Of a stretch of 64,000 nucleotides of DNA, positions 1 to 64,000 are shown one piece after another. The position numbers were made by a program, and so were the translations under genes. Source of the DNA: Patescibacteria group bacterium (lineage in GTDB: Bacteria; Patescibacteriota; Minisyncoccia; UBA6257; GWB1-50-10); NCBI GenBank assembly GCA_040757555.1, contig JBFLWN010000006.1, positions 5,748 through 69,747 on the forward strand, in the 5' to 3' direction. Positions within the stretch are counted from its first letter, which is position 1, and every line of letters starts with the position of its first letter. The notes below the pieces were generated by a model. The model saw nothing but the letters and a program-made list of their open reading frames with translations. It did not search any database and was not told the origin of the DNA.

Positions 1-73
1 TACACGCACCCGAAGCGTGCGTACTACCGTCATACGCCAGCCCGAAATTCCTCTGTAAATCTAAGTCATAGAA

Positions 74-481
74 TTACAATAAATGATCTTGGTCTTTATT
101 GCGAGTTCCATACAATTCTTTTGATTTCTGACCAATCACAAAAACCGAAAGCACTGCGATATATACTGCCGTCACATCAGGAGTAACTCGATATTCACCT
201 TTTGTGATAAAAGAGGAAATAAAAAATGCCAACATGAGCAATGAAAATGTTACTACAAACATTTCCCCCCTTCTTTTTCCTGGGTGTTTATCGTGCCAGC
301 GATCAAACTCCTTGCTTCCCACAAATATTCCGAGCGATGCGATATAGACGGTTCCAAGAGGACCAATAACATATTCATATGGGGTCTCACCAAAAAAATT
401 GATTGCCGCGACAATGAAATATAAAATCCCCCAAAAGGAAGAGAAAAATCTCCAAAATTTTTTTTCCATTATTTCTTTCAT
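74..481 (-). CDS. hypothetical small integral membrane protein (3-4 predicted TM helices)
   Basis: 135-aa ORF with hydrophobic segments FWGILYFIVAAINFF, VIGPLGTVYIASLGIFVG and VVTFSLLMLAFFISSFI. Its stop is tightly coupled (1-nt gap) to the downstream cca gene on the same strand. Confidence 0.4.
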   Translation of the reverse strand: MKEIMEKKFWRFFSSFWGILYFIVAAINFFGETPYEYVIGPLGTVYIASLGIFVGSKEFDRWHDKHPGKRRGEMFVVTFSLLMLAFFISSFITKGEYRVTPDVTAVYIAVLSVFVIGQKSKELYGTRNKDQDHLL

Positions 482-482
482 C

Positions 483-1964
483 TTATTTCACAAAATAACG
501 TTTTTTCATATCGTTTTCAACCCCCTCTTCAATCAAGTCTTTCTTTTTTCGCCCTTCATCGGCAAGTTTTTTTAATTCGAGTGGAGAAAGCGCGCCAAAT
601 TCTCTCACTTTTTCTTCAAGATATTCTTTATTATTTTTTGACGGATCATCAAGCACCTCCTCAAGAAGCACAAATAAAATATCTCCCACGCGCGGCCCAG
701 CGGGAATATTTAATAACCGCATTATTTCATCTCCTTTCACGGCGAGCATTTTCGGATGTACCGGATCGTGACGCACCTTATCAATCATAAAAAGAAGGTG
801 GCGAAGTTTGTACGGAAACGCCTTTGGCACTTTTGAACCAACACGATCAGCTTCGCGCACGTTCAATATATCATCGATGTTTTCAACCCCAACACGCGCG
901 ATAAATCTTCGTACTCCCGCCTCACTTACCTCTCCCACGTTGTAATAGAACATGTGGTAACGAATGAGGTGACGAACTCTCTGTACCACATCACGTGGAA
1001 ACCTCAACCGATCAAGGGCGTCTTTTGCAATCCGCGCACCAACCATTTCATGGTTATAGAACGTTGCATTCTCCCCGGTTCCGTTTTTTGTCCGTGGTTT
1101 TCCCACATCGTGCAATAGGGCCGCCAAGCGCACTTCAAATGAATAATTTTTCTCTGTTGCGTATTCGAGTGCGCGCACATTATGTTCAAACACGGTATAT
1201 ACATGATGTTTATTTTGCGTACACCCAACTCCCTCCAAAAGTTCAGGAATGATGTATTCCAATAAGCCAAGTTCTTGGAGAGTAAATGCTCCTTCGGCTG
1301 AACGCGAGGTCATAATAAGCTTCTGAAATTCATCGCGAATCCGTTCCTCAGCAATATGTTTCAAAAGTACAATATTTTTCTTTATTGCTTTTTGCGTTTC
1401 TTTTTCTATTTCGAATCCGAGTTGTGCCGAAAATCGTACCGCGCGCAACATACGAAGCGCATCTTCTTGAAATCGTTTTTCGGCATCCCCCACTGTGCGG
1501 ATAATTTTATTCTTCAAATCTTTTTGTCCGCTATACGGATCAACAATATCATTTTTGAGATTTGAAATTTTATTTTTTAGATTTATTGCCATCGCATTCA
1601 CCGTGAAGTCTCTTCGCGATAAATCCTCTTCAATTGTTTTTGCAAATTTCACTTCATCCGGATGACGTTTATCCGAATATGTTCCCTCAATGCGAAACGT
1701 GGTGATTTCCACCACTTTAAGTGTCGGATCTTCGGATCGTGTTTTTACCCCCACCGTCCCAAACTCATTTTCATAGACACTTTCGGGAAATAGCTTTTGT
1801 ATTTTTTCCGGATGAGCATCTGTGGTGATGTCCCAATCTTTCGGTTTTTCCCCAATCAAAAGATCACGCACACACCCCCCTACGAGATATGCATCGTATC
1901 CACCCTTCACAAGTATTTCACCAATATTCTCTATTTCCTTTGGTACTGAAAATTCTTTCATCAC
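483..1964 (-). CDS. cca: CCA-adding tRNA nucleotidyltransferase (polyA-polymerase head plus HD domain)
   Basis: N-terminus GGYDAYLVGGCVRDLL...KDWDITT is the class II nucleotidyltransferase (PolA head) motif. The C-terminal half has the HD-domain motif LLHDVGK. Length is 493 aa. Confidence 0.85.
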   Translation of the reverse strand: MMKEFSVPKEIENIGEILVKGGYDAYLVGGCVRDLLIGEKPKDWDITTDAHPEKIQKLFPESVYENEFGTVGVKTRSEDPTLKVVEITTFRIEGTYSDKRHPDEVKFAKTIEEDLSRRDFTVNAMAINLKNKISNLKNDIVDPYSGQKDLKNKIIRTVGDAEKRFQEDALRMLRAVRFSAQLGFEIEKETQKAIKKNIVLLKHIAEERIRDEFQKLIMTSRSAEGAFTLQELGLLEYIIPELLEGVGCTQNKHHVYTVFEHNVRALEYATEKNYSFEVRLAALLHDVGKPRTKNGTGENATFYNHEMVGARIAKDALDRLRFPRDVVQRVRHLIRYHMFYYNVGEVSEAGVRRFIARVGVENIDDILNVREADRVGSKVPKAFPYKLRHLLFMIDKVRHDPVHPKMLAVKGDEIMRLLNIPAGPRVGDILFVLLEEVLDDPSKNNKEYLEEKVREFGALSPLELKKLADEGRKKKDLIEEGVENDMKKRYFVK

Positions 1965-2058
1965 CTATTCATTCTACGGCAATCTTCCTAAAATTGACAA
2001 ATAAATTAAAAGAATTTACGTTATAGGAAGTAAAAAATTAACAATCAAAGGAAGAGAC

Positions 2059-2442
2059 ATGAAAAGAAAAATCAGTAGTGGGTTGTACGAAACAGGAAGT
2101 CATTATCTTACCAATCTTTGTGAACTCATCCGTGATTATCGTAACGGAAAAGAAATAGAAGACTCGTTAAAATATGTAGAAAAATATAGAGAAGCACTGC
2201 GCAAGTTTAAAAAAGAGCTTATTTTAAAAGATCCTGAAATGAATTTTCTTGTATTATGTGCGGATGAATTTATTGCACTCACCACAAAACAGGGTAATAA
2301 AAGACTAATTTTCAAAGATTATGATACGTTTAAAAAAGCGGATCAGAAAAACCCAAATCCAATGTGGCGATATATACAGGAGTATACATTCAAAGTAAAA
2401 AGTAATTACGACTTTAAACCACACATTGCATGGATGGCGTAA
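2059..2442 (+). CDS. hypothetical protein
   Basis: 127-aa ORF with no recognisable motif. A GC hairpin plus T-tract terminator (ccggctccacatgaacgccggttttt, ~2466-2492) follows it. Confidence 0.35.
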   Translation: MKRKISSGLYETGSHYLTNLCELIRDYRNGKEIEDSLKYVEKYREALRKFKKELILKDPEMNFLVLCADEFIALTTKQGNKRLIFKDYDTFKKADQKNPNPMWRYIQEYTFKVKSNYDFKPHIAWMA

Positions 2443-2538
2443 TAGAATTTAATTTAAAAACATACCGGCTCCACATGAACGCCGGTTTTTGTTTGTCATT
2501 TGATAATTAAGCACAAATCACATTAGAATGAATGTGTG

Positions 2539-2613
2539 GCGCCCGTGGTGAAACGGATATCACGACGGTCTTCGAAACCGTTATTGGGGGTTCGAATCCC
2601 TCCGGGCGCACCA
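2539..2613 (+). tRNA. tRNA-Arg (anticodon TCG), CCA encoded
   Basis: Hand-folded cloverleaf. Acceptor GCGCCCG/CGGGCGC; D-stem GTGA/TCAC; anticodon stem ACGGT/ACCGT with loop CTTCGAA (U33, anticodon TCG, A37); T-arm GGGGG-TTCGAAT-CCCTC; discriminator A then CCA. Confidence 0.8.
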
Positions 2614-2620
2614 TAAAAAT

Positions 2621-3490
2621 ATGGAAGGAATTTTATTCGCGGTTGGGGCATTATTATCTTGGACATTTGGTGATTTTTTAATACAACGAACAGTAAGAAA
2701 AGTGGGAAGTTGGAAAGCACTTATGTTTATTGGTATTACCGCACTTTTTTTATTGTTTCCGTTTGTATATAAAGAAATCCCATTGCTTTTTAGTTCAATA
2801 AAACATCTCGCAATACTAACACTTGGAAGTGTTGTGATGTTTGCGGCAGCACTCTTTGATTTTGAAGCACTAAAAAGAGGAAAATTTTGCATTATAGAAC
2901 CCCTCTATGGAATTGAGGTGCCAATCTCAATTGGGTTGAGTATAGGACTATGGGGAGAAAGTCTTTCAACGCTACAAATGATTCTCATTGGTATTCTTTT
3001 TTTGGGAATCGTACTTGCGGTTACCACACATCATACCCATCTCCATTATCACAAACGTATATTTGAGCGTGGAGTTGTTCTCGCGCTCATAGGAGCGGTG
3101 GGTATGGGGCTTGGAAATTTTCTCGTCGGAGTCTCGAGTCAAACAACATCCCCCCTCCTTTCAATTTGGTTTATTCATGGGTTCTTAAGTATTTTGTGTC
3201 TATCTTATCTTCTCATGAGGAAACAACTTAAAGGAACTGTGAGAGAAATAAAAAATAATTTTGGTATTATTGCGGGACAAAGTATCCTCGATAATGTGGC
3301 GTGGATATGTTTTGCGTTTGCGACAACCATGATCCCAATATCAATCGCAACAGGAATCACAGAAAGCTACATTGCACTTGGGGCATTACTTGGGGTATTT
3401 ATTAATAAAGAAAAAATACGCTGGCATCAATATGTTGGTGTCGCGATCACGTGTATTGCGGTTGTATTTCTTGCAACAATAAGCGAGTAA
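2621..3490 (+). CDS. EamA/DMT-family (drug/metabolite transporter) membrane protein
   Basis: 289 aa with ~10 TM segments in a duplicated 5+5 arrangement typical of EamA-domain transporters. It starts 8 nt after tRNA-Arg. A terminator hairpin ccgctctacggcgg plus T-tract lies at ~3541-3565. Confidence 0.65.
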   Translation: MEGILFAVGALLSWTFGDFLIQRTVRKVGSWKALMFIGITALFLLFPFVYKEIPLLFSSIKHLAILTLGSVVMFAAALFDFEALKRGKFCIIEPLYGIEVPISIGLSIGLWGESLSTLQMILIGILFLGIVLAVTTHHTHLHYHKRIFERGVVLALIGAVGMGLGNFLVGVSSQTTSPLLSIWFIHGFLSILCLSYLLMRKQLKGTVREIKNNFGIIAGQSILDNVAWICFAFATTMIPISIATGITESYIALGALLGVFINKEKIRWHQYVGVAITCIAVVFLATISE

Positions 3491-3565
3491 ATGTTTGTTC
3501 TTTAATTTGAAATTAGAAATTCTAAATTGAAAATTCAAAACCGCTCTACGGCGGTTTTGTTGTTG

Positions 3566-3638
3566 TGCCCCCAGTAGGATTCGAACCTACGACCATTTGC
3601 TTAAGAGGCAACTGCTCTACCAACTGAGCTATAGGGGC
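3566..3638 (-). tRNA. tRNA-Lys (anticodon CTT)
   Basis: Read on the minus strand. Acceptor GCCCCTA/TGGGGGC (one G-U pair); D-arm GCTC-AGTTGGTA-GAGC; anticodon loop CTCTTAA (anticodon CTT); T-arm GTAGG-TTCGAAT-CCTAC; discriminator A. CCA is not encoded. Confidence 0.8.
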
Positions 3639-3679
3639 CAGCAGAAATATAGTACTAATTCTGTCCTCTTTTTGCAATT

Positions 3680-4426
3680 TTATTTTGATTTTTTTGTAAA
3701 ATCCAACACTATATTCATTATTTTTACATTCAACTCAATCCTTTTGGAAAACAGTTGCGCTTCCGGTGTTTCGGTACACATTGAATAAGGGACGCCATCT
3801 CGAAACATCCTATCCTCAAATGATCCGTCTTGGTGGTTGGTGATGAGTCCACCACTTAAAAGAACTCCGTAAATATACTTTTCTGTTTCAATTGGAAAAT
3901 ATTTTTTCGCAGACACAATAATGTCGCGATAAATTTTTTCAGTTTTTTTCTCAAAGTTATAGAGATAGAATTTTTTAAATCCCTTATTCTCATGAAGTGC
4001 GTGAAAGAAAAAAATATTTTCATCTTTTATGGTGTTGTGAAGTATCTTGTTCTCTCCTAATAAAATTCTCCTGCAAAAACAATTATTTAGATCTAGATTC
4101 AAAAAGTTATGACGCACCCCCTTATCAAACCCATATGGATTCGTCACAGGAAATAAAACGATTTTTATATCTTTATATTTCTTTGGATTATAATGTTTTA
4201 TAAACTCGAGTATTGCCCATGGACCCGCGGGCTCTTCTCCGTGAATTCCGCCAGAAAAACACACAACTTTCTTTCCGTGTCCCAGGATAATTTTAAACAT
4301 TGGATACTCTTTCTTTTTTCCAACATCACCAATTTTCTGTAATTTTATTCCTCGTCCCCTACAAATTTTTCTCAGTTCCGAAATGTATTTCTTATACATA
4401 ATTAAATTAATAATAACAATCCGCAC
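3680..4426 (-). CDS. M14-family zinc carboxypeptidase / succinylglutamate desuccinylase-aspartoacylase (AstE/AspA) family protein
   Basis: Motif FSGGIHGEEPAG matches the HxxE zinc-binding signature of AstE/AspA-type M14 enzymes. The 248-aa size is consistent. Confidence 0.5.
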   Translation of the reverse strand: MRIVIINLIMYKKYISELRKICRGRGIKLQKIGDVGKKKEYPMFKIILGHGKKVVCFSGGIHGEEPAGPWAILEFIKHYNPKKYKDIKIVLFPVTNPYGFDKGVRHNFLNLDLNNCFCRRILLGENKILHNTIKDENIFFFHALHENKGFKKFYLYNFEKKTEKIYRDIIVSAKKYFPIETEKYIYGVLLSGGLITNHQDGSFEDRMFRDGVPYSMCTETPEAQLFSKRIELNVKIMNIVLDFTKKSK

Positions 4427-4439
4427 ATTGTGCGGATTG

Positions 4440-5072
4440 TTAATTTAAACTCCTGAATGGAAAACAATAATGCTGAATACCTCTTTCCCCTAATTGTATT
4501 TGGGAACATCGTATGTTTATATCAAACTCATTTTTTAACTCTAATTTTGAATTATAAACCTCAAATCCATATTTAAGATTAACCTGAAGTTCGTTTCCTT
4601 TTTCCTCTGCATTTATTTTAGATACATCTGTACCATACAATAAACCCGTTTCCCCATTAGCCGGAACGAGGGTCGGAAGATTTGGGACGTCGTTTTTCGG
4701 TGTAAACATTGTAGTTGATGCCTGATCTTTAATATAAATATTTTTTATATACCCAGCGTCTTTTCCTGTATTTTTAAAGCGCATCACTAAAATCGCCTCC
4801 CCTGGCATAATATTAACGGCATTGGTTTGTAATTTTTCCCCATCTTTCCAACTCGTCCTTTTAATCGGGGTTCCATTTTTATCTATGAGTTCTAATTCAA
4901 TATCGCTAAGAGATATATTTGGCCCAATATCTATTGCTTTTAATTCTTTCGTTTCTAATACCTGTAAATATGTCATAACCGCTAAAATAATCGTTGCTAG
5001 CGCCATAATAGGAGTAGAAGCTTCTTTTATTTTATTAAATATTGTATTCTTTTCTTCCATGTGAATGTACAC
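4440..5072 (-). CDS. hypothetical membrane-anchored protein (N-terminal TM, extracytoplasmic beta-rich domain)
   Basis: 210 aa with a single N-terminal hydrophobic helix (IMALATIILAVMTYL) and no catalytic motif. Hairpin aatccgcacattgtgcggatt (4418-4440) lies right after its stop. Confidence 0.35.
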   Translation of the reverse strand: MYIHMEEKNTIFNKIKEASTPIMALATIILAVMTYLQVLETKELKAIDIGPNISLSDIELELIDKNGTPIKRTSWKDGEKLQTNAVNIMPGEAILVMRFKNTGKDAGYIKNIYIKDQASTTMFTPKNDVPNLPTLVPANGETGLLYGTDVSKINAEEKGNELQVNLKYGFEVYNSKLELKNEFDINIRCSQIQLGERGIQHYCFPFRSLN

Positions 5073-7265
5073 ATCATAGTAGAAAAATCATCAAAAATCG
5101 AGTATAATATGGCGGAAAATATGTCTCATATCGAATTATCATCCCCCCTCTCTTTGATTCATGGTATTGGACCACGATTTGTCCAAAAACTAAATAAACT
5201 GCACATCGAAACGGTAAAAGATTTATTGTGGCACTTCCCAACGCGATATGAAGACTTTTCGAATATCACAAAAATTTCCGATCTTATTCCTCGCGAAGAG
5301 TGCACTATTCAGGCACTCGTGAAAAAAATAAATGTGCGTCGTGCATGGCACAAGCGCATGTTTATTATTGAAGCAAAACTCGAAGACGAAACAGGAGAAA
5401 TACGCGCAGTGTGGTTCAATCAAACCTACATCAAAAATATTCTTCAACCCGGGAAAACAGCAAATTTTTCCGGAAAAGTAAGTGAATCGCGTGAGGGAGA
5501 GTTATATTTTTCGAATCCCGGATATGAGGTAATAACGTTTCAAGAAAAAGAAACAAAACACACGGGGCGCATTGTGCCGATTTATCCGGAAACAAAAGGA
5601 CTCACCTCAAAAGGTATCCGTTATCTCATCCAACCGCTATTAAAAGTAATTGAAAAACCAAAAGAATCACTTCCACAAAAAATCGTAAAACAATATAATC
5701 TCCTCCCCCTTTCCGAGGCACTCCATATTATTCACTTCCCCGAAACACTCGACGATGCAATGGAAGCCCGCAGACGATTTAATTTTGAAGAATTATTTCT
5801 CCTTCAACTTCATCTCCTTGGTGAACGTGCAAGACTCACAAAAGAAAAAGCACCCGCGCTCGATATCGATGTTTCGATGATAAAAGCATTTTTGGAAACA
5901 CTTCCTTTTGAACTCACCGCATCACAAAAACAAACGCTTTGGGAAATCGTACAGGATTTAAATAAACCCACCCCAATGAATCGCCTCCTCCAGGGAGATG
6001 TGGGTTCGGGAAAAACAATCATCGCAGCGCTTGCGGCAATATGCACCGCACACAAAGGATATCAAACCGCACTTATGGCACCAACCGAAATACTCGCACG
6101 ACAGCACTATCAGACCATCATTAAATTCTTTCCTGATCATGAGGAGGGCGTTGCACTCCTTACCGGGAGTGAATCAAAGTTGTCATATGGACACGGGCTT
6201 GAAACCGATTTGAAAAAACCATCACTCATAAAAGAGATTGAAAGTGGAAAAATACATATAGTGATTGGCACCCATGCACTTATCGCAACCTCAAAGACAA
6301 AAAAAGAAAGAAAGATCACATTTCCCTCGCTTGGTCTTGTTATTGTTGATGAGCAACACCGATTTGGTGTGCGTCAGCGCGCTGAACTTACCAAGCGAAA
6401 AGAATATATCCCCCATTTCTTAAGTATGTCTGCAACTCCGATTCCACGAACACTTTCACTCACCCTTTTTAGCGACCTTGACCTCTCACTTATCACCGAG
6501 CTTCCGAAAAACAGGAAAGTAATTATTACGAGTGCGGTGCCGCCCGAAGAACGCACAAAATCATATGCGTTTATTCGAAGTGAAATAAAAAAAGGAAGGC
6601 AAGCATTTGTAGTGTGCCCAAGAATCCAACCCACAACCGACGAGGGTGGGCTTTCATTGAAAGAGCTCCAAATGCTTCAGGTAAAATCGGTAACGGAGGA
6701 ATATGAAAAGCTTTCAAAAAAAATATTTCCGGATTTACGCGTTGCCATGCTCCACGGAAAAATGTCGGGAGAAGAAAAAGCGAAAATAATGAATTCGTTT
6801 ATAAAAAATGAAACAAATATTCTTATTTCAACGTCCGTGATTGAGGTGGGTGTCGATGTGCCAAATGCCTCCATTATGATGATCGAGGGGTCGGAACGAT
6901 TTGGTCTTGCGCAACTCTATCAATTTAAAGGACGCGTCGGACGCGGAGAACATCAATCATATTGTTTTCTATTTACCGACTCGTCTTCTGAAGAAGTAAA
7001 AAAACGCCTCACCTCAATTGTCGAAGCAAAAAATGGACTTGAGCTCGCCGAAAAAGATTTGAAGTTCCGTGGCCCTGGAGAATTTTTGGGAGAAGGACAA
7101 ACAGGGATGCCCGACCTTGCAATGAAGGCACTGCAAAATCCACAACTCATGAAAGATGCGCGAAAGTCAGCGGAAGAGATTATAAAAAAAGATCCAGAAC
7201 TTTCTCTATATCCGGATTTAAAAAGTGCGGTAAAAATATTTACCTCACAAATACACAGAGAATAA
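5061..7265 (+). CDS. recG: ATP-dependent DNA helicase RecG (likely true start near 5109, MAENMSH...)
   Basis: Wedge/OB N-terminal region; Walker A GDVGSGKT; DEQHRFGV (DExH) motif; helicase C-terminal motifs (QFKGRVGRG). 734 aa. Confidence 0.9.
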   Translation: MNVHIIVEKSSKIEYNMAENMSHIELSSPLSLIHGIGPRFVQKLNKLHIETVKDLLWHFPTRYEDFSNITKISDLIPREECTIQALVKKINVRRAWHKRMFIIEAKLEDETGEIRAVWFNQTYIKNILQPGKTANFSGKVSESREGELYFSNPGYEVITFQEKETKHTGRIVPIYPETKGLTSKGIRYLIQPLLKVIEKPKESLPQKIVKQYNLLPLSEALHIIHFPETLDDAMEARRRFNFEELFLLQLHLLGERARLTKEKAPALDIDVSMIKAFLETLPFELTASQKQTLWEIVQDLNKPTPMNRLLQGDVGSGKTIIAALAAICTAHKGYQTALMAPTEILARQHYQTIIKFFPDHEEGVALLTGSESKLSYGHGLETDLKKPSLIKEIESGKIHIVIGTHALIATSKTKKERKITFPSLGLVIVDEQHRFGVRQRAELTKRKEYIPHFLSMSATPIPRTLSLTLFSDLDLSLITELPKNRKVIITSAVPPEERTKSYAFIRSEIKKGRQAFVVCPRIQPTTDEGGLSLKELQMLQVKSVTEEYEKLSKKIFPDLRVAMLHGKMSGEEKAKIMNSFIKNETNILISTSVIEVGVDVPNASIMMIEGSERFGLAQLYQFKGRVGRGEHQSYCFLFTDSSSEEVKKRLTSIVEAKNGLELAEKDLKFRGPGEFLGEGQTGMPDLAMKALQNPQLMKDARKSAEEIIKKDPELSLYPDLKSAVKIFTSQIHRE

Positions 7266-7314
7266 TAAACCCTTTATTTTTTAATAGAATACCGTACACT
7301 AATAACTGAATCAA

Positions 7315-7385
7315 CGGGCTGTCGTATACCGGTAGTACGCTTGCTTTGGGAGCAAGTAGACTGGGTTCAATTCCCAGCAGCCCGA
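7315..7385 (+). tRNA. tRNA-Pro (anticodon TGG)
   Basis: Acceptor CGGGCTG/CAGCCCG; D-arm GTAT-ACCGGTA-GTAC; anticodon stem CTTGC/GCAAG with loop TTTGGGA (anticodon TGG); T-arm CTGGG-TTCAATT-CCCAG; discriminator A. No CCA. Confidence 0.8.
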
Positions 7386-7392
7386 CAAAAAA

Positions 7393-8472
7393 ATGATCTT
7401 TATATTCAAAGATAATCCAGAGCGGATAAAGAATATAGAATTAAAAGAAAGTAAATTTAAACAGAAACTTCACTCGCATGTTCCTGATTTTTGTTTTGGT
7501 ACAAAATACCTAAAAAGAAAAAAAAGGGGGGAGGATCCGCTTGAATTTTTAAAAAGATATTCACGCCATTGGTTTTCCAATCTTGGGCGACATATCACGG
7601 CGCCGCTCGAAAAAGTAAAAATAGAGTGGAAAAGAAAATATATGATTTTCCCCTCGGTGATGAATGAGAAAGAGAGGGTGTTTTGTAAATACTCAATACA
7701 AAAAAGTGGCCCAGGAAAAAAAGTCGCACTTATTACGGTCATGCACTGGAACGGTATTCCGAAAGAATATGACGCACTCATTTCATTCGTGAGGAATCGA
7801 CTCTTGCCGTTAAGCACATTCTTGTTTATCCCCTCAAATCGCAAGGCCTCGTGGGGAATTAAAAAATCAATGGACTATGAAAGTGTGGGTCCAGATATTG
7901 GACATATGGTTTCGCGTTTCCAAAAAAATGTTTTCGACATACAACGTCTTGCGTGGATTTTAAAAAACGAACTTGGGTTTGATGAGGTGGGAATATTTTC
8001 TTTCAGTATGGGGACGTGTTATTCGTCTGTTGCGACAATGGGAAATCCATCGCTCTTTGATTTTGCGATTTTTCATCTTCTCGCGGATGATTTTCATAAA
8101 GCACTTATGAGCGGGGTTGGCACAACAAGAATAGCTGAAAAAATAAAGGGAAATGTGAAAGAAGAAGACCTCCATGAAATTTTAAAAATACTTTCCCCTG
8201 GAGCGTATGAGAAAAAACTAAAAAATCTCCCAAAACACACACGAATTGTCCAGGCAAAATATGATCACGTATTTTGTCCCGAAAACGTTACTACAATAAA
8301 CAAAAAAATACGGGCAGTTCGCCACGATATCGAAGTAGATATGGAACCATTGGGACACAACTGTCTTAATTCATTCCCATTGGGACTCAAGGTGCTCTAT
8401 AACGACATAAAATTCATTTATAAATACACTGGGATGAAAAAACATCCATTTCGCAAATTTTTCATCTCCTAA
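7393..8472 (+). CDS. alpha/beta-hydrolase-fold protein (putative esterase/lipase-like), function unknown
   Basis: Nucleophile-elbow-like FSFSMGT (small-x-Ser-x-small), followed in order by candidate acid (KYDHVF) and His (EPLGHNC) residues. The Ser-Asp-His order matches alpha/beta hydrolases. 359 aa. Confidence 0.4.
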   Translation: MIFIFKDNPERIKNIELKESKFKQKLHSHVPDFCFGTKYLKRKKRGEDPLEFLKRYSRHWFSNLGRHITAPLEKVKIEWKRKYMIFPSVMNEKERVFCKYSIQKSGPGKKVALITVMHWNGIPKEYDALISFVRNRLLPLSTFLFIPSNRKASWGIKKSMDYESVGPDIGHMVSRFQKNVFDIQRLAWILKNELGFDEVGIFSFSMGTCYSSVATMGNPSLFDFAIFHLLADDFHKALMSGVGTTRIAEKIKGNVKEEDLHEILKILSPGAYEKKLKNLPKHTRIVQAKYDHVFCPENVTTINKKIRAVRHDIEVDMEPLGHNCLNSFPLGLKVLYNDIKFIYKYTGMKKHPFRKFFIS

Positions 8473-8934
8473 TTATTTCTCAGGGGGTAGTCCGTTTGTC
8501 GCAAGTGAACGGTTGGAATATCGATCATCGTCCGTCACCTCAACCGCATTATTCGCCCATTCCGGCAACACGAATTGTTTTGCGTCTTCCTCATCTATAA
8601 ATTCACACTCAAGAATCATAAGTGGTGCAAGTGATCCTTTGTATATATCAAATTCAATTGAGTGATTATGATACGGAATTATATATCGATCCTTTTCTAA
8701 TTTTTTCTTCTCTATCCCCGACCATATCTTCTGAAATACCCACTCGGGAATTTCAACTTCCCATTCTTTTCTCACGAGCCCCCGACCTTCTTTTACTGTC
8801 ATAAAATATTTCTCCCCCTTTCTCCGTACACGAATTTTTTTTCCATACCCCTGTGCAATATGGAAAATTTCCTTTCCAAGAAGTATTTCTTCGGGAATTG
8901 GAGAAGTAATTTTAAATCTTCTTTCTATTTCCAT
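8473..8934 (-). CDS. CYTH-domain protein (CyaB/thiamine-triphosphatase-like triphosphate tunnel enzyme)
   Basis: N-terminus MEIERRFKI resembles the CYTH family N-terminal ExExK-type motif (MEIERKFLV in family members), and the 153-aa size fits. Assignment is by motif memory only. Confidence 0.45.
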   Translation of the reverse strand: MEIERRFKITSPIPEEILLGKEIFHIAQGYGKKIRVRRKGEKYFMTVKEGRGLVRKEWEVEIPEWVFQKIWSGIEKKKLEKDRYIIPYHNHSIEFDIYKGSLAPLMILECEFIDEEDAKQFVLPEWANNAVEVTDDDRYSNRSLATNGLPPEK

Positions 8935-8977
8935 ATGTATACATTATATATAAAAATCCCCCGATGTGTGTCGGGGG

Positions 8978-9586
8978 TTATAATGATTCATCAAACATCC
9001 TCATCTTCTCCAAAAACTGTCTATTTAAACCATTAATGATCGCGGTTTTTTCATTCACCGCACTTATACTCGACCGAACAATATTCTGATTCTGAATTGT
9101 GTTATCTAAAATAAGTGTCGTAAGATCACCCAAAAAATTATTTAATACTTGCGTATAAGAAATAAATTCACTCACCAAAGAAAGCTCCACCGCGACCGCC
9201 TCATAGGCAGTCCTCTGTTCCCCCGGAGAACGAATTTCTGAAAGTGATTCGGCGAGTGTCTTCAGATTTTGTGAAAGTTCAAATGCCTTTCCATATGCCG
9301 CCTCATTTGATGCGCGAGCGCTTTGGATGAGTGCCAGTGCTTCTTCATTTTTTCCTTTTATCTCCAATACATTAATTTTTGCTACCTTTTCATTTGTCTC
9401 ATTAGTAAGGCGAACAATATCTTCACTCACGAGTGACGCACTTTTGCGAGCTTCAATAAAACGCTCGGGTATTCCCCGTGAAGCGCGTAGCGAGGTAATA
9501 TAAATGATTCCCAACACAATAATAATAGCCCCGACGGAAACCCCGATTACCTGGATAAGCCTTTTTTGGTGATCCTCAAGCTTCAT
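8978..9586 (-). CDS. hypothetical membrane-anchored coiled-coil protein
   Basis: 202 aa with an N-terminal TM helix (VIGVSVGAIIIVLGIIYITSL) and the rest predicted helical. Hairpin tcccccgatgtgtgtcggggg (8953-8976) downstream of its stop acts as a terminator. Confidence 0.35.
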   Translation of the reverse strand: MKLEDHQKRLIQVIGVSVGAIIIVLGIIYITSLRASRGIPERFIEARKSASLVSEDIVRLTNETNEKVAKINVLEIKGKNEEALALIQSARASNEAAYGKAFELSQNLKTLAESLSEIRSPGEQRTAYEAVAVELSLVSEFISYTQVLNNFLGDLTTLILDNTIQNQNIVRSSISAVNEKTAIINGLNRQFLEKMRMFDESL

Positions 9587-9676
9587 ACGTGAAATACATC
9601 ATATCATAGGGTTTTGGGGTGCGCTACCCTCATATACTTGCGTGACATTCATTTTTTGTGCAAAATTGTAGGAGTG

Positions 9677-9750
9677 GCGGGATTCGTATAGTGGTTGTAC
9701 GTCACCCTTCCAAGGTGAAGGCACGGGTTCGATTCCCGTATTCCGCTCCA
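9677..9750 (+). tRNA. tRNA-Gly (anticodon TCC), CCA encoded
   Basis: Acceptor GCGGGAT/ATTCCGC; anticodon stem TCACC/GGTGA with loop CTTCCAA (anticodon TCC); T-arm ACGGG-TTCGATT-CCCGT; discriminator T then CCA. Confidence 0.85.
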
Positions 9751-9805
9751 GATTTGTAACGTTACAGTATTCTAGAAACAAAAGGGCTCGTCACTCGTTA
9801 TAGGT

Positions 9806-10369
9806 ATGAAGGAGGAAATAACGCTCGTTCAAAGAGCACAATCGGGGGAATCTGAGGCGTTTGGGGTACTCTATGATACCTACCTTCCAAAAATATATCG
9901 TTTTATACTTTTGAAAGTCACAAAAAAAACGGATGCCGAGGATATTACCCATCAGGTGTTTTTGAGTGCCTGGCAAAACATAAAATCATATCGTTTTCAG
10001 GGAAATCCTTTTTCGAGTTGGCTTTACAAAATTGCACATAACGCTGTCATTGATTTCTACCGAACACAAAAACCAATTGTAGATATCGAGCTTGTCTCGG
10101 AAGATTCACTTGCTCACCTTCCAAATCTTGAACATGAATTAGATCGCGGAATGGAATTAATAAAAGTCCGACACGCACTTACAAAACTAAAACCGGATGA
10201 GCAAAGCATACTTATCATGAAGTTCGTTGATGAATTATCGAATAAAGAAATTGCTGAAGCACTTCACAAAACAGAAGGAGCAATACGCGTTATACAACAT
10301 AGAGCACTTAAACAAATAAAGAACATACTTAATGAGTCAACACATACACAAACAATTAGAACAGCTTAG
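9806..10369 (+). CDS. RNA polymerase sigma-70 factor, ECF subfamily
   Basis: 187 aa. Region 2 (FGVLYDTYLPKIYRFIL...DAEDITHQVFLSAW) and region 4 helix-turn-helix (LSNKEIAEALHKTEGAIRVIQHRALKQI) are typical of ECF sigma factors. Confidence 0.85.
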   Translation: MKEEITLVQRAQSGESEAFGVLYDTYLPKIYRFILLKVTKKTDAEDITHQVFLSAWQNIKSYRFQGNPFSSWLYKIAHNAVIDFYRTQKPIVDIELVSEDSLAHLPNLEHELDRGMELIKVRHALTKLKPDEQSILIMKFVDELSNKEIAEALHKTEGAIRVIQHRALKQIKNILNESTHTQTIRTA

Positions 10370-10799
10370 ACAAATTTCCCCCGACCCGCGTTTTGCGGCA
10401 CGGGCCCGTTTGTCTGTTTTGTCACAAAAACAAAATATCTCACATATAGAGATGTTTGTTTCTTTTGTACAAAAACCGATGGTGGTTGGATCATTTGCCT
10501 TTGCCCTCGCACTTTTTGTTCTTATTTCGGTCCTCTCCCCTACGGTCTCTGTTTCCTCATTAAAAGATACCAATACACTAAACCAGGAGATAAGCGATCT
10601 CTCGATTAATATTCATCTTAAGGAGTTGTCTTATCAACAAAATGCGGATTCCATGATTATGGCAGCAATCACAGAGATAAAAGATACTAAAGTAAGTCAT
10701 TTGAACCAAAAAACATTAAACTCGGAGTCACAGAATTTAAATATCGAAAATAACAACACCGAAGACATTAATAAACTTTTAGATACAGTAATTTTTTAA
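10332..10799 (+). CDS. putative anti-sigma factor / membrane protein (overlaps sigma gene 3' end)
   Basis: Overlaps the ECF sigma stop by ~38 nt (translational coupling), has a single TM helix (MVVGSFAFALALFVLISVL) and an extracytoplasmic tail. This is the classic sigma/anti-sigma arrangement. Confidence 0.4.
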   Translation: MSQHIHKQLEQLRQISPDPRFAARARLSVLSQKQNISHIEMFVSFVQKPMVVGSFAFALALFVLISVLSPTVSVSSLKDTNTLNQEISDLSINIHLKELSYQQNADSMIMAAITEIKDTKVSHLNQKTLNSESQNLNIENNNTEDINKLLDTVIF

Positions 10800-10803
10800 T
10801 ACC

Positions 10804-11670
10804 ATGCGTGCCATTTCATCTTTTATAATTTTTTCATTCTTATTCGGAGTATGTGTATATGCGCCGGTAAATGCGCAATCCGACACAACAAAAAAGGCGC
10901 TTGAAAGCGTAAAAGAAAGCGTCACCACACTTATCAATGCAAAAGATGAGGAAAATCCAAACGACATTGCATTCCGTATCGAAACATTCAAAAAAGTTAT
11001 TGATTTTTCAATCGCTGAAGCAAAAGATTTAAAAATAAAACTTTTTGGTATTGATACAAAAAAAGTAGGAACATCGACGGTTGCGTGGAAAAACGGAGTG
11101 ATGAAAGATATCGATGAGGCCCTGGAATATTACGACTCAGAAAAGAATTTCATAAAAGAAGGAGAAGCCTCCCTAACTCTTATTGAGGTGAAAACAAGAG
11201 CTGAATCGTTCAAAGAGTGGCGAGAGAGTAAATATGCCCCCACCGCAGATGAAATCAATACCTATTTTCTTATCGAGCAACAAAAACAAGCACTTGAAAC
11301 AACAAAAAAGAGAACTGAAAAAATCCACCTCGACATTGAAAAATTGAAAAAAGCGAAAATAAAGACAAGTGGTTTAGAAAAATTATTTTCAAAAGTAGAT
11401 CCTATGATAAAGGATGCGGAGGAATTGAATAACAGGGCGGATCTCCTCTTTTATAAAACAAAAATTTTGCCACAACCCCCCAAAGAGGAAGTAATAAATG
11501 AAACAACTACAAATGAAATAATAAACACTACAACCTCAACGGTAGTCAGTGAGATTGAAAAAAATCCCGAATTATCAATAAAAGACTTAGTAAAAGAATC
11601 TTTTGCTAAAGTGAAAAACATATACCAGATATTCATTGATATGAGCGGCTTGGTGAGGAAGCTACTCTAA
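10804..11670 (+). CDS. hypothetical secreted protein (signal peptide, coiled-coil rich)
   Basis: N-terminal signal peptide MRAISSFIIFSFLFGVCVYAPVNAQS. 288 aa, Lys/Glu-rich. Third gene of the ECF sigma operon. Terminator tcccccgacatatatcggggga plus T-tract at 11677-11706. Confidence 0.4.
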   Translation: MRAISSFIIFSFLFGVCVYAPVNAQSDTTKKALESVKESVTTLINAKDEENPNDIAFRIETFKKVIDFSIAEAKDLKIKLFGIDTKKVGTSTVAWKNGVMKDIDEALEYYDSEKNFIKEGEASLTLIEVKTRAESFKEWRESKYAPTADEINTYFLIEQQKQALETTKKRTEKIHLDIEKLKKAKIKTSGLEKLFSKVDPMIKDAEELNNRADLLFYKTKILPQPPKEEVINETTTNEIINTTTSTVVSEIEKNPELSIKDLVKESFAKVKNIYQIFIDMSGLVRKLL

Positions 11671-11726
11671 ATAAAAAATCCCCCGACATATATCGGGGGA
11701 TTTTTTATTACTCAATTTTTCTACTA

Positions 11727-12002
11727 CTATAATACCGCTTCTTTTAAAACCTTTCCCGCTCGAAATTTCGGCTTTGTAGAAGCCTTGATCTGAATCTTTT
11801 CTCCAGTTTTTGGATTTACTCCCATGCGAGCTGCTCTTTTTGCAACTCTGAAAGTTCCAAACCCAGTGATCCCCACCTCTTCTCCGCGACTTAGTGTTTT
11901 TACAATAGTATCAAACATCGTATCTACCACAAGTTGCGCTTGTTTTTTTGTTTCGATTCCTGCGGCTTTCATAACCGCATCAACAAGTCCGTCTTTTTTC
12001 AT
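11727..12002 (-). CDS. hup: DNA-binding protein HU
   Basis: 91 aa with the HU/IHF signature (GFGTFRVAKRAARMGVNPKTGEKIQI, beta-arm with RNP-like motif). Confidence 0.9.
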   Translation of the reverse strand: MKKDGLVDAVMKAAGIETKKQAQLVVDTMFDTIVKTLSRGEEVGITGFGTFRVAKRAARMGVNPKTGEKIQIKASTKPKFRAGKVLKEAVL

Positions 12003-12148
12003 AAATTTATATTTAGGTACCTGATATAAAGGCGTGTTTTGTGTAAAATCGACCTTTTAAACTGTGTGTATAGTATACCAAATTTACCAGGTTTCTCCTA
12101 TGTTTTTTACCCACACTCTATACACAGCAAACTTTTCTATTTTTACCC

Positions 12149-13669
12149 CTATTTTGCGTATTCCACTGCTTTTACCTCGCGGATTACCACCACTTTTACC
12201 TCCCCAGGGTACTGTACTTCCGATTGAATTTTTGCTGCCACTTGTTTTGCGAGTTGTAACGCTCCGAAATCGTCAATTTTTTCCGGAGTCACAAACACCC
12301 GCACCTCTCTTCCCGCCGATACCGCATATGCTTGGTTAATTCCTTCAAAACTTTTTACCACGCGTTCAATATCCTCAAGTCTCTTTAGATACTTTTCCAG
12401 CGTATCGCGTCGCGCACCAGGACGGGCAGCTGAAATAATATCAGCGGTCGCCACCAAGTGTGCTTCTGGAGATGAATATGGATACTCATCGTGATGGGAT
12501 TCCATCGCTTTAATCACGTCTTCATGAATTCCATATTTTTTGAGAAGTTTCCTTCCAATATCAACATGACTTCCCTCTACCTCATGATCGATCGCCTTCC
12601 CAATATCATGAAGAAGTGCCGCTTTCTTTGTGATATCAACCTTAAGATGAAGTTCAGAGGCCATCATCCCTGCGATATGCGTCATTTCAATTGAATGATT
12701 TAACACATTTTGCCCATAACTTGTTCGATAATTCAGCCGTCCAAGTAAATAAACAATCTCCTTTGGAAGATCAAGGATACCAACCTCAAACGCGGCTTCC
12801 TCTCCAACCTTCTTTATATGATCCTCGAGTTCGAGTCGTGCTTCTTCAACCTTTTCTTCAATTTTTGCGGGTTGTATTCTCCCATCTTTAATTAATTTTT
12901 CAAGCGCTATTTTCGCAAGCTCTCTCCGTAAGGGATCAAATGACGAAATAAGTATACTTTCTGGAGTTTCATCAACAATAAGCTCAACTCCCGTGAGGCG
13001 CTCAAACGTACGAATATTTCTCCCCTCACGACCAATTACCTTTCCCTTGATATCTTCGTTGGGAAGGTTTACAACACTCGTGGTCACATCTCCGATACAA
13101 TTTCGCGCGTATCGTTGAATTACCGAGGTAATGATTTCAGTGCTTTTTGCTTCAATTTCATTTTTCTTTTCACGCTCGAGAGTAACAATTTTTTCGGCAA
13201 GTTCTTTATGTGAATCGCGTTCAATGTCTTTCATAATTTGATTTCGGGCATCTTCTTTCGACATCTCTGCGACTCGCTCAAGTTCTTCCACTGCTTTTTC
13301 GCGACTCAATTTTATTTCGTTTTCAATATTTTTTAATCGCTCAAGCTCTTCCCTCTTTTTTGCGGTAAGGCTTTCCGACTCAGCGTGCTGGCGCTCAAGG
13401 AGCGCCTCTTTCTTTAAGAGATGATCTTCAAGTTTTCGAAGATCTTGTTTTCGCTCACGTTCCTCTTTTTGTGCGTCTGCAATAATAGCCGCTGCTTTTT
13501 CGTTTGCGGCTAAAACGGTCTTTTTGGCTTCTGATTCTGCAGTTTCAAGATGCTCTTGTGCTTTAGACTCTAATGAACCTCTCTTGCGGAGAGCTATCCA
13601 AATGCGTGCAAAGTAACCAAGAACAATTCCTAAAACAAAACCAGCCGCCAACAGGATGTTGGGGTTCAT
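12149..13669 (-). CDS. rny: ribonuclease Y
   Basis: N-terminal TM helix; long coiled-coil; KH domain (GREGRNIRTFERLTGVELIVDE); HD domain (LLHDIGK...H...D). 506 aa. Confidence 0.9.
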   Translation of the reverse strand: MNPNILLAAGFVLGIVLGYFARIWIALRKRGSLESKAQEHLETAESEAKKTVLAANEKAAAIIADAQKEERERKQDLRKLEDHLLKKEALLERQHAESESLTAKKREELERLKNIENEIKLSREKAVEELERVAEMSKEDARNQIMKDIERDSHKELAEKIVTLEREKKNEIEAKSTEIITSVIQRYARNCIGDVTTSVVNLPNEDIKGKVIGREGRNIRTFERLTGVELIVDETPESILISSFDPLRRELAKIALEKLIKDGRIQPAKIEEKVEEARLELEDHIKKVGEEAAFEVGILDLPKEIVYLLGRLNYRTSYGQNVLNHSIEMTHIAGMMASELHLKVDITKKAALLHDIGKAIDHEVEGSHVDIGRKLLKKYGIHEDVIKAMESHHDEYPYSSPEAHLVATADIISAARPGARRDTLEKYLKRLEDIERVVKSFEGINQAYAVSAGREVRVFVTPEKIDDFGALQLAKQVAAKIQSEVQYPGEVKVVVIREVKAVEYAK

Positions 13670-13771
13670 AATATGAAGTAATTGAAAGTTTTATATACAT
13701 CGACGTTTTCTCTTTCACTATTCATTTTATATCTCCTTCATCATTTATGTCAAAAGACGTACAATAGATAT

Positions 13772-15322
13772 ATGAAGCGTACCTACACACTTGTGATACT
13801 CGACGGATGGGGATTTGGAAAAGTGGATGACTCAAATCCCATACACCAGGCCCAATTAAAAACATTCAAATTCATTGAAGATAATTTTCCGTATGGTGCA
13901 CTCCAGGCATCCGGTATTTCAATCGGAATGCCGTGGGACGAAGAAGGAAATAGTGAAATCGGACACCTTACCATTGGAGCGGGACGGGTATTTTATCAAC
14001 ACTATCCAAAAATTACACTTGCAATTGAAAACGGATCTTTCTTTGAAAACAAAACATTAAAAAATTCTTTTGCTCACACAAAAAAGAATAATAGTGCCCT
14101 TCATCTTATTGGTCTCGTCGGAGAAGGGGTTGTTCATTCGGCATTTACCCACCTTGTTGCACTTCTTGATATGGCAAAAAGAGAGGGGTGTGCGCAGGTA
14201 TATATACACGTAATGAGTGACGGAAGAGATGGTGCTCCCCAACTCATTGTTTCGTATATAGAAAAACTGAGAGAGGAAATAAAAAAATATGGCGTGGGAA
14301 CCATCGCTACGCTTATCGGGAGATATTATGGTATGGATAGAGACAGGCACTGGGATCGAACAAAAAAAGCATATGATATGTTGGTATATCCAGAACATAC
14401 TCGAATTACTGATATAAAAACTGCGACGGAAGAAATATATGCAAAAAAACTTAACGATGAATATATCGAGCCAACCATCATAAATGAGATTCACCCCATA
14501 GAAGACGGCGACTCGGTGCTTTTTTTCAATTTTAGGGAAGACCGCATGAGACAAATTGTTGAGCCATTTGTAAATCCGGAATTTTCAACATTCCAAACAA
14601 AAAAATTCCAAAATCTTCTTCTTACCACAATGACGGAATATCGAAATGATTTTTCTATTCCTGTGGTATTTGAAAGGGAGGAAATTATAGATCCGCTCGG
14701 AAAAGTTATTTCCGATTCGGAACGAGTGCAATTGCGTATCGCGGAAACAGAAAAATATGCCCACATCACTTACTTTTTTAATGGGCTCCAGGAAAAACCA
14801 TATTCAAATGAATATCGTGTGCTCATCCCCTCAAAAAATGTAGCGCATCACGAAGAACATCCCGAAATGATGGCAAGCGCAATCACCGATCGGGTGATTA
14901 TTGCACTTAATGAAGGGGGGTTTGATTTTATACTCGTAAATTATGCAAATCCGGATATTATTGCACACACAGGAGATTTTGAGGCTACAGTAAAAGCTGT
15001 TCGTGTTATTGATGCAGAAATAGAACGACTCATGAATGCCACACTCGCCCAAAATCACGTTCTTATTATTACTTCGGATCATGGAAACGCAGAGACACTT
15101 ATCAGCACACAAACAGGACAACCCGAGACAAAACACGATGCAAATCCGGTCCCCTTCTATCTCATAGGAAGAGAATTCCAAAAACAAAACACATCTCCAA
15201 AGCCGTCTCGACCACCAGTGATAGGTCTTCTTTCTGATGTTGCCCCCACCATTCTCGCACTTATGGGAATAAAAAAACCAAAAGAAATGACAGGACAAAG
15301 TCTCCTCGAACAATTAATATAA
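13772..15322 (+). CDS. gpmI: 2,3-bisphosphoglycerate-independent phosphoglycerate mutase (ORF track starts at TTG 13682; ATG 13772 MKRTYTLVILDGWG is the likely start)
   Basis: N-terminus MKRTYTLVILDGWG is the iPGM hallmark. Metal/phosphoserine motifs present (SDGRDG..., ITSDHGN). ~516 aa. Confidence 0.9.
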   Translation: MKRTYTLVILDGWGFGKVDDSNPIHQAQLKTFKFIEDNFPYGALQASGISIGMPWDEEGNSEIGHLTIGAGRVFYQHYPKITLAIENGSFFENKTLKNSFAHTKKNNSALHLIGLVGEGVVHSAFTHLVALLDMAKREGCAQVYIHVMSDGRDGAPQLIVSYIEKLREEIKKYGVGTIATLIGRYYGMDRDRHWDRTKKAYDMLVYPEHTRITDIKTATEEIYAKKLNDEYIEPTIINEIHPIEDGDSVLFFNFREDRMRQIVEPFVNPEFSTFQTKKFQNLLLTTMTEYRNDFSIPVVFEREEIIDPLGKVISDSERVQLRIAETEKYAHITYFFNGLQEKPYSNEYRVLIPSKNVAHHEEHPEMMASAITDRVIIALNEGGFDFILVNYANPDIIAHTGDFEATVKAVRVIDAEIERLMNATLAQNHVLIITSDHGNAETLISTQTGQPETKHDANPVPFYLIGREFQKQNTSPKPSRPPVIGLLSDVAPTILALMGIKKPKEMTGQSLLEQLI

Positions 15323-15340
15323 AATATATATAATAAATAT

Positions 15341-15709
15341 ATGAAACTTGTTTGGAAACTTATCTTCTCGATATTCTCGAACTCAATTGCGCTCTATGCG
15401 GCGGCATATTTTATTACCGGATTCAATTTTTCTGGAGGGTTTGTGGAACTTATTATCGCCGGAGCCATTCTTTCTGTTATTAACACATTTATTCGTCCGG
15501 TGTTAAAACTTATTCTCGGTCCACTTATTGTGCTCACTCTCGGGTTGTTCATTATTGTAGTGAATGCGGGAACATTGTTTATTCTTGACATATTTAGTCA
15601 GCCACTTACAATACAGGGGTATATTCCACTCCTCTACGCATCTTTGCTTGTTGGATTTGTGAATTTTATCATTTCAACAAGCGGAAAATTTCTATATAAA
15701 GAGGAATGA
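15341..15709 (+). CDS. YvlD/DUF360 ('phage holin 4_2' family) small membrane protein
   Basis: Strong resemblance to the Bacillus YvlD family: ...INTFIRPVLKLILGPLIVLTLGLFIIVVNAGTLF.... 122 aa with 3-4 TM helices. Confidence 0.65.
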   Translation: MKLVWKLIFSIFSNSIALYAAAYFITGFNFSGGFVELIIAGAILSVINTFIRPVLKLILGPLIVLTLGLFIIVVNAGTLFILDIFSQPLTIQGYIPLLYASLLVGFVNFIISTSGKFLYKEE

Positions 15710-15933
15710 ATAAAATCATGTTAAACATTGCCGAAGTAATAATTTCAATCATTCTCATTGTGCTCATTCTTCTCCAAGAACGATCAAGTGGGCTCTCCGG
15801 GGCGCTTGGCGGAGGTGGAGCGGGTGCATCATATCAAACGCGCCGAGGATTAGAAAAAGGAATTTTTTGGGCAACCGTAGTGTGTGGCATTATTTTTGTG
15901 GCCCTCGCGGTTCTTAAACTTGTTATAATTTAG
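15706..15933 (+). CDS. secG: preprotein translocase subunit SecG
   Basis: 75 aa with two TM helices separated by a Gly-rich loop (LLQERSSGLSGALGGGGAGASY), the SecG pattern. Overlaps the upstream stop by 4 nt. Confidence 0.75.
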   Translation: MNKIMLNIAEVIISIILIVLILLQERSSGLSGALGGGGAGASYQTRRGLEKGIFWATVVCGIIFVALAVLKLVII

Positions 15934-15998
15934 TGGAGGAGATTCTTTTAGCGTCTTATCTTTCCCGCCTATCAAATTCTGATTCTTAAGTTATCCCA

Positions 15999-17603
15999 AT
16001 GACTTTTTTAAAAAACGTATTTGCATCACTTACAAAAAATGAGTTTAAGACACTCATGTGTTTTGCTGTTATTTTTCTTATCGCGGGCATTGCACTTACT
16101 GCGATTACCATAAGCGAAAACAGCACCCTCGTCCCCGTCCAAGGAGGAATGTATAGGGAAGGGATTGTTGGACAACCAATTGCGGTAAATCCTGTTATTT
16201 CAGGAAATCCGACAGATCAAGACATAAGCGCACTTATTTACCCAAAAATTTCTGACATCATTGATACATACACCTCGGAGGATAATGGACGCGTGTTCAT
16301 TCTGAATCTAAAAGAAGGACTCGTGTGGGACGACACAAAACCCCTATCGAGTGATGATATAGTCTTCACCATCCAAACCGCGCAAGAACTTGGAAATCAA
16401 TCTCCCATTTCAAATACAGTGAAAGGAGTAGTGGCTGAACGCATGAGCGAGTTGCAGGTCCGACTCGCGCTCCCGGTTCCTTATTCTTTTTTTGATGAGA
16501 CACTAAAAAAAATTCTCATTATTCCGAAGCATGTTTTTGGAAGCATTCCTGCACAAAACATCAAACTCTCCTCATATAATCTCGAGCCAGTGGGAAGTGG
16601 GCCATATCGTTTTAAAACATTTTCACAAAGAAAAGACGGATTCATTACCGAATATCAACTGATAAAAAATGAGACGTATTATGGAACACAACCATTTATC
16701 CAAAAATTTGTCTTCCGATTTTATGAGAATGAAGAAAATTTACTCAAAGCATTTCGTTTGAGAGAAATTGATGGGTTTGGAAGTGTCGGAGTTATAGAAA
16801 CAAAAACGATGACTTCCCAGCAAACAAAAATAACAAGTATTCCGATGTCCCGTTACTATGCCCTCTTTTTTAACCTTGGTACTAATGAGATGTTAAAAAA
16901 TGACTCAGTGCGAAAAGCGCTTTCGTTGTCGATAGACAAAAATCAAATACTCTCCGCAGTATTCCCCGATAGTTCCGCGGAAATAATACGTGGTCCCCTT
17001 TTGAAGCGCGAATCGTCATCACAAAATATCGAAGATGCGGAAGCAATTCTCAAAAAAGCAAAAATAAGTGCAATAAATTTATCTCTCACTGTTCCCAAAA
17101 TAGATTTTCTTGAAAAAACAGCGGAAGAAATAAAAAAACAATGGATGAATTTGGAAGAAGTGGAAAATATTACCATACGCACTGTAGAACCAAAAGATAT
17201 TGTCGAGAAAGTGGTAAAAACAAATGAATACGAAATACTCCTTTTTGGAAATATTCTTGAAAATAAAAAAGATCTCTTTCCGTTTTGGCATTCATCTGAA
17301 CGAATGTATCCAGGATTAAATCTTTCGTTCTATAAAAACACAAAACTCGACCTTCTTATCGAAACTATCCGACAAACAAAAGATGCCACAAAACAACAAG
17401 TATTATTGAAAACCGCAGAAGATGAAATATTGGGCGACGATCCTGCTGTATTCCTTTATACAATCCCCTATACCTATATCCACACCTCAGAACTCGGAGG
17501 GGTGGTGTATGAAGAAAATCCAGATCTTTCTCTCTCAAATCCACGTGATCGTTTTCTTAATGTTGAAAAATGGTATGTAACGAAGGCTCGTGTATTAGAA
17601 TAA
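15999..17603 (+). CDS. ABC transporter substrate-binding protein, family 5 (oligopeptide/nickel-type SBP), N-terminally membrane-anchored
   Basis: 534 aa with an N-terminal TM anchor and size and composition typical of cluster C (family 5) SBPs. No precise motif recalled. No ABC permease or ATPase genes are adjacent. Confidence 0.5.
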   Translation: MTFLKNVFASLTKNEFKTLMCFAVIFLIAGIALTAITISENSTLVPVQGGMYREGIVGQPIAVNPVISGNPTDQDISALIYPKISDIIDTYTSEDNGRVFILNLKEGLVWDDTKPLSSDDIVFTIQTAQELGNQSPISNTVKGVVAERMSELQVRLALPVPYSFFDETLKKILIIPKHVFGSIPAQNIKLSSYNLEPVGSGPYRFKTFSQRKDGFITEYQLIKNETYYGTQPFIQKFVFRFYENEENLLKAFRLREIDGFGSVGVIETKTMTSQQTKITSIPMSRYYALFFNLGTNEMLKNDSVRKALSLSIDKNQILSAVFPDSSAEIIRGPLLKRESSSQNIEDAEAILKKAKISAINLSLTVPKIDFLEKTAEEIKKQWMNLEEVENITIRTVEPKDIVEKVVKTNEYEILLFGNILENKKDLFPFWHSSERMYPGLNLSFYKNTKLDLLIETIRQTKDATKQQVLLKTAEDEILGDDPAVFLYTIPYTYIHTSELGGVVYEENPDLSLSNPRDRFLNVEKWYVTKARVLE

Positions 17604-17608
17604 AAACT

Positions 17609-18520
17609 ATGACGTGTCACATTGCAAACGAAGGAAAAATAAAAGGGAAGAAATTTGATGCGGTGGTGGTTGTCGGGATGGGAGGATCTGGTCTCACTGG
17701 AGACATACTGAAGTTTATAAAAGACGATATTGGATTGTCCGTTCCTGTGTTTGTTTCAAAAGACTATACACTTCCAAAAACCGAAGCAAAAAAGCCATTA
17801 TTCATTTTTTCTTCGTTTTCGGGAAATACACACGAAACAATAACCGCACTTCGTGAGGCATTAAAGCAAAAAAAGGATGTTGCGGTAGTAACGTCCGGAG
17901 GGGTCGAAAAAATTATTGCGGAAAAACACAGCCTCCCACTCGGCGTGTTTGAAACACAAAACTTGACACCACGCGAAGGTCTCATATATAATCTAAGTAC
18001 TATCATCACTCTCCTTTCTTTCTGTTTCCCCATTAGAGAAATCGATATGTCCCCGAAAAGAATCGGGTCGACGAAATATAGTAATGATATCGTAAAAAAA
18101 ATTGGAACACGCATTCCACTTATTTACACCGATAATTCCACTTCTTCGCTTGGACTTCTGTGGAAAATATTTTTTAACGAAAGTGCAAAAATTCCAGCAT
18201 TTTCAAATACGATCCCTGAGGTTGCACACAACGAAATTGAAGGAATAACCCACACAACAAAACTCTTCATTCCCCTATTTTTGACTTCAAAGAAAACAAC
18301 AAAAGAAAATAAAACAAAAATACAGGCACTTGTTGGATTTTTTAAAAAGAAAAACATATCCCCAATACTTGTGAAACTCGATGGGACAAAAAATAAAGAT
18401 ATATTTATAAACGCATTTGCGCACATTACACTTCTTACAAATGAAATTGCGAAGAGCAAAAAAATCTCTCCGCAACACACTCCATCTATTGATCTCTTCA
18501 AAAAGGAGTTTGAAAAATAG
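17609..18520 (+). CDS. SIS-domain bifunctional phosphoglucose/phosphomannose isomerase-like protein
   Basis: DAVVVVGMGGSGLTGDIL and the downstream SFSGNTHET are SIS-domain sugar-phosphate isomerase signatures of the archaeal-type PGI/PMI family. The ATG at 17609 avoids overlap with the upstream gene. Confidence 0.55.
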   Translation: MTCHIANEGKIKGKKFDAVVVVGMGGSGLTGDILKFIKDDIGLSVPVFVSKDYTLPKTEAKKPLFIFSSFSGNTHETITALREALKQKKDVAVVTSGGVEKIIAEKHSLPLGVFETQNLTPREGLIYNLSTIITLLSFCFPIREIDMSPKRIGSTKYSNDIVKKIGTRIPLIYTDNSTSSLGLLWKIFFNESAKIPAFSNTIPEVAHNEIEGITHTTKLFIPLFLTSKKTTKENKTKIQALVGFFKKKNISPILVKLDGTKNKDIFINAFAHITLLTNEIAKSKKISPQHTPSIDLFKKEFEK

Positions 18521-18554
18521 TGATACGTAGTTTTCGAAACAACACAACAACAGC

Positions 18555-18637
18555 GCCGGGATGGTGGAATTGGTAGACACGCTAGCTTCAGGAGCTAGTA
18601 CCGAAAGGTAATGAGGGTTCGAGTCCCTCTCCCGGCA
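18555..18637 (+). tRNA. tRNA-Leu (anticodon CAG), long variable arm
   Basis: Acceptor GCCGGGA/TCCCGGC; anticodon stem CTAGC/GCTAG with loop TTCAGGA (anticodon CAG); long variable arm TACC-GAAA-GGTA; T-arm GAGGG-TTCGAGT-CCCTC; discriminator A. Confidence 0.85.
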
Positions 18638-18689
18638 CAAAGGTAAATAATTTATATAGAGGCGTATTTATCTAAAAACATATTTATAT

Positions 18690-20426
18690 ATGATAAAAAA
18701 CACAAAAAAAGTGGTGCGGAGAGCTCCCATGAAAGATCATGGGGACCACTCATCGAAAGACTCTCTTCGCTTCATTCCACTTGGTGGACTTGAAGAAATC
18801 GGTCGAAACATGATGTTACTCGAATACAAGGACGAGATTCTTGTTATCGATGCGGGATTACAATTTCCTGAGGAAGAAACTCCGGGAATTGATTACATCA
18901 TCCCAAACACTGCGTATCTTGAAGAGCGCAAACAAAACATAAAAGGTCTTGTGATCACTCATGGACACTATGATCACATCGGTGCCATTCCTCATGTGAT
19001 GGAAAAGTTGGGAAATCCAATGATTTATACCACGCGTCTTTCAAAAGAAATTATAATGAAGCGACAGGAGGAATTTAAAAATTCTCCGAAACCGATGTTC
19101 GACATCGTGACAGGAGGAGAAACAAAACAAATATCGAAGAATTTTGCGATCACGTTTTTCAATGTGGTACACAATATTCCCGATGGTATCGGAATGATTA
19201 TTCGTACTCCAGTGGGAAATATTGTCCACCCAGGAGAATTTAAATTTGACTATAACGCAAACGGAAAACCAATAGGACTTGATACGTGGGAAATGGTCGG
19301 CAAGGAAGGTATTCACACCCTCATGCTTGATTCAACCGGAGCAGAAACCCCTGGGTTTTCTCTCTCGGAACGCGTAGTGGAACAAGAACTTGAAAAAATA
19401 TTCAAAGGAGCTCACGGACGCATCCTTATCGGAACATTCGCTTCCCTTCTTGATCGTCTCACCGAAATCGTAAAAATTGCGGATAGACTCGGACGACACG
19501 TAGCAATCAGTGGGCGCTCAATGAAAACAAATTTTGAAATCGCCCAACGGCTCGGATATGCAAAAGTACGAAGTGGAACAATTATTCCGCTCGAAGATAT
19601 AAAAAATTATCGAGATGATAAATTACTCATTCTTTGCACGGGAGCACAAGGAGAACCGAACGGAAGTTTTATGCGCATTGCGAACGGAGAGCATAAGCAG
19701 ATAAAAATCAAAAAGGACGACACAGTAGTACTTTCCTCCTCTGTGGTCCCCGGAAACGAACGGAGTGTACAAACACTGAAAGACAATCTATCTCGTCAGG
19801 GTGCGCTTATTTACCACTATAAAATGCTCGATATCCACTCATCGGGACACGCGCCACAGGAAGAATTGAAGGCGGTGATGCGCCTTGTGAAACCGAAGTT
19901 TTTCCTTCCTATCCATGGGTATTACTTCATGCGATGGCGAAACGCAAAACTCGCACAAGAGGAATTAAAGATGAAACCGGAAAATACAATTCTTGCGGAT
20001 AACGGCGTAGTCATAGAGATGCTTCGCGACAGCGTGCGCGTGACGAGCGAACAAGTTCCCGCATATTACGTTATGGTGGACGGACTCGGAGTTGGTGATG
20101 TAGGAGAAGTAGTGCTTCGCGATCGAAGAACGCTCGCACAAGAAGGGATGGTAGTGATTATCACCACGCTTAGTAAAGACAATGGAAGAGTGTTAAAAAA
20201 TCCTGACATTATTTCCCGCGGATTTATTTATCTCAAAGAAAATCAGGAACTCTTGGAAGATATCCGAAGAAAAATTCGTGGCATTATCGGACGCATTCCA
20301 GAACAAAAAAATCAGGGACTTGATGCGGATTATGTAAAAACATTAATTCGCGATCAAATCGGCCAATTCCTGTATACAAAAACACAGCGAAGACCAATGA
20401 TTTTGCCGGTAATTATCGAGATATAG
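18690..20426 (+). CDS. rnj: ribonuclease J (metallo-beta-lactamase/beta-CASP RNase)
   Basis: HGHYDHIG motif (MBL motif 2), beta-CASP region, C-terminal domain. 578 aa is typical of RNase J. Confidence 0.9.
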   Translation: MIKNTKKVVRRAPMKDHGDHSSKDSLRFIPLGGLEEIGRNMMLLEYKDEILVIDAGLQFPEEETPGIDYIIPNTAYLEERKQNIKGLVITHGHYDHIGAIPHVMEKLGNPMIYTTRLSKEIIMKRQEEFKNSPKPMFDIVTGGETKQISKNFAITFFNVVHNIPDGIGMIIRTPVGNIVHPGEFKFDYNANGKPIGLDTWEMVGKEGIHTLMLDSTGAETPGFSLSERVVEQELEKIFKGAHGRILIGTFASLLDRLTEIVKIADRLGRHVAISGRSMKTNFEIAQRLGYAKVRSGTIIPLEDIKNYRDDKLLILCTGAQGEPNGSFMRIANGEHKQIKIKKDDTVVLSSSVVPGNERSVQTLKDNLSRQGALIYHYKMLDIHSSGHAPQEELKAVMRLVKPKFFLPIHGYYFMRWRNAKLAQEELKMKPENTILADNGVVIEMLRDSVRVTSEQVPAYYVMVDGLGVGDVGEVVLRDRRTLAQEGMVVIITTLSKDNGRVLKNPDIISRGFIYLKENQELLEDIRRKIRGIIGRIPEQKNQGLDADYVKTLIRDQIGQFLYTKTQRRPMILPVIIEI

Positions 20427-20487
20427 GAAATAGGGTTTAGGGTATAGTGATTAGAAAAACCTGCTTAAATAGCGGGTTTTTGATATG

Positions 20488-20517
20488 TTGACAGAATAGT
20501 GTACGGTGTGCTATAAT
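20488..20517 (+). promoter_or_regulatory. sigma-70-like promoter (TTGACA - 18 nt - TATAAT) upstream of small ORF 20560
   Basis: Perfect -35 TTGACA (20488-20493) and perfect -10 TATAAT (20512-20517) with an 18-nt spacer. A putative rnj terminator hairpin (cctgcttaaatagcggg plus T-tract) precedes it. Confidence 0.55.
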
Positions 20518-20559
20518 AAAGAAAGTAATAAACAATTTTACAATAATAAATAGGAAAGA

Positions 20560-20835
20560 TTGGAAATGAAACCATTAAATTTTCTTACGTCTTTTGCTAC
20601 CGCGTTGTTTTTATCAACATCTTTGATACCGGGAATTTACTCTCAATCAACGACACAATTCATGATGTCCTTGCTACTCGTGCTCGGACTCATTGCGTTT
20701 AAAAAAACAATGTCCCCCACCTTTGTTGATTTCAACAGTAAGGGGGCGGGATACGCATTTGGAATATTTGCCGGAGTTTTCTCCTTTGCAATGGGAGAAA
20801 TATTCTATTATTCGTATTTTCTCCCGGCAAACTAA
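20560..20835 (+). CDS. hypothetical small membrane protein
   Basis: 91 aa, two hydrophobic helices, preceded by a consensus promoter. A strong terminator gcccctcttcggaggggtgcttctttttt (20850-20880) follows. Confidence 0.4.
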   Translation: MEMKPLNFLTSFATALFLSTSLIPGIYSQSTTQFMMSLLLVLGLIAFKKTMSPTFVDFNSKGAGYAFGIFAGVFSFAMGEIFYYSYFLPAN

Positions 20836-20954
20836 AACATTTCAACGCCCCTCTTCGGAGGGGTGCTTCTTTTTTAAAATCACACTTCTATTTGACAACG
20901 ATGCGAGCTGGATGAGATACTACGATTAGTTCTAAAACAACTTTAGGGTGAAAA

Positions 20955-21245
20955 ATGGAAAAAATACAAAAAGGAATCGTCGCAAGTATATTGCTGTTTT
21001 TCTTAATAATCGGTTCTCATCTCCTTTTTGAGATACAATTTTCTATAGGCTTTCCGGTAATAATTCTCCTTGCTTCAGGAGTAAGCTCGACAGTGATACA
21101 ATGGAGAGAAGGAAAACCTCTTGTTGAACAGCGAGATTTTGAAGTAATAGTGTTTATAATAAGCAATATTATTCTTCTTTGTGTATCGATGTTCGTGATT
21201 TTTTATATCTTTGGGTATCCCCTATTTCCTCCGCAAAAATATTAA
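20955..21245 (+). CDS. hypothetical small membrane protein
   Basis: 96 aa with three hydrophobic segments. Terminator cccgccaaactgcgggttttttg at 21246-21270. Confidence 0.35.
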   Translation: MEKIQKGIVASILLFFLIIGSHLLFEIQFSIGFPVIILLASGVSSTVIQWREGKPLVEQRDFEVIVFIISNIILLCVSMFVIFYIFGYPLFPPQKY

Positions 21246-21312
21246 CCCGCCAAACTGCGGGTTTTTTGTTTGAACTTTTTACTTTTTACCACTAACTTGA
21301 TAAACTGATTTT

Positions 21313-22296
21313 ATGAATCCAATTCTTGTTTCCGGCATACAACCCACAGGAAAACTTCACATAGGAAACTACCTCGGTGCGCTCAAGAATTTTGTGGAAC
21401 TTCAAAATTCTGGAACATACGAATGTTTTTTCTTTGTCGCAGATCTCCACTCACTCACCGAAAATTTCGATCCAAAAGAAAAAAGAGTACAAATCAATGA
21501 TGTTATTCTCTCATTTCTCGCCGCAGGACTCGATCTAAAGAGATCAACCATATTTGTACAATCAGAAATATCCGAACACTCGGAACTTGCATGGATTTTG
21601 AGCACCATTACTCCAATGGGAGAATTGTCGCGCATGACACAGTTTAAAGACAAGTCTGAATCAGCAACACAAAATATAAACGTTGGGTTATTTAGCTATC
21701 CAACGCTCATGGCATCGGATATCATCCTCTATGACGCAAAATTTGTGCCCGTAGGAAACGACCAGGACCAACACTTGGAATTAGCGCGTACGCTCGCAAG
21801 AAAATTCAATTCAAAATTTGGGAAAACATTCATAGAGCCCCAAGCACTTCATACTGAAATCCCCCGCCTTATGAGCTTGGATGATCCGGAAAAGAAAATG
21901 TCCAAATCTCGCCCCGAAGGATGTCTCTTTTTGGACGATGAACCGGAAGTAATTCGCAAAAAAATAAAACGTGCGGTTACCGATTCGGGAAGTGAGATAA
22001 AATTCGACGAAAAAGAAAAACCCGCAATTTCAAATCTCCTCCTTATTTATTCGGCGTTTAGCGGAAAAACAATAAAACAAATTGAAAAACTATATATTGG
22101 GAAGGGATATGGAGAATTTAAATTGGATCTCGCTGAGGTGGTGATTGAAGGACTCGCTCCATTCCAAAAGAAAAAAACAGAACTGAAGAAAAAACTTCCT
22201 CAAATATTGAAAGATATCGAAAGGGGAAATAAAAAAACAAAAACAGTCGCATCTAAAAAGATGTTGGAAATAAAGAAAAAAGTCGGATTAATATAA
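21313..22296 (+). CDS. trpS: tryptophanyl-tRNA synthetase
   Basis: Class I HIGH-type motif (TGKLHIGNYLGAL) and KMSKS. The 327-aa size and N-terminal sequence are typical of TrpRS. Confidence 0.9.
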   Translation: MNPILVSGIQPTGKLHIGNYLGALKNFVELQNSGTYECFFFVADLHSLTENFDPKEKRVQINDVILSFLAAGLDLKRSTIFVQSEISEHSELAWILSTITPMGELSRMTQFKDKSESATQNINVGLFSYPTLMASDIILYDAKFVPVGNDQDQHLELARTLARKFNSKFGKTFIEPQALHTEIPRLMSLDDPEKKMSKSRPEGCLFLDDEPEVIRKKIKRAVTDSGSEIKFDEKEKPAISNLLLIYSAFSGKTIKQIEKLYIGKGYGEFKLDLAEVVIEGLAPFQKKKTELKKKLPQILKDIERGNKKTKTVASKKMLEIKKKVGLI

Positions 22297-22303
22297 GACT
22301 ACC

Positions 22304-22462
22304 ATGACCAATAAATACGAATTCCCGGGAACAGAAGAAGAGGAAGAAAAATTAGAGGGAGTTATTGTGGATGAAAAAGGAAGTGTAGAAACTCAAGAGG
22401 GATGGAATGAAGAATTAAAAAGAAGAAAAGAAGATCCTAATTGGTGGAGAGAAGAAAAATAA
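22304..22462 (+). CDS. small acidic hypothetical protein (52 aa, below ORF-track cutoff)
   Basis: ATG at 22304, stop TAA 22460-22462, translation MTNKYEFPGTEEEEEKLEGVIVDEKGSVETQEGWNEELKRRKEDPNWWREEK. It is coupled to trpS 7 nt downstream and followed by bidirectional terminator cagccccgaggggctg plus T-tract (22470-22490). Confidence 0.25.
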   Translation: MTNKYEFPGTEEEEEKLEGVIVDEKGSVETQEGWNEELKRRKEDPNWWREEK

Positions 22463-22488
22463 ATAAAAACAGCCCCGAGGGGCTGTTT

Positions 22489-25400
22489 TTATTTATTTTT
22501 CTTTATCGCAACTTTCATCGGCCACTCATCTATTTTGGTATCTATCTCCGCATGCAATATTTTTGGTTTCGAGAAAAGAATATTTTTCGCGTTTACTAAT
22601 TTCTTAAATTCAGTGTTCCATTTTGTTATCACAAACTTCAACTCCTCTGATGTTTCAATATATAACTCAATTACATCCTTTGGTTGTAATTTTGCGTCCT
22701 GACGTAAATCCTGAACAATCCTCGTAAGTTCGCGTAGCCACCCCTCTTCTTTTAATTCGTGGGTAATTACCGTATCGAGCACCATGTGGTCGTTTGTCTT
22801 CTCGGAAAAAATCACCTCTTTCACATTTATTTCATCTTTCAAAATATCAAGATACGCGTGTTTTCCTTTTAATAGCGATGTTTTTGAGTTGAGAGTAACC
22901 GAGGTAAGTGGTTGGCGCACCTTAATTCCTAACTCCGCACGTTTCGCAAGTGCGAGACTCGCCACAGCACGTACTTCATCCATACATGCAAATAAATCTT
23001 TATCAATAAACTTCTTTTGTGCTGTTGGCCACTCATCCAAGTGCACGGAAAGTTTTTTTCCGATAAGTGACTGATAGAGCGCCTCCGTAAAAAATGGGGT
23101 AAGCGGTGCCATAAGTTTACTTATTTCGAGAAGGACAAATCCAAGTACGCGTGTGGCGATTTCATAATCTTTCTTATTCTCGGGTTTTTGGAATCGCTTT
23201 CGTGAGCGTCGGATATACCACCTCGAAAGATCATCAACAAACGATTCGATTGCCTTTCCTGCGCTTCCGATATCATATGTTTCAAACCCCACTGTCGCCT
23301 TCTCGGTTGTTTCTGCAAATCTCCCCAATATCCACTTGTCGAGAAGCGGAAGGGACGCGGGAAGTGTTTTGTTTTTTACTTTTGCCCCATAAAGGTCGAA
23401 AAACACAAATGAATTATAGAGAAGTGAAAAAAGCTGGCGGGAAACCTTTCCGAGTTCCATTTCGTCAAAACGCTTTGATTCCCCCGGAGGATTTGTAGTA
23501 TAAAAATACCATCGTGCCGCATCGATACCATATTTTTTTATCATGTCCCACGGATCGACGATATTTCCTTTTGATTTGGACATTTTCTGCCCGTTCTTAT
23601 CGAGAATAAGCCCCGAAGAAATAACATTTTTAAACGGCGTCCCCTTTCCGGTAAGCACCCCAATTGCAAGAAGTGTATAAAACCATCCACGTGTTTGATC
23701 AATTCCTTCGGAGATATAATCCGCAGGGTAGGCAAGTTTATTTTTTTTATCGAATGGATAATGTGATTGTGCAAATGGCATTGCACCCGAATCAAACCAT
23801 ACATCAACTACTTCGGGTATTCGTTTCATAACTCCCTTGCATTTTTTACAAGGAAACTTAAATTCGTCGATAAATGGACGATGCAAGTCGAGTGATCCGG
23901 TCGCATCCCGCGGAACGTTTTTCATCATTCCCTTCTCGAATCCGGCATTTCTTATATAATCAAATCCTCTTTTTTCCTTTTCAATTAATTGATCTTCTGT
24001 GGACCATCCGCTGATAATGGAGTGGAGCATGTAGACGGGCCCATCGTGCGTCACCACAAGGATTGTTTTGTTTTTATATTTCTTTTCTGTCTCAATAAGA
24101 AATTCAAATAAACGTTTTCGCAAATCCGTATGATTTTCCCCATTCGGCATTCGTTTTGTGAATTTCTCTAAACGTGAACTATAATACGGCTGAAACGACT
24201 CATATTTTTTTCCATTGAAATCCCCAAAGTTGAATTCCCGAAGTCGCGCATCAAAGATGACCTTATCCTTAAATCCGACAATTTCCTTTACGGTCTCGGC
24301 GGTTTGTTTTGTTCGTGTTATATCCGAAGCAAAAATCATGTCTATTTTTTCTTTCTTCAGTATGCGCGCAGTTTTTTCCACCTGCGTTCTTCCCAAAAGT
24401 GTAAGTGGCAACTTCACCGGTTCGGGCCAACAATTCAACAAATGTTTTGTGTTATTCTCTGCCTGCCCATGACGCATAAAAATATACCGATTTGTCCCCC
24501 CTCCCAACGCCTCCTTAAACTCATCAACGCTCCCCACCACTCTCCGTGCCTCACATGAATCACACTCCCAGATTGGAAGTGGGGTGCCCCAATACCGTTC
24601 ACGAGATATTGCCCAATCTTTTACCTCACGAATCCATTCACCAAACCTTCCCTCTTTTAGATGACTGGGAACCCAATTTATTTTTTTGTTTTCAGTAATA
24701 AGTTTTTCCCTCAATGCACTCATCCCAATAAACCACGAACTGCGCGCATAATAGAGGAGCGCGGAATTGCAACGCCAGCAAAATGGATATTCGTGCTTAT
24801 ATTTTTCGGTTCGCAAGAAAAAATTCTTCTTTCTCAATGATTCAAATATTTTTTCATCTGTGTTTGGATTTTTTGCGGGCAATCCGGAAAATTCCTCAAT
24901 TTCTTCCACAAATCTTCCTTGTTCGTTCACTGTGTGGTATTCGGGTAGTCCAATTTTTTTCCCAAGCACATAATCATCCTCTCCATACATAACTGCAGTG
25001 TGCACCACACCAGTTCCGTCTGTTGTGGTAACAAAATCCGCAGCATATACTTTATAAGCTTTTTCTTTAGGGTCTATTTTTTTGATCGCGGGTATTTTGA
25101 ATAACGGCTCATACAAAAGCCCCACAAGATCTTTTCCTTTTATTTTTTCGATTTCGGTATATCCAATTTCGAGAATCGACAATCGCGGGGTTGCGAGAAT
25201 ATACGTTTCGGATATTTTTCCCTCTTTTATCGCCACAATCGAATAATCGACGTGTGGAGCGATTGCAAGCGCAATGTTTCCAGGAAGCGTCCATGGCGTG
25301 GTCGTCCAAGAAAGAATATAGGTATGTGGTCCCACTATTCTTTTTCCGATTTTCTGTTTTTCTTTTAATTTGAATTTCAAGTACACAGAGTTTTCCTCAA

Positions 25401-25995
25401 CCTCACGATACCCAAGTGCCAATTCGTGCGATGAGAGTCCAGTGCCACACCGAGGACACCACGGAACTACTTTGTGTCCACGGTATAATAATTTTTTTTC
25501 TGCAGTTGATTTAAAAATCCACCACAGTGTTTCTATATATGAGTTTTGATACGGAATATATGGGTCTTTGAGATCAAGCCAAAACCCCATTCGTTTGGTA
25601 AGCCTTTCCCACTCATCCTTATATTTCCACACCGATTCTTTGCATTTTTGGTTGAATTCGGCAATCCCAAATTTTTCAATCTCTTTTTTTGAGGAAAGGC
25701 CAAGTTGTTTTTCAACCTCAAGCTCAACGGGTAACCCATGCACATCCCACCCCCCTTTTCGCGGAACTACATATCCACGCATGGTTTTATATCGCAACAC
25801 CACATCCTTAAATGAGCGCGAAAGAACATGATGAATTCCCGGTTTTCCATTTGCTGTTGGGGGACCTTCATAAAAAACAAATTTTTTCCCCTTGTTTTTT
25901 GTAAGCGAGCGCTTAAAAATATCGTGTGCGTCCCAAAAATCAAGGACTTTTTCTTCGACGTCAGGAAGTGAAAATTTATCTAATCGTTTAAGCAT
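22489..25995 (-). CDS. ileS: isoleucyl-tRNA synthetase, type 2 (eukaryote/archaeal-like), with an inserted histidine-phosphatase-superfamily domain (ORF track extends to 26049; MLKRLDK at 25995 is the likely start)
   Basis: HIGH-region PPTANGKPGIHHVLS; CP1 editing domain; zinc knuckle WCPRCGT / CDSCEA; KMSKS. The DLHRPFIDE...CKKCKG...VDVWFDSGAMPFAQ block matches type 2 IleRS. An extra ~180 aa containing RHGQAENN ... VVTHDG sits between the zinc knuckle and DLHRP. Confidence 0.9.
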   Translation of the reverse strand: MLKRLDKFSLPDVEEKVLDFWDAHDIFKRSLTKNKGKKFVFYEGPPTANGKPGIHHVLSRSFKDVVLRYKTMRGYVVPRKGGWDVHGLPVELEVEKQLGLSSKKEIEKFGIAEFNQKCKESVWKYKDEWERLTKRMGFWLDLKDPYIPYQNSYIETLWWIFKSTAEKKLLYRGHKVVPWCPRCGTGLSSHELALGYREVEENSVYLKFKLKEKQKIGKRIVGPHTYILSWTTTPWTLPGNIALAIAPHVDYSIVAIKEGKISETYILATPRLSILEIGYTEIEKIKGKDLVGLLYEPLFKIPAIKKIDPKEKAYKVYAADFVTTTDGTGVVHTAVMYGEDDYVLGKKIGLPEYHTVNEQGRFVEEIEEFSGLPAKNPNTDEKIFESLRKKNFFLRTEKYKHEYPFCWRCNSALLYYARSSWFIGMSALREKLITENKKINWVPSHLKEGRFGEWIREVKDWAISRERYWGTPLPIWECDSCEARRVVGSVDEFKEALGGGTNRYIFMRHGQAENNTKHLLNCWPEPVKLPLTLLGRTQVEKTARILKKEKIDMIFASDITRTKQTAETVKEIVGFKDKVIFDARLREFNFGDFNGKKYESFQPYYSSRLEKFTKRMPNGENHTDLRKRLFEFLIETEKKYKNKTILVVTHDGPVYMLHSIISGWSTEDQLIEKEKRGFDYIRNAGFEKGMMKNVPRDATGSLDLHRPFIDEFKFPCKKCKGVMKRIPEVVDVWFDSGAMPFAQSHYPFDKKNKLAYPADYISEGIDQTRGWFYTLLAIGVLTGKGTPFKNVISSGLILDKNGQKMSKSKGNIVDPWDMIKKYGIDAARWYFYTTNPPGESKRFDEMELGKVSRQLFSLLYNSFVFFDLYGAKVKNKTLPASLPLLDKWILGRFAETTEKATVGFETYDIGSAGKAIESFVDDLSRWYIRRSRKRFQKPENKKDYEIATRVLGFVLLEISKLMAPLTPFFTEALYQSLIGKKLSVHLDEWPTAQKKFIDKDLFACMDEVRAVASLALAKRAELGIKVRQPLTSVTLNSKTSLLKGKHAYLDILKDEINVKEVIFSEKTNDHMVLDTVITHELKEEGWLRELTRIVQDLRQDAKLQPKDVIELYIETSEELKFVITKWNTEFKKLVNAKNILFSKPKILHAEIDTKIDEWPMKVAIKKNK

Positions 25996-26063
25996 AATTA
26001 TCAATTTTAGACGAAAAGAAGGCTTTTTACAAAAGCCTTCATTCCACACATTCCCCCCTGAGA

Positions 26064-27671
26064 TTACATGCTTTCGGGAATATTTATTCCTATTACTCTG
26101 AAAAGGTTTTCGAAAACAATTTTCGTTGCTTCGATAAGAAAAATCCTTGCTTGAAATATTTCTTCTTTTTCCCCTATTACGTGTTCTTTTTCGTAAAAAT
26201 TATGAAATGCTCGTGCAAGTTCGGTTGCATATCGCGTAAGTCGATGCACCTCAAAGTCGCTCACGCACATATCAATGATTTCGGGAAATTGTATTAATTT
26301 TCTTATCAAAAACAAGTCTTCGTTTGTGTGTAAATAACTAAGATCAATAGTGGGGTCGAGAACAAAAGTCCCTGCTTTTTCCCCAATACTTCGTGCCCGA
26401 ACATACGCATACTGCACATAATACACGGGGTTCTGCATTGATTTTTGTTTTACCGCCTCCAAATCAAAATCAATGTGGGTGGTAGGGGCGCTTGAAAGAA
26501 GTGAAAACACCACATTATCCCTTCCCACCTCATCAAGGAGTTCTTCCGTGGTGACGTATGTTCCTGCACGTTTTGACATTTTTATCACCTCATTCCCTCG
26601 TTTTACGCGTACAAATTGGTACAACAATACCTTAAATTTTTCTGAATCATATCCAAACAACTTGGTAAGTGCTTGTAATTTCGGAACGTGACCATGGTGA
26701 TTGCTTCCAAATACATCAATCACAAAATCATATCCCGATTCGAATTTCTCTTTGTGATAAGCAATATCAGAGGCAAAATATGTCGGCCTTCCATTACTCT
26801 TCACAATTACCGCCTCTCTATCCTCTAAAAACTCATCTTTCGGCGAAAACCACAGCGCTCCCTCATTCTCTTTTGTTGCCCCTTTCTTTTTTGTGATATC
26901 AATTGCCTCTTGGGTTTTTCCGGAAGAAATTAATTCGCTTTCTTTTCGAATAAGATCAAAAAGAATTCCCATTCGTTTCAAAACGCCCATATTATTTTCA
27001 AAAATATAATCGAGTCCAAATTCCGTAAGCCTCGCAACGGTAATATTTTCTTTATTTTCAAACTTCTTGAGTGCCGCGGTTACCACTTCTTCAAGATACT
27101 CCCCTTGATATCCCCCCTCGGGAAATGTAGCATCCTTTCCAAGTTTTTTTTCATACCAATACCATAACGTCTCTCCCAGTTTATCGATTTGTCCCCCCAC
27201 ATCATTATGGAGATATTCACGAAGTACTTCATACCCGCTTTCTTCGTACACGCGAGCCAAACTTTCGCCATACGGACCACCACGAGCATTTCCGATGTGG
27301 ATAGGACCGGTCGGATTTGCCGAGACATATTCAATTCTTATTTTTTTTCCACTCCCCTTTTTGTTCTGTCCATATGCACCTTTTTTTTCAAGAATATTTT
27401 TTAATTCTCCACGGAGTACGTCTTTGGAAATCCAGAAATTAATGAATCCTCCCGCTGCAATTTCGATTTTTTCAAACAATGTATTTTTTTGAAGTATTTC
27501 AATAATTTCTTTTGCAACAATAGATGGTAATTTTTTTTCTTTTTTCGCTAGAGCAAACGCGACACTCGTCGAATAGTGCCCAAATTTTCCATCTTCCTGA
27601 AACTCAATATCAAAGTGAATGTCTTCAGGAACTATGTTTTTTACTAATTTTAATATCTCCTCTTTTATCAT
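26064..27671 (-). CDS. argS: arginyl-tRNA synthetase
   Basis: Class I motif PTGPIHIGNARGG (HIGH); DALR anticodon-binding C-terminal region. 535 aa. Co-directional with ileS 15 nt downstream. Confidence 0.9.
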   Translation of the reverse strand: MIKEEILKLVKNIVPEDIHFDIEFQEDGKFGHYSTSVAFALAKKEKKLPSIVAKEIIEILQKNTLFEKIEIAAGGFINFWISKDVLRGELKNILEKKGAYGQNKKGSGKKIRIEYVSANPTGPIHIGNARGGPYGESLARVYEESGYEVLREYLHNDVGGQIDKLGETLWYWYEKKLGKDATFPEGGYQGEYLEEVVTAALKKFENKENITVARLTEFGLDYIFENNMGVLKRMGILFDLIRKESELISSGKTQEAIDITKKKGATKENEGALWFSPKDEFLEDREAVIVKSNGRPTYFASDIAYHKEKFESGYDFVIDVFGSNHHGHVPKLQALTKLFGYDSEKFKVLLYQFVRVKRGNEVIKMSKRAGTYVTTEELLDEVGRDNVVFSLLSSAPTTHIDFDLEAVKQKSMQNPVYYVQYAYVRARSIGEKAGTFVLDPTIDLSYLHTNEDLFLIRKLIQFPEIIDMCVSDFEVHRLTRYATELARAFHNFYEKEHVIGEKEEIFQARIFLIEATKIVFENLFRVIGINIPESM

Positions 27672-27753
27672 TTCCGTATCTTAACTTTACAATAAAAAAC
27701 TTCTTCGGCAAATCTTTATATTCCTAGGGTTTGTGTTACCGTAAACATATCCA

Positions 27754-28191
27754 ATGACAATATTTTCATTAAATAAGCGGGCGGGATTTGATTACGAAAT
27801 ACTCGAAACATTCGAGGCGGGCATTGAATTAAAAGGATTTGAGGTGAAATCAATTGCAAGTGGACGCGTAAGCACTGTTGGAAGTTACGCAATTGTAAGA
27901 GGTAATGAAGTATGGGTGGTAAATCTCGACATTCCCCCTTATCAACCACAAAATACACCGGAAGGATATGATCCAAAACGAACACGCAAACTTTTGCTTC
28001 ATAAAAAAGAAATTGAGCATCTCATTGGACGCACAAAAGAAAAAGGATTGACTATTGTGCCAATAAAGATGTATAATAAGAACTCAAAAATAAAAATTGA
28101 GTTGGGCCTCGGACGAAGTAAGAAAAAATATGATAAGCGCGAAGTGATCAAAAAAAGAGAAACCGAGCGCGAAATAAGGAGATTAAGTTGA
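27754..28191 (+). CDS. smpB: SsrA-binding protein SmpB
   Basis: 145 aa. N-terminus NKRAGFDYEILETFEAGIELKGFEVKSI and the C-terminal basic tail are classic SmpB. Confidence 0.9.
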   Translation: MTIFSLNKRAGFDYEILETFEAGIELKGFEVKSIASGRVSTVGSYAIVRGNEVWVVNLDIPPYQPQNTPEGYDPKRTRKLLLHKKEIEHLIGRTKEKGLTIVPIKMYNKNSKIKIELGLGRSKKKYDKREVIKKRETEREIRRLS

Positions 28192-28217
28192 GAGCAGTAG
28201 ATTGAAAAATTAATTAT

Positions 28218-28536
28218 GGGGGTGCACGTATCGACAGAGATTATATGTATACATAGCAGGTCGAGCTGAATATCTCGAAAACTGTTCAACAAATTATAAC
28301 TGCCAATTTTAACGCAGTCCCCGCGCTCGCTTACGCGTAGTACGGCATCGGCCCTTCAGGTCTCATAGAGGATCACCGGTGTTATAATGAGAACCGCTCA
28401 GAGTATGGATCTACTTCGCTCCATCCTGAGTTAAATAACGCAAAGTACCATTGTTCTGAACTTTTAGTTCAAAAACTAAGCTTGTAGAATATGTATAGAT
28501 AAATTTTTGGAAGAGGGTTCAATCTCTCCACCTCCA
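28218..28536 (+). ncRNA. ssrA: tmRNA (ssrA), ~319 nt, standard non-permuted form
   Basis: Immediately downstream of smpB. 5' end GGGGGTG...ATCGACAG (tmRNA 5' consensus-like). 3' tRNA-like end with T-arm GAGGG-TTCAAT-CTCTC and acceptor CACCTCC pairing to GGGGGTG with G3-U70 (alanine identity); discriminator A. Internal tag reading frame GCC AAT TTT AAC GCA GTC CCC GCG CTC GCT TAC GCG TAG (28302-28340). Terminator aaccccttagtggggttttt follows. Confidence 0.7.
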
Positions 28537-28549
28537 CAAATAAAACCCC

Positions 28550-28768
28550 TTAGTGGGGTTTTTGTTTTTTAACTTCTACAACAAGCGTAAATATAGAACC
28601 ACAACGACCACATTCATATCTTGTTTCTGGATAGTGAAAAACAACTGGCTTTCCACAGCACGTACGAGATTTATATGGAACTAGTTTCCCCATCAAAAGG
28701 TCTATAATTCTTTCCACTGTGGAGTGTAATTCTCTTCTTATCTCTCTAAACTTATCGTTTTTCTCCAT
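28550..28768 (-). CDS. small zinc-ribbon-like protein (4 Cys), hypothetical
   Basis: 72 aa with two Cys pairs (RTCCGKP ... ECGRCG). Its stop lies inside the bidirectional terminator hairpin shared with tmRNA. Confidence 0.35.
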   Translation of the reverse strand: MEKNDKFREIRRELHSTVERIIDLLMGKLVPYKSRTCCGKPVVFHYPETRYECGRCGSIFTLVVEVKKQKPH

Positions 28769-28880
28769 TTTCCTTCCCTACTTTATTTTTGTACTAATAA
28801 AAAAATAAAACAAAACATATATTATGTCAATTACTCATAATTTATTTAAAAAAAATCCGCTGTTTTGGCGGATTTTATTT

Positions 28881-29177
28881 TTAACCACATTTTCCACAGT
28901 GTTGACCAACTCCTTCAACATAATTTTCCCGAAGATCAACGTTTGTGCCATATGTATGTTCTGTTTCGTTTCCACACACTACACAAAGCTCAATCTCGCG
29001 ACCGGTAACTTTTGGCCCATTGTTTTCAACAGAATAATTTATTCTTTCTTCAATGCATTTTTTACAGGCATATACCACCGTACAAGGCGGAACAAGGTTT
29101 TTATCATGACGCACCTCAGAAGGAACTTTTCCACAATCCATACATAGTGTAACCCCAAGAATATTTTTAGGTTCCAT
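28881..29177 (-). CDS. Cys-rich multi-zinc-ribbon hypothetical protein
   Basis: 98 aa with four CxxC pairs (CMDCG, CKKC, CVVCG, CGKCG), suggesting two zinc-ribbon or rubredoxin-like knuckles. Terminator atccgctgttttggcggat at 28853-28880. Confidence 0.4.
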   Translation of the reverse strand: MEPKNILGVTLCMDCGKVPSEVRHDKNLVPPCTVVYACKKCIEERINYSVENNGPKVTGREIELCVVCGNETEHTYGTNVDLRENYVEGVGQHCGKCG

Positions 29178-29280
29178 TTCTACCTCCTTCCTCTTTTTAA
29201 TAAATAAGCTGAGATTATAATATTCCCAACAATCTATAGTGTCAAAAACAAAACCCCAAGTTTTTGGGGTTTAAAATACT

Positions 29281-29724
29281 TTAATCGAGGATAAAACACT
29301 CGGCTCCATCTCGAATTTCAAATCGTTCGAGTGTCGCGCGTATTTCCGCTGTTTCTTCTTTTGAAAATAATCGATGTGCAGGATGTTTAATTGGCATTAT
29401 AACAACTCCCCCACCAATCGAAATAACTGCACTATGTGCGTTTTTTCCACGCGCAAGAATAATATCGGGGCGTACTGTATCAATCCTTTTTTGAATATGG
29501 GAAATAATTGGCGGGAGATTTGAAGACGATGTTTTCCCTATGGTCGGATTTGCGTTTGTAAAATAAATCTTGAATTTCTTGGGAGGAATAATTTCCCCGA
29601 AAAGACGTTTTCCGCTAAATGATGTTTTAAATTTCTTTTTCCAAATACCGGGGTTCCATTTTTCAAATCCTTCTTTGGCCCATGGGTTTTGAAGCACTAC
29701 GAGAAGCCTGTAAATTCTTTCCAT
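29281..29724 (-). CDS. hypothetical protein, possibly a divergent uracil-DNA-glycosylase-superfamily fold
   Basis: 147 aa. C-terminal ...ILARGKNAHSAV...IMPIKHPAHRLF resembles UDG motif B (HPS/HPA followed by R/F). An N-terminal LQNPW could correspond to motif A. Weak, memory-based. Terminator aaaccccaagtttttggggttt at 29245-29268. Confidence 0.3.
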   Translation of the reverse strand: MERIYRLLVVLQNPWAKEGFEKWNPGIWKKKFKTSFSGKRLFGEIIPPKKFKIYFTNANPTIGKTSSSNLPPIISHIQKRIDTVRPDIILARGKNAHSAVISIGGGVVIMPIKHPAHRLFSKEETAEIRATLERFEIRDGAECFILD

Positions 29725-29882
29725 ATCTCCACCTTATTGTTTCAAAAAACTATCAAAAGATTATCCCTTTCTCATTGTTTTGTAAATAAACAAAACACAC
29801 TTGATTTTTGGTGTATTATTGACCTTCTTCCGCTCTTCCTTTATAAACAAAGTAGTACTGAAACAAATAGGAGTGAGAGAAT

Positions 29883-30428
29883 ATGAATCAGTTTTCGAAC
29901 ACCCCGTCACAAAACACGCGTATATTCACCATACCGAATATCATTACATGTATTGGTATTCTTTTTGCCGTGGGAACCGGATATTGTGTGTTTACAAAAC
30001 AATACCTATTGGGATTTGTGTTTTTTATTATTAGTGCAATTTCGGATTTTTTCGACGGATTCACTGCGCGACACATTGAAAAGAAAAGGCCCGGATATGG
30101 AACTTCGCGGGTCGGGGAAATACTTGATCCAATACGAGACAAACTTCTCATCCTTGCGGTGGTGTTCATAAATCTGAAAATCGGGGTTCTTATTATTATT
30201 GCAGAGTTGGTTTCAATTCTCGCATCATATTTTGCCCGTGAAGCCGCTGGTCACCACGTCATCACAAAAACAAGTAAGTTTGTTACCACCGTGCAATTTA
30301 TACTTGCTCCCATATTTTTTTTAACACAAGAAGAATTTCTGTTTTTTCTATTCCTTATATTCTCCTGTCTTCGAGGAATAAGTTATCTTTTTGAATTTGA
30401 AAAACATAAAAGAAAATCCCCTCAATAA
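29883..30428 (+). CDS. pgsA: CDP-alcohol phosphatidyltransferase (PgsA-like phosphatidylglycerophosphate synthase family)
   Basis: Signature D-x2-D-G-x2-A-R-x8-G-x3-D-x3-D, read as DFFDGFTARHIEKKRPGYGTSRVGEILDPIRD. 181 aa with multiple TM helices. Confidence 0.7.
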   Translation: MNQFSNTPSQNTRIFTIPNIITCIGILFAVGTGYCVFTKQYLLGFVFFIISAISDFFDGFTARHIEKKRPGYGTSRVGEILDPIRDKLLILAVVFINLKIGVLIIIAELVSILASYFAREAAGHHVITKTSKFVTTVQFILAPIFFLTQEEFLFFLFLIFSCLRGISYLFEFEKHKRKSPQ

Positions 30429-30445
30429 GGGGATTTTTACTATTT

Positions 30446-30976
30446 TTAATTCTGAAATAATGAAAGAAGATATTTTGTTGCTTGATAACTGAGTCTTGTG
30501 GAATAACGCCCAAGAAATTCATTTATCACCTGATTCGGGTGCCGAGTTTTAAACTTTTCTTCCGAAAATTTTGGATTAATCTTTTTTACAATTTTCGAAG
30601 TAATAGGAATAGAAAAATGTACTAATTTTGATTTTTTTAGATCTGCAACAAGTACGGGATTTTTGGGATCGCTTCCGCTTTTCTCTTTAATAAAGAAATA
30701 TCCTATTAAATACTGTCTTCCCCTCCAAAGTGTCCGAAAAAAAAGATAGTCCCCAGGACGTATTACTCTCCTTAATCCTTGGTGACAAACACTGTAGGTC
30801 CCATTCTTAAAGTCTGGATCTTTTTTGATGTAATAATTAACCCCCTCTTTCTTTTTGGCCAATGAGCCGAGAAACGGATCATTTGTTCTTTTCCCATTTG
30901 CACTTATCCTCATAATTCCTCTCTCAAACGTGCTTTTATTTTGATCAGAAAAACATGGGGTGATAATACCAACCAT
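30446..30976 (-). CDS. hypothetical protein
   Basis: 176-aa ORF, basic, with no motif I can assign. Confidence 0.3.
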   Translation of the reverse strand: MVGIITPCFSDQNKSTFERGIMRISANGKRTNDPFLGSLAKKKEGVNYYIKKDPDFKNGTYSVCHQGLRRVIRPGDYLFFRTLWRGRQYLIGYFFIKEKSGSDPKNPVLVADLKKSKLVHFSIPITSKIVKKINPKFSEEKFKTRHPNQVINEFLGRYSTRLSYQATKYLLSLFQN

Positions 30977-31061
30977 AATTATCTCCTTTTTGTTGTAAAA
31001 AACTATCTATAGCCTATCCCCATCTCTTTTCTTTTGCAATTCTCGGTGATATGATGACTCC

Positions 31062-31562
31062 ATAGAACAACGAATAAACAATCAAATAACCGCTCCGGAA
31101 CTCCGTGTAATCGGTGAAAATGGGGAGAATCTCGACATCATGAAGCGCGATGATGCACTTGCGCTTGCATATGGGAAAAATCTCGATCTTATCGAAATTG
31201 CCCCAACCGCAAAACCCCCGGTAGCACGCATTATGGATTTTGATAAGTTTCGATATCAAAAAGAGAAAGAATTAAAAAAACAAAAACAATCGCAAAAAAA
31301 TTCCGAATTAAAGCAAATTCGTATTACCCCACGTGCAGCACTAAATGACCTCCAGATAAAGGCGGCAAAAACAGATGAGTTTTTAAAAGCGGGACATAAA
31401 GTAGAAATTAATCTCTTCCTAAAAGGGAGAGAGAAAGCAAATAAAGAGTGGGCATTGAAAAAACTTCGTGAATTCCTCACCCTTATTAAGGAACCACATC
31501 AAAACACAACAGAACCAAAACAAGGAGGAAGGGGGTTTAATATGCAGATAACGAAGAAATAG
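31062..31562 (+). CDS. infC: translation initiation factor IF-3; the reading frame is open from 31050 and the protein must start at a non-AUG codon (ATA/ATT) upstream of the ATG listed at 31140
   Basis: ORF-track product (from 31140) is the IF-3 C-terminal domain. The in-frame upstream extension encodes ...IEQRINNQITAPELRVIGENGENLDI, the conserved IF-3 N-terminal domain (I.APEVRLIDENGEQLG). Candidate starts are ATA 31062/31074/31086. infC classically uses AUU/AUA for autoregulation. Confidence 0.8.
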   Translation: MEQRINNQITAPELRVIGENGENLDIMKRDDALALAYGKNLDLIEIAPTAKPPVARIMDFDKFRYQKEKELKKQKQSQKNSELKQIRITPRAALNDLQIKAAKTDEFLKAGHKVEINLFLKGREKANKEWALKKLREFLTLIKEPHQNTTEPKQGGRGFNMQITKK

Positions 31563-31630
31563 TTCCACATCTGTTTCTTAAAAACCATAAAACCACATAC
31601 GTGGTTTTATGCTGAAAAATGAGTGTGGGG

Positions 31631-31659
31631 TTGCAATAATTTCAAAAAAAGCGTAGAAT
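31631..31659 (+). promoter_or_regulatory. sigma-70-like promoter TTGCAA - 17 nt - TAGAAT upstream of rpmI, preceded by hairpin aaaccacatacgtggtttt (31589-31610) after infC
   Basis: -35 TTGCAA 31631-31636, -10 TAGAAT 31654-31659, 17-nt spacer. The upstream GC hairpin plus T-tract is consistent with the known internal terminator/attenuator architecture of infC-rpmI-rplT operons. Confidence 0.45.
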
Positions 31660-31678
31660 TTCTCTCACGTAAGCCTAT

Positions 31679-31849
31679 ATGAAAAAAAGTATTACACAAC
31701 GGATAAAAATTACCCGAACGGGAAAAATAAAGCGCCGAGCGACTACGCTTGGGCACTCTCGGAGTAATAAAAGCAGCACCCAATATCGGAGGAAAAAAAG
31801 AAGTCGTGATCTTTCCATGGCAGTGAAAAAAATTATCATGTACGTATGA
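31679..31849 (+). CDS. rpmI: 50S ribosomal protein L35 (56 aa, below ORF-track cutoff)
   Basis: Translation MKKSITQRIKITRTGKIKRRATTLGHSRSNKSSTQYRRKKRSRDLSMAVKKIIMYV matches L35 (basic, KxTGTGKxKRR...). Stop TGA overlaps the rplT ATG (ATGA). Confidence 0.85.
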   Translation: MKKSITQRIKITRTGKIKRRATTLGHSRSNKSSTQYRRKKRSRDLSMAVKKIIMYV

Positions 31850-32193
31850 CACGCGTAAAACGAGGGACAATCGCTCATAAAAAACGAGAACGATTACTCA
31901 AAAAAACAAAAGGATATCGATGGGGAAGAAAAAGTAAGGAACGTGCGGCAAAAGATGCACTACTTCACGGGCTCTCACGATCATTCAAGGGAAGAAAAGA
32001 AAAAAAGAGAGAATATCGATCATTATGGCAGACACAAATAAATGCCGCGACACGAATAAACGGAACAAAATACAGTACGTTTATGAATAACCTCAAGAAA
32101 AAGAATATACTGATAGACCGAAAAATACTCGCCCAAATCGCAAAAGAATATCCAGAGGTATTTAAAAAAATTGTAGAAGAATCACTAAAATAA
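31846..32193 (+). CDS. rplT: 50S ribosomal protein L20
   Basis: MTRVKRGTIAHKKRERLLKKTKGYRWGR... is the canonical L20 N-terminus. 115 aa. Bidirectional terminator ctaccccgatgtacaccggggtag plus T-tract at 32199-32232. Confidence 0.9.
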   Translation: MTRVKRGTIAHKKRERLLKKTKGYRWGRKSKERAAKDALLHGLSRSFKGRKEKKREYRSLWQTQINAATRINGTKYSTFMNNLKKKNILIDRKILAQIAKEYPEVFKKIVEESLK

Positions 32194-32225
32194 AAAACTA
32201 CCCCGATGTACACCGGGGTAGTTTT

Positions 32226-32762
32226 TTATTGTTCATTTTTTATATGTATATTTTTGGGCCGCGAACTATCTCCCCCTCGCTCACGCACAGTAGTGCTCTT
32301 TTTTTGTTGGTCTATATGGCGATGCGATAATCCCTTTTTTCGGACAATAAGATCGTGGGCATTCTTCAAATTCTTTTTTAGGTTCGGATGGATAAGCATA
32401 CGAAGAGCGTCCCGATAGAGAAACCATCCATATCCCTGTTGTTCTGGATCGGGAGGAAGACGAACGGTTACTTTATCTGTTTCGGCGAGATAATAACTTA
32501 CTGTTTTAAAAACTTTTTCTTTGTCTTTAATAAAGGTAAACCTATCTTGAACCCTGAACCAGTCAATAAAAAGAAGGTCTTTTTTTCCTATTCCCGTTTC
32601 TTCATACACCTCACGCAACGCGGCGGGGAAATTTTTTTCTCCTTCATTTAATTTTCCTTTTGGAAAATTCCAATATCTTCCGCGATGATATAAAAGTAAA
32701 AATTTCGGGCCCTCGCTCGTCATGCGATAAATAATCATTCCTGCACTTATTTCTTTTGTCAT
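32226..32762 (-). CDS. NUDIX hydrolase
   Basis: Nudix box GKLNEGEKNFPAALREVYEETGI (Gx5Ex7REVxEETGI). 178 aa. Confidence 0.75.
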   Translation of the reverse strand: MTKEISAGMIIYRMTSEGPKFLLLYHRGRYWNFPKGKLNEGEKNFPAALREVYEETGIGKKDLLFIDWFRVQDRFTFIKDKEKVFKTVSYYLAETDKVTVRLPPDPEQQGYGWFLYRDALRMLIHPNLKKNLKNAHDLIVRKKGLSHRHIDQQKKSTTVRERGGDSSRPKNIHIKNEQ

Positions 32763-32773
32763 ATATAAATAAT

Positions 32774-33442
32774 TTATCTTCCGAGATTTATGGGGGTGTG
32801 ATCACGAAACGTCTCTGTTTTTTCTGAAGTTGTTTTTGGAAGAATAAGGTGAGGCACATAAAAAAGAATAAATGCTCCCGCAAATGATAGTATTCCTACA
32901 AGAACAAATATCGCTTGAAACCCAAAAACCCCACCAATTACTCCCCCCAGAAGAGCAGTGATTCCGTGTGCAAATCCAATGGTAGTACTGCTGAGCGACC
33001 AATTAAATGCTGCGTGAGTCTTATCAACGTGTCGGGAAAATATTGCAGACCACGAAGGGACATAAAGACCCATGGCAATCGCATGTATAAATTGAACCAC
33101 ATAAAGCCCCACAACGGTATGTATTGTTAAAAACATCATGGCTGAAAAACCAGCAAGTACCAATCCAAACACAAGTGTATAGAAATCATCTTTTTCGCCC
33201 TCACGCTTATCTATGAGAATAGCAACAGGAATTTGGATAAACGACTTTACAATCCAATAAATTGCCGACGTCATCCCAACAGTAATGAGTGTTGCCCCAA
33301 CAACATCTTCAAGAATAAAAATCGAAAAAATCGGGCCAATGAGTCCCCACCCCCCCAAAAATATCAGATCGGAAACAACAAAATATTTTACTACTTTATT
33401 TATTTTAAGATCTCCAAAATCGACATGAAAATGTGTGTGCAT
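32774..33442 (-). CDS. 6-TM MFS-like half-size membrane protein
   Basis: 222 aa with six hydrophobic helices resembling one six-helix bundle of a major-facilitator transporter. No partner half is adjacent (upstream is the Clp ATPase). Confidence 0.4.
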   Translation of the reverse strand: MHTHFHVDFGDLKINKVVKYFVVSDLIFLGGWGLIGPIFSIFILEDVVGATLITVGMTSAIYWIVKSFIQIPVAILIDKREGEKDDFYTLVFGLVLAGFSAMMFLTIHTVVGLYVVQFIHAIAMGLYVPSWSAIFSRHVDKTHAAFNWSLSSTTIGFAHGITALLGGVIGGVFGFQAIFVLVGILSFAGAFILFYVPHLILPKTTSEKTETFRDHTPINLGR

Positions 33443-33454
33443 ATATTTTATATA

Positions 33455-36034
33455 TTACTCTTTAATGTGGAATACAAAATCAGATCCTTCATACACCAAC
33501 AAAATAGTGTTCCCTCTTCCGACTTCTTTTTTTAATATTTTTTCTGCGAGTACCCCGCGAATTTTTTCGGAAATCACTTGTCGAAGAGGACGAGCACCAA
33601 ATACTGGGCTGTATCCAAGCTCCCCAATTTTTTGTATTGCACTTTCTTCTACATGAAGCGTGATTCCGTGGACCTCACGGAGAAGTTCGGCCACTTCATG
33701 TACCAACAATCCCGCGACTTGCTCTATTTCTTCCCTGTTAAGATTCCTAAACACAACAACGTCAGAAAATCTGTTGATGAGCTCCGGTTTAAAATAGTCG
33801 GTAAGCTTCTTCTTTAGTTGCTCCCCAATTTCTTCAATTGTTTTTCCCCCCTCCACCTCCTCTTTTATAAACTGTGAGTGTGCGTTTGATGTCGCGATAA
33901 TAATAGTATTCTCAAAATTTACCGTTCTTCCTAATCCATCACTCAATCTTCCATCGTCAAAAACCTGAAGAAAGATATTTAATACATCAGGATGTGCTTT
34001 TTCAAACTCATCCAACAAAATAAGGCTGTATGGTTCCTGCATCACCCCATCAGTAAGTGCCCCACTTTTTGTTCCGTCGGGAGTTCCGATAAGCCTAAAA
34101 ATACTCTGTTTATCTTGGTATTCTGACATATCAAACCGTTGCATTAAGTCTTTTGATCCAAATTGTATTTTTGCAAGTATCTTTGCAAGCTCCGTCTTTC
34201 CAACCCCAGTTGGACCAACAAATAAAAACGTTGCGATTGGCCCCCCCTGGCGCGAAAGTCCGCTCCGATATTCGCGAAGCGCTTGCGCAACATTACGCAC
34301 CGCAACCTTTTGATTTATTAATTTTTTGTGAATTATCTCTTCCAAATTAAGAAGTTGTTCCGCCTCCAGCCCAGATGCTTTTTGTATTGGGATCTTGCTT
34401 TGTTTTTCTGCAATATCAATCACAAAATCTTGGGTGAGAACTTTTTCTTTCAAGTGCTCCGCTTGTACAATTGCCTCTTTTAAAAGATCTGACGCACTTC
34501 CCGGAAGGAGTTTATTTCTAAAATACCTATGCGCCAACTCGACGGACTTTCTAATTGCTTTAAACGTGATAAAAACCTTAAAATCGTTTTCAAGAAAAAT
34601 ACTACGATATACCAGGAAGCGTGTAGCTTCTTCTTCAGAAATTTCATCAATCTGAACTACATCAAATTGATTTAAAAAGTCTGTACGGGGTTCTATATAT
34701 GATTTAAACTCTCTCGGATAGGTATCTCCAATAACAGGAATTTCTTGGTTTTCAATTATTGGCAACAAAAGATCTATCACGTTAATCGCTTGAGTTGTGG
34801 TGGTTCGAAAAAGATCATGGATGTTTGGAATAAAAAGCACAATATTCCCTGCGCTTACTATATCTTGAACCATTTTTTGCATTCGATCAGTGAGTTGTTC
34901 TTGTGTTGCACCGGAAATGAGTTTTGAGATGTCGAGTGAAATAAGTCTTTTATCAAACAACACCTTAGGAACATTATCTTTCACCATTTGGAGCGCCAAG
35001 TGTGCAACAATAGTTGATTTTCCTGACCCTGGATCGCCTACCAACAAGACGTTTGGTTTTCCGGGGCGAGAAATAACACGAAGAATTTCTTCATATTCTT
35101 GATCGTGACCAATAAGAAACCCAATCTTTTCTCTGCGCACCATTTCGGTAAGATCGCTTCCATATTGATCCAAAAATGGTGTTGGCCGCGACGTCCAAGC
35201 TCGGTTTATCACCCTCTTTCGTATTGCTTTTGACTCATATACAAGACCACCTAAAAATGAAGGGAGACTCTTAATCCCCGAAAGAAAGCGAGTGTATCTT
35301 CCGAAAATAATCGCCTCTGCAACATCACCAGGAAGAATATTAAAAAGATTTAATGTTTTTTGTATGGGCGAATATCCACTTGATATGATTGCGGCAAACA
35401 CATTCCTGGGTTCTATATATTTTTCATGAACTGCACATGCGTTGTTATATGCCCCTTCCGCAATTGAGGAAACTATCTCATATAATTCCTCTTTTTTTCT
35501 TTTTGTTGTCGAATCAAGGTGTTGAGAAATCTTTTCTGCAAACTCCGCGTGACGAATATCAAGCCGAGTGAGAACTTTCTGTATGTCTCTTCTCTTTATG
35601 AGTTCCAAAAGCATAACACGATAAGGATCTTCTCCCGTCATAAATGAACGGCGAAACCCATAACCAAGTATTCTGTATGTGGGGGTGGTACACGCGAGTG
35701 CGATGTTTTGATCTTTTTTTTCTTTTATTTCTAGAATTGTTTTCTCACCCTTTCGCGCATGAAGAAGTCTGTCAAAAAGAAATATTCCAAGAAGAAGAGA
35801 AAACCAACGAAGCGATTCGATGTCAGAAAAAAACAAAAGCACACAAACAGACACAGAAAATATGTAGGCCGAATAAGTCACAAAACGCACGGTAGTTTCT
35901 CCAATACCAGATAAAAATAATCGCTGTTCTTTAAAATAAATATTCATATGATTATGAGGTGAGTGTTTTATATAAGAGAAATAGTGGAATAAGAAACCAC
36001 AAAACATAGAGAAGAACAGCACCAATAAATACAC
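33455..36034 (-). CDS. ClpB/ClpC-like double-AAA+ chaperone ATPase with an N-terminal hydrophobic (transmembrane) extension; probable start at Met30 (35947), just after the stop of upstream ORF 35952..36296
   Basis: AAA1 Walker A VLLVGDPGSGKST; AAA2 Walker A FLFVGPTGVGKTELAKILA; sensor-2 GARPLRQVISEKI; short inter-AAA linker (no long ClpB M-domain); no IGF/LGF ClpP loop seen. A Clp_N-like repeat (IEPRNVFAAII) lies between the TM region and AAA1. The first ~100 aa contain 2-3 hydrophobic helices. Confidence 0.75.
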   Translation of the reverse strand: MYLLVLFFSMFCGFLFHYFSYIKHSPHNHMNIYFKEQRLFLSGIGETTVRFVTYSAYIFSVSVCVLLFFSDIESLRWFSLLLGIFLFDRLLHARKGEKTILEIKEKKDQNIALACTTPTYRILGYGFRRSFMTGEDPYRVMLLELIKRRDIQKVLTRLDIRHAEFAEKISQHLDSTTKRKKEELYEIVSSIAEGAYNNACAVHEKYIEPRNVFAAIISSGYSPIQKTLNLFNILPGDVAEAIIFGRYTRFLSGIKSLPSFLGGLVYESKAIRKRVINRAWTSRPTPFLDQYGSDLTEMVRREKIGFLIGHDQEYEEILRVISRPGKPNVLLVGDPGSGKSTIVAHLALQMVKDNVPKVLFDKRLISLDISKLISGATQEQLTDRMQKMVQDIVSAGNIVLFIPNIHDLFRTTTTQAINVIDLLLPIIENQEIPVIGDTYPREFKSYIEPRTDFLNQFDVVQIDEISEEEATRFLVYRSIFLENDFKVFITFKAIRKSVELAHRYFRNKLLPGSASDLLKEAIVQAEHLKEKVLTQDFVIDIAEKQSKIPIQKASGLEAEQLLNLEEIIHKKLINQKVAVRNVAQALREYRSGLSRQGGPIATFLFVGPTGVGKTELAKILAKIQFGSKDLMQRFDMSEYQDKQSIFRLIGTPDGTKSGALTDGVMQEPYSLILLDEFEKAHPDVLNIFLQVFDDGRLSDGLGRTVNFENTIIIATSNAHSQFIKEEVEGGKTIEEIGEQLKKKLTDYFKPELINRFSDVVVFRNLNREEIEQVAGLLVHEVAELLREVHGITLHVEESAIQKIGELGYSPVFGARPLRQVISEKIRGVLAEKILKKEVGRGNTILLVYEGSDFVFHIKE

Positions 36035-36296
36035 ATATATAAATTGCGGTTGTTATCACAAGACGGACAATACGAAATAAAAACCCAAACACATATCCAA
36101 TAAAGGAATAATCACCATAAAGAGGTTTAAAAAGATTTTTTGCAGTAATTTTCCACGCAAAAACCCTATCCATTGACTCAAATCGATTAATGACAAAATT
36201 AAGATACATTCGAATGCTTTTCACATACCAATGTCTTAAAAATTCAAATATTCTATAAAAAAACCTTTCTATGAGATAGACTGCGGTAAAATTCAT
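35952..36296 (-). CDS. hypothetical membrane protein (overlaps the Clp ORF 5' region in another frame)
   Basis: 114 aa with a C-terminal hydrophobic region (YSFIGYVFGFLFRIVRLVITTAIYICVFIGAVLLYVLWFLIPLFLLY). Its stop at 35952 abuts the likely Met30 start of the Clp ATPase. Confidence 0.3.
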   Translation of the reverse strand: MNFTAVYLIERFFYRIFEFLRHWYVKSIRMYLNFVINRFESMDRVFAWKITAKNLFKPLYGDYSFIGYVFGFLFRIVRLVITTAIYICVFIGAVLLYVLWFLIPLFLLYKTLTS

Positions 36297-36352
36297 AATA
36301 ACTCAACTTATATTTAATTATACTCAACAAAATAGGAAAGCGCACTTTTGCC

Positions 36353-36976
36353 CTACAAAAGCTTTTCTTGATCCCCTGAATTCATAGTTTCTTCGTGGCT
36401 CGGTTCTTTTTGTATTAACGTATTATATTTTTTTATCACTAACGGAAGTTTATAAAAACTCTCCGTCAATTTTTTTAGCATTTCCGTTGAGCGCAATCCT
36501 GCGGCGGGATGAAGAAGTGGGACAAGAAGTTTTCCGTTTCCAATTCTGAATATTTTCCCCTGATCTCGAGTTATTTTTGCGGTAGGAATAAAATAATTCA
36601 TTGAAAAACGCCCAAGTGTTGCAATAATTTTCGGACTAATAATTTCTATTTGTCTTGTGAGGTATGGCCTATATGCCTCAATTTCTTCGGGAAGCGGGTC
36701 CCTATTCATTGGGGGGCGACGTTTCACAATATTTGTAATATATACATCCTCGCGTTTCCACCCAACCGCCTCGGTAAGTTTATCAAGTAATTTTCCTGAT
36801 CGCCCAACAAATGGGCGTTTTAGTTCGTCTTCTTTTTTCCCGGGCGCTTCTCCAATAAACAATATGTCGCAGTTAATATTTCCCTCACCAAATACGAGGT
36901 TTGATTCTCGAAGCGGGAGAGATGCGTCTTCTATCAATTCTTTTTCAAGTTTCTTTAATAACTCTTCTTTAGACAT
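36353..36976 (-). CDS. uracil-DNA glycosylase, family 4
   Basis: Family-4 UDG motif A GEAPGKKEDELKRPFVGRSGKLL (GEAPG...PFVG.SG). 207 aa. Coupled to murB (14-nt gap). Confidence 0.8.
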   Translation of the reverse strand: MSKEELLKKLEKELIEDASLPLRESNLVFGEGNINCDILFIGEAPGKKEDELKRPFVGRSGKLLDKLTEAVGWKREDVYITNIVKRRPPMNRDPLPEEIEAYRPYLTRQIEIISPKIIATLGRFSMNYFIPTAKITRDQGKIFRIGNGKLLVPLLHPAAGLRSTEMLKKLTESFYKLPLVIKKYNTLIQKEPSHEETMNSGDQEKLL

Positions 36977-36990
36977 GGTTCAATTATAAA

Positions 36991-37911
36991 TCAAAAACGA
37001 ATTATTTCCTCTTCTAAATTGATTTTAAATCTTGTTTTTACCATTTTTTTAAGAAGGGTCGTAATGTTGTTTACATCTTCTGCTGTTGCGTTCCCTATAT
37101 TGATAAAAAGATTCCCGTGATAATCCGCAACTTTTATTCCTCCTACACACATTCCCTTCGCCCCAATAGATTCAAGAAGGTATCCGGCCGGAATTTTTCC
37201 TTCAATAATTTTTGAAGTGTCAATTTTTTTTATTGTATTTTTGGAAATGTTTTTTGCTAAAACGTTTTTGAAAAAACTTCCGGGACATTTTAGTGTGGGG
37301 GGGTATTTTTTGTTTCGTATCAGTCTTATATTTTTTGAGACGTCACGCGCGGTGTTTTTTTTGTTTCTTTTGAGAATAATTTTTACCCTCAAAATAATCA
37401 GATTTTTTCTCTTAAAAAGACTTTCCCGATATCCAAATTTACACATATTCCGACTCATCCAAAATATCTTTTTTCCGTCAAATATCTGAACCATATGTAC
37501 TACTTCGGAAATAGAGTGTCCATATGCCCCCGCATTTCCGTATACCGCACCCCCAATTGTTCCGGGAATCGCGGTGAGTGACTCAAGTCCACTATATCCA
37601 TCGCGAAGTGATTTTTTTACAACCGAATCAAGCAACACCCCGGAATCAACAATATATTTGTTTCTATCCCGTACTATTTTTCCCCCACGGACACAAACTA
37701 ACAATTCTTTGAAATTATTTCTTTCAAAAAATATATTACTGCCCCCAGCAAAGATTTTCATGGAAAATTTTTTCCCTTTTGCCCACAAGGCCGCGGATAC
37801 AACATCTTCAGGTTTTTTTGCCAAAAAAAATAACTCGGCATTTCCCCCAATGCCAAATGTTGAATATTTTTTAAGCAAAATATTTTTTTGAATCTTTATA
37901 TTATCTTCCAT
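36991..37911 (-). CDS. murB: UDP-N-acetylenolpyruvoylglucosamine reductase MurB (ORF track extends to 37995 across the tRNA; ATG at 37911 MEDNIKIQ is the real start)
   Basis: FAD-binding N-terminus YSTFGIGGNAELFFLAKKPEDVVSAALWAKGKKFSMKIFAGGSNIFF and the MurB C-terminal domain. The upstream in-frame extension overlaps a folded tRNA, so the start is set at the internal Met. Confidence 0.85.
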   Translation of the reverse strand: MEDNIKIQKNILLKKYSTFGIGGNAELFFLAKKPEDVVSAALWAKGKKFSMKIFAGGSNIFFERNNFKELLVCVRGGKIVRDRNKYIVDSGVLLDSVVKKSLRDGYSGLESLTAIPGTIGGAVYGNAGAYGHSISEVVHMVQIFDGKKIFWMSRNMCKFGYRESLFKRKNLIILRVKIILKRNKKNTARDVSKNIRLIRNKKYPPTLKCPGSFFKNVLAKNISKNTIKKIDTSKIIEGKIPAGYLLESIGAKGMCVGGIKVADYHGNLFINIGNATAEDVNNITTLLKKMVKTRFKINLEEEIIRF

Positions 37912-37985
37912 GGTGCCCTCGAGAGGAGTTGAACCTCTATTTCCAGCTTCGGAGGCCAGCGTTCTATCCATTAAACTACGAGGAC
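37911..37985 (-). tRNA. tRNA-Arg (anticodon CCG), CCA encoded; sandwiched between the Wzy-like gene stop and the murB start
   Basis: Minus-strand read GTCCTCG-TA-GTT..AAC-G-CTGGC-CTCCGAA-GCTGG-AAAT-AGAGG-TTCAACT-CCTCT-CGAGGGC-A-CCA. Acceptor 7 bp with one U-G; T-arm perfect; anticodon loop CTCCGAA (U33, CCG, A37). The anticodon stem has two G-U pairs. Confidence 0.7.
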
Positions 37986-39373
37986 GACCCCTCACTTACT
38001 CCCATCATTATTCCCAAAACCAACCAAAGCATCAACCTCCCCGACTCAAGTGTCCAAAGAAAGTGATCAAACAACCCAAACACAAGAAGGTTGGAAAAGA
38101 GAATAACACCAAACCAAAAATATTCCGGTGGAGACCTCAAAAAAATAAAAAATCTCCTACCTAAAGAAATGGGGAGGGCGACAAAACCAATAGACAAAAA
38201 AGAAAGGAGGCCACATATTCCAAGTTCAGACGCGATAAGAAGATAAAGATTGTGGATTGGTTGCCAATCAATGGAATTATGAATTTTATATTTTCCGTAT
38301 AAATTATTTTCCTTTGAAAAAAAGATTTGATTCCCAACTCCAACGCCACGTGGTTCTTGTAACACAATATCTCGCCCAATGTTGTTATAGAGCACCCGAT
38401 AGTTTACCGATGGTTCGTTTCGAGAAAGTGTCGCTCTGGGGAAAATTGCCCACCCAAGTGAAAGAAAAAGAAGCATAAACAGTGCACACACAATAAAAAA
38501 GAGATGGAGCGTCTGTTTTCGTGTGTGTTCATACAAAAAACCAACACACAATGAAATAACAATTCCAAATAAAGAAACAATCCATCCCGAACGAGAAAAT
38601 GTAAGTACAATACCAACAAGGATTATAAATAAGGAAATAGAGATAATTGTTCGGAAAAATAATCGCTTTTTTAGAAAATCTTTAAAAGATGATATGGTCG
38701 TCTGTTTTCTATTTATCCATAAAAAGAGGCACGAAATAAGCCCCACCACAAGAAATCCGGCAAGTATGTTTGCATGAGCCATCGTACCATATGCACGAAG
38801 AAGGGGTACCCCAAACACGGGAAAGCGAGCGACATTGGTGGAAAATTCATTAATAATCGATTCCCCTAAAAACCACACCCCAACACTTTTTTGTAAGAAA
38901 AACTGAAAAAATCCAACAAAAGCCTGAAATACGGCAGCGGAGACAAACACATAGACAACGGGGGTGATAGAAAAAATATTTTTCTTTATCAAAAAAAACA
39001 AAAAAATACCTTGAAATATAGTATAGAGAAGACGGAGAAAAAAATATGCGCTTATAAAAATGTGAGAAGAAAAAAGAAGGGAGAGGAGAGAAAAAAAAGA
39101 AAATATGGAGAGAAAAACGAATATCTTTTTTTTCTCTTTACAGAAGGAGGAAAACTCCTGAAACATATTCTTAAAATTTCCAAAAAACGCGGTATATATG
39201 AAGAAAAACGAAAGGAGAAATAGTATGTCACTCAAAAAGACAAACACCGCGTCAAACTCGCTTGTTCCCCCAGTAAAAGAATAGATAAATTTTTTTGTTC
39301 CAAGGGGTATTGAAAAGAGAAACAAAAAAAATACAATACGTGAAATATTTTTATTCTGTAGAATGTTTGTCAT
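37976..39373 (-). CDS. O-antigen ligase/polymerase-like (Wzy_C domain) polytopic membrane protein
   Basis: 465 aa, ~10-12 TM helices, with the Wzy_C-type motif ILTFSRSGWIVSLFGI in a periplasmic loop region. The last three codons overlap the 5' end of tRNA-Arg(CCG). Confidence 0.5.
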   Translation of the reverse strand: MTNILQNKNISRIVFFLFLFSIPLGTKKFIYSFTGGTSEFDAVFVFLSDILFLLSFFFIYTAFFGNFKNMFQEFSSFCKEKKKIFVFLSIFSFFSLLSLLFSSHIFISAYFFLRLLYTIFQGIFLFFLIKKNIFSITPVVYVFVSAAVFQAFVGFFQFFLQKSVGVWFLGESIINEFSTNVARFPVFGVPLLRAYGTMAHANILAGFLVVGLISCLFLWINRKQTTISSFKDFLKKRLFFRTIISISLFIILVGIVLTFSRSGWIVSLFGIVISLCVGFLYEHTRKQTLHLFFIVCALFMLLFLSLGWAIFPRATLSRNEPSVNYRVLYNNIGRDIVLQEPRGVGVGNQIFFSKENNLYGKYKIHNSIDWQPIHNLYLLIASELGICGLLSFLSIGFVALPISLGRRFFIFLRSPPEYFWFGVILFSNLLVFGLFDHFLWTLESGRLMLWLVLGIMMGVSEGSSS

Positions 39374-39378
39374 TGTCT

Positions 39379-40503
39379 TTAAAGACCAAACACAATATTC
39401 AAAACCTCATATATAATAGCAATAAAAAATACTATATAGAGAGTGCCAGCAATTTTTCTGAACTTATGGAGAGGAAATGCGCGTTGCCACATACGAGTAA
39501 CAAAAATTCCCTCAAACGCAATAAAAATACCCCCCACAAGACCAAGTACTAAAAGAAAATCCTTAAATCCAAACGCATAAAGGACAAGAGGGAGAAAGAG
39601 GGAGGTACCCGCGCCAATCCATTTGGGCCACCGAGCGTCAAGTGTAAGAATGTCTTTTATGTTTATCCCAATAACAAAATATGAATCCCACAAAGCGATA
39701 AGTCCCAATATTCCAAGAAGTGCCGAAATAAGGGGCGAAAGAAATGTAAGCCCACTAAAGGTGTCTGGAGAAATAGCCCCCCCAAGTCGAAACACACTCA
39801 AAACAAAAAAGAGATAGATAACTGCGGGGACAATAGTTCCCCACACAAGCGACTTTTTGATTGAAAAAGGGTTTCCTTCTTCTTTTGATTTTCTATATTC
39901 CTCAACAACCTTAGAAACGGCGGGACGACCGGAAAAAGAGAAAAGTAGTGGACCAAAAGGAAGAAGGAGTAGTTTCCAATCGACGTTTGAAGGAAAAAGA
40001 GAAAAATTGGAGTTATTTGTTGTTAGGCCTCCAATAAAGAAAATGAAGATTACGACCACAATAATAGAGAGGGTACTCAATACTTCAATAACGCCAAGCC
40101 AATTAAGACGAATAAACATAAAAATGGAACTACATGCCCAAAACAATAAGACTGGGATGGTTCCTTTTATCCCGAATCCAAAATCCAAAAATGTTTCCGC
40201 AAGTATAAGATATACCACAAGAGCAAAGAGTAATTCACCAATAACAAAAAATGAAGCGAGGTGCGATGTTTTTTTCGAAAGATGTTTTCGTGCAAGCGCA
40301 AAAAAATCATGTGGTTCGTTCTCTTTTAAGAGAAGTTCTGAGTACATAAAATAGAAGGCGATATACACCACACTGAATAATATGAGATAAAGAATGCCGG
40401 GAATAATCCCAACACGATAGAAAAGATATGGGAGTGAAAAAATGCCGGCACCGATAATTGTACCGGCAAGTAACCCCACCGAAAGAACCGCTGATTTATT
40501 CAT
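39379..40503 (-). CDS. amino acid permease-like transporter (APC/AAAP-like, ~11 TM)
   Basis: 374 aa. N-terminal AGTIIGAGIFSLPY resembles the G-x-G-I/V-F-x-LP motif of amino acid/auxin permease and aromatic amino acid transporter families. Confidence 0.5.
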   Translation of the reverse strand: MNKSAVLSVGLLAGTIIGAGIFSLPYLFYRVGIIPGILYLILFSVVYIAFYFMYSELLLKENEPHDFFALARKHLSKKTSHLASFFVIGELLFALVVYLILAETFLDFGFGIKGTIPVLLFWACSSIFMFIRLNWLGVIEVLSTLSIIVVVIFIFFIGGLTTNNSNFSLFPSNVDWKLLLLPFGPLLFSFSGRPAVSKVVEEYRKSKEEGNPFSIKKSLVWGTIVPAVIYLFFVLSVFRLGGAISPDTFSGLTFLSPLISALLGILGLIALWDSYFVIGINIKDILTLDARWPKWIGAGTSLFLPLVLYAFGFKDFLLVLGLVGGIFIAFEGIFVTRMWQRAFPLHKFRKIAGTLYIVFFIAIIYEVLNIVFGL

Positions 40504-40512
40504 ATGTGTGAG

Positions 40513-40779
40513 TTACTCTTCTAAAAATACTTCGTCGCCTTCCCGCACCTTGTCGCCTACTTTAATTCCGACTTCCTGACCCTTCTTTGCACTCTCAATG
40601 CCCTTATGATCATACTGCATTGATTTTATTTTTTCGGAAAAATCTGTCGTCGCCCCCTTAAATTGAATTTTCTCACCAACTTTTACTGGTTTGTTAAATT
40701 TCACTATCGCCACATCGATCGCTCCAAAAAAATGAGTTACGGTTCCGATTGGTTTTTTCGCGGCAATTTTTTTTGGCAT
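40513..40779 (-). CDS. hypothetical small protein, beta-barrel (EF-Tu domain-2-like) pattern
   Basis: 88 aa with a G..V..G.V......V..GD.V periodicity reminiscent of translation-factor beta-barrel domain 2. Weak. Confidence 0.3.
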   Translation of the reverse strand: MPKKIAAKKPIGTVTHFFGAIDVAIVKFNKPVKVGEKIQFKGATTDFSEKIKSMQYDHKGIESAKKGQEVGIKVGDKVREGDEVFLEE

Positions 40780-40786
40780 ATATTAT

Positions 40787-41410
40787 TTAAAGTATTCGGC
40801 CTTTTGTTCCATTCTTTTTTTCTTCTTCCTCTATTTCTTCAAGAACTTTATCAAGGAGTGTACTTGGATCCTCTGAATATACCACCCTTCCAGGACCACG
40901 ATGTGCATTTTCTACAATTCCCCGTAAATTATCAGCCATACCACCCGTTCCTTCGAGAACTCCTATTGGTTTTTTATCTTCAAACGCAATAGTAAATTCA
41001 TTCAGTGTTCCTATTCTTCCACAAATAGTAATCACTGCGTCGGACGAACGAATAAGGAGTAGGTTTCTTCCCGCATAATTGAACCCAGTATAAATAATGA
41101 GATCGTGATAGTCGGTGGGAAGTTGGTACGTCTTTATGTGTGCAATTTTTGATGCTGCCGGAGAAAGTCCGATCACAATTCCCCCCTCTGATTTTGCTCC
41201 TTTTGCGGCCCAATATGGCGTCCCTGTGGTTGCGCCCGTCACAAGTACCAATCCTCTTTTTGCGATTTCTCTCCCTAGTGCCTCAGCTTTTTCTTGTGTT
41301 CCTTCTGCACAACACCCTGTTTCTGCCGCTCCTGAAATACAAATTTTATATTTAAGATGGAAGCTATTGTTGTTTTTTTTGTTTTCAAAATTTATTTTTT
41401 TTCGTGGCAT
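40787..41410 (-). CDS. LOG/TIGR00725-family Rossmann-fold protein (SLOG/'lysine decarboxylase-like')
   Basis: ICISGAAE...VLVTGATTG...DLIIYTGFNYAGRNLLLIRSSDAVITICGRIGTLNEF pattern matches the YgdH/LOG/TIGR00725 family (GGxGT(M/L)xE). Confidence 0.6.
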   Translation of the reverse strand: MPRKKINFENKKNNNSFHLKYKICISGAAETGCCAEGTQEKAEALGREIAKRGLVLVTGATTGTPYWAAKGAKSEGGIVIGLSPAASKIAHIKTYQLPTDYHDLIIYTGFNYAGRNLLLIRSSDAVITICGRIGTLNEFTIAFEDKKPIGVLEGTGGMADNLRGIVENAHRGPGRVVYSEDPSTLLDKVLEEIEEEEKKNGTKGRIL

Positions 41411-41429
41411 AAATATTTATTTGTTTCAA

Positions 41430-42788
41430 TTATAACATCACTGACTCCTGAAAAGAAGGAATTTCTACCTCGCATCCAATTTTGTTCTTTATTTCTTCAG
41501 AAAGCGCCTCTGATTCATTTTCCTCTCCTTGTACAATAAATATTTTTTTCACCGAGTCTTTCATGTGCGATGCCCATTGCAAAAGCTGTACTTGATCTGC
41601 GTGGGCAGAATATCCACTAATTGACTCCACGTGGGCACGTACATGAATTTTTTCTCCGGATATTATCACCGAAGGATTTTTTTCTATAATAGCTCTTCCA
41701 AGTGATCCCCTTGCTTGGAATCCAACAAACAAAATGGTGTTGTTTTGGTCTTCAAGATATTGTTTTTCGTGAAACAACACCCTCCCCCCTTGAGACATTC
41801 CTGCTCCCGCAATAATAATTTTCGGTGGGGGGGTTTTTGAAATATTTTTTGATTCCTCTTGTGTAAGGGTAAAACGAAGCCCAGGAAAATCAAAAATATT
41901 ATCCCCGCTATTCATATGACTAATTGCTTCATTGTTAAAATACATTGGATCGCTGATATATTTTTCGTACACGGCAGTAAGTTTAATAGCAAGTGGGCTA
42001 TCAACGAACATTGGTATGTTTGGTATTTTTTTGTGTTCAACAAGTTCATTTAATTCAAAGAGCATTTCCTGTGTTCGTTCAAGCGCAAACGCGGGAATAA
42101 GAAGCACCCCCTTTTTTTGTATTGTTTCATGAATAATATTCTCAAGCTCGTTTTTTCTCTCATTGAGTTTTTCGTGAATTCGTCCTCCGTATGTCGACTC
42201 AATAAGTACATAATCTACGGACACCCGTATTGGTTCCCCTTCTTTTAAAAATGGTTTATATATATTTCCCAAATCCCCAGAAAACACCACCACCTTTCCC
42301 TCCACACGAACCACAATAGAACTCGAACCCAATACGTGCCCCGCATCATAAAATTCAATTTCAAACGGACCTATGTTGAACTTTTCGTGATATGAATGCT
42401 TTTGCCACAACCCCATTGTTTTTATGATGTCTCCTACCACGTATATTGGCGGAAGTTCTCGTTCACTCGCCTCCAAAGAGAGAATGTGTTCCGCGTCCAT
42501 AAGAAGCGCGTCCGCCATATCCCTTGTGGGGGGCGTGGAATAGATGTGACCAAAAAATCCCTGTTTTACGAGTTGTGGAATCCTTCCAATGTGGTCAATG
42601 TGCGCGTGGGTCACACACACCGCATCAATCTCTTTCGGGTTATATGGAAACGGCTCAAAGTTTATATCTTCGGAATAATTTGATCCCTGATGTAATCCAC
42701 AATCAATCAATATTTTTGTTCCGCCAGATTCAAGTAAATAGTTTGCACCGGTTACCGCCCGTGCCCCCCCATAAAATGTAAGTTTCAT
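41430..42788 (-). CDS. MBL-fold metallo-hydrolase with beta-CASP domain (CPSF/RNase-J-like RNA-metabolising beta-lactamase)
   Basis: MKLTFYGGARAVTGANYLLE...ILIDCG...VCVTHAHIDHIG (HxHxDH) plus downstream beta-CASP motifs. 452 aa, shorter than bona fide RNase J. A second RNase-J-family protein in this window. Confidence 0.7.
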   Translation of the reverse strand: MKLTFYGGARAVTGANYLLESGGTKILIDCGLHQGSNYSEDINFEPFPYNPKEIDAVCVTHAHIDHIGRIPQLVKQGFFGHIYSTPPTRDMADALLMDAEHILSLEASERELPPIYVVGDIIKTMGLWQKHSYHEKFNIGPFEIEFYDAGHVLGSSSIVVRVEGKVVVFSGDLGNIYKPFLKEGEPIRVSVDYVLIESTYGGRIHEKLNERKNELENIIHETIQKKGVLLIPAFALERTQEMLFELNELVEHKKIPNIPMFVDSPLAIKLTAVYEKYISDPMYFNNEAISHMNSGDNIFDFPGLRFTLTQEESKNISKTPPPKIIIAGAGMSQGGRVLFHEKQYLEDQNNTILFVGFQARGSLGRAIIEKNPSVIISGEKIHVRAHVESISGYSAHADQVQLLQWASHMKDSVKKIFIVQGEENESEALSEEIKNKIGCEVEIPSFQESVML

Positions 42789-42794
42789 AAAAAT

Positions 42795-43385
42795 TTATTT
42801 CAGTTTCCCAATATTTTTTAATACACTCCGCAAACGATCTTCAAATGACGCGTCTTCGCGAAAAGATTTTTGCGTTGTTTGTATCGCTTGTTTTGCTTCT
42901 TTTTGTTGATATCCAAGACTTACCAGCGCTTCTTCTAATTCAATATTCACGTCCATTGATTTTGTAAGCGATGATGATGTATATAAATTGAGTTTGTTTT
43001 GGAGTTCAACAACAATCCTTTCCGCTGTTTTCTTTCCAATTCCGGACGCGCGTATTAAAAGATCGACGCGCTTCTCGAGAATCGCAGCAGTAATATTTTG
43101 CACCGAATCAACATCAAGCACATTTAATGCGGTGCGTGGCCCAACCCCAGGAACGGTGTTTAATAATTCAAAAAAAGAAAGAGATGGCTCGTCCAAAAAG
43201 GCAAATACATTAATTTGATTTTCAGATGAATGAAGAAAACAAAAAAAACGAACAGGGGTGCCCCCTATAGAAATTTTTTCGTGTGTGTGTTTGTTGGTGA
43301 ATAGTTTAAATCCGATTCCCATAACTTCGAGAACAAAGAAATTGGATTTTTTCTCCACAACTACTCCACTCAGGGTATATAACAT
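42795..43385 (-). CDS. ruvA: Holliday junction branch-migration protein RuvA
   Basis: OB-fold N-terminus (MLYTLSGVVVEK...FVLEVMGIGFKL); helix-hairpin-helix LLNTVPGVGPRTALNVL; C-terminal RuvB-interaction domain. 196 aa. Confidence 0.85.
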   Translation of the reverse strand: MLYTLSGVVVEKKSNFFVLEVMGIGFKLFTNKHTHEKISIGGTPVRFFCFLHSSENQINVFAFLDEPSLSFFELLNTVPGVGPRTALNVLDVDSVQNITAAILEKRVDLLIRASGIGKKTAERIVVELQNKLNLYTSSSLTKSMDVNIELEEALVSLGYQQKEAKQAIQTTQKSFREDASFEDRLRSVLKNIGKLK

Positions 43386-43452
43386 ATTATTTTCATTATA
43401 TCAGCGAAGGGAATATCCTGCACTCTCTCAGATTCAATTTTTCGCTCCCTGG

Positions 43453-43481
43453 TTGACCTTTTGCGGGGTTTGATTTAATAT
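43453..43481 (+). promoter_or_regulatory. sigma-70-like promoter TTGACC - 17 nt - TAATAT upstream of rpsT
   Basis: -35 TTGACC 43453-43458, -10 TAATAT 43476-43481, 10 nt upstream of the rpsT ATG (leaderless-like or short leader). Confidence 0.5.
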
Positions 43482-43490
43482 TCTACCGTT

Positions 43491-43748
43491 ATGCCAAAAA
43501 CAACATCTGCACAAAAGGCGCTCAGACAAAACGTCCGCCGAAATAAGAGGAATAATGAACGGAAATCCAACATAAAAATGGTGGTAAAAAAGTTCAAAAA
43601 ATTTATCGAAACAAACCAGATAAAAGAAGCTGAAGCGTATCTCCCTACGGTATATAAGACGCTGGATAAAACAGGAAAAAGCGGTCTTATAAAACACGGA
43701 AAAATAAATCGCATAAAATCACGACTTACAAAAAAGATAAAAAAATAA
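43491..43748 (+). CDS. rpsT: 30S ribosomal protein S20
   Basis: MPKTTSAQKALRQNVRRNKRN... is the canonical S20 N-terminus. 85 aa. Terminator aaccctcaagggtt plus T-tract at 43749-43772. Confidence 0.9.
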   Translation: MPKTTSAQKALRQNVRRNKRNNERKSNIKMVVKKFKKFIETNQIKEAEAYLPTVYKTLDKTGKSGLIKHGKINRIKSRLTKKIKK

Positions 43749-43758
43749 CCCTCAAGGG

Positions 43759-44571
43759 TTATTTTTTTATTGCGAATTCAAGAAGTGCTTCTTCGTATCC
43801 TATTTTTCCGCTTTTCACCAACACGTCATAATTGGCAAATAAAAACGTTTCTGATCCCCTTACCAATGCCGAGACGAGATTAAAAAGGTGTGCGGGGGCT
43901 TCATTTTGTAAAAACGCTTTTTCAAGCGAAGAAAGACGCGTGGAAATATTTTTTTCATACACAATTCCTCGAGCAAGAGAAAATAATTCTTCGTGAGTGT
44001 GCACTTTAATATATTCGGAGAGGTTGTTTTTTTGTATTGGCATTGGAAGCTCTAAAAGTGATAATTTTTCCAATTCGTGAATTATGTGCCAGGAGAGATT
44101 GTGTTCACGGGAAATAATAAACGAAGTAAAAAGGTGTGACGCGTCTTCCATAAAAGAAATGTGCAATTCTTCTGATCTCTTTTTTATGAAACTCTGAAGT
44201 GGTTTTCCTTCCAATTCACAAAATTCCATTTTTTGTACACCCTCGGAAAGAAGAAAACCAAAATTCTTTGTTGGCTCTTCTTCTTCGGAAAGAAACGTAA
44301 ATACTTTTTCTGTTTTCAGTTGGGATCGAAGTGTGTTTATCCACTCGGGTTCCTCAATGGTTGTTGCGTGTTTTATTATCGCAACCTTGGAGTCGACAAA
44401 CATAGATGGCTGAGTTAAAAAGTCCCTCACTTTTTTCCAATCATCTTCATCCTCTTGTATGTCGACTTCAAGTATATCTGCGTTTTTATATTTCTTTTTG
44501 TATGGGTCAACAAGACGGTTTAGTTTTTCTCTCCGTCGATAAGAATCTGAACCATATAAACAGAACAACAT
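43759..44571 (-). CDS. holA: DNA polymerase III delta subunit (HolA)-like
   Basis: 270 aa. N-terminus MLFCLYGSDSY resembles holA starts (xxLxYGxDxxL). Three-domain clamp-loader delta size with an inactive AAA+-like fold and no Walker A. Moderate, memory-based. Confidence 0.5.
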   Translation of the reverse strand: MLFCLYGSDSYRRREKLNRLVDPYKKKYKNADILEVDIQEDEDDWKKVRDFLTQPSMFVDSKVAIIKHATTIEEPEWINTLRSQLKTEKVFTFLSEEEEPTKNFGFLLSEGVQKMEFCELEGKPLQSFIKKRSEELHISFMEDASHLFTSFIISREHNLSWHIIHELEKLSLLELPMPIQKNNLSEYIKVHTHEELFSLARGIVYEKNISTRLSSLEKAFLQNEAPAHLFNLVSALVRGSETFLFANYDVLVKSGKIGYEEALLEFAIKK

Positions 44572-44652
44572 ATACCAACATTATAGGGAACTTGTGTGTT
44601 TTGAAAAGGCATTTCTTTGCTCAAAAAACAAAAAGAGGTAAAATAGATAATA

Positions 44653-46326
44653 ATGTTCCTCGCAAAAAAACTTCAAGAACAACTTCAAAAACAAAGAAAA
44701 ATTGCGGAGGAAAACGACGCAAAAAGGAGAGCAACACAACTCGGGATTCCCTATCTCGATCTTATTGGTTCGAAAACCCCAATTGAATTAAAGGCGCTTG
44801 GGGTAATAAAAGAAGAAGAAGCGAAAAAAGCACTTATTACTCCGTTTCAAATTGATCAAAAAAAACTCTTTGTTGCCGCATTTAACCCCGCGCTTCCCGA
44901 ATCAAAAACACTCATTGAGTCTTTAAAACAGAAATTTGAACTTCATATTGTGATCTCTTCAATGTTGTCGTTACACCATGGGTGGTCATATTACCAATAT
45001 GTGGGTGAGGTGAAAGAAATTTCGGGAAGTGTAGAAATCAACGAAGCACATATCAAGGAATTTCAATCAGAAATAAAAAGTCTTACTGATTTTTCCTCTG
45101 CACTAAAAAACTTCAAAAGCCCATATACCTCTCAAATTCTTGAGATTATTCTCGCGGGAGCAATGGCAATGAAAACATCAGATATTCATCTTGAACCAAG
45201 TGAAAACGAAAATTCACTCCGCCTTCGCGTCGATGGACTTCTCCATACTATTTTTTCAGAATTTACTCCTCTCGTATATAAATCGGTAGTTACACGCATA
45301 AAACTTCTCTCAAATTTAAAACTCAACATCCATAACGAAGCACAAGACGGACGATTCACCATACGACTAAGCGACCGCGACATCGAAGTTCGAACCTCGG
45401 TAATTCCTTCCGAATATGGCGAAACACTTGTACTCCGACTCCTTGATCCACTTTCCTTGAAAGCAAACCTGGAAGAATTAGGATGGCGCACTGACGATCT
45501 TGATATTATAAAAAAAGAAATTGATCGACCGAATGGACTTATTTTAAACACAGGACCCACCGGGTCTGGAAAAACTACCACACTCTATGCGTTTTTAAAA
45601 TATATTACCGATCCAGAAATAAAAATAATTACCATTGAAGACCCCATTGAATATCACCTCGAAGGAATTTCACAAACACAGGTTGATGCTGATGCAAATT
45701 ATACGTTCGCAAGCGGACTTCGTTCGATTTTACGTCAAGATCCCGACATTGTGCTCGTGGGAGAAATTAGAGACAAAGAGACCGCTGAAATTGCGATGAA
45801 TGCATCACTTACTGGACACTTAGTGTTTTCAACACTTCACACAAATGATGCGGTGGGCGCAATCCCCCGTCTTATCGATTTGGGTGCAAAAACACAAATT
45901 ATCGGACCTGCATTGAATCTCGTCATTGCGCAACGTCTCGTTCGTGTGCTTTGTCCAGAATGTAGAGTGCCCATCGCGATAAATGACGAACAAAAAGAAA
46001 AAATAAAAAACTTCATAGAAAAACTTCCGGCGCGCGTGGATAAAAAAGAATATGAAACATACACAATCTATGGACCAAAAGGATGCCCCGCGTGTGCAGG
46101 AATCGGATATAAAGGACGTATTTCAATATTCGAACTTTTTGCAATCTCGGAAAAAATAGAAGAATTAATTTACAAAAACCCAACTGAGCTTGAGTTAAAA
46201 GAAATTGCACAAAAAGAAGGAATGGTAATGCTCCAAGAAGATGGGTTCTTAAAGGTATTAAAAGGAAAAACAAGCATCGCTGAGGTGGAACGTTTGGCGG
46301 GAAAAATTGAGTGGCTGGAGGGATAG
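44653..46326 (+). CDS. pilB: type IV pilus / type II secretion assembly ATPase (PilB/GspE family)
   Basis: GspE N-terminal domain; Walker A ILNTGPTGSGKTTTLYAFL; Asp box; Walker B/His box VGEIRDKETAEIAMNASLTGHLVFSTLHTNDA; tetracysteine motif CPECRVP...CPACAG. 557 aa. Terminator gaggcaccataaaaaattttgtggtgct follows. Confidence 0.85.
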   Translation: MFLAKKLQEQLQKQRKIAEENDAKRRATQLGIPYLDLIGSKTPIELKALGVIKEEEAKKALITPFQIDQKKLFVAAFNPALPESKTLIESLKQKFELHIVISSMLSLHHGWSYYQYVGEVKEISGSVEINEAHIKEFQSEIKSLTDFSSALKNFKSPYTSQILEIILAGAMAMKTSDIHLEPSENENSLRLRVDGLLHTIFSEFTPLVYKSVVTRIKLLSNLKLNIHNEAQDGRFTIRLSDRDIEVRTSVIPSEYGETLVLRLLDPLSLKANLEELGWRTDDLDIIKKEIDRPNGLILNTGPTGSGKTTTLYAFLKYITDPEIKIITIEDPIEYHLEGISQTQVDADANYTFASGLRSILRQDPDIVLVGEIRDKETAEIAMNASLTGHLVFSTLHTNDAVGAIPRLIDLGAKTQIIGPALNLVIAQRLVRVLCPECRVPIAINDEQKEKIKNFIEKLPARVDKKEYETYTIYGPKGCPACAGIGYKGRISIFELFAISEKIEELIYKNPTELELKEIAQKEGMVMLQEDGFLKVLKGKTSIAEVERLAGKIEWLEG

Positions 46327-46455
46327 GGATTAGATAATTAGACGGTTAAGGAGAAAAAAGAGGCACCATAAAAAATTTTGTGGTGCTAGTTTATTTGAAA
46401 ATATGAGATTAAAAACAGAGGGACTGGAAAATTATAAATTCCAGTCCCAAAATTA

Positions 46456-46935
46456 TTATTTACGAACCCCGAGAAAGTGTTCGTAGGTCCCCCAAATAGT
46501 ATCAAACCAAGCTGGGTCTAACATGCGCTCGCCGTTACTTGAATGGAGTACAGATATGAGGCGATTGTCATTAGAGCGGGACCAAGATTGTCCCAACGCA
46601 ACAACAATAGATTTTCCATCCCAACCCCTGGGAGCCCATTTTAATTGCTCTCGTGTGGTTGCGGGACGAAAACCCTTTTCGTTCATTCTCGCAATAACAG
46701 CATTCGAGTTCATATCTTTCCCAAAATAAAAATCCCTAGTCTCTTTTTCGGTTTCAACCAAATCTTCTGGTTGGATGGGAAAATTTACTTCGGTGATGCG
46801 TTCATTCACCGAGTCGAGCTCTAATGGGGTAATCATGTCAATGAGTCTCATAATTCCTCTCTTTTTAATTAAATTATTAAAAAATCCTGATAATAGCTCC
46901 GTGGGTAAAAAGCCGTTAGGCCGTGTGAAACACAT
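46456..46935 (-). CDS. hypothetical protein (likely starts at internal Met, ~46851)
   Basis: 159-aa ORF with no recognisable motif. Hairpin gggactggaaaattataaattccagtccc (46411-46440) downstream of its stop. Confidence 0.3.
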   Translation of the reverse strand: MCFTRPNGFLPTELLSGFFNNLIKKRGIMRLIDMITPLELDSVNERITEVNFPIQPEDLVETEKETRDFYFGKDMNSNAVIARMNEKGFRPATTREQLKWAPRGWDGKSIVVALGQSWSRSNDNRLISVLHSSNGERMLDPAWFDTIWGTYEHFLGVRK

Positions 46936-47053
46936 TTTCCGAAATTATATTTCAGAAAAAGACTGATTTTTCCGAGGAGTTACCGAGCCGGAGCAAGATA
47001 ATCCTAAAGTTTCTAGGAAGAAATCCGTTTACCCACAGGTCTATTATCAGGAT
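46884..47053. repeat. ~170-bp element bounded by a 26-nt imperfect terminal inverted repeat (atcctgataatagctccgtgggtaaa ... tttacccacaggtctattatcaggat); candidate MITE-like element or structured RNA
   Basis: Arm 1 is 46884-46909; arm 2 is 47028-47053, whose reverse complement is atcctgataatagacctgtgggtaaa (23/26 identical). ~118 nt are enclosed, inside a ~420-bp divergent non-coding spacer that is unusually long for this compact genome. Confidence 0.4.
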
Positions 47054-47273
47054 ACTGGTAGTATTCTATCATACCTGTGCTTATTTGTCAATAGCCCTTA
47101 TGGGGCGGCAGAAAATCAGCGTTTTTCGTGAAAAACAGCATTCGTATATCTCTTTTCTCTTTACTAGGGACTATCATACGGGTATCAAAATAAATGTCAA
47201 CCCTCTAAAATGTGAGGATTTTAAAGTAAAATAATACACTTTCGGACAAATCTGCGGTAATATTAAGTCATAT

Positions 47274-48281
47274 ATGTGCGCAAAAAAAGAAGAAAAAAAC
47301 AACAATAATGATCTTGGGTTTGATCTTGCGCTCCGCCCCGGAACATGGAATGAGTATGTGGGTCAGGAGAAAGCGAAAACAAATTTGCGCCTCATCATCG
47401 ACGCCGCAAAAAAGAGGGGGGAAAGTTGTGATCACCTTCTTTTTTACGGCCAAGCGGGTTTGGGAAAAACAACACTTGCATATCTAGTGGGAAAGGAAAT
47501 GGGAGTCCAGGTACGATCAACGACTGGGCCAGCACTCGAAAAAGCAGGAGATGTCGCTGCAATTTTAAGTAATATCGAGCCCCATGAAATTTTATTTATT
47601 GATGAAGCGCATCGTATCAATAAGCTTGTTGAAGAAATTTTATATCCGGCGCTTGAAAGTAGAAAACTTCATTTTATTGTTGGAAAGGGACCGTCGGCAC
47701 GAACGTTTTCACTTGATCTTCCCCCGTTCACTGTCGTTGCCGCAACTACACGGGTGAATGTGCTTTCAAACCCGCTTCGTTCACGTTTCGGCGCAACCAT
47801 TAAACTTGATTATTATCGAAATGAAGATATTGAAAAAATAATAAAACAGTCTGCGCATATTTTAAAAACAAATATTACTCCGACCGCGATTTCTATGCTT
47901 GCTCGCGCATCACGATTTACTCCACGCACCGCAAATAGACTATTAAAACGTGCACGCGACTATGCTGAGGTATACCACAACGGATCAATCGACGAACACG
48001 TGGTGGAAAAAACACTATCACTTCTTGAGGTGGATCCACTTGGGCTCGAACACACCGATAGAGAACTTTTAAAGACTATAATTAAGCGATTTAGTGGTGG
48101 CCCAGTGGGAGTAAAAGCGCTTGGGGCCGCACTTTCCGAGGAGGTTGGAACTATTGAAGATGTATATGAGCCATTTCTTATGAACCTTGGGTTTCTCGAG
48201 AGGACATCACTGGGACGCGTTGCAACAAAATCAGCATACGAATATCTCGGTATACCGTTCAAAAAAAACGAACTTGTTTAA
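47274..48281 (+). CDS. ruvB: Holliday junction DNA helicase RuvB
   Basis: LRPGTWNEYVGQEKAK...LLFYGQAGLGKTTLA (Walker A), sensor and arginine-finger regions, winged-helix C-terminus. 335 aa. Confidence 0.9.
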   Translation: MCAKKEEKNNNNDLGFDLALRPGTWNEYVGQEKAKTNLRLIIDAAKKRGESCDHLLFYGQAGLGKTTLAYLVGKEMGVQVRSTTGPALEKAGDVAAILSNIEPHEILFIDEAHRINKLVEEILYPALESRKLHFIVGKGPSARTFSLDLPPFTVVAATTRVNVLSNPLRSRFGATIKLDYYRNEDIEKIIKQSAHILKTNITPTAISMLARASRFTPRTANRLLKRARDYAEVYHNGSIDEHVVEKTLSLLEVDPLGLEHTDRELLKTIIKRFSGGPVGVKALGAALSEEVGTIEDVYEPFLMNLGFLERTSLGRVATKSAYEYLGIPFKKNELV

Positions 48282-48285
48282 AGAA

Positions 48286-48729
48286 ATGAGATTTTATTCC
48301 AACTCCCCTCTTCACACAAAAAAAATAGCACAAAAATTGGCAAAAGAAGTGCTTCTCTCCCCCCACAAAAAAACAGTGGTGGTGGGGCTTATAGGAGATT
48401 TAGGAAGTGGAAAAACAACGTTTGTGAAAAGTTTTGCGAAAGAATTTGGAATACGATCAAATATCACAAGCCCCACTTTTCTTATTCAAAAAAAACACAA
48501 AATTAAAAAGAGTGGGTTCGCGTCATTTCTCCACGTGGATGCCTACCGTATAAAAAAAATAAATGAATTATATACCATTGGATTTACAGACGAATTGTCA
48601 AATAATCAGAATGTTGTTGTTATTGAGTGGGCGGATATGATAAAAAAGATTCTTCCTAAAAAAATGATTTGGGTTTCGTTTGTGCATGGGAAAAACAAAA
48701 ACCAACGATATGTCAGTATTAAAAAATAA
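48286..48729 (+). CDS. tsaE: tRNA threonylcarbamoyladenosine (t6A) biosynthesis protein TsaE (YjeE)
   Basis: Walker A LIGDLGSGKTTFVKSFAKEFGI and ...SPTF...H.D.YR pattern of the TsaE P-loop family. ATG 48286 chosen over the upstream extension that overlaps ruvB. Confidence 0.75.
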   Translation: MRFYSNSPLHTKKIAQKLAKEVLLSPHKKTVVVGLIGDLGSGKTTFVKSFAKEFGIRSNITSPTFLIQKKHKIKKSGFASFLHVDAYRIKKINELYTIGFTDELSNNQNVVVIEWADMIKKILPKKMIWVSFVHGKNKNQRYVSIKK

Positions 48730-51109
48730 AAAAATTCTTCTTATTGATGCCCATTCGCTCATCCACCGATCGTTTCATGCGCTCCCCCCACTCACCGCAC
48801 CAGACGGAAAACCCACGGGTGCGTTATACGGAGTTTCGAGCACACTCCTTCGAGTGTTGAAAGAAAAATCTCCAGATTATGTTGTTGCGGCATTTGATCG
48901 CCCAGAACCAACATTTCGAAAGGAACAATACGCGGAATACAAAGCACATCGCCCAAAAGCACCCGATGAACTTATTTCTCAACTAAAGGAATCGCGCGAG
49001 CTTTTTAAAAAGTTTGGTATTTATATATCAGAAATTCCTGGATATGAGGGCGATGATATTATTGGGACGCTTTCTGAAAAATTCAGTAAAGAGGAGGGGG
49101 TGTTTATTACTATTCTGACTGGGGACCTCGATACCCTTCAATTAGTAAAAAACGGGAAGGTTGAGGTAGAAACATTCAAAAAAGGAATAAATGACGCCAT
49201 GATATATGACGAAAACGCGGTACGCGAACGCTTAGGGGTTATGGTAGAACACGTTCCGGACTACAAGGGACTTGTCGGAGACCAATCAGATAATATACCG
49301 GGAATCCCCGGGGTTGGACCAAAAACAGCCGCACAACTCATCTCAAAATACGGAACCATAGAACATATATATGCATCCATAAACACCCAAGACCCGTTGT
49401 TTAAAAAAATTGGCGAACATAAAAAAATAGCGCTTCTTTCAAAAAACCTCGCAACAATAAAAAGAGACGTGCCGATAGATGTTTCTCTCGAGGAGGCAAA
49501 GTACGAAAAATTAGATCTAAAAAAATTGGAAGAGTATTTTGATTATTTGGGATTTGAAAGTCTTATAAAAAGGCTTGGATTAAATAGGAGTGGTGGAGAA
49601 AAAAAAGATGAAAATACACAATATACAACACACAACAATGTTTTTGTTGTATATGATTGGAAAGAAAAAATAAAACTCAAAGAAAGTAACTTAATTTCTC
49701 CGGACAGCGTGTTTGATATAAAAATAGCCGCGTGGCTTCTCGATCCTGATAAAAACAAACTCTCGGTTGATGATATATCAAAAAGATTTCTAAAAACTAT
49801 TTCATCTAACGATGATTTGGGTGTGTTATATAAAACTCTGGAAGAATCTATAAAAAACAATAAACTCGAGAAAGTGTTTTATGGGATAGAAATGCCACTT
49901 ATTCCTATTCTCGCAAGAATGGAATCGACTGGAATTTTGTGTGACGACAACCTCCTTGTTCGCCTTGAGAAGAAAATAAAAGAAGAAACAAAGAAAACGG
50001 AAGAAAAAATAATTGAACTTGCCGGAGAGAAATTTAATATTTCTTCGCCGCGACAAGTTGGAGACATCCTTTTCACAAAACTTCACATAAAAGAAAATAA
50101 AAAACACAAAACAAAAACCGGAATGAATTCAACTGCGGAATCTGTTTTAGTTGAATTGAAAGACCAACACCCGATAATTGAGCACATCCTTGTTTATCGG
50201 GAAAATATGAAAATTCTCTCGACATACGTCTCTCCCCTCCTTGAATATGCGCGAGCGGACACGGATCATCGGATACACACTACGTATATACAAACAGGAA
50301 CGGCGACCGGAAGACTTTCTTCGGAAAAACCAAACCTACAAAACATTCCTCAAGAATCGAAGTGGTCAAAAGAGTTGCGTGAAGCATTTATTCCAAAAAA
50401 TGGGTTTTCCTTCCTATCATTCGATTATTCACAACTCGAACTGCGACTTCTTGCTCATATATCAAGGGATGAAAAATTACTCTCCGCGTTTCTTCACGGA
50501 AAAGATATCCACAATATTACTGCCGCCCAAATATTTAACATCGACGAGTCCGCGGTGACTCCTGAGTTGCGGAGAATCGCAAAAACACTGAATTTTGGGG
50601 TTGCATATGGAATGGGGCCACGGGCATTTTCCGCAACAAGTGGTATATCTATCGATGACGCGAAACGATTCATTAATGAATATTTTTCTGATTTTCCGAA
50701 AGTAAAAGAGTGGCAAGAAAAAATGAGGGTTGAGGCACAAACTGGCGGAACAATAAGAAACGAGACTGGTCGTATACGGGTGTTTCCTGGTGGAATAAAA
50801 AACAAAAAAATTATATCAGAAATGGAACGAGCGGCCATAAACATGCCTGTACAAAGCCTTGGGGCGGATATTATCAAACTTTCCATGGTCGCCGCACAGA
50901 AGTTTATTGATATACAGAAATATGCCGATTCGATGCGACTTATTCTCACCATACACGATGAATTGATATTCGAGGTGCGTGATGATATTCTGAAAAGTAT
51001 CATCGCTCCAGTAAAATACCTCATGGAGCACCCCCTCTCTCTTTTGGTACCGCTTACCGTAGAGGTAAAAATAGGAAAAGATTGGGGAAATATGAAAAAA
51101 TATGAATAA
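48710..51109 (+). CDS. polA: DNA polymerase I (5' nuclease domain plus family A polymerase domain)
   Basis: N-terminal 5'-3' exonuclease (ILLIDAHSLIHRSFHAL..., H3TH GIPGVGPKTA). Polymerase motif A (LLSFDYSQLELRLLAH), motif B (RRIAKTLNFGVAYGMG) and motif C (IHDELIFEV). ~800 aa. Confidence 0.9.
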   Translation: MSVLKNKKILLIDAHSLIHRSFHALPPLTAPDGKPTGALYGVSSTLLRVLKEKSPDYVVAAFDRPEPTFRKEQYAEYKAHRPKAPDELISQLKESRELFKKFGIYISEIPGYEGDDIIGTLSEKFSKEEGVFITILTGDLDTLQLVKNGKVEVETFKKGINDAMIYDENAVRERLGVMVEHVPDYKGLVGDQSDNIPGIPGVGPKTAAQLISKYGTIEHIYASINTQDPLFKKIGEHKKIALLSKNLATIKRDVPIDVSLEEAKYEKLDLKKLEEYFDYLGFESLIKRLGLNRSGGEKKDENTQYTTHNNVFVVYDWKEKIKLKESNLISPDSVFDIKIAAWLLDPDKNKLSVDDISKRFLKTISSNDDLGVLYKTLEESIKNNKLEKVFYGIEMPLIPILARMESTGILCDDNLLVRLEKKIKEETKKTEEKIIELAGEKFNISSPRQVGDILFTKLHIKENKKHKTKTGMNSTAESVLVELKDQHPIIEHILVYRENMKILSTYVSPLLEYARADTDHRIHTTYIQTGTATGRLSSEKPNLQNIPQESKWSKELREAFIPKNGFSFLSFDYSQLELRLLAHISRDEKLLSAFLHGKDIHNITAAQIFNIDESAVTPELRRIAKTLNFGVAYGMGPRAFSATSGISIDDAKRFINEYFSDFPKVKEWQEKMRVEAQTGGTIRNETGRIRVFPGGIKNKKIISEMERAAINMPVQSLGADIIKLSMVAAQKFIDIQKYADSMRLILTIHDELIFEVRDDILKSIIAPVKYLMEHPLSLLVPLTVEVKIGKDWGNMKKYE

Positions 51110-52271
51110 TATGTTTTCTTTTTTCTCAAAAACAAAAAAAACTCAAGATAATTTTCTTTGTCAAAGAAAATTATTGGCAATTGTAGAAAACTTAAGAGAT
51201 GGGCTTATTATGTATTCCCCACAATTTGAAATACTAGAATTCAATCCCGCGGCTGAAAATATTTTTTCTGTAAAAAAAGATGAGGTTTTGGGAATGGTTA
51301 TTGAACCAAAGTTAAATCAGATAGAAAAATTTAAATCACTCACTCAGGTGATTTACCCATCTCTTGCTTCGTCTGTCTCCCAACTTTCTGAAGCAAGTGT
51401 GTGGCCACAAATAATAGAGATCTCTATTGAGGAACAAAATAAAAATTTTTATACCGTCCTAAATAGAATTACCGACGAGAACGGAAAAATTATCTGTTTC
51501 TTGAAAATAGTGAAAGACGAAACACGAGAACAAGCAATATTACAAAGCAAAAACGAGTTTATCAATACCGCAGCTCATCAACTAAGAACCCCGCTCACCG
51601 CGCTTAATTGGGCACTTGAAAATATATTAAAATTTTCAGAAAACTCATCTCCGGAAATACACGACGTGGCAACCGAAGCGATAAAAGTATCAGAGCGAAC
51701 ACTTAAAATTACCAACGATCTTCTTGATGTTGCAAAAATAGAAGAAGGAAAATTTGGATACTCATTTAAGAATGTTGATATTGTTGTATTTGTGAATGGA
51801 ATTATAGATGCAGTAATCCCATTTGCCCACCAACATTCGACGCAAATTACATTTTCCCACCCAAACATAAACGAATTATATGTCGCTATGGACCCCGATC
51901 GATTGGGGCTTGCCCTCTTTAATCTCATTGATAACGCGGTAAAATACACCGTAGAACAGGGGGTTGTCTCAATACTGCTCGAAAAAAACGAAAACCTTAT
52001 AAAAATCTCAATACAAGACTCTGGAGTTGGTATTCCTGAAAACGAAAGGGAAAAGATATTCAAAAAATTCTATCGCGCGACAAATGCCGCCCAAGTTGAA
52101 CCAAATGGAAATGGATTGGGTCTTTTTATTACACAAAACATTATCAAAAGACATGGGGGAGATATTGGGTTCGAGTCGCGCGCTGGGCGTGGCACCACAT
52201 TTTGGTTTACCCTTCCAATAAAAAGCGTCTCTGTTGGTGATGAGTCGTCTGTGTTTAAAAATATTTCTTAG
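51102..52271 (+). CDS. sensor histidine kinase (PAS-like sensor, HisKA, HATPase_c); no cognate response regulator adjacent
   Basis: H-box AAHQLRTPLTALNWALE; N-box LIDNAVKYT; G-boxes IQDSGVGI and GNGLGLFITQNIIKRHGGDI. 389 aa, cytoplasmic (no TM). Confidence 0.8.
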   Translation: MNNMFSFFSKTKKTQDNFLCQRKLLAIVENLRDGLIMYSPQFEILEFNPAAENIFSVKKDEVLGMVIEPKLNQIEKFKSLTQVIYPSLASSVSQLSEASVWPQIIEISIEEQNKNFYTVLNRITDENGKIICFLKIVKDETREQAILQSKNEFINTAAHQLRTPLTALNWALENILKFSENSSPEIHDVATEAIKVSERTLKITNDLLDVAKIEEGKFGYSFKNVDIVVFVNGIIDAVIPFAHQHSTQITFSHPNINELYVAMDPDRLGLALFNLIDNAVKYTVEQGVVSILLEKNENLIKISIQDSGVGIPENEREKIFKKFYRATNAAQVEPNGNGLGLFITQNIIKRHGGDIGFESRAGRGTTFWFTLPIKSVSVGDESSVFKNIS

Positions 52272-52299
52272 TGTTTTTTTGTGGTGTCGGTTTTTTATT

Positions 52300-52776
52300 A
52301 TGATTATTTTAGGAATTGATCCAGGAACAAGTCGTGTGGGAATTGGTGTGATAAAAAAACACGGCAACTCTTTGATTCATGTAGAAAGCAGCCTTCTTCC
52401 TTTGCGGAAAATATATATAAACGAGGGAGAGCGTCTTTGTGTTTTAGAAAAGGAACTCAAAAAAGTTTTAAAAAGAAGAAAACCAGATCTTGTGGGAATC
52501 GAAAGTCTTTATTTTTCAAATAATCAAAAGACGGCGTTTTCGGTAAGTCAGGCGCGGGGGGTAATATTAAAAACAATTGCCGAAAATAAAATTCCATATA
52601 TAGAACTCGCTCCATCTGAAATAAAACTATCGATTGCGGGACATGGAAAGGCGCCTAAAGAACGTGTTGCACACATGGTGGGAATTCTTCTTCAGATAGA
52701 CACAAAAAAAATTATTGATGACATAACCGATGCGCTCGCAATTGCAATTGCTGCGTGTTATATAAAAAAGTATTGA
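52300..52776 (+). CDS. ruvC: crossover junction endodeoxyribonuclease RuvC
   Basis: MIILGIDPGTSRVGIGVI (RNase-H-fold N-terminus with catalytic Asp), later catalytic E/D/D (LVGIESLYF..., ITDALAIAIA). Internal ATG 52300 chosen. Confidence 0.85.
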   Translation: MIILGIDPGTSRVGIGVIKKHGNSLIHVESSLLPLRKIYINEGERLCVLEKELKKVLKRRKPDLVGIESLYFSNNQKTAFSVSQARGVILKTIAENKIPYIELAPSEIKLSIAGHGKAPKERVAHMVGILLQIDTKKIIDDITDALAIAIAACYIKKY

Positions 52777-52825
52777 AGTTACAAAATTTTTTGCTACTAT
52801 TTCCTATATGTGGGGTGGGGTGATA

Positions 52826-52854
52826 TTGACTTCTGCTTGTTGTCGCTCTATTAT
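52826..52854 (+). promoter_or_regulatory. sigma-70-like promoter TTGACT - 17 nt - TATTAT upstream of a small acidic ORF
   Basis: -35 TTGACT 52826-52831, -10 TATTAT 52849-52854, 17-nt spacer. Confidence 0.4.
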
Positions 52855-52925
52855 CCCTTTCGCATACGTTATACGCGCTTTAAAAGGTCGTTTAAGCGTG
52901 AATAAATTAAAAATTATTGAAGAAG

Positions 52926-53075
52926 ATGAAAAAAACGACAGACCCAGATGTCTTTGTGGAAGAAGACAAAGACGAGGACTCTGACTACCTTATAGCAGAC
53001 GAGGAGAAATATATAGAAAAAGAAGAGGAGGTAAAAGGTTTTCTTGAAGACGAAGAGGGGGAAGAGGCCTACTAA
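52926..53075 (+). CDS. small highly acidic hypothetical protein (49 aa, below ORF-track cutoff)
   Basis: MKKTTDPDVFVEEDKDEDSDYLIADEEKYIEKEEEVKGFLEDEEGEEAY. It has its own promoter and a strong terminator (catcccacccgccgaccagcgggtgggatg, 53093-53122). Confidence 0.25.
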   Translation: MKKTTDPDVFVEEDKDEDSDYLIADEEKYIEKEEEVKGFLEDEEGEEAY

Positions 53076-53161
53076 ATACGCAAATAAAACATCCCACCCG
53101 CCGACCAGCGGGTGGGATGTTGTTATGTGAATAAAAATTATAAAATTAAAGGACGTTCATT

Positions 53162-55645
53162 ATGATAAAAAAGAAGAAGGTAAAAAAAGGGGGGTTCACT
53201 AAAACATTTTGGTCTGTGTTTATATTTGGATCATTTGGAATTCTTGTTGTTGGTTCTGTATATATTGCAATTCTCATCCAAACACTTCCCTCTCCAGAAC
53301 AGTTTAATGTTCAGAGATCCAATCAATCAACAAAAATATACGACAAAAACGGTGAGGTGGTCCTCTATGAAATACATGGGGAAGAAAAGAGAACGGTTGT
53401 GCCGTTTGAAGAAATACCCGATGTGGTAAAAAAAGCAACACTTGCTGCCGAAAATGCAGATTTTTATAATCAACCAGCATTTGATTGGCGAGCGATTCTC
53501 CGGGCCCTTTATGCAAATATAAAAAAAGGTACAACTGCACAAGGGGGATCTACCATCACCCAACAACTCGCAAAAAACGTTTTCCTTAGTCCAGAAAAAA
53601 CAATAACAAGAAAGGTAAAGGAACTTATTCTTGCTCTTGAACTCGAATCAAAATATTCCAAAGATCAAATTCTTTATTTTTATCTCAATCAAATACCCTA
53701 TGGATCAAACGCATATGGGGTTGAGGCCGCAAGTCAAAGTTATTTTGGAAAATCTGTACGAAATATTTCTTTGGAGGAAGCTGCTGTTCTTGCGGGAATG
53801 TTGAAGGCCCCGAGTTATTTTTCTCCGTGGGGATCTCACACAAAAGACCTTCTTGATAGAAAAAATTATGTGTTGGACCGCATGGGAGAATTAAATTTTG
53901 TGGAAAAAGAGATTGTAGAGAAGGCAAAAAAGAAAGAGGTTGTGTTTACTCCCCCATCCCTCGGATCAATTAAGGCGCCCCACTTTTCCCTTATGGTAAA
54001 AGATTATCTCATAAATAAATATGGGGAAGAATTGGTCAATAATGGTGGATTAAAAGTTATTTCCACACTTGATTGGAAGATGCAGGAAATAGCCGAAAAA
54101 GCTGTTCTGGAGGGCTCTAAAAACAACGAAAACGTCTATGGTGCCAATAACGCCGCCCTCGTCGCAGAAGACCCAAAAACAGGCCAAATTTTAGCTTTGG
54201 TGGGTTCTAGAGATTACTTTGATATTAAAAACGAAGGAAATTTCAATGTTGCGGCTCAAGGAATGAGACAACCAGGATCAGCGCTTAAACCATTTATATA
54301 TCTCACCGCCTTTCATAAGGGCTACTCCCCAAAAACCGTTCTTTTTGACGTAAGCACAGAATTTGATTTGAGAGATTCTCCGGAAACAAGTTACCGTCCT
54401 CAAAACTTTGATGGGATGGATCATGGACCCGTAACACTCGAAAATGCACTTGCACAATCATTAAACATTCCCGCGGTAAAATTATTATATCTTGCGGGAG
54501 TAAATGACTCATTAAAAACTCTTCATGACTTTGGTATCAGCACCCTTAAAGAAACGTGGCGATATGGACTCTCGTTGGTTTTGGGTGGTGGGGAGGTAAA
54601 ATTAATTGATCTTGTAAACACTTATGGAACTCTTTCTCAGGAGGGTGTACGTCACGAACAATCTATTGTTTTAAAAATAGAAGACACTGAAGGAAATATT
54701 TTGGAAGACTACACCGACAATACAAAAAGAGTTTTCGACGACACCCAATCAATGAGGCTTGTTACACAAATTCTCTCATCACCGGAACTTCGTGCACCAA
54801 TTTTTGGAAACTCTCTTCCTTTTACAATATATGATGGATACGACGTGGCATTAAAAACAGGAACGTCCGGCGACCATCGTGATGCGTGGGTGGTTGGATA
54901 TACCCCATTCCTTGTTGTTGGTGCGTGGGCAGGAAACAATGACAATACCCCAATGATACGACAAGGGAGTAGTATTCTCGCTGCCGTTCCTATTTGGAAT
55001 TTGTTTTTACGTGATGTTATAAAAAAATACGAGCCAGAAAAATTTATAGAACCAGAACCAATTCCCTATACATCAAAACCAATGATCAATGGGGAATACA
55101 TGTGGAAACCAATAATTCAGGGGAAAACATATCCACAAATACACTCAATTCTTTATTATGTTGATAAAGAAAATCCCTTAGGTCCAAAACCAAAAAACAC
55201 CTCAATCGATCCGCAGTTTAAAAATTGGGAAGTTGGAGTGTTGAATTGGGCACGAACAAATATTCCGGATTTCCAGTTGTGGAACCAATCGATTGCGGGA
55301 GATATTTCGTTTTCATCAGACCAAGAAAACACAACCCAAAGTAATCTTGGGGGGGAGGTAAATGAAAAAACAACAATCACTGTTATTTCCCCGAAGAACG
55401 GTGAATTTGTTGTCTCTCCATTCATTATCCAAGCAAATATCCGAGCAGGAAAAAACAAAGAATTAAGACGAGTTGAATTATCAATAAACGATCGACTCAT
55501 AAACGGTTTTGATATAGAAGGGGTTTCATATAGATATCAATATTATTTCAATACAATACTTGATCCTCAGAATCTTTTTGAAATAAAAACAACCGACTCC
55601 TCCGGGTCGATTGTTAAAAATTCATTTATCGTCTATAAAAAATAG
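53162..55645 (+). CDS. class A penicillin-binding protein (PBP1A-type; glycosyltransferase GT51 plus transpeptidase) with a ~200-aa C-terminal extension
   Basis: N-terminal TM anchor; GT51 motifs (EDxxFYxHxG-like ENADFYNQPAFD, GGSTITQQLAKNVFL); transpeptidase SxxK (SALKP), SxN, KTG (KTGTS). 827 aa. Confidence 0.85.
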   Translation: MIKKKKVKKGGFTKTFWSVFIFGSFGILVVGSVYIAILIQTLPSPEQFNVQRSNQSTKIYDKNGEVVLYEIHGEEKRTVVPFEEIPDVVKKATLAAENADFYNQPAFDWRAILRALYANIKKGTTAQGGSTITQQLAKNVFLSPEKTITRKVKELILALELESKYSKDQILYFYLNQIPYGSNAYGVEAASQSYFGKSVRNISLEEAAVLAGMLKAPSYFSPWGSHTKDLLDRKNYVLDRMGELNFVEKEIVEKAKKKEVVFTPPSLGSIKAPHFSLMVKDYLINKYGEELVNNGGLKVISTLDWKMQEIAEKAVLEGSKNNENVYGANNAALVAEDPKTGQILALVGSRDYFDIKNEGNFNVAAQGMRQPGSALKPFIYLTAFHKGYSPKTVLFDVSTEFDLRDSPETSYRPQNFDGMDHGPVTLENALAQSLNIPAVKLLYLAGVNDSLKTLHDFGISTLKETWRYGLSLVLGGGEVKLIDLVNTYGTLSQEGVRHEQSIVLKIEDTEGNILEDYTDNTKRVFDDTQSMRLVTQILSSPELRAPIFGNSLPFTIYDGYDVALKTGTSGDHRDAWVVGYTPFLVVGAWAGNNDNTPMIRQGSSILAAVPIWNLFLRDVIKKYEPEKFIEPEPIPYTSKPMINGEYMWKPIIQGKTYPQIHSILYYVDKENPLGPKPKNTSIDPQFKNWEVGVLNWARTNIPDFQLWNQSIAGDISFSSDQENTTQSNLGGEVNEKTTITVISPKNGEFVVSPFIIQANIRAGKNKELRRVELSINDRLINGFDIEGVSYRYQYYFNTILDPQNLFEIKTTDSSGSIVKNSFIVYKK

Positions 55646-55646
55646 T

Positions 55647-56762
55647 TTAGTTTTTTATAGGCATCGCAACATAAATTAATGATGGATCGGTTTGATTTTT
55701 TATGATAACCGGCCTATCTGAAGTGGTTACTCCAATAATAAGCTCATCACTCTTGAAAATTTTAAATCCATCGGACAAATACTTCCAATTAAACACGAGT
55801 GTGAAACGCTCCCCCTTTAAATGAATTGGCACCTTACATCTATTTTCTCCAAGTGCATTATCTGAAGAAAATAACTCAATATATTTTTTGTTTTCTCCGA
55901 CAGTAAGTGTAATATCGTTTCCCCTTCCTGAAAACGAACTGGTAAGTCGTATTGCGTTCAAAAATTCCTGTCGTGGAATAATTGCTTCGGTATGTGTTTG
56001 TTTTGGGATAATTGGTTGATAGTCGGGAAAGTTTCCATCAATAAGACGGGATATTATCTCAGTGCTCTGCGTTTTAAATAATATTTGTGTTGGATCTATA
56101 AAAACAAAAACCTCACCTTCTTCCTGGTTATGAAGAATTTTTAAGATCTCTTCGGAGGTTTTTAGTGGAATAATACACTTCACTGGTTCTACAAATGTTG
56201 ATTTTATAAATCCCGCATCTACCCTCTTCTCTGCGAGACGAAAACTATCGGTTCCCGCACATACCATTCCATATTCTTCGACTCCTACAAAAACACCACT
56301 AATTTCGGGTCGTATTTCTGAATATTGCGTTGCGACAATAACACTCTCTATTGTTTCGACAAGTGTTTTTGAATTTATCTGTAAACTTTGGGTTTTATTA
56401 TGAATTGAGGGAATAATCGGAAATTCTTTTATTTCTTGTGTTTGTACAAAAGCTTCATAATTATCCGTCTCTATAAACAGCTTTTTTCCTTTTGATTCCA
56501 GTGTAATTCGTTCAGAGGTTATATTTTTAATAATAGTACTGAAAAGATGTAGTGGTATTGCAACTTCTCCGTTCTCTATTATTTTTCCTGAAGATATATA
56601 CGTAATTGCCAATTCCAGGTTTGTCGTCGTAAAAACAATCTTGTTGTCATCTGTTCGTATATATACACATTTTAAAATTGGAAGATTTGAATTTTCTCCA
56701 ATCGCCCGATCGACGACACTAAGTGCTTCCAAAAGTTTATTTCTTAAAACAACGAGTTTCAT
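55647..56762 (-). CDS. dnaN: DNA polymerase III beta sliding clamp
   Basis: MKLVVLRNKLLEALSVVDRAI...LPILKCVYI is a canonical DnaN N-terminus. 371 aa three-domain size. Immediately downstream of dnaA on the same strand. Confidence 0.85.
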   Translation of the reverse strand: MKLVVLRNKLLEALSVVDRAIGENSNLPILKCVYIRTDDNKIVFTTTNLELAITYISSGKIIENGEVAIPLHLFSTIIKNITSERITLESKGKKLFIETDNYEAFVQTQEIKEFPIIPSIHNKTQSLQINSKTLVETIESVIVATQYSEIRPEISGVFVGVEEYGMVCAGTDSFRLAEKRVDAGFIKSTFVEPVKCIIPLKTSEEILKILHNQEEGEVFVFIDPTQILFKTQSTEIISRLIDGNFPDYQPIIPKQTHTEAIIPRQEFLNAIRLTSSFSGRGNDITLTVGENKKYIELFSSDNALGENRCKVPIHLKGERFTLVFNWKYLSDGFKIFKSDELIIGVTTSDRPVIIKNQTDPSLIYVAMPIKN

Positions 56763-56977
56763 ATTATTATTATTATTATTAAATATTTTTTATAAGATAA
56801 GAATAGTAGTGATAATAAGGGGTGTGTATATGTGGATATCTTTGTTTTTTCATACTCCATATCGTTTTTTTATCCACAAATAAAAAGAAGAAAATTCTAA
56901 AAGGTTGATATCATTTTGTTTAGTTTTGGTTTTTATGCAAAATACTTCCACTTATACCTTTTTTATACACAGGTTTT
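56763..56977. promoter_or_regulatory. putative replication origin (oriC) in the dnaA-dnaN spacer: DnaA boxes plus AT-rich (ATT)7 unwinding-element candidate
   Basis: Perfect DnaA box TTATCCACA at 56870-56878; TGTGGATAT (one mismatch from the reverse box TGTGGATAA) at 56831-56839; TTATACACA (one mismatch) at 56963-56971; (ATT)7 tandem repeat at ~56763-56783. A 215-bp AT-rich non-coding region in the classic dnaA-dnaN context. Confidence 0.6.
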
Positions 56978-58360
56978 CTACGACTTATACAACCGTTCCT
57001 TTATAAGCATTATTTTTTGATTAAATTGCTGATTTTTATTTATTTCTTTTTCTATTTTTTCACACGCATGAATTGCAGTCGTATGATCCCTTTTTCCCAA
57101 CTTTTCCCCAATGTGGGGATACGAGAGTTTCAATATATCCCTCAAAAGATACATTGCAATTTGACGGGGTTCCACCACTTCTTTTTTTCTACTTCGATCA
57201 GTAAGTTCTGCCTGAGAAACCTCAAAAAAGTCCGCAACCGCCTTAATAATTTCTTGAACAGTGAGGTTTTTTGATGTGGTTTGGGTTGTTTCGTTTATGA
57301 TTTCATCGAGTTTTTTTCCATCAATTCCATCCTTGTGTTGAATATAAAACACCACCTTATTTAATACCCCCTCCAATTCCCTGATGTTTTTTTGTACTTT
57401 TGAGGCAATGTGTTCAAGCACCTTATCTTCAACAACAATTCCTTTTCTTTGTGTTTTTGTTTTTAAAATTGCCAAACGCATCTCATAATCCGGATAACTA
57501 ATATCAGCAATCATTCCCCCCTCAAATCTCGAGCGTAGGCGCTCTTCAAGTGTCGGAATTGCAGAGGGCGGTCTATCAGAAGAGATAATAATTTGTTTGT
57601 TGTTTTCATAAAGTGCATTGAATGTATGAAAAAATTCTTGTTCGGTTGCGGCTTTCCCACCAATAAACTGAATGTCGTCGATAATAAGGACATCCACGTC
57701 TCTATATTTCTTTTTCATATCATCAATTCTTTTATTTCGAATACCAGAAACAACATCATTCAAAAATTTTTCTGAAGTTACGTACAGCACCGCAATATTT
57801 TTTTGATATTGTTTTATAATTTCATTTCCCACCCCTTGAATAAGATGAGTTTTTCCGAGTCCAACACCCCCATACACGAAAAGAGGATTATATTTTTTCC
57901 CAATATCTTTTATTACTGCTTGCATCGCTGCGTATGCAAGTTCGTTTGATGAGCCAACAATAAACGAATCAAGTGTATATCGTGGATTTAAGTTTGTTTT
58001 AGGATCAATTTTAAGTTCAAGGGGAAGTTGAAAATTTGATTCATTTTTTTCTTCATTTACCCCCTTTTTTGTTTGTGTTGCAAAAGAATTCGTCCCGCTA
58101 TTTGTTGTTTGGTGGGATACAGAGTAATCAATGTTTTTTATTGAGGGATCAAAATTTCGAAGTGATCCGAGAATGATTTTGTGATAGCGGTTTTTTACCC
58201 ACTCTTTCGCAAAGTTGTTTGGAAGACTTACGAGCGCCACCCCATCTCGTTCATTCTTTCCAATAAGCTGACTTTGTTTTAACCACGTAAGAAAATTTGG
58301 TCGCGAAATTTGCAATTCTATTTCTCCCAACACAGCCCTCCAAAGTTCTTGTGATTCCAT
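56978..58360 (-). CDS. dnaA: chromosomal replication initiator protein DnaA
   Basis: N-terminus MESQELWRAVLGEIELQISRPNFLTWL; AAA+ Walker A NPLFVYGGVGLGKTHL; C-terminal DNA-binding domain (MYLLRDILKLSYPHIGEKLGKRDHTTAIHACEKI). 460 aa. Confidence 0.9.
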   Translation of the reverse strand: MESQELWRAVLGEIELQISRPNFLTWLKQSQLIGKNERDGVALVSLPNNFAKEWVKNRYHKIILGSLRNFDPSIKNIDYSVSHQTTNSGTNSFATQTKKGVNEEKNESNFQLPLELKIDPKTNLNPRYTLDSFIVGSSNELAYAAMQAVIKDIGKKYNPLFVYGGVGLGKTHLIQGVGNEIIKQYQKNIAVLYVTSEKFLNDVVSGIRNKRIDDMKKKYRDVDVLIIDDIQFIGGKAATEQEFFHTFNALYENNKQIIISSDRPPSAIPTLEERLRSRFEGGMIADISYPDYEMRLAILKTKTQRKGIVVEDKVLEHIASKVQKNIRELEGVLNKVVFYIQHKDGIDGKKLDEIINETTQTTSKNLTVQEIIKAVADFFEVSQAELTDRSRKKEVVEPRQIAMYLLRDILKLSYPHIGEKLGKRDHTTAIHACEKIEKEINKNQQFNQKIMLIKERLYKS

Positions 58361-58502
58361 GATCTTTATAATAGATACATTCTATAACGTTTCAATATTG
58401 ATTCATATTTTTTTTTGTGCTTTAATTGTTCATAAGGTGTGGAAAGAGGTTTTGTCGTAAATCACACAACCATATCGTCGCGACACATAAAGACAAAGAA
58501 TT

Positions 58503-58637
58503 ATGAGTAGGACATATCAACCAAAAAAGAAGAAAAGAGCCAGAACACACGGGTTTTTGAAGAGATCGAAGACCCCAGGGGGAAGAAATGTACTGAAAAG
58601 AAGGAGGGCCCGAGGAAGAAAGAAGCTTTCAGTATAG
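58503..58637 (+). CDS. rpmH: 50S ribosomal protein L34 (44 aa, below ORF-track cutoff)
   Basis: [44 protein letters not shown] is canonical L34. Divergent from dnaA, the typical arrangement. Confidence 0.9.
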
Positions 58638-58640
58638 ACA

Positions 58641-58886
58641 ATGAGTTTTTTTATTGTAAAAAAGAACAAGAGCGGGTCACAAAAAAAACCGCTCTTTATT
58701 GTTATCCGAGCGGCAGATATACAAACCGCAGTGAAAAGGAATGTGTTAAAGAGACAAATACGCACAATTGTCCAGAGAAATAAAAAAAACACAACATCCG
58801 GATATGATTACAAAATAATTGTAAAAAAAGGAGGAGACATGCTATCATTTGAACAAATTAAGAGAGAGATTGAACCATATTTGTAA
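58641..58886 (+). CDS. rnpA: ribonuclease P protein component, unusually short (81 aa)
   Basis: Position after rpmH and the RNR-like motif VKRNVLKRQIRTIV. Only ~30 residues precede the motif, versus ~60 in typical RnpA. Confidence 0.65.
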   Translation: MSFFIVKKNKSGSQKKPLFIVIRAADIQTAVKRNVLKRQIRTIVQRNKKNTTSGYDYKIIVKKGGDMLSFEQIKREIEPYL

Positions 58887-58900
58887 CTATTATTAATTTT

Positions 58901-59572
58901 ATGAGCGGAATTTTCCATACATACCTTTATTCTCCAATTTTGTGGGTTTTTATATTTATTTATGAGAACCTTGCATTTAAAGATATTGGGTTTTCAATTT
59001 TTATTCTCACCGTGCTCGTGCGTGTGGTGCTTTTTCCAATTTTTTATAAAAGCGCAAAGGACCAGTCGCTCATGCAAAGAATTCAGCCGAAGTTAAAAAA
59101 AATTCAGACCGATCACAAAGACAACAAAGAAGAACAAGCGCGGCAAATGATGAATTTGTACAAAGAAAACAAACTAAATCCTTTTTCTGGATTTCTTTTG
59201 TTACTCATACAACTTCCTGTTTTTATTGTGCTGTTTCAAATTTTTACCAGAGAACTTTCGACATCGGTGTTTGACAATCAACTATTTTTAGGCTTAATTA
59301 ACCTAGGAGAGAAGAGTATTATTATCGCGATTATTGCCGCTGGATTGCAATACTTACAAAGCAAATTACTTCTTCCCCCATCTTCAAAGGAAAACAAAGA
59401 TGAAGATACAATGGCGCGCGTTGGGAAAACGATGGTAGTGGTAGGGCCGGTACTTACGTTTTTTATATTAATGAATCTTCCATCGGCACTCGGATTTTAT
59501 TGGGTGATTTCATCACTTTTCTCTATCGCACAACAGGTTTATATTAATAAGAAAATACCAAAAGAATTGTAA
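58901..59572 (+). CDS. yidC: membrane protein insertase YidC (short Gram-positive/Oxa1-type)
   Basis: Five-TM core with conserved VRVVLFPIFYKSAK...NPFSGFLLLLIQLPVFIVLFQ, in rpmH-rnpA-yidC-jag synteny. 223 aa. Confidence 0.85.
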   Translation: MSGIFHTYLYSPILWVFIFIYENLAFKDIGFSIFILTVLVRVVLFPIFYKSAKDQSLMQRIQPKLKKIQTDHKDNKEEQARQMMNLYKENKLNPFSGFLLLLIQLPVFIVLFQIFTRELSTSVFDNQLFLGLINLGEKSIIIAIIAAGLQYLQSKLLLPPSSKENKDEDTMARVGKTMVVVGPVLTFFILMNLPSALGFYWVISSLFSIAQQVYINKKIPKEL

Positions 59573-59577
59573 TATAT

Positions 59578-60006
59578 ATGGACAACATACTTGAATCAAT
59601 AAAAATTATCGTGGAAAAAATGGGATTTCCCGGTGCGGAAATATCATTTGATCAGGAACACAGAAAAATGTCTTTAGTGATAGACGAAAAACTCATACAC
59701 GAAAACATCGGTATGTTTTTACCCGCACTCGACCATCTTTTTGGTCTCGTGTTTAGAAAACACGAACAAGCACCATTTGTGCTTGATGTGAACTATTATC
59801 GGAGGGAGAGAGAGCGGTTAATTGCCGAACTCGCACGAGCATCCGCAAAGAAAGCAATGGTAACAAAAACAGACATCGAGTTGCCTCCAATGAATGGATA
59901 TGAACGAAGGTTGGTACACATGGAAATCACCACCCACCCAGAATTAAGAACAGAAAGTGTTGGGGAAGGAAAAGAACGAAGGGTGGTAATAAAACACATT
60001 GAATAA
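59578..60006 (+). CDS. jag: Jag/KhpB RNA-binding protein (KH-like plus R3H domains)
   Basis: C-terminal R3H motif (ELPPMNGYERRLVHMEITTHPELRTESVGEG) and synteny after yidC. Terminator atcccgatatatatcgggat plus T-tract at 60011-60038, bidirectional. Confidence 0.75.
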   Translation: MDNILESIKIIVEKMGFPGAEISFDQEHRKMSLVIDEKLIHENIGMFLPALDHLFGLVFRKHEQAPFVLDVNYYRRERERLIAELARASAKKAMVTKTDIELPPMNGYERRLVHMEITTHPELRTESVGEGKERRVVIKHIE

Positions 60007-60038
60007 AAAATCCCGATATATATCGGGATTTTTTATTG

Positions 60039-61241
60039 TTAAATTTCTTTTGATATATCAATTCGATAGAGGGTGTTATCAAATCGGTTTTTGAAATATA
60101 TATAATTCTCAAAAAACATTACCCCCGTCGCATCGGTTTTATAGGTGATAGCGGCAGATGCGCTTAACACCCCAATTTCTTTTGTTGAAAGATTAAATTT
60201 CATAAGTGTGTCGGTGGTAAATATTTTTCTTTGTTGATATGAATCGAAAAAACCAATATAGTCATTTTGTTCTTGCGGAACAAAACAATAGGTAGTGCTC
60301 GCAAATAAATCACACTTATCGGGGATTGTGAAAAAATCCACATAGGTTGTTGTTTTTAGTGAGTTGGTGATAAAACCAAGTTGTTTTTTTGACGGGATAG
60401 AGAAAAATATATTCTTTTTGTCTTTTGAAAAACCGGGTGTCCCTCCCCGTTCCGTTTGGACAACAAGTGATAGACTTTGATCTTTCTGATTGAATTCCCA
60501 CACCCTTGAAGGATAAAAACTACTTGATCTTTCAGAAAATAATATTCTGTCAGTCGGCACAACCGAAAGGAAAACATCGTTTAAAACAAAATCTTTTAAC
60601 AGTGTTTTGTATGTTGGTTGAGCCTTTTCAATATTTATTTCCACCAAATCTTTTTTCCCCGAGTTTTTGACTATTCCAAAAAGTTTTTTTTCCGAACCCC
60701 CCCACACCACACTTACCAAATCAGAAGAGAGGGGTTTCCATGTTTTATCAACTACATTAAATATTCCGGTTTGAAGATTGTTTTTTTCCCCGAATGATGC
60801 AAGTATTTTTTCTCCTGTTTGATTCGGAAGAAGCGCATATATTGTTCCTACGGCTTGTGGCGATATTTTTTGATCATCTTCTGTTTTTGCGAGATAGACA
60901 TCTCCATCGGAATTGGTATAGAAAATCTCGTTTGTCTTTTTATTTACCCAAAAATATCCAATTTCTTGGTCTGATAATTTTTCAAGTATTGGAAGAGTGT
61001 CTCCTTGTATTTCAGATGGTGACCCCTCGGTGTTTTCACTGCCAGCGCCCTCGGGAACATCTCCGTTGTTTGTGTTTGTAACAATATTTTCACTACCACC
61101 CGGAAGAGTGTTTATTTTTGTGTTATCTATTGATACGTCTTCAATTGGTGTTCCAAAGACGACCTTCCAAGCAAAATACAATCCTGCAATACAAACAATT
61201 CCAATAAGGGTAAGAACAATTATTTTTTTTGTTTTACTCAT
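60039..61241 (-). CDS. hypothetical membrane-anchored extracytoplasmic protein (last gene of the minus-strand operon at window end)
   Basis: 400 aa, N-terminal TM anchor IIVLTLIGIVCIAGLYFAW, followed by a low-complexity linker (NTNNGDVPEGAGSENTEGSPSE) and a beta-rich domain. 3-nt gap to the upstream gene. Confidence 0.35.
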   Translation of the reverse strand: MSKTKKIIVLTLIGIVCIAGLYFAWKVVFGTPIEDVSIDNTKINTLPGGSENIVTNTNNGDVPEGAGSENTEGSPSEIQGDTLPILEKLSDQEIGYFWVNKKTNEIFYTNSDGDVYLAKTEDDQKISPQAVGTIYALLPNQTGEKILASFGEKNNLQTGIFNVVDKTWKPLSSDLVSVVWGGSEKKLFGIVKNSGKKDLVEINIEKAQPTYKTLLKDFVLNDVFLSVVPTDRILFSERSSSFYPSRVWEFNQKDQSLSLVVQTERGGTPGFSKDKKNIFFSIPSKKQLGFITNSLKTTTYVDFFTIPDKCDLFASTTYCFVPQEQNDYIGFFDSYQQRKIFTTDTLMKFNLSTKEIGVLSASAAITYKTDATGVMFFENYIYFKNRFDNTLYRIDISKEI

Positions 61242-61244
61242 AAA

Positions 61245-62486
61245 TTATTTAAAATTAACATGTATATGTTCTACTTGTTCGTAATAATTACCACAATCTT
61301 TTGCGTACGAGCGATTTTGATATGTGGTGCATATTTTTGATATATTCGAGTTGTTATTTTTCAAATAATTCAAAAGTTGTGTGTTTGTTGATAAATCAAC
61401 AACTGGTTTGTCAGCCCCATGTGTTGCGTGTCCATTCTCTGCCCCCCCCGTTATTGTAACGTCACACGCACACGATTTTTTTATATTTATCACCGCATCG
61501 ATTGTTGAAGCCGGAAGGAGTCCGACGTTTGTGCACTTAGGATTAAATGGATCTGCACAATTTCCAGAACTACTCACACGCACTCCATTCAAAGCAAGTT
61601 TTTCAACTGCTTTTTTTTCTGCGGCATCCATACCAGTGGTATATGAAGTTTTTGTGTACTTACAATTCCCATCAAATCGGTTAATGATACAACATGTTTG
61701 ATTATGGTCCTTGTCCCATCCCCACCCATCATCATTACACTCTGCTTCGCCCCCATTTTGCTCTATTGCGAGGCAACAACTTATCCCATCTATATTTGGG
61801 TCGCTGGATGCTGCTTTTCGGCACTCTTCTTTTGAATCTTTATAACAATATCCCCACTCTGTTTTTGTGACTGGCTTATCTTCTGTTGAATATTTACATT
61901 CGCCAATAATTTTGTCTTTCAAACAACAACTTTTTTTACTTGCGTTGTCATATCCCCATCCGTCGGTTTGACATCGCGCTTGCCCCCCATTTACATCAAC
62001 CGCGACACAACAACTATCTTTTTTTTGTTCATCCCACTCCCAGACCTTTTCTGTAAGGACTTGAGAATTGCTAATAAATTGTGGACCCTGTGGTTCTCGA
62101 ATTGCAATAAGTTGCGGGTTTATTGTATTTAAAATGACATATGCACCAAAAAGCAGACCAAGCCCCCAGAGCGCAGAAAAAATCATATCCTTCCCCTCAT
62201 TTTGTTTATCAGGACTTCCCCCGGAAACCGTATATAATATTCCTCCTGCCACCATCATTCCAACAGCCAATATTCCCGATATACCAATTGCGAATTGATA
62301 AAGTCTTCGGATGTAATTGGGAATACTTGCGGTTGTGTCAGCAGAAGCACAATCAGTGTATCCGAGAACTTGTGTGCCAAAACTGGTACAAGGGAATTTA
62401 TAATCTATTATTGCCGCGTGTACAGTGAAACTAAACAAAAAGAACAAAACAAGAAAAAAGACTATTTTTAAATTTGATTTTGCCAT
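61245..62486 (-). CDS. secreted/membrane protein: TrbC/VirB2-like two-helix pilin-type module fused to a Cys-rich internally repeated extracellular domain
   Basis: Signal peptide (IVFFLVLFFLFSFTVHA). Hydrophobic hairpin FAIGISGILAVGMMVAGGILYTVSGG-SPDKQNEGKD-MIFSALWGLGLLFGAYVILNTI with Gly-rich packing faces like VirB2/TrbC pilins. Then two tandem repeats SCCVAVDVNGGQARCQTDGWGYD / SCCLAIEQNGGEAECNDDGWGWD and further Cys pairs. 413 aa. Confidence 0.4.
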   Translation of the reverse strand: MAKSNLKIVFFLVLFFLFSFTVHAAIIDYKFPCTSFGTQVLGYTDCASADTTASIPNYIRRLYQFAIGISGILAVGMMVAGGILYTVSGGSPDKQNEGKDMIFSALWGLGLLFGAYVILNTINPQLIAIREPQGPQFISNSQVLTEKVWEWDEQKKDSCCVAVDVNGGQARCQTDGWGYDNASKKSCCLKDKIIGECKYSTEDKPVTKTEWGYCYKDSKEECRKAASSDPNIDGISCCLAIEQNGGEAECNDDGWGWDKDHNQTCCIINRFDGNCKYTKTSYTTGMDAAEKKAVEKLALNGVRVSSSGNCADPFNPKCTNVGLLPASTIDAVINIKKSCACDVTITGGAENGHATHGADKPVVDLSTNTQLLNYLKNNNSNISKICTTYQNRSYAKDCGNYYEQVEHIHVNFK

Positions 62487-62488
62487 AA

Positions 62489-63160
62489 TTATTGTATAAA
62501 AAGATTTATTTTTTCTTTCGCAGACTCGAGTCCATTTTTTACATTTTGAACAAACGCCTCAATCACCATATTTTTTTGATCCGGTGTTTTTGGGGAACCA
62601 ATATTTAGTGTAAGAAGGGTGTCGCGCGTCTCGTTTTGTTTTTCCCCATTAATTCGCCACAAAGAAGTGATTTCAGATGGAGAAGAGATATTGAAAAAAA
62701 ACGGAACAACCAAAAAAGTAACCCTTTCTCCCGAGGCAACAAGCCCTCTCGGATATTTATTTTCAATTGTTATTATTGGGTTAAAAACAGGAACAGAAAC
62801 AAGATTTTCATATTTATTTGTTTTTGTTTGGACAACAACACGCACAGAATGAGAACTCCTTCCGATTTTTGTTATAGGAAACGAGAACTCTTTTAATCCA
62901 ACACCCTTATTAGAAAACACACCATCGAGGAACCATGATATCTCAGCTTGAGAAATGTTTTGTATTTTTTTATTTATAAGAAGTTCCACAGAGACTGCGA
63001 TTATATTACCATTGGTTGGGAGTGGCTTTGCTTCAAAGTCTGCCGAAGTATAGTTGTCCGCGTGCCACGTGACGAGGAGGTTGTTTTCTGTTTGTCCAAA
63101 AACATTCGAGAAAACAAAAAAGAAGGAGAGGAATAAAACAAATAAAACTTTTACACTCAT
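62489..63160 (-). CDS. hypothetical secreted protein (signal peptide, beta-rich)
   Basis: Signal peptide MSVKVLFVLFLSFFFVFSNVFGQTE. 223 aa. 2-nt gap to the downstream gene, same operon. Confidence 0.35.
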   Translation of the reverse strand: MSVKVLFVLFLSFFFVFSNVFGQTENNLLVTWHADNYTSADFEAKPLPTNGNIIAVSVELLINKKIQNISQAEISWFLDGVFSNKGVGLKEFSFPITKIGRSSHSVRVVVQTKTNKYENLVSVPVFNPIITIENKYPRGLVASGERVTFLVVPFFFNISSPSEITSLWRINGEKQNETRDTLLTLNIGSPKTPDQKNMVIEAFVQNVKNGLESAKEKINLFIQ

Positions 63161-63182
63161 ATTTTCTATTATACAACAAAAA

Positions 63183-63614
63183 CTACTTTTTTATCGCTGA
63201 GCCAATTTTTCCACTCGCGACAGAGGCAATTTTTTGTGCTTTTGGGTTGTTTTCTATAAAAACAATAAGAAACCAAGCCGAAATTGCAAAAGGAAACATA
63301 CCTAGAATTGGAAATGAATTCATCATGTTTCCCCCAAGGCTTGATACCCACGTCCACACCCCACGAGCACCCTTCATAAAAATATAGAGTTGAAAAAACG
63401 CACCAACAGTAAGACTTATTGCACTTCCAATAAAAGAGGACACTTGCCCAAGAATGGGTATGGGGAACATAAGGTTTGCAAAAAAATCGATTAATTCTAC
63501 AAAAAAAAGAATGAGGGTTACTAGGATAAACTCTCCTGTTCCAAACATCTTTTTTCTTTCCCCGGTGTTTATCTCGGGTGTCTTTTTTTCTCCCCCTTTT
63601 ATTTCTTTTGGCAT
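63183..63614 (-). CDS. small polytopic membrane protein (3 TM), possible VirB3/VirB6-like accessory of the adjacent VirB4-like ATPase
   Basis: 143 aa with hydrophobic segments FILVTLILFFVELIDFFANLMFPIPIL, SSFIGSAISLTVGAFFQLYIF and FPILGMFPFAISAWFLIVFI. Starts 4 nt after the upstream ATPase-like gene. Confidence 0.35.
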   Translation of the reverse strand: MPKEIKGGEKKTPEINTGERKKMFGTGEFILVTLILFFVELIDFFANLMFPIPILGQVSSFIGSAISLTVGAFFQLYIFMKGARGVWTWVSSLGGNMMNSFPILGMFPFAISAWFLIVFIENNPKAQKIASVASGKIGSAIKK

Positions 63615-63617
63615 ATA

Positions 63618-64000
63618 TTACGACAACAATCCTTTTGTTTGTAGCACTTGTTCGGGGTTTGTAGTGATTATTTGGTCTTCAGTGTATGACGCAATGATTT
63701 TTATTGCTACATGTTTTAGTCCCGCAAAAAAGAGTCCTTCTCCTACCCCCGCCTCAAGAAGAAGTGATTGTTCGCCACTGGTTAAATCAAATGCTTGTGT
63801 TACCGCATCAATACTTGATGGAGACTGTTTTAAGAGTAGTTGTATTGAGGAATTAGTGACGATTGGTTTTCCATATTCTGATTTTAGGAAGTCCTCAACA
63901 TCTTGGGTTATGGTAGTAACCCCCAAATAATATTTCCTGGCGCGTTTTACCAACCCAAACAAAAATGACGCACTGTCTTTATATTTCATCATCCACCACG
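63618..64000 (-). CDS. C-terminal fragment of a VirB4/TrbE/TraC-like conjugative-type ATPase (gene continues beyond window end)
   Basis: C-terminal block ...YYLGVTTITQDVEDFL...PIVTNSSIQLLLKQSPSSIDAVTQAFDLTSGEQSLLLEAGVGEGLFF matches the VirB4 C-terminal pattern (ATQS...I.EN..TKIFLPN......LS..E..L) from memory. The ORF is open at the window edge, so 5' partial. Confidence 0.45.
   Translation of the reverse strand, partial: WWMMKYKDSASFLFGLVKRARKYYLGVTTITQDVEDFLKSEYGKPIVTNSSIQLLLKQSPSSIDAVTQAFDLTSGEQSLLLEAGVGEGLFFAGLKHVAIKIIASYTEDQIITTNPEQVLQTKGLLS

Follow-up and report, generated by a model that had tools for sequence, protein, structure and literature searches.

The closest described counterparts of the locus analyzed here are the type IV secretion systems (T4SSs) of Patescibacteria. 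In Southlakia epibionticum, Wang et al. (2023, PMC10633639) described a T4SS, SEML1_0006-0019, that is encoded next to dnaA and is essential for epibiotic growth. Its pilins are essential too, neither a coupling protein nor a relaxase belongs to it, and the gene that directly follows virB4, SEML1_0007, encodes a domain of the Hedgehog/DD-peptidase fold (Table S2 of that paper). Quinonero-Coronel et al. (2025, PMC12102498) found the VirB4 proteins of Patescibacteria to form a clade allied to MPF-FATA. TrsD, PrgI, VirB6 and PF18895 pilins are encoded near virB4 in these systems and a relaxase is absent; in Paceibacteria the T4SS was placed near dnaA, dnaN, rnpA and ksgA.

Here we analyzed a 64-kb stretch of Patescibacteria DNA (the window) that ends in five minus-strand genes. 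This region is very probably the end of a chromosomally fixed Patescibacteria-type T4SS that most likely serves host-contact-dependent transfer or uptake for episymbiosis and not conjugation. The initial annotation had proposed an undescribed system. The same T4SS type has been published in PMC10633639 and PMC12102498 and reviewed in PMC12857230; the five genes are the tail of a T4SS already described for CPR bacteria, and the system is therefore real but not new.

A VirB4-type operon at the window edge

The ORF listing of the window placed all five minus-strand ORFs at the positions given in Table 1, and the intervals calculated from these coordinates (3, 22, 2 and 3 nt) bear out the tight coupling of 2-22 nt initially described. 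The ORFs are real genes, with orthologues in the same order at five other loci, and the region makes up the part of a T4SS operon farthest from the promoter. Its bidirectional terminator, also annotated initially, is the perfect palindrome AATAAAAAATCCCGATATATATCGGGATTTTTTATT, located where the 400-aa gene and jag converge; it scored positive on both strands and is shared by the T4SS operon with rpmH-rnpA-yidC-jag, the operon that runs towards it.

Table 1. Positions of the T4SS genes, their subregions and the origin-proximal features in the window
Feature	Position	Strand	Remarks
VirB4-type T4SS ATPase, C-terminal 126 codons	63618..64000	-	gene continues past window end
143-aa small polytopic membrane protein	63183..63614	-	conserved T4SS-cluster subunit
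223-aa secreted protein, N-terminal signal-like segment	62489..63160	-	position conserved
413-aa fusion: signal peptide, VirB2-like pilin hairpin, Cys-rich repeats, LAS-peptidase-like domain	61245..62486	-	
Pilin hairpin, residues 52-122 of 413-aa protein	62121..62333	-	
Two tandem Cys-rich repeat units, ~residues 157-277	61656..62018	-	
C-terminal 130-aa domain, residues 284-413	61248..61637	-	putative Zn-dependent LAS-type peptidoglycan peptidase
400-aa TM-anchored beta-propeller protein	60039..61241	-	final operon gene
Bidirectional intrinsic terminator	60002..60037	.	16-bp stem, 4-nt loop, T and A runs on flanks
rpmH	58503-58637		followed by rnpA, yidC, jag
dnaA	56978-58360		Pfam domains of 95-96% identical orthologues
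DnaA-box cluster, probable oriC, in dnaA-dnaN spacer	56831..56971	.	~3.1 kb from operon end
dnaN	55647-56762		Pfam domains of 95-96% identical orthologues

Judged by its sequence matches, the edge gene is a VirB4 ATPase, consistent with the VirB4/TrbE-like C-terminus first reported. The fragment matches NCBIfam NF045971 (VirB4-like, CD1110 family; E 9e-18, profile positions 638-733 of 752) and Pfam PF19044 P-loop_TraG (28.2 bits, cut-off 25.8). Its identity to the C-termini of the ATPases of loci L001 (580 aa) and L007 (582 aa) is 98% and 97%, respectively. An FtsK/HerA identity was ruled out because the full-length L007 orthologue, at 370 bits, passes the NF045971 VirB4 cut-off of 325 bits.

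The relatives' loci compared (L001, L003-L005, L006-L008, L009 and L010) come from close and distant Jorgensenbacteria-like members of the class Paceibacteria that keep the module. Their T4SS genes form a single co-directional operon of ~13 kb. Upstream of VirB4 it encodes two unassigned proteins of about 250 and 480-500 aa whose N-termini are hydrophobic, a VirB6-like TrbL_3 protein, a further protein (about 420-450 aa), a PrgI/VirB3-like protein and a separate TrsD-like VirB4 N-domain protein (NCBIfam E 3e-9). Downstream, the 3-TM protein, the secreted protein, the pilin fusion (89% identity to the L001 orthologue) and the membrane-tethered beta-propeller are all conserved. Conservation of the cluster and a VirB6 analogue upstream of the ATPase, two points on which the initial annotation could be checked, were both found in the relatives. 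Given the 98% identity of the ATPase C-terminus, the source genome, which is likewise Jorgensenbacteria-like (class Paceibacteria), presumably carries the same upstream VirB6, PrgI and TrsD genes.

The cluster occupies a fixed site near the probable chromosomal origin

The perfect DnaA box TTATCCACA occurs once in the 64 kb, at 56870-56878 in the dnaA-dnaN spacer, and one-mismatch boxes at 56831 and 56963 fall within the same spacer. The T4SS cluster lies close to this probable chromosomal origin, as had been noted, and is flanked by ksgA and jag-yidC-rnpA/dnaA-dnaN in all relatives' loci compared.

This location bears on whether the genes belong to a present or recent conjugative element, either an ICE or a plasmid that has integrated, with its relaxase, coupling protein and integrase encoded beyond the sequence examined. 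The secretion machinery has its homologues among monoderm conjugation systems, the best NCBIfam matches being conjugal-transfer VirB4 families. VirD4-like genes occur in many Patescibacteria genomes, mostly far from virB4, and relaxases are rare (PMC12102498). However, the cluster keeps the same site although DnaA is ~70-95% and the accessory proteins are 18-34% identical, and a site shared across such divergent lineages indicates vertical inheritance. GC content is uniform, with no compositional anomaly. Relaxase, T4CP and integrase domains were absent from the window ORFs of at least 450 aa and several smaller ones, from the 7.7 kb of L007 that precede the cluster, and from the flanks of relatives. 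Moreover, the distant T4CP homologue of Southlakia is non-essential, whereas its T4SS is essential (PMC12102498). A conjugative element is highly improbable on this evidence, and the original description of a chromosomally fixed apparatus free of mobile-element hallmarks holds. The Patescibacteria-type T4SS lineage is nevertheless related to monoderm MPF-FATA conjugation machines. Since neither a relaxase nor a coupling protein accompanies the cluster in the sequence examined and the homologous system is essential for the epibiotic growth of S. epibionticum, host-contact-dependent transfer or uptake is the most likely function, by analogy with this one cultured Saccharimonadia species.

A pilin hairpin fused to a putative peptidase

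The 413-aa protein begins with a signal segment followed by a two-helix hairpin, located at residues 62-90 and 100-120 by hydropathy scan. Residues 52-122 match Pfam PF18895 T4SS_pilin above threshold (E 1e-9, 38.7 bits, cut-off 26.6), which upholds the VirB2/TrbC-type hairpin assigned previously; the score against PF04956 TrbC/VirB2 was 12 bits, far under its cut-off of 27.9. PF18895 is found in most of the 34 homologues, whose alignment reveals conservation of the hairpin and of the C-terminus, with a middle part that varies. The pilin model could be superposed on 8dfu_B (78 of 84 residues), although helical hairpins reach a similar Z with many unrelated helical proteins; the Ced-type conjugation pilus of Aeropyrum pernix was the best structural match.

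That match, together with weak NCBIfam matches of the orthologous ATPase to CedB (E 6e-11) and CedD, and the inability of CPR cells to make nucleotides (PMC10633639), could point to a T4SS-derived DNA-uptake machine, of the Helicobacter ComB or archaeal Ced type, importing host DNA as a nucleotide source. The CedB and CedD matches, however, are far under the cut-offs and reflect generic P-loop similarity, and no DNA-binding or nuclease component was recognized in the cluster. Natural transformation of Southlakia requires type IV pili and ComEC, and deletion of comEC removes competence while leaving viability unaffected, whereas the T4SS is essential (PMC12857230). We regard a DNA-uptake machine as very unlikely.

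The initial annotation had described the remainder of the 413-aa protein as a Cys-rich repeat ectodomain. This is partly correct. The protein has 22 Cys and contains an internally duplicated Cys-rich unit (residues 157-199 against 236-278, score 143), in whose self-alignment SCCVAVDVNGGQARCQTDGWGYD...CKY pairs with SCCLAIEQNGGEAECNDDGWGWD...CKY; the C-terminal third, however, is a separate conserved LAS-peptidase-like domain. In the homologue alignment the repeat is present in two copies in the window protein, P0001 and P0002, in one copy in P0003-P0008, and in none in P0009, P0010, P0013 and P0014. The structure model of this region is of low confidence (pLDDT <35).

By fold and motif, the C-terminal domain is a putative LAS-type peptidase. 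It has no sequence-level match in Pfam or the PDB, and Pfam holds no model for it, but its family comprises 849 representatives (clusters at 50% identity, E<=1e-3). Among the best 150 cluster representatives, E350 and H353 are each conserved in 149/150, H356 in 141/150, D364 in 149/149, H407 in 97/100 and H409 in 99/100. We found no description of a pilin-peptidase fusion in the literature searched; the joining of a recognizable pilin to what is probably a cell-wall-cutting enzyme domain is the feature here not found described.

An alternative view of the four genes after virB4 is that they are ordinary envelope or wall-remodeling genes that only happen to be in the T4SS operon, the hairpin anchoring a housekeeping peptidoglycan hydrolase without forming a pilus. 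A T4SS pilus in Patescibacteria is treated only as a potential structure in PMC12857230, a 290-aa extension on each subunit would be hard to fit in a VirB2-type helical filament, and the four genes have envelope genes around them in the window (yidC, PBP1 and murB). Yet the PF18895 match is above threshold, and hence specific and not that of a generic anchor; of the best 150 proteins in the family of the C-terminal domain, 124 have the same hairpin; even in deeply divergent lineages the four genes, spaced 2-22 nt apart, follow virB4 directly in an unchanged order; and no second pilin that could serve the T4SS was found in these clusters. We consider this explanation unlikely and favor a pilin that belongs to the T4SS.

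The remaining envelope proteins and a proposed mechanism

Hydropathy scans agreed with the 3-TM and signal-peptide proteins initially annotated. The 143-aa protein has a charged N-terminus and hydrophobic segments at 23-55, 61-80 and 100-122, and its orthologues directly after virB4 are 76, 62, 18 and 34% identical in L001, L007, L009 and L010. The 223-aa protein has a hydrophobic N-terminus (residues 1-24); its orthologues (222-225 aa) occupy the same position, are 84, 71, 29 and 34% identical in the same four loci, and share the motifs TW.A, PYFF..SS and W.I(N/D). Neither protein matched a family in Pfam, NCBIfam or PHROGs. The 400-aa protein, with a single N-terminal TM segment by hydropathy scan, consists of this TM anchor, a ~55-aa low-complexity linker and an extracytoplasmic beta-propeller; the anchor had been recognized earlier, the propeller fold had not. 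Roles for these three proteins are guesses from topology and fold.

In the mechanism we propose, VirB4 with TrsD and PrgI would dock on the VirB6-like channel and power assembly and translocation. The pilin hairpin would enter the membrane via Sec and be recruited by the machine, which would expose the disulfide-rich stalk and the zinc peptidase on the outer side of the cell. In that position the peptidase may cleave peptide bonds of peptidoglycan. Its target could be the wall of its own cell, opening a path for the apparatus in a VirB1-like role, or the host-cell wall at the contact site. The 223-aa protein and the propeller might act as extracellular scaffold or adhesion parts.

Comparison with known systems

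The putative peptidase shares with the LAS zinc metallopeptidases (MepA/M74, M15 D-Ala-D-Ala peptidases and M23) an H...D plus H-x-H pattern that is family-wide here. It differs in lacking detectable sequence similarity to them in Pfam or the PDB, in its H356-x7-D364 spacing as opposed to the usual H-x3-6-D, and in its extra invariant E350 and H353 and conserved cysteines. Its predicted extracytoplasmic location beside a T4SS is that of the VirB1 and PrgK/TraG-type wall hydrolases; VirB1-type enzymes, however, belong to the lytic transglycosylases or CHAP domains and not to the LAS peptidases. Like VirB2/TraA-type pilins (PF18895, PF04956; A. pernix 8dfu), the 413-aa protein has a signal peptide and then a two-helix hydrophobic hairpin, but it adds the 290-aa C-terminal extension to what in classical pilins is a protein of about 70-120 aa.

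As in MPF-FATA conjugative T4SSs (pCF10 Prg, pGO1 Trs and the CD1110-type CTn2), the best VirB4 match is the CD1110 family, TrsD-like, PrgI-like and TrbL/VirB6-like components are present, and the envelope is monoderm, without VirB7, VirB9 and VirB10. Unlike those systems, the one described here lacks a relaxase, T4CP, oriT and PrgB-type adhesin at its locus; it has a VirB2-like pilin, which Gram-positive MPF-FATA systems do not, and its locus is fixed and origin-proximal whereas theirs is on a mobile element.

In both the Southlakia/Patescibacteria T4SS and this locus, VirB4 is of the monoderm type and its TrsD-like N-domain is a protein of its own; the cluster also encodes VirB6-like and PrgI/VirB3-like proteins and a VirB2-like pilin of PF18895. 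Both lack a relaxase or coupling protein nearby, adjoin dnaA, dnaN, rnpA and ksgA on the chromosome, and have a protein with a LAS-fold domain (Hedgehog/DD-peptidase) encoded a short way downstream of virB4. Southlakia, however, encodes six short pilins of about 100-185 aa in an array, where a single recognizable pilin is found here, and has an accessory set of PEGA/Ig-like and prealbumin-like proteins in place of the 3-TM, 223-aa secreted and beta-propeller proteins. Its wall hydrolases are large separate proteins, SEML1_0006, which combines a lysozyme-like part with a cysteine peptidase, and the 1113-aa SEML1_0007, whereas the cluster here has no lysozyme-like gene and carries its LAS-like domain fused to the C-terminus of the pilin.

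An operon encoding a VirB4-type ATPase adjoins the probable chromosomal origin

The initial annotation proposed that the end of the window carries five minus-strand ORFs, led by a VirB4-like ATPase and lying next to the chromosomal origin. All five ORFs were recovered where they had been placed (see the table of features), with intergenic gaps of 3, 22, 2 and 3 nt. A hydropathy scan agreed with the topologies that had been assigned: the 143-aa protein has three hydrophobic segments, the 223-aa protein starts with a signal-like stretch, the 413-aa protein combines a signal with a two-helix hairpin, and the 400-aa protein is anchored by a single N-terminal segment. At its end the operon has a terminator that is common to it and the convergent jag gene. 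Directly alongside are dnaN, dnaA, rpmH, rnpA, yidC and jag. The sole perfect DnaA box within the 64 kb, TTATCCACA, is found in the dnaA-dnaN spacer together with two further boxes carrying one mismatch each, and this spacer is the probable location of oriC. The proposed position beside the origin therefore held. The rpmH gene, which precedes rnpA, is shorter than the length cut-off of the ORF list.

Features of the window and of three loci from relatives (L003, L007 and L009)
Feature	Sequence	Position	Strand	Remarks
VirB4 C-terminus ORF	window	63618 to window end	minus	126 visible codons
143-aa ORF	window	63183-63614	minus	
223-aa ORF	window	62489-63160	minus	
413-aa ORF (pilin fusion)	window	61245-62486	minus	
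400-aa ORF	window	60039-61241	minus	
Terminator	window	60002-60037	both	perfect palindrome, 16-bp stem, A and T runs either side; scored as terminator on both strands
rpmH	window	58503-58637		44 codons
Candidate oriC	window	56831-56971		dnaA-dnaN spacer; DnaA boxes
Perfect DnaA box	window	56870		
PilB/GspE-type ATPase	window	44653-46326	plus	
270-aa ORF	window	43759-44571	minus	
Isoleucyl/class-I tRNA synthetase	window	22489-26049	minus	1186 aa
359-aa ORF	window	7393-8472	plus	
LysM-Peptidase_M23 protein	L007	4364-5533	minus	
Inserted small gene	L003/L007	13654-14028		
Inserted small gene	L009	4606-4965		
Inserted small gene	L009	6360-6770		

The window holds the C-terminal 126 residues of the ATPase, and its full length was read from the orthologues of relatives. 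The fragment matched NCBIfam NF045971 (VirB4-like, CD1110 family) with an E-value of 9e-18, followed by Mbov_0397 VirB4 and TraC, and exceeded the cut-off of Pfam PF19044 (P-loop_TraG). It is 98% identical to the protein of the closest relative, L001, and 97% identical to that of L007. The full-length orthologue scored 370 bits against NF045971, for which the curated cut-off is 325 bits. An FtsK/HerA identity, the possibility on which the VirB4 claim was to be tried, was ruled out as the VirB4 families score far higher.

Genes upstream of virB4 lie beyond the window end and were read from relatives only. There they run in one direction and encode proteins of approximately 250 aa and 480-500 aa, a VirB6-like TrbL_3 protein (PF19590; 735-793 aa), a protein of approximately 420-450 aa, a VirB3-like PrgI protein (PF12666; 162 aa), a TraC-like/TrsD-like protein (216 aa; PF26593 TraC-like and NF041427 TrsD, E 3e-9), and VirB4 itself (580-582 aa). 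The 216-aa protein is the VirB4 N-domain as a separate gene. The genes matching PF26593/NF041427, PF12666 and PF19590 adjoin virB4 in L001, L003, L007, L009 and L010. Family searches with the approximately 250-, 497- and 421-aa upstream proteins of relatives gave nothing usable. Following virB4 are the genes for the 143-aa protein, the 223-aa protein, the pilin and the approximately 400-aa protein, then jag-yidC-rnpA and dnaA-dnaN. In some relatives small genes that are absent from L001 interrupt the operon; one encodes a 119-124-aa 23S_rRNA_IVP/bAvd-like four-helix-bundle protein. In L009, trsD and virB4 are also separated by a gene resembling a PDDEXK_3 nuclease.

The T4SS pilin is probably fused to a putative peptidase

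The 413-aa protein matched Pfam PF18895 (T4SS_pilin) over residues 52-122 with 38.7 bits, compared to a gathering threshold of 26.6. TrbC/VirB2 (PF04956) remained below threshold (12 bits versus 27.9, E 0.25). On these profile matches we assign the protein to PF18895, the sister family of PF04956, and not to PF04956 itself. Its gene is located two genes after virB4 and is the only match to an HMM of the lineage's hairpin, both within the 64 kb of the window and within every locus examined from relatives. No second pilin was found in these sequences using this HMM, which divergent pilins could escape. A different reading is that the envelope genes are housekeeping genes that merely share the operon, with the hairpin serving as a plain anchor. 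We consider this unlikely.

Alignment with 14 homologues divided the pilin fusion into the hairpin, a variable middle and a conserved C-terminal domain of approximately 130 residues (284-413). The protein contains 22 cysteines and one duplicated Cys-rich unit, and relatives have two, one or none of these units in the middle part. In the AlphaFold model the hairpin has a pLDDT of about 70-79 and the C-terminal domain of 64-92, while the Cys-rich part is modelled without confidence. A Foldseek search of the PDB with this model returned no match at E<=0.001.

Prior to modelling, the H...D and H-x-H residues of the C-terminal domain had led to the prediction that it is a LAS-type zinc peptidase. 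When this domain by itself served as query for an exhaustive HMMER search, it yielded 849 cluster representatives at E<=1e-3, a family of approximately 850 when counted as clusters at 50% identity. Among the best 150 of these representatives, the LAS-like motif of putative zinc-ligand and catalytic residues, H353/H356...D364 plus H407-x-H409 with H-x7-D spacing, is 94-100% conserved (H353 149/150, H356 141/150, D364 149/149, H407 97/100, H409 99/100), and E350 is retained in 149/150. In the same 150 the domain is nearly always C-terminal, and 124 carry an N-terminal pilin hairpin of the same type. The domain is also present in stand-alone secreted proteins of approximately 150 aa (P0140, P0166 and P0173), which have a signal peptide of another style; it is thus not confined to pilin fusions.

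Searches of curated families did not place the domain. Twelve members scanned against Pfam gave no relevant match, and none at E<=10. A 12-sequence profile found no LAS protein in the PDB, returning only a chance match to DapE at E 1, and a 40-sequence profile returned nothing. An hhalign comparison with a neighboring Peptidase_M23 protein was not significant (probability 0.2%). Membership of a curated LAS family was therefore not found by Pfam, PDB profiles or hhalign to M23. The conserved residues are consistent with the single pilin of this Jorgensenbacteria-like lineage being probably fused to a putative peptidoglycan peptidase. The literature searched made no reference to fusions of a pilin to a peptidase.

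In L007, the opposite strand carries a gene for a Peptidase_M23 protein, a LAS enzyme that also contains LysM, approximately 2 kb upstream of the T4SS cluster. This protein may act as another wall hydrolase tied to the T4SS locus.

Searches of Pfam, NCBIfam and PHROGs with the 143-, 223- and 400-aa proteins gave nothing usable. The 400-aa protein was modelled with a pLDDT of 80-90 across residues 86-300, and according to this model it is a β-propeller with a disordered stalk and a TM anchor.

The cluster is conserved at a fixed chromosomal site

The initial annotation regarded the cluster as chromosomally fixed and proposed that its conservation in relatives be checked. The gene order is kept in L001, L003-L005 and L007, and the much more distant L009 and L010 have an identical order from the VirB6-like gene to dnaN. 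Across the relatives' loci the cluster occupies the same site, between ksgA and jag-yidC-rnpA/dnaA-dnaN. Identity between the window and L009/L010 drops to 18-34% for the 143-, 223- and 400-aa proteins, and preservation of the order despite this divergence indicates that the module is old and vertically inherited. Recent horizontal acquisition was rejected, given the flat GC content of the region and the deep synteny.

Pilin identity to the window is 89% for L001 (JGI) and 56% for L003-L005 and L007. Between the window and L001 the four envelope proteins (60039-63614) are 76-89% identical, compared to 95-98% for housekeeping proteins and the ATPase. Surface-exposed parts are expected to diverge faster. 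The faster divergence of the envelope proteins and the varying number of Cys-rich units suggest diversifying pressure on exposed parts.

A true conjugative element would be expected to carry mobility genes. In L007 the T4SS cluster is preceded by ksgA/rsmA (recognized by its N-terminal sequence) and genes for a PaaX-like protein, the LysM-M23 peptidase and a ComM-type ATPase, and no relaxase, coupling protein or integrase was found upstream of the cluster. Likewise, the Pfam-scanned window ORFs and the relatives' flanks showed no T4SS-linked relaxase, coupling protein, integrase or recombinase, in agreement with the earlier statement that neither relaxase nor integrase is visible. The scan covered all window ORFs of at least 450 aa and several smaller ones, so that the verdict on mobility applies to the 64 kb and the relatives' flanks. 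On this evidence a conjugative element is extremely unlikely.

Every ORF of at least 450 aa, and several smaller ones, contained housekeeping domains; the 359- and 270-aa ORFs had no Pfam match at E<=1e-4. The 1186-aa tRNA synthetase has a histidine-phosphatase domain between the halves of its catalytic domain (His_Phos_1, E 5e-31, residues 523-685), which is unusual for an aminoacyl-tRNA synthetase. Approximately 14 kb from the T4SS operon is a PilB/GspE-type ATPase (PF00437 T2SSE, E 7e-116) that presumably belongs to type IV pilus machinery. CPR bacteria also use type IV pili for host contact and competence.

The window DnaA (56978-58360) is 100% identical to an NCBI MAG protein that bears the label "Patescibacteria group bacterium". 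Its nearest named relatives are Jorgensenbacteria or Paceibacterota (72-76% identity), and the L009 pilin protein is annotated as Candidatus Jorgensenbacteria. Locus L008 (CAZVSK010000023.1) is labelled as an uncultured Candidatus Saccharibacteria bacterium, and it shares 70% identity in the VirB6-like protein with L003, which is closely related to the window. Given the nearest named DnaA relatives, a Saccharibacteria affiliation was judged unlikely, and the L008 label is probably wrong.

Discussion

From the identities, order, conservation and topology of the components we infer a mechanism in which VirB4, TrsD and PrgI would power assembly on a VirB6-like channel. The pilin hairpin would be inserted by Sec and then recruited, which would place the stalk and peptidase outside the membrane, where they could cut peptidoglycan peptides of either the host wall or, in a VirB1-like role, the wall of the cell itself. 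The 223-aa secreted protein and the propeller could contribute to scaffolding or adhesion outside the cell. The apparatus would serve a host-contact function required for episymbiosis, rather than conjugation; a Ced/ComB-like DNA importer seems to us very unlikely.

A more specific proposal, which we put forward tentatively and regard as doubtful, is that the lineage's only T4SS pilin is a chimera whose hairpins assemble into a filament or stub, with a zinc peptidoglycan peptidase exposed on every subunit at the tip of a disulfide-rich stalk. This "wall-cutting pilus" would breach the host wall at the contact site. Its C-terminal domain would represent a large LAS-like family that lacks a Pfam model or PDB sequence match and in which at least 124 of the best 150 representatives are T4SS pilin fusions. 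If the fusion is functional, it provides a concrete, testable hypothesis for how T4SS machines cross or attack a cell wall, and would define a large enzyme family without a Pfam model.

Among the envelope machines of CPR bacteria, the T4SS belongs to the small number believed to underlie obligate episymbiosis, and it proved essential in the one species tested. In Southlakia epibionticum, SEML1_0006-0019 beside dnaA are essential for epibiotic growth as determined by Tn-seq (Wang et al. 2023, PMC10633639). That T4SS resembles Gram-positive conjugative T4SSs and has essential pilins, without a coupling protein and relaxase. A phylum survey (Quinonero-Coronel et al. 2025, PMC12102498) described a monophyletic VirB4 clade allied to MPF-FATA, with TrsD, PrgI/VirB3, VirB6 and PF18895/VirB2-like pilins near virB4. 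Relaxase is almost always absent, and in Paceibacteria and Microgenomatia the cluster is near dnaA, dnaN, rnpA and ksgA. A 2025 review (PMC12857230) restates this picture.

The window operon and its relatives match this type in their monoderm VirB4, TrsD/PrgI/VirB6-like neighbors, PF18895 pilin and origin-proximal site, and judged by its sequence the operon is the T4SS of Patescibacteria. The initial interpretation as a T4SS-derived, chromosomally fixed, non-conjugative and origin-proximal apparatus with a probable role in host interaction was correct and agrees with both studies (PMC10633639 and PMC12102498). The system is not undescribed, as had been suggested, since the same two studies had already published it. 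The window thus brings no new system, and shows that a Jorgensenbacteria-like lineage has a fixed extracellular module of four genes after the conserved core. The additions for which we found no description in the literature searched are modest: the fusion of the pilin to a LAS-like domain and the conserved distal module of four genes. In Southlakia an essential protein of 1113 aa with a Hedgehog/DD-peptidase-fold (LAS) domain is encoded directly after virB4 as a separate protein, and the pilins form a separate array of six, whereas the window lineage has one hairpin match, fused to the LAS-like domain.

Follow-up and report, generated by a model that had tools for sequence, protein, structure and literature searches.

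Gene and domain organisation

The window is the whole stretch of 64,000 nucleotides that was analysed, and an open reading frame of 413 codons plus a stop, which starts with ATG, occupies positions 61245-62486 of its minus strand. Exactly the same sequence is found in GenBank as MEW6617465.1, titled 'MAG: pilin [Patescibacteria group bacterium]'. The parts of this gene and its neighbours in the operon are the following:

61245..62486, minus strand: whole open reading frame, 413 aa, GenBank MEW6617465.1
62415..62486, minus strand: predicted Sec-type signal peptide, residues 1-24, from hydropathy and a model helix at 4-22, with putative cleavage
62334..62414, minus strand: short extracytoplasmic N-terminal segment, residues 25-51, from alignment and hydropathy
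62112..62333, minus strand: VirB2-like two-helix membrane hairpin, residues 52-125, from the T4SS_pilin PF18895 match and predicted helices
62043..62111, minus strand: weakly conserved post-hairpin linker, residues 126-148, from alignment and identity comparison
61887..62042, minus strand: Cys-rich repeat A, residues 149-200, WEWD...SCC...C...GWGYD...CC...C, from alignment and BLASTP
61782..61886, minus strand: inter-repeat segment with a WGYC...EC pair, residues 201-235, from comparison with relatives
61653..61781, minus strand: Cys-rich repeat B, residues 236-278, SCC...C...GWGWD...CC...C, from BLASTP against repeat A
61248..61646, minus strand: LAS / Hedgehog-DD-peptidase-fold domain, residues 281-413, a probable Zn peptidoglycan peptidase, from invariant residues
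63618..63992, minus strand: VirB4-like T4SS ATPase, C-terminal part, conju_CD1110 (NCBIfam) E=1.4e-17 and Pfam P-loop_TraG
63183..63614, minus strand: 143-aa polytopic membrane protein (p143) of no family, at the same operon position in 15 of 30 loci
62489..63160, minus strand: 223-aa secreted protein (p223), no Pfam/NCBIfam family
60039..61241, minus strand: 400-aa N-terminally anchored protein of no family, last gene of the operon and a conserved neighbour of the pilin-like gene
60002..60037, bidirectional: terminator-like hairpin with a 16-bp stem, following the last gene of the operon, with the convergent jag/R3H gene on its other side

The protein has 22 cysteines, 14 of them within residues 151-300. 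In the segment of residues 25-51, P32 is invariant in alignment A1, and C33 and C46 are kept in most sequences of this alignment. No description of a pilin hairpin fused to a peptidase domain was found in the searchable literature.

Operon and orthologues

The pilin-like gene is last but one in a conserved chromosomal T4SS operon beside dnaA, and a VirB4-like ATPase gene is located two genes upstream. The ATPase gene runs past the end of the window and is complete in locus L001, where, as in 27 further loci, the order is TrbL/VirB6 - PrgI/VirB3-like - TraC-like - VirB4 - (p143) - p223 - pilin-like - p398 ... DnaA. The VirB3-, VirB4- and VirB6-like genes of a T4SS cluster are all present in L001 and these 27 loci, the VirB4-like gene lying also in the window. 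Wherever a locus covers the position directly before the pilin-like gene, p223 is conserved at this position, and the 400-aa/p398 neighbour lies downstream of the pilin-like gene in all loci except L013, where it is upstream. Each related locus has one ORF of the hairpin family.

In all of 27 related genomes, the same operon slot encodes a single long-tailed protein with the pilin hairpin, and in nearly every case a LAS-type domain forms the end of the tail. The initial annotation considered such a fusion unusual; this holds against classical VirB2, but the fusion is the rule at this slot in related Paceibacteria-type genomes.

Signal peptide and pilin hairpin

The signal peptide and the transmembrane segments were called from hydropathy together with AlphaFold helices. 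Hydropathy gives three hydrophobic segments, at residues 1-24, which end in a signal-peptide-like way (VHA followed by A), at about 62-86 and at about 100-122, and the full-length AlphaFold model has confident helices at 55-87 and 92-122 (pLDDT 86-94). The protein has the arrangement of a pilin: a leader peptide and then two hydrophobic helices, with a short polar loop between them. Both lines of evidence agree with the signal peptide and membrane hairpin that had been read from the sequence initially, and the topology is that of a hairpin and not of a single transmembrane helix. The signal peptide and the hairpin are predicted to place both mature termini outside the cytoplasmic membrane.

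The hairpin segment is rich in glycine (11 of 70 residues) and matches the T4SS_pilin model PF18895 with E=1e-9 and 38.7 bits, above the cut-off of 26.6, residues 52-122 spanning positions 2-71 of the 71 of the model. The classical TrbC/VirB2 model PF04956 reaches only 12 bits against a cut-off of 27.9 (E=0.25), the NCBIfam Mbov_0395 pilin-like model reaches 15.5 bits against a cut-off of 40, and the match found by Foldseek to the archaeal conjugation pilin 8dfu is non-significant (E=4). With its 413 residues and a tail of about 290 aa, the protein is not a small single-domain pilin, whose mature length would be about 70-140 aa. Stand-alone homologues of the hairpin of 85-139 aa are abundant in CPR among the matches listed, from which the known long relatives are absent. 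The T4SS-pilin-like character first claimed for the hairpin is upheld by the PF18895 score and by the position of the gene within a T4SS operon, and membership of the hairpin in the T4SS pilin family is supported at the sequence level.

The hairpin is also the best-conserved part of the protein. Its identity is 92-100% in P0001 and P0003-P0008, while that of the enzyme domain is 60-64% in P0003-P0008, which argues for a specific protein-protein role of the hairpin.

Cys-rich tandem repeats

The two repeats are located at residues 158-200 and 236-278 and share 20 of 43 residues (47%) with E=2e-15 in BLASTP, which is well beyond chance. The tandem repeats that were initially reported are real, but the description 'near-identical' is overstated, and the two strings quoted for them agree in 14 of 23 residues. 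At the DNA level the repeats have matches of only 15-16 nt, and the 15-nt one, which reflects a K-K/D-S-C-C sub-repeat, is all that is left, so the duplication is old. Repeat A is an extra copy, found only in the window protein, P0001, P0002 and L005, and the single-copy module of relatives P0003-P0008 includes the inter-repeat segment. The Cys-rich module is entirely absent from the close relatives P0009 and P0010, which keep the hairpin and the LAS domain, so the conserved function is independent of this module. The additional Cys pairs noted after the repeats (NCADPFNPKCTNV, KSCACDVTITGG) are present, but they are part of the separate conserved C-terminal domain of residues 281-413.

When 1.84 billion representatives were searched with a profile of the module, the matches were confined to its own clade except for a spurious one, P0153. 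This is a repeat protein of 1257 aa that is not Cys-rich and has only the C..I.GW.WDKN string in common, and it was rejected as a homologue. The phmmer match of the whole protein to an adenylate cyclase in the PDB, with E~0.07 over the Cys-rich region, was taken as chance. The initial annotation related DGWGWD to a carbohydrate-binding module, and this was not borne out: the module has no Pfam match even at E<=10, and hhalign aligns only 9 columns (WGWC) with hevein, at a probability of 15%, where the hevein/CBM18 core has 8 Cys, so a hevein-type or CBM18 identity for WGWC/WGWD was rejected. The full-length AF2 model has pLDDT <50 for residues 132-281 and gives no fold for the module. By its sequence, the Cys-rich region is an orphan six-Cys WGWD module of one small clade.

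C-terminal LAS domain

The last 133 residues of the tail of about 290 aa form a domain that AF2 predicts with pLDDT 93.5 and pTM 0.88, and the model has the LAS / Hedgehog-DD-peptidase fold. The invariant residues are E350, H353, H356, D364, E403, H407 and H409, together with five Cys (C310, C318, C341, C386 and C398), and C339 is kept by most relatives. By sequence alignment, the complete His/Asp/His metal triad and the Glu/His catalytic pair are retained in the motif order of LAS enzymes. The spacing H356-x7-D364 is one residue longer than the canonical H-x(3-6)-D, and the wider family has H-x6-D. The E403-x3-H407-x-H409 stretch aligns with E177-x3-H181-x-H183, the corresponding metal and catalytic residues of Shh.

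When the family profile is compared with the PDB, 22 of 24 weak matches (E~0.1) are hedgehog N-domains, in which TGG.E.GH..H......D and YE...HIH pair with hedgehog ....H......D and YESKAHIH. The hhalign comparison with Hedgehog has the same register, with a probability of 6.6%. The LAS enzymes MepA and LdcB are among the matches of the domain. No Pfam/NCBIfam LAS model matches the domain or its 109 relatives, no curated LAS model or solved LAS protein gives a significant match, and Foldseek finds no significant match in the PDB for either model. Among the stand-alone homologues of the domain there are fusions to PG_binding_1 and PG_binding_3, and in Streptomyces, fungi, a rotifer and a springtail the domain occurs as a small secreted protein. 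The metal and catalytic residues are invariant across the family, which argues for catalysis, and the domain is a probable Zn peptidoglycan peptidase as judged from alignment and model.

Orthologues at the same slot in sister lineages have a second LAS subfamily, which matches Hedgehog in the PDB with E=5e-8. In hhalign, only the terminal HxH of the window subfamily aligns with that of the sister subfamily, and by sequence the two are not demonstrably one family.

Comparison with known systems

The VirB2-like pilins SEML1_0014-0019 of Southlakia epibionticum have a signal peptide and two TM helices and belong to the same PF18895 hairpin family. The VirB2-like pilins of Patescibacteria share with the window gene a location near virB4, and often near dnaA, in a T4SS cluster of monoderm type. 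While these pilins have about 85-185 aa, lack an enzyme domain and often form arrays of 2-11 divergent copies, the window protein has 413 aa, one copy per operon and an extracytoplasmic tail of about 290 aa. SEML1_0007, which adjoins virB4 in the essential T4SS cluster of S. epibionticum, has a Hedgehog/DD-peptidase domain at 951-1105, assigned to ECOD e6n7gC1 (PMC10633639 Table S2). It can be likened by description to the window protein, as both have a domain of this fold within a Patescibacterial T4SS cluster, but it exceeds 1100 aa and has no reported pilin hairpin.

PrgK of pCF10, TraG of pIP501, TcpG and CD419/TrsG are membrane-anchored hydrolases, encoded in T4SS operons, that open the wall locally (PMC12102498). 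The window protein is like these VirB1-type hydrolases of monoderms in its membrane anchor and its T4SS operon, but they are anchored by a plain TM helix instead of a VirB2-like hairpin, and their catalysis relies on lytic transglycosylase/lysozyme-like and CHAP/NlpC-P60 domains, for which the window protein has no Pfam/NCBIfam match. The window protein has a LAS domain in their place, so it is an analogue of VirB1 and not a member of this group.

The LAS enzymes compared were E. coli MepA (M74), VanX and VanY (M15), the Streptomyces albus Zn DD-peptidase, phage L-Ala-D-Glu peptidases and ShhN. They share with the window domain His...Asp and (Glu)...His-x-His in the same order and register. 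The window domain differs from them in its His-Asp spacing of x7, a shorter GH-to-H loop, the five invariant Cys plus C339 and the lack of a match to any curated model.

Proposed function

In the single species of Patescibacteria that has been tested, epibiotic growth requires the T4SS; the system comes without relaxase and coupling protein, and reviews describe its role as 'completely unknown' (PMC11665869, PMC10633639). In a survey of 3,035 genomes, the VirB1 hydrolase was absent from most genomes with VirB2-like genes (PMC12102498). From sequence comparison and structure models, with a probability of about 55%, the window protein is a cell-wall peptidase that is dedicated to the T4SS and tethered to the membrane, with a pilin as its chassis. 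The LAS domain would bind Zn and cut peptidoglycan in its stem peptides or cross-links, and would so open the wall at the site of the T4SS, as VirB1-type hydrolases do for other T4SSs. The strongly conserved hairpin would either attach the enzyme to the membrane complex of the T4SS or make it extractable by the VirB4 machinery. The Cys-rich module may be a rigid spacer or a target-binding stalk whose length differs between lineages, both roles being only inferred. The substrate may be the wall of the attached host cell, the own wall, or both; the own wall is a candidate because PBP1A is encoded in the window (53162-55645). Some Paceibacteria attach to archaea without murein (PMC9763046).

This reading suggests a partial answer to the missing VirB1 of Paceibacteria-type lineages, in which the VirB2-like product would carry the wall hydrolase itself, with domains that are invisible to current Pfam/NCBIfam models. 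It gives a testable lead on how ultra-small CPR/Patescibacteria breach envelopes, and the analysis defines two unannotated sequence families, the LAS-like domain and the orphan six-Cys WGWD module.

Alternative explanations

The protein could instead be a true polymerising pilin that VirB4 extracts from the membrane, although this is unlikely. It would assemble into a pilus filament or a short stalk that drills through the wall of the partner cell, every subunit showing a LAS peptidase on a Cys-rich stalk at the outer surface. It is the sole hairpin-family ORF in the operon and in the 64-kb window, as in every related locus, so any VirB2-like subunit used by this T4SS would be this protein. 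The constraint on the hairpin is far above that on the rest, as expected for a self-packing subunit. In the solved structures of F- and T-pili the N- and C-terminus of the pilin both point outward, and a domain at the C-terminus would therefore be on display. The short stand-alone hairpin homologues, abundant in CPR among the matches listed, favour the same reading, as do the short hairpin pilins of Saccharibacteria, which form an essential pilin array (PMC10633639). However, an appendage of about 290 residues on each subunit would be sterically demanding for helical packing of the VirB2 type, and the match to the archaeal pilin 8dfu is non-significant. In its boldest form, which is speculative and doubtful, the VirB2-like subunit itself would be the wall-cutting tool, polymerised, or extruded by VirB4, as a short filament that bores through the partner wall, with a zinc peptidase on a disulfide-braced stalk in each subunit. 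In such an enzymatically armed conjugative-type pilus, a single polypeptide would combine what VirB2 and VirB1 do.

It is less probable that the protein is an anti-host effector or toxin, whose LAS domain weakens or lyses the host wall for nutrients and whose hairpin serves only for delivery or retention, with no role in the assembly of its own T4SS. The spread of small secreted homologues from Streptomyces to a springtail is typical of antibacterial wall hydrolases, and bacteria-killing T4SSs are known to deliver peptidoglycan hydrolases (PMC6536674). However, a Sec signal peptide and a membrane hairpin are unlike effectors that a T4SS recruits from the cytoplasm, no immunity-like partner is evident, and the fixed position in the core operon of 27 genomes is more that of a structural or assembly component than of variable cargo.

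The initial annotation proposed a pilin whose disulfide-rich tip may be adhesive. In this reading the tip would have no enzymatic function, and the repeats, perhaps together with a catalytically silent LAS-like domain, would bind a carbohydrate or surface ligand of the host. The repeats are Trp/Gly/Cys-rich and extracytoplasmic, and the module is lineage-specific and variable in copy number, as is often so in parts for host recognition. Hedgehog is also an example of a LAS fold used mainly for binding. An adhesin is nevertheless improbable, since the tail ends in a LAS-fold domain whose metal and catalytic residues are complete and all invariant across the family, which points to a cell-wall peptidase, since P0009 and P0010 keep the hairpin and the LAS domain without the module, and since no binding family is similar to the module in Pfam or by hhalign with hevein. 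A match to an enzyme family was the outcome that the initial annotation set against a surface structure; such a family was found, but it acts at the cell surface, so the proposal was not refuted outright on this ground.

A housekeeping peptidase for wall remodelling, with a two-helix anchor and near the T4SS genes by chance, is very improbable: LAS enzymes such as MepA and LdcB do serve ordinary wall maintenance, but the anchor belongs specifically to the T4SS_pilin family, and the gene has the same two T4SS-linked neighbours in all loci covering these positions except L013, with gaps of 2-3 nt to the flanking genes.

Architecture of the pilin-like protein

The ORF at 61245-62486 (minus strand) is present as the initial annotation had it; it starts with ATG and encodes 413 amino acids, and the GenBank annotation of an identical protein is 'pilin' and nothing more. 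Kyte-Doolittle analysis gives three hydrophobic segments (residues 1-24, ~62-86 and ~100-122), the first of which ends in VHA↓A, a typical signal peptidase I site. The full-length AlphaFold model, built with 50 sequences as input, has two confident helices at residues 55-87 and 92-122 (pLDDT 86-94), so the signal peptide is followed by a membrane hairpin, as first proposed, and not by a single transmembrane segment. The pilin type of this hairpin also holds, since residues 52-122 cover the full Pfam T4SS_pilin model (PF18895) and score 38.7 bits (cut-off 26.6), and its score with the classical TrbC/VirB2 model is below threshold. With the leader cleaved off, the N-terminus and the long C-terminal tail would both be extracytoplasmic, which suits a tail with this many cysteines: of the 22 in the protein, 14 lie within residues 151-300 and none in the hairpin.

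Probable C-terminal LAS domain

The initial annotation described the tail as Cys-rich; alignment with 14 relatives retains the Cys-rich repeats and adds to them a separate conserved domain of ~130 residues at the C-terminus. It is conserved in the window protein and all 14 relatives, with C310, C318, C341, T346-G-G, E350, G352-H353, H356-G357, P361, D364, C386, C398, E403, H407 and H409 invariant. Structural comparison of its predicted model, with which the sequence profile evidence agrees, makes it very probable that this domain has the LAS (Hedgehog/DD-peptidase) fold. Foldseek gave no significant match for the domain model.

Fold comparison scores of the C-terminal domain
MepA: 7.4 (111 of 133 residues aligned)
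Sonic hedgehog (Shh) N-domain: 6.9
VanX: 6.1
VldE C-domain: 5.8
Streptomyces albus Zn DD-peptidase: 5.7
LysB4: 5.7
LdcB, VanXY, Ply500, VanY and T5 endolysin: 5.1-5.3

Hedgehog N-domains account for 22 of the 24 weak matches of the family profile in PDB (E~0.1), and hhalign of the clade profile with the human Shh N-domain gives an identical register (pairwise E=0.0055). The elements TGG-TE-GH...H......D and Y.E...H.. fall on a 24-residue stretch of Shh and on YYESKAHIH, respectively, pairing H353/H135, H356/H141, D364/D148, E403/E177, H407/H181 and H409/H183 (window protein/Shh). Published work on Shh assigns H141, D148 and H183 as its zinc ligands and H135 and E177 as its catalytic pair. The His-Asp spacing of the window domain is x7, against a canonical x3-6.

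The domain profile retrieves 384 proteins, many of them CPR proteins with a PF18895 hairpin, and the family is covered by no Pfam or NCBIfam model. Stand-alone homologues of ~150-180 aa occur in the actinomycetes Streptomyces, Kribbella and Micromonospora, in several fungi (Botryobasidium, Zasmidium, Hapsidospora), in the bdelloid rotifer Adineta and in the springtail Folsomia (P0055, P0059, P0066, P0098, P0139, P0149 and others). Two homologues carry PG_binding_1 and PG_binding_3 domains N-terminal to it. This patchy distribution suggests that horizontal transfer of an antibacterial enzyme lies behind the spread of the family.

T4SS operon and related loci

Patescibacterial T4SS are MPF-FATA-like and frequently located beside dnaA (Quinonero-Coronel et al., PMC12102498). 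The pilin-like gene is flanked in the window by the following features:
60002-60037, strong bidirectional terminator-like hairpin (perfect palindrome, 16-bp stem) after the 400-aa gene
60039-61241, minus strand, 400-aa N-terminally anchored protein of no family, 3-nt gap to the pilin-like gene
62489-63160, minus strand, 223-aa secreted protein of no family, 2-nt gap to the pilin-like gene
63183-63614, minus strand, 143-aa polytopic membrane protein of no family, upstream

Also upstream is a VirB4-like ATPase, of which the window contains the C-terminal part. The 143-, 223- and 400-aa proteins have no match in Pfam or NCBIfam and are likely uncharacterised T4SS components. The terminator is common to the T4SS operon and a convergent jag/R3H gene, and past it are jag, yidC, rnpA, dnaA, dnaN and a PBP1A gene. 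The whole cluster is seen on the related locus L001, in the order TrbL_3 (VirB6-like), 421 aa, 124 aa (bAvd/23S-IVP-like), PrgI (VirB3-like), TraC-like (216 aa), VirB4 (582 aa), 143, 223, pilin-like and 398. The 124-aa protein between the VirB6-like and VirB3-like genes (L001 5123-5497, plus strand; Pfam matches 23S_rRNA_IVP/bAvd-like) is also found in L002-L004 and L009. VirB4 function is seemingly split in all loci covering it into a ~216-aa TraC-like N-terminal protein and a ~582-aa ATPase (L001 6250-6900 and 7016-8764, both plus strand).

A scan with one genome per species gave 27 loci from Jorgensenbacteria, Brennerbacteria, one Microgenomatus-labelled MAG and other Patescibacteria. Gene order is the same throughout, save in L013, where the 223- and 400-aa genes are both upstream of the pilin-like gene; these two proteins flank it in nearly every locus covering those positions, the 143-aa protein is present in about half, and DnaA follows a few kilobases downstream wherever the contig extends that far. 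No locus has more or fewer than one hairpin ORF, and its slot is invariant. Complete ORFs have tails of 134-442 aa, and with few exceptions the tail finishes with a LAS domain of one of two types. The first is that of the window; the second, ...(V/I)TEA(F/Y)PP..H...HYNG.A.D...H.H, matches Sonic, Indian and Desert hedgehog in PDB (E=5e-8 to 1e-6). This Hedgehog-like subfamily (VTEAFPP..H...HYNGxAxD...HLH; best E 5e-8 with vertebrate hedgehog N-domains) occupies the slot in L008-L011, L013, L014, L016, L023-L025 and L028. Outside the rule are L019, which has no LAS motif at all, L030, which ends at the locus edge, and L005 (2763-4547) and L015 (7833-8774), where masked bases (X runs in translation) break the ORF. 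The anomalies of the latter two are data artefacts; in L005 the ORF reads through into the downstream gene, which is no real fusion.

Since there is one hairpin ORF per locus and its tail is nearly always LAS-ended, a hairpin joined to a probable LAS peptidase is the conserved design of this T4SS component, with the Cys-rich module a local embellishment. In many pilin-hairpin proteins the hairpin is followed by an extra conserved module that has no annotation, '...YP(F/Y)Y ... A(R/Q)C(L/I/V)(I/V)YA(Y/F)...' (P0011, P0012, P0015, P0018, P0020, P0022, P0023, P0025, P0026 and P0028; L007, L011, L013, L016, L020 and L027), upstream of the LAS domain in some and as the sole tail domain in others.

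Cys-rich module

The tandem repeats are real (residues 158-200 and 236-278, E=2e-15), and 'near-identical', as they had been called, does not describe 47% identity over 43 residues. A weaker sub-repeat, W-x-W-D-x5-CC-x8-G-x-C, lies inside each copy. Only 15 nt of the duplication can be traced in the DNA, so it is old. Among the 14 aligned relatives, P0001 and P0002 have two copies, like the window protein, P0003-P0008 have one, P0009, P0010, P0013 and P0014 have none, and P0011 and P0012 have different inserts. The module has no Pfam match even at E<=10 and no predictable structure in the full-length AlphaFold model. When 1.84 billion representatives were searched exhaustively with HMMER, one match fell outside its own clade, P0153, rejected as spurious; likeness to hevein is confined to WGWC. 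Its cysteines are even in number, it lies outside the cell and its copy number varies, all of which would suit a spacer braced by disulfides or a stalk that binds a target.

Proposed function

We propose, with a probability of about 0.55, a zinc peptidase tethered by its pilin-type hairpin that would cut peptidoglycan for the T4SS and so perform a VirB1-like task from a VirB2-like chassis. It could act on the wall of the bacterium itself, on that of the host or on both. Domain assignments here are computational; catalysis, substrate, localisation and polymerisation are inferred. VirB2-like genes are reported in 1,948 Patescibacterial assemblies, most such genomes having no VirB1, with no mention of C-terminal domains on the VirB2-like proteins (PMC12102498). 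Both the T4SS and an array of six pilin genes are essential in Southlakia epibionticum (Wang et al., PMC10633639), where SEML1_0007, adjoining VirB4, has a Hedgehog/DD-peptidase domain (PMC10633639 Table S2). Reviews term the role of the Patescibacterial T4SS unknown (PMC11665869; PMC12857230).

Compared with P0003-P0008, the window protein is 92-98% identical in the hairpin, 60-64% in the LAS domain, 46-53% in the Cys-rich module and 26-55% in the signal peptide. If the hairpin were a passive anchor, it would not be expected to be under the strongest constraint; it probably makes specific contacts. Contacts with itself, as in a pilin, would suit an enzyme-armed polymerising pilus, and contacts with the T4SS membrane complex would meet the same constraint; such a pilus is unlikely. 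A contact-dependent anti-host effector, for which the suggested antibacterial origin of the LAS family may speak, is less probable still for a protein in an invariant T4SS slot. The adhesive tip of the initial annotation, whose observation is confirmed and whose interpretation is supported in part, ranks slightly lower; the module is missing from relatives that keep the LAS domain. A housekeeping hydrolase, encoded within a T4SS operon, is very improbable.

T4SS_pilin, LAS peptidases and T4SS-associated wall hydrolases are known kinds, to which the components belong. The fusion itself, its conservation across a CPR clade and the two unannotated sequence families appear to be undescribed, and a full-text literature search found no description of a pilin-hairpin/LAS-peptidase fusion. 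Rfam also finds in the window one tmRNA (28218-28539, plus strand) and six tRNA genes (2539, 3566, 7315, 9677, 18555 and 37914), all ordinary and unrelated to this protein.

Follow-up and report, generated by a model that had tools for sequence, protein, structure and literature searches.

The window analysed here, a 64,000-nucleotide stretch of a Patescibacteria chromosome, breaks off inside an open reading frame (ORF), and the question raised by this locus is which ATPase the interrupted gene encodes and whether that ATPase serves conjugation. The first-pass annotation had described it as a partial VirB4-like conjugative ATPase of 124 amino acids running off the edge of the window. The ORF was found on the minus strand, which that description had left out, and its stop codon TAA (TTA on the plus strand) occupies 63618-63620. 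From there the frame is indeed open up to base 64000, giving 126 complete codons (63621-63998) and two further bases, 63999-64000, which form a partial codon xCG and fit Ala (GCG). The ORF was therefore real as described, while the count of 124 had begun at an internal Met (ATG) at 63992 and 126 codons can be read. The fragment spans the region from just after Walker B to the C-terminus, and the start of the gene is expected beyond base 64000 together with about 454 further codons.

63618..64000, minus strand: 3' end of virB4, comprising 126 codons, part of one more and the stop TAA

Downstream of Walker B, proteins of the VirB4 family are expected to bear an R-K...T-Q block and an N...LL.Q block, and both were observed in the fragment, with TITQD at residues 29-33 and IVTNSSIQLLLKQ at residues 46-58. 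The two motifs as they occur in the fragment, KRARKYYLGVTTITQD and IVTNSSIQLLLKQ, align to residues 282-388 of PDB entry 4AG5. Both blocks had been named in the first-pass annotation and are present, only its pattern 'I..N..I.LL.Q' being one residue out of register. Across 79 relatives, 62 alignment columns show conservation of 90% or more, and the window matches the consensus at 61 of these.

Profile searches assigned the fragment to the same family. NCBIfam NF045971 (VirB4-like conjugal transfer ATPase, CD1110 family) matched it with E=9.1e-18 at profile positions 638-733 of 752; the score of 63.9 bits stands against a cut-off of 325 set for the whole protein, of which the fragment makes up 126 of approximately 580 residues. 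The Mycoplasma ICE VirB4 model (E=7.5e-14) and the F-type TraC model (E=4.1e-12) were also matched, and the sole Pfam match was PF19044 ('TraG P-loop domain'; 28.2 bits, gathering score 25.8). The only solved structure matched was 4AG5, the C-terminal domain of Thermoanaerobacter VirB4 (E=6.2e-14, chain residues 282-388 of 392). When 5.8 billion proteins were searched, 2,117 homologues of the fragment were obtained (best E=5e-67, identity up to 89%), and at least 569 relatives were confirmed among the 600 pattern matches listed, with one genome per species. The best 80 GTDB loci, to which the fragment is 68-85% identical, were nearly all from Patescibacteria, including Jorgensenbacteria, Paceibacterota, Saccharibacteria, Peregrinibacteria and Gracilibacteria. 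Identity to CPR proteins was 70-89%, reaching 98% for the VirB4 of the closest locus (L083, described below), whereas the closest plasmid VirB4s, whose hosts are monoderm bacteria (Firmicutes, Actinobacteria), were at most 35.5% identical. Because of these identity levels to CPR proteins and to plasmid proteins, the fragment would be placed in the published Patescibacteria clade. The assignment to the C-terminal region of the VirB4 family was thus upheld by NF045971, PF19044, 4AG5 and the 2,117 homologues, and we conclude, with a probability of roughly 93%, that what is visible here is the C-terminus of a VirB4 ATPase belonging to a chromosomal, monoderm-type (MPF-FATA-related) type IV secretion system (T4SS) typical of Patescibacteria.

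For the part of the gene past base 64000, L083, a locus from JGI sample 3300013131 that was reached via the pilin protein encoded near virB4 in the window, was used as a proxy. It covers the last 12.8 kb of the window in a single colinear match of 85% nucleotide identity, with the same gene order and near-identical gene lengths. Its VirB4 has 580 aa, of which residues 455-580 are identical to the fragment at 124 of 126 positions; Walker A (AKSGSGKS) is found at residue 240 and Walker B (DEAW) at 452-455, and the entire protein scored 366.2 bits on NF045971, above the curated cut-off of 325. The VirB4 of L001, one of the 80 loci (L001-L080), has 595 aa and is 85% identical over the fragment; it scored 369.5 bits on the same model and aligned to residues 32-388 of 4AG5, Walker A and B included (E=4e-45). 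On the alignment with the L083 protein, the first complete residue of the fragment is the W of DEAW. The motif DE[A]W stands directly ahead of the homologous residues in 79 of 80 relatives, and the D and E of Walker B would, judging from these relatives, lie 2-3 codons outside the window. Walker A was found in 77 of 80 relatives, the exceptions being two that are cut by locus ends and L046, a short ORF of 259 aa; in the window gene it would be situated approximately 215 codons past base 64000, near residue 240. The complete protein would have about 580 aa, as in its near-identical, syntenic relatives. The length of the ATPase body comes to about 580-595 aa in the closest relatives and to about 580-640 aa where the genome is of the Paceibacteria or Saccharibacteria type.

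A few relatives departed from this size. The virB4 ORF of L039 (L039 6581-10408) encodes 1,275 aa, its length being due to an intein that bears a LAGLIDADG homing endonuclease and interrupts the protein before the region matching the P-loop domain (Intein_splicing 59.9 bits, LAGLIDADG_3 72.4 bits). In L006, L011, L014 and L028 (Peribacteria/Peregrinibacteria) the ORF encodes 840-950 aa, and a tblastn search with the TrsD-like protein of L001 as query gave no TrsD-like match in these four loci, where the N-terminal domain of VirB4 may still be fused to the ATPase body; the L006 protein also matches TraC_F_IV at residues 465-547. In addition, full-length VirB4 was more conserved than DnaA in 32 of the 32 loci that have both genes, a comparison biased by the choice of loci on VirB4 similarity; in the same VirB4-selected set (L001-L080), the median identities to L083 were 60% for VirB4, 41% for DnaA, 32% for YidC and 31% for DnaN.

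In the relatives, the sequence matching the initial ~180 positions of the VirB4 profile comes from a gene of its own upstream, which codes for a TrsD-like protein (216 aa in L083 and 219 aa in L001). This protein matches both the TrsD/TraD family (NF041427, E~1e-9) and the N-terminal positions of VirB4 models. TrsD-like sequence was detected upstream of virB4 in 57 of 80 loci and PrgI-like sequence in 53 of 80. The PrgI (VirB3-like) gene, situated upstream of the TrsD-like one, is likewise separate and encodes 162 aa, the L083 copy scoring above the Pfam cut-off, and a large polytopic VirB6/TrbL_3-like gene is present on that side as well. Since the TrsD-like and PrgI-like genes stand apart, there is no VirB3-VirB4 fusion in these relatives, and the suggestion that the missing N-terminus might carry a VirB3-like fusion finds no support in the closest of them. 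By synteny, the window virB4 would be preceded by TrsD-like, PrgI/VirB3-like and VirB6/TrbL-like genes.

On the other side of the gene, virB4 is the first visible member of five tightly packed minus-strand genes with gaps of 2-22 nt. The four genes that follow it, and the neighbours up to dnaN, are listed here.

63183..63614, minus strand: small polytopic membrane protein of 143 aa, beginning 3 nt past the virB4 stop and conserved by position
62489..63160, minus strand: secreted protein of 223 aa, with an N-terminal signal-like helix and an otherwise beta-rich sequence
61245..62486, minus strand: T4SS pilin-domain protein of 413 aa (PF18895, 38.7 bits against a cut-off of 26.6)
60039..61241, minus strand: protein of 400 aa, anchored in the membrane at its N-terminus, closing the operon, synteny conserved
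60002..60037, no strand assigned: perfect hairpin with a 16-bp stem and T-runs on both strands, between the T4SS operon (minus) and jag (plus)
59578-60006, plus strand: jag/R3H
58901-59572, plus strand: yidC
58641-58886, plus strand: rnpA
56978-58360, minus strand: dnaA
55647-56762, minus strand: dnaN

The 143-aa membrane protein gave no family match with Pfam and NCBIfam profiles. A gene of 127-143 aa occupies the equivalent position in L001, L081 and L083, the window copy being 76% identical to that of L083, and the L001 counterpart showed a sub-threshold hint of TraL (E=0.037). The 223-aa secreted protein is found at the same position in 12 related loci, and profile searches gave no family for it. 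A weak similarity (E=1e-4) was seen between this protein and the N-terminal extension of P0153, a pilin protein from another metagenome; this hints at a gene fusion elsewhere and at a functional link. The 400-aa anchored protein, for which profile searches also gave no family, was found in 12 loci, its L083 counterpart having 398 aa and 78% identity. The hairpin that follows is likely a bidirectional terminator serving both the T4SS operon and the convergent jag gene.

From the virB4 stop at 63618 to the dnaA start at 58360 the distance is 5.3 kb, with rnpA, yidC and jag in between and dnaN just past dnaA, and this layout, with dnaA located 5-8 kb downstream of virB4, was seen again in 35 of the 80 loci. 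The cumulative GC skew over the window gave no clear origin signal, so that the position 'next to oriC' given in the first-pass annotation rests on the dnaA/dnaN/rnpA/yidC cluster. Its two other statements on the neighbourhood, that the downstream genes belong with virB4 and that this is a CPR chromosome, held true: a T4SS pilin-domain gene is in the same operon, and dnaA is 5.3 kb away. With the gene identified as virB4, the last 4 kb of the window are to be read as the distal half of a Patescibacteria T4SS operon and not as a mobile element.

Systems of this kind have been described before. VirB4 was reported in 2,417 of 3,035 Patescibacteria genomes (Quinonero-Coronel et al. 2025, PMC12102498), and 2,425 of 2,474 VirB4 proteins formed one clade nested in the monoderm MPF-FATA class (PMC12102498). 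In that survey TrsD was the most abundant component accompanying VirB4, PrgI/VirB3 was separate with no VirB3-VirB4 fusions, VirB2-like pilins were encoded near virB4, relaxases were almost absent, and virB4 of Paceibacteria and Microgenomatia was close to dnaA, dnaN, rnpA and rpmH (PMC12102498). In Southlakia epibionticum, the T4SS cluster (SEML1_0006-0019) was essential for epibiotic growth by Tn-seq (Wang et al. 2023, PMC10633639); it contains pilins and is devoid of a recognisable coupling protein and relaxase (PMC10633639). A 2025 review called it the first T4SS found essential for survival of its own bacterium (PMC12857230), and another article described its role as completely unknown, with effector delivery and nucleic-acid acquisition as speculations (PMC11665869). 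The VirB4/T4SS feature of the window is thus already described (PMC12102498, PMC10633639), and the view that a VirB4 gene in such a chromosome beside the origin is notable does not stand, VirB4 being common in Patescibacteria and often near dnaA/dnaN/rnpA (PMC12102498). The wider interest lies in the system itself, which is nearly universal in a phylum holding a large share of bacterial diversity and which epibiotic growth requires in the single species examined for it; the window locus is another example of it rather than new knowledge.

Of the systems already characterized, the Patescibacteria-clade T4SS resembles the locus most fully: it shares the VirB4 with MPF-FATA affinity, the separate TrsD-like and PrgI/VirB3-like genes upstream (seen here in relatives), the VirB2-like pilin gene close by, the lack of a relaxase or coupling protein nearby and the location beside dnaA/dnaN/rnpA. 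No substantive difference was noted. Exact look-ups of the two window proteins adjoining virB4 gave no match in the collections searched, and the closest protein found is 98% identical over the fragment. Within this group, Saccharimonadia have arrays of small pilins; the window locus has just one pilin-domain gene, whose product is greatly extended at its C-terminus. The CD1110 family (NF045971), known from CTn2 of Clostridioides difficile and from monoderm plasmids and ICEs, is the best-scoring curated family; it has the C-terminal motifs in common, and full-length relatives of the fragment pass its cut-off (366-369 vs 325 bits). However, identity to its plasmid members is 30-35%, the CPR protein does not include the first ~180 profile positions, and the CPR gene sits in a non-mobile chromosomal setting that lacks a relaxase. 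TrsD/TrsE of the Staphylococcus plasmid pGO1, from the MPF-FATA subclass whose separate TrsD protein resembles the N-terminal part of VirB4, show the same split into a TrsD-like protein (approximately 216-219 aa) and a following ATPase body, but pGO1 itself is conjugative: the plasmid encodes a relaxase and a coupling protein and has no VirB2-like pilins. Lastly, VirB4 of Thermoanaerobacter pseudethanolicus (PDB 4AG5/4AG6) aligns with the fragment at residues 282-388; unlike the window gene, it belongs to a conjugative element of a Firmicute, and its identity over the fragment, as read from the alignment, is roughly 40%.

The title of the first-pass annotation implies a conjugative element, either an ICE or an integrated plasmid, by which DNA would pass to other cells. 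In favour of this, the curated families that match best take their names from conjugal transfer ATPases, the nearest non-CPR homologues are encoded on conjugative plasmids of Firmicutes and Actinobacteria, and the published phylogeny nests the CPR clade in the conjugative MPF-FATA class (PMC12102498). However, a scan of 31 ORFs of the window and of the ~7 kb preceding virB4 in L001 and L083 turned up neither a relaxase nor a coupling protein nor an integrase, the place beside dnaA is kept in 35 of 80 species-level relatives, the GC content of the virB4 region (0.36-0.37) matches that of the whole window, and the identity of VirB4 to its relatives tracks and exceeds that of DnaA. The published survey counted relaxases in 103 of 3,035 genomes, with 15 relaxase genes close to virB4 (PMC12102498). 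A conjugative element is very improbable on these grounds, and the word 'conjugative' in the first description is not supported, no relaxase, coupling protein or integrase having been seen in the window ORFs and upstream stretches scanned and the same chromosomal place being held in many species. The T4SS cluster is a native, positionally fixed part of the chromosome and does not represent an integrated mobile element. The name of the only Pfam match, 'TraG P-loop domain' (PF19044), and the contact of full-length relatives with DUF87/HerA would speak for a related P-loop ATPase instead of VirB4, namely a coupling protein (VirD4/TraG), FtsK or HerA. Against this, every significant NCBIfam match of the fragment was of the VirB4/TraC type, the matched solved structure is a VirB4, and in relatives a TrsD-like gene aligning to N-terminal profile positions of VirB4 stands directly upstream. 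No coupling-protein model (VirD4/TraG/TcpA) matched the fragment at E<=1, and the only such match in a relative was TIGR03743 with 15.3 bits in L001, vs 369.5 on the VirB4-like model; TIGR03783, the conjugative-transposon 'TraG', is itself a VirB4 homologue. Such an identity is scarcely credible, and the coupling-protein, FtsK and HerA candidates were rejected on profile scores.

Whether the gene is a decaying remnant of a once functional T4SS gene was considered likewise, since only its tail is visible in the window and many of the best database matches are short partial proteins of 120-221 aa. The short matches that were looked up, however, sit at contig ends, and the word-based search probably favours short entries. 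Between the fragment and L083 there are 56 base differences, 51 of them at third codon positions, and the codon differences are 51 synonymous vs 2 nonsynonymous, showing that purifying selection acts strongly on the fragment; up to the window edge the frame is uninterrupted, and 61 of the 62 highly conserved columns are retained. The likelihood of a pseudogene is close to nil. A truncated or fragmented gene was rejected as well, the short matches being at contig ends and the virB4 ORF being at least 570 aa in 75 of the 80 genomic loci. Another reading bears on what is transported and leaves the VirB4 identity intact: the ATPase could drive a DNA-uptake system like Helicobacter ComB or archaeal Ced, bringing in DNA or nucleotides from the host for a cell that cannot synthesise them. 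Full-length relatives weakly match CedB and CedD (40-41 and 19-20 bits), and a 2024 perspective named the T4SS as a candidate nutrient or nucleotide route, ComEC being dispensable and the T4SS essential in S. epibionticum (PMC11665869). Yet with cut-offs of 700 and 600 bits the Ced models are far from being reached, the matches reflecting the common P-loop core, and no experiment in any Patescibacterium shows import via the T4SS. We regard such a DNA-uptake role as unlikely.

With the fragment read as the end of a Patescibacteria VirB4, its action can be sketched from established knowledge of the family. The protein would be a membrane-associated hexameric ATPase docked on a VirB3/VirB6 platform, where ATP hydrolysis would power channel assembly and pull pilin out of the membrane to let the pilus grow. 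The most likely role of the T4SS is host-cell interaction, by protein export or by uptake of host material, rather than conjugation. This is favoured because no relaxase or coupling protein is nearby and because the T4SS is essential for epibiotic growth of Southlakia epibionticum, and we place non-conjugative host interaction well ahead of conjugation.

The sole lead beyond the literature consulted is a pilin fused to a probable cell-wall peptidase domain. The 413-aa protein consists of a signal peptide, a VirB2-like T4SS pilin domain (residues 52-122), a cysteine-rich middle modelled with low confidence and a compact C-terminal domain (about residues 285-413), which reached a pLDDT of 92.4 when modelled alone. 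In 26 homologues of the protein, H356, D364 and H407 were invariant and H409 was near-invariant, and three relatives read H-Y-x-G-x-A-x-D, which we take to be the zinc-site motif of M15/LAS peptidases. For the C-terminal domain alone, a word-based homologue search found nothing, Pfam gave no match at E<=10, and sequence and profile searches against the PDB returned chance matches only. Foldseek was uninformative with the model of the whole protein, whose middle is disordered. With the domain-only model it returned the LD-endopeptidase VldE (probability 0.69, E=0.29), and the structural neighbours were phage M15A/M15B/hedgehog-type peptidases and peptidase domains of tape-measure proteins (best E=3.8e-3, probability 0.98; none at E<=0.001). 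In its predicted fold the domain looks like a LAS-type cell-wall zinc peptidase, and the modelled protein fits a membrane-anchored, outward-facing cell-wall peptidase fused to a pilin module.

A pilin-anchored peptidase domain of this kind may stand in for VirB1. The VirB1 function is mostly missing from Patescibacteria T4SS clusters (PMC12102498), and a text search of that paper found no mention of a pilin-peptidase fusion. A more far-reaching proposal would be that the origin-proximal VirB4, more conserved than DnaA in every relative compared, powers a pilus machine that is essential but not conjugative, and that the one pilin-domain subunit of this machine comes with a LAS-type zinc peptidase of its own, cutting peptidoglycan of the cell itself or of its host and so supplying the VirB1 function. 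We put this forward tentatively and consider it rather doubtful as a whole; if it were true, the pilin-borne peptidase would point to breaching of the host envelope as the job of the system.

The rest of the window is ordinary chromosome of housekeeping character, encoding a CCA-adding enzyme, RecG, RNase Y, RNase J, IleRS, ArgRS, a ClpB-like protein, a PilB-type ATPase, PolA, PBP1A, RuvB, MurB and tmRNA. The T2SSE/PilB-type assembly ATPase (44653-46326, plus strand, 387 bits) is encoded 17 kb from the T4SS operon and is probably a component of type IV pili, which are the second surface machine with reported essentiality in Saccharibacteria (PMC12857230). The IleRS (22489-26049, minus strand, 1,186 aa) bears a His_Phos_1 domain at residues 523-685 (E=4.9e-31), and this histidine phosphatase domain sits between the two halves of the catalytic domain.
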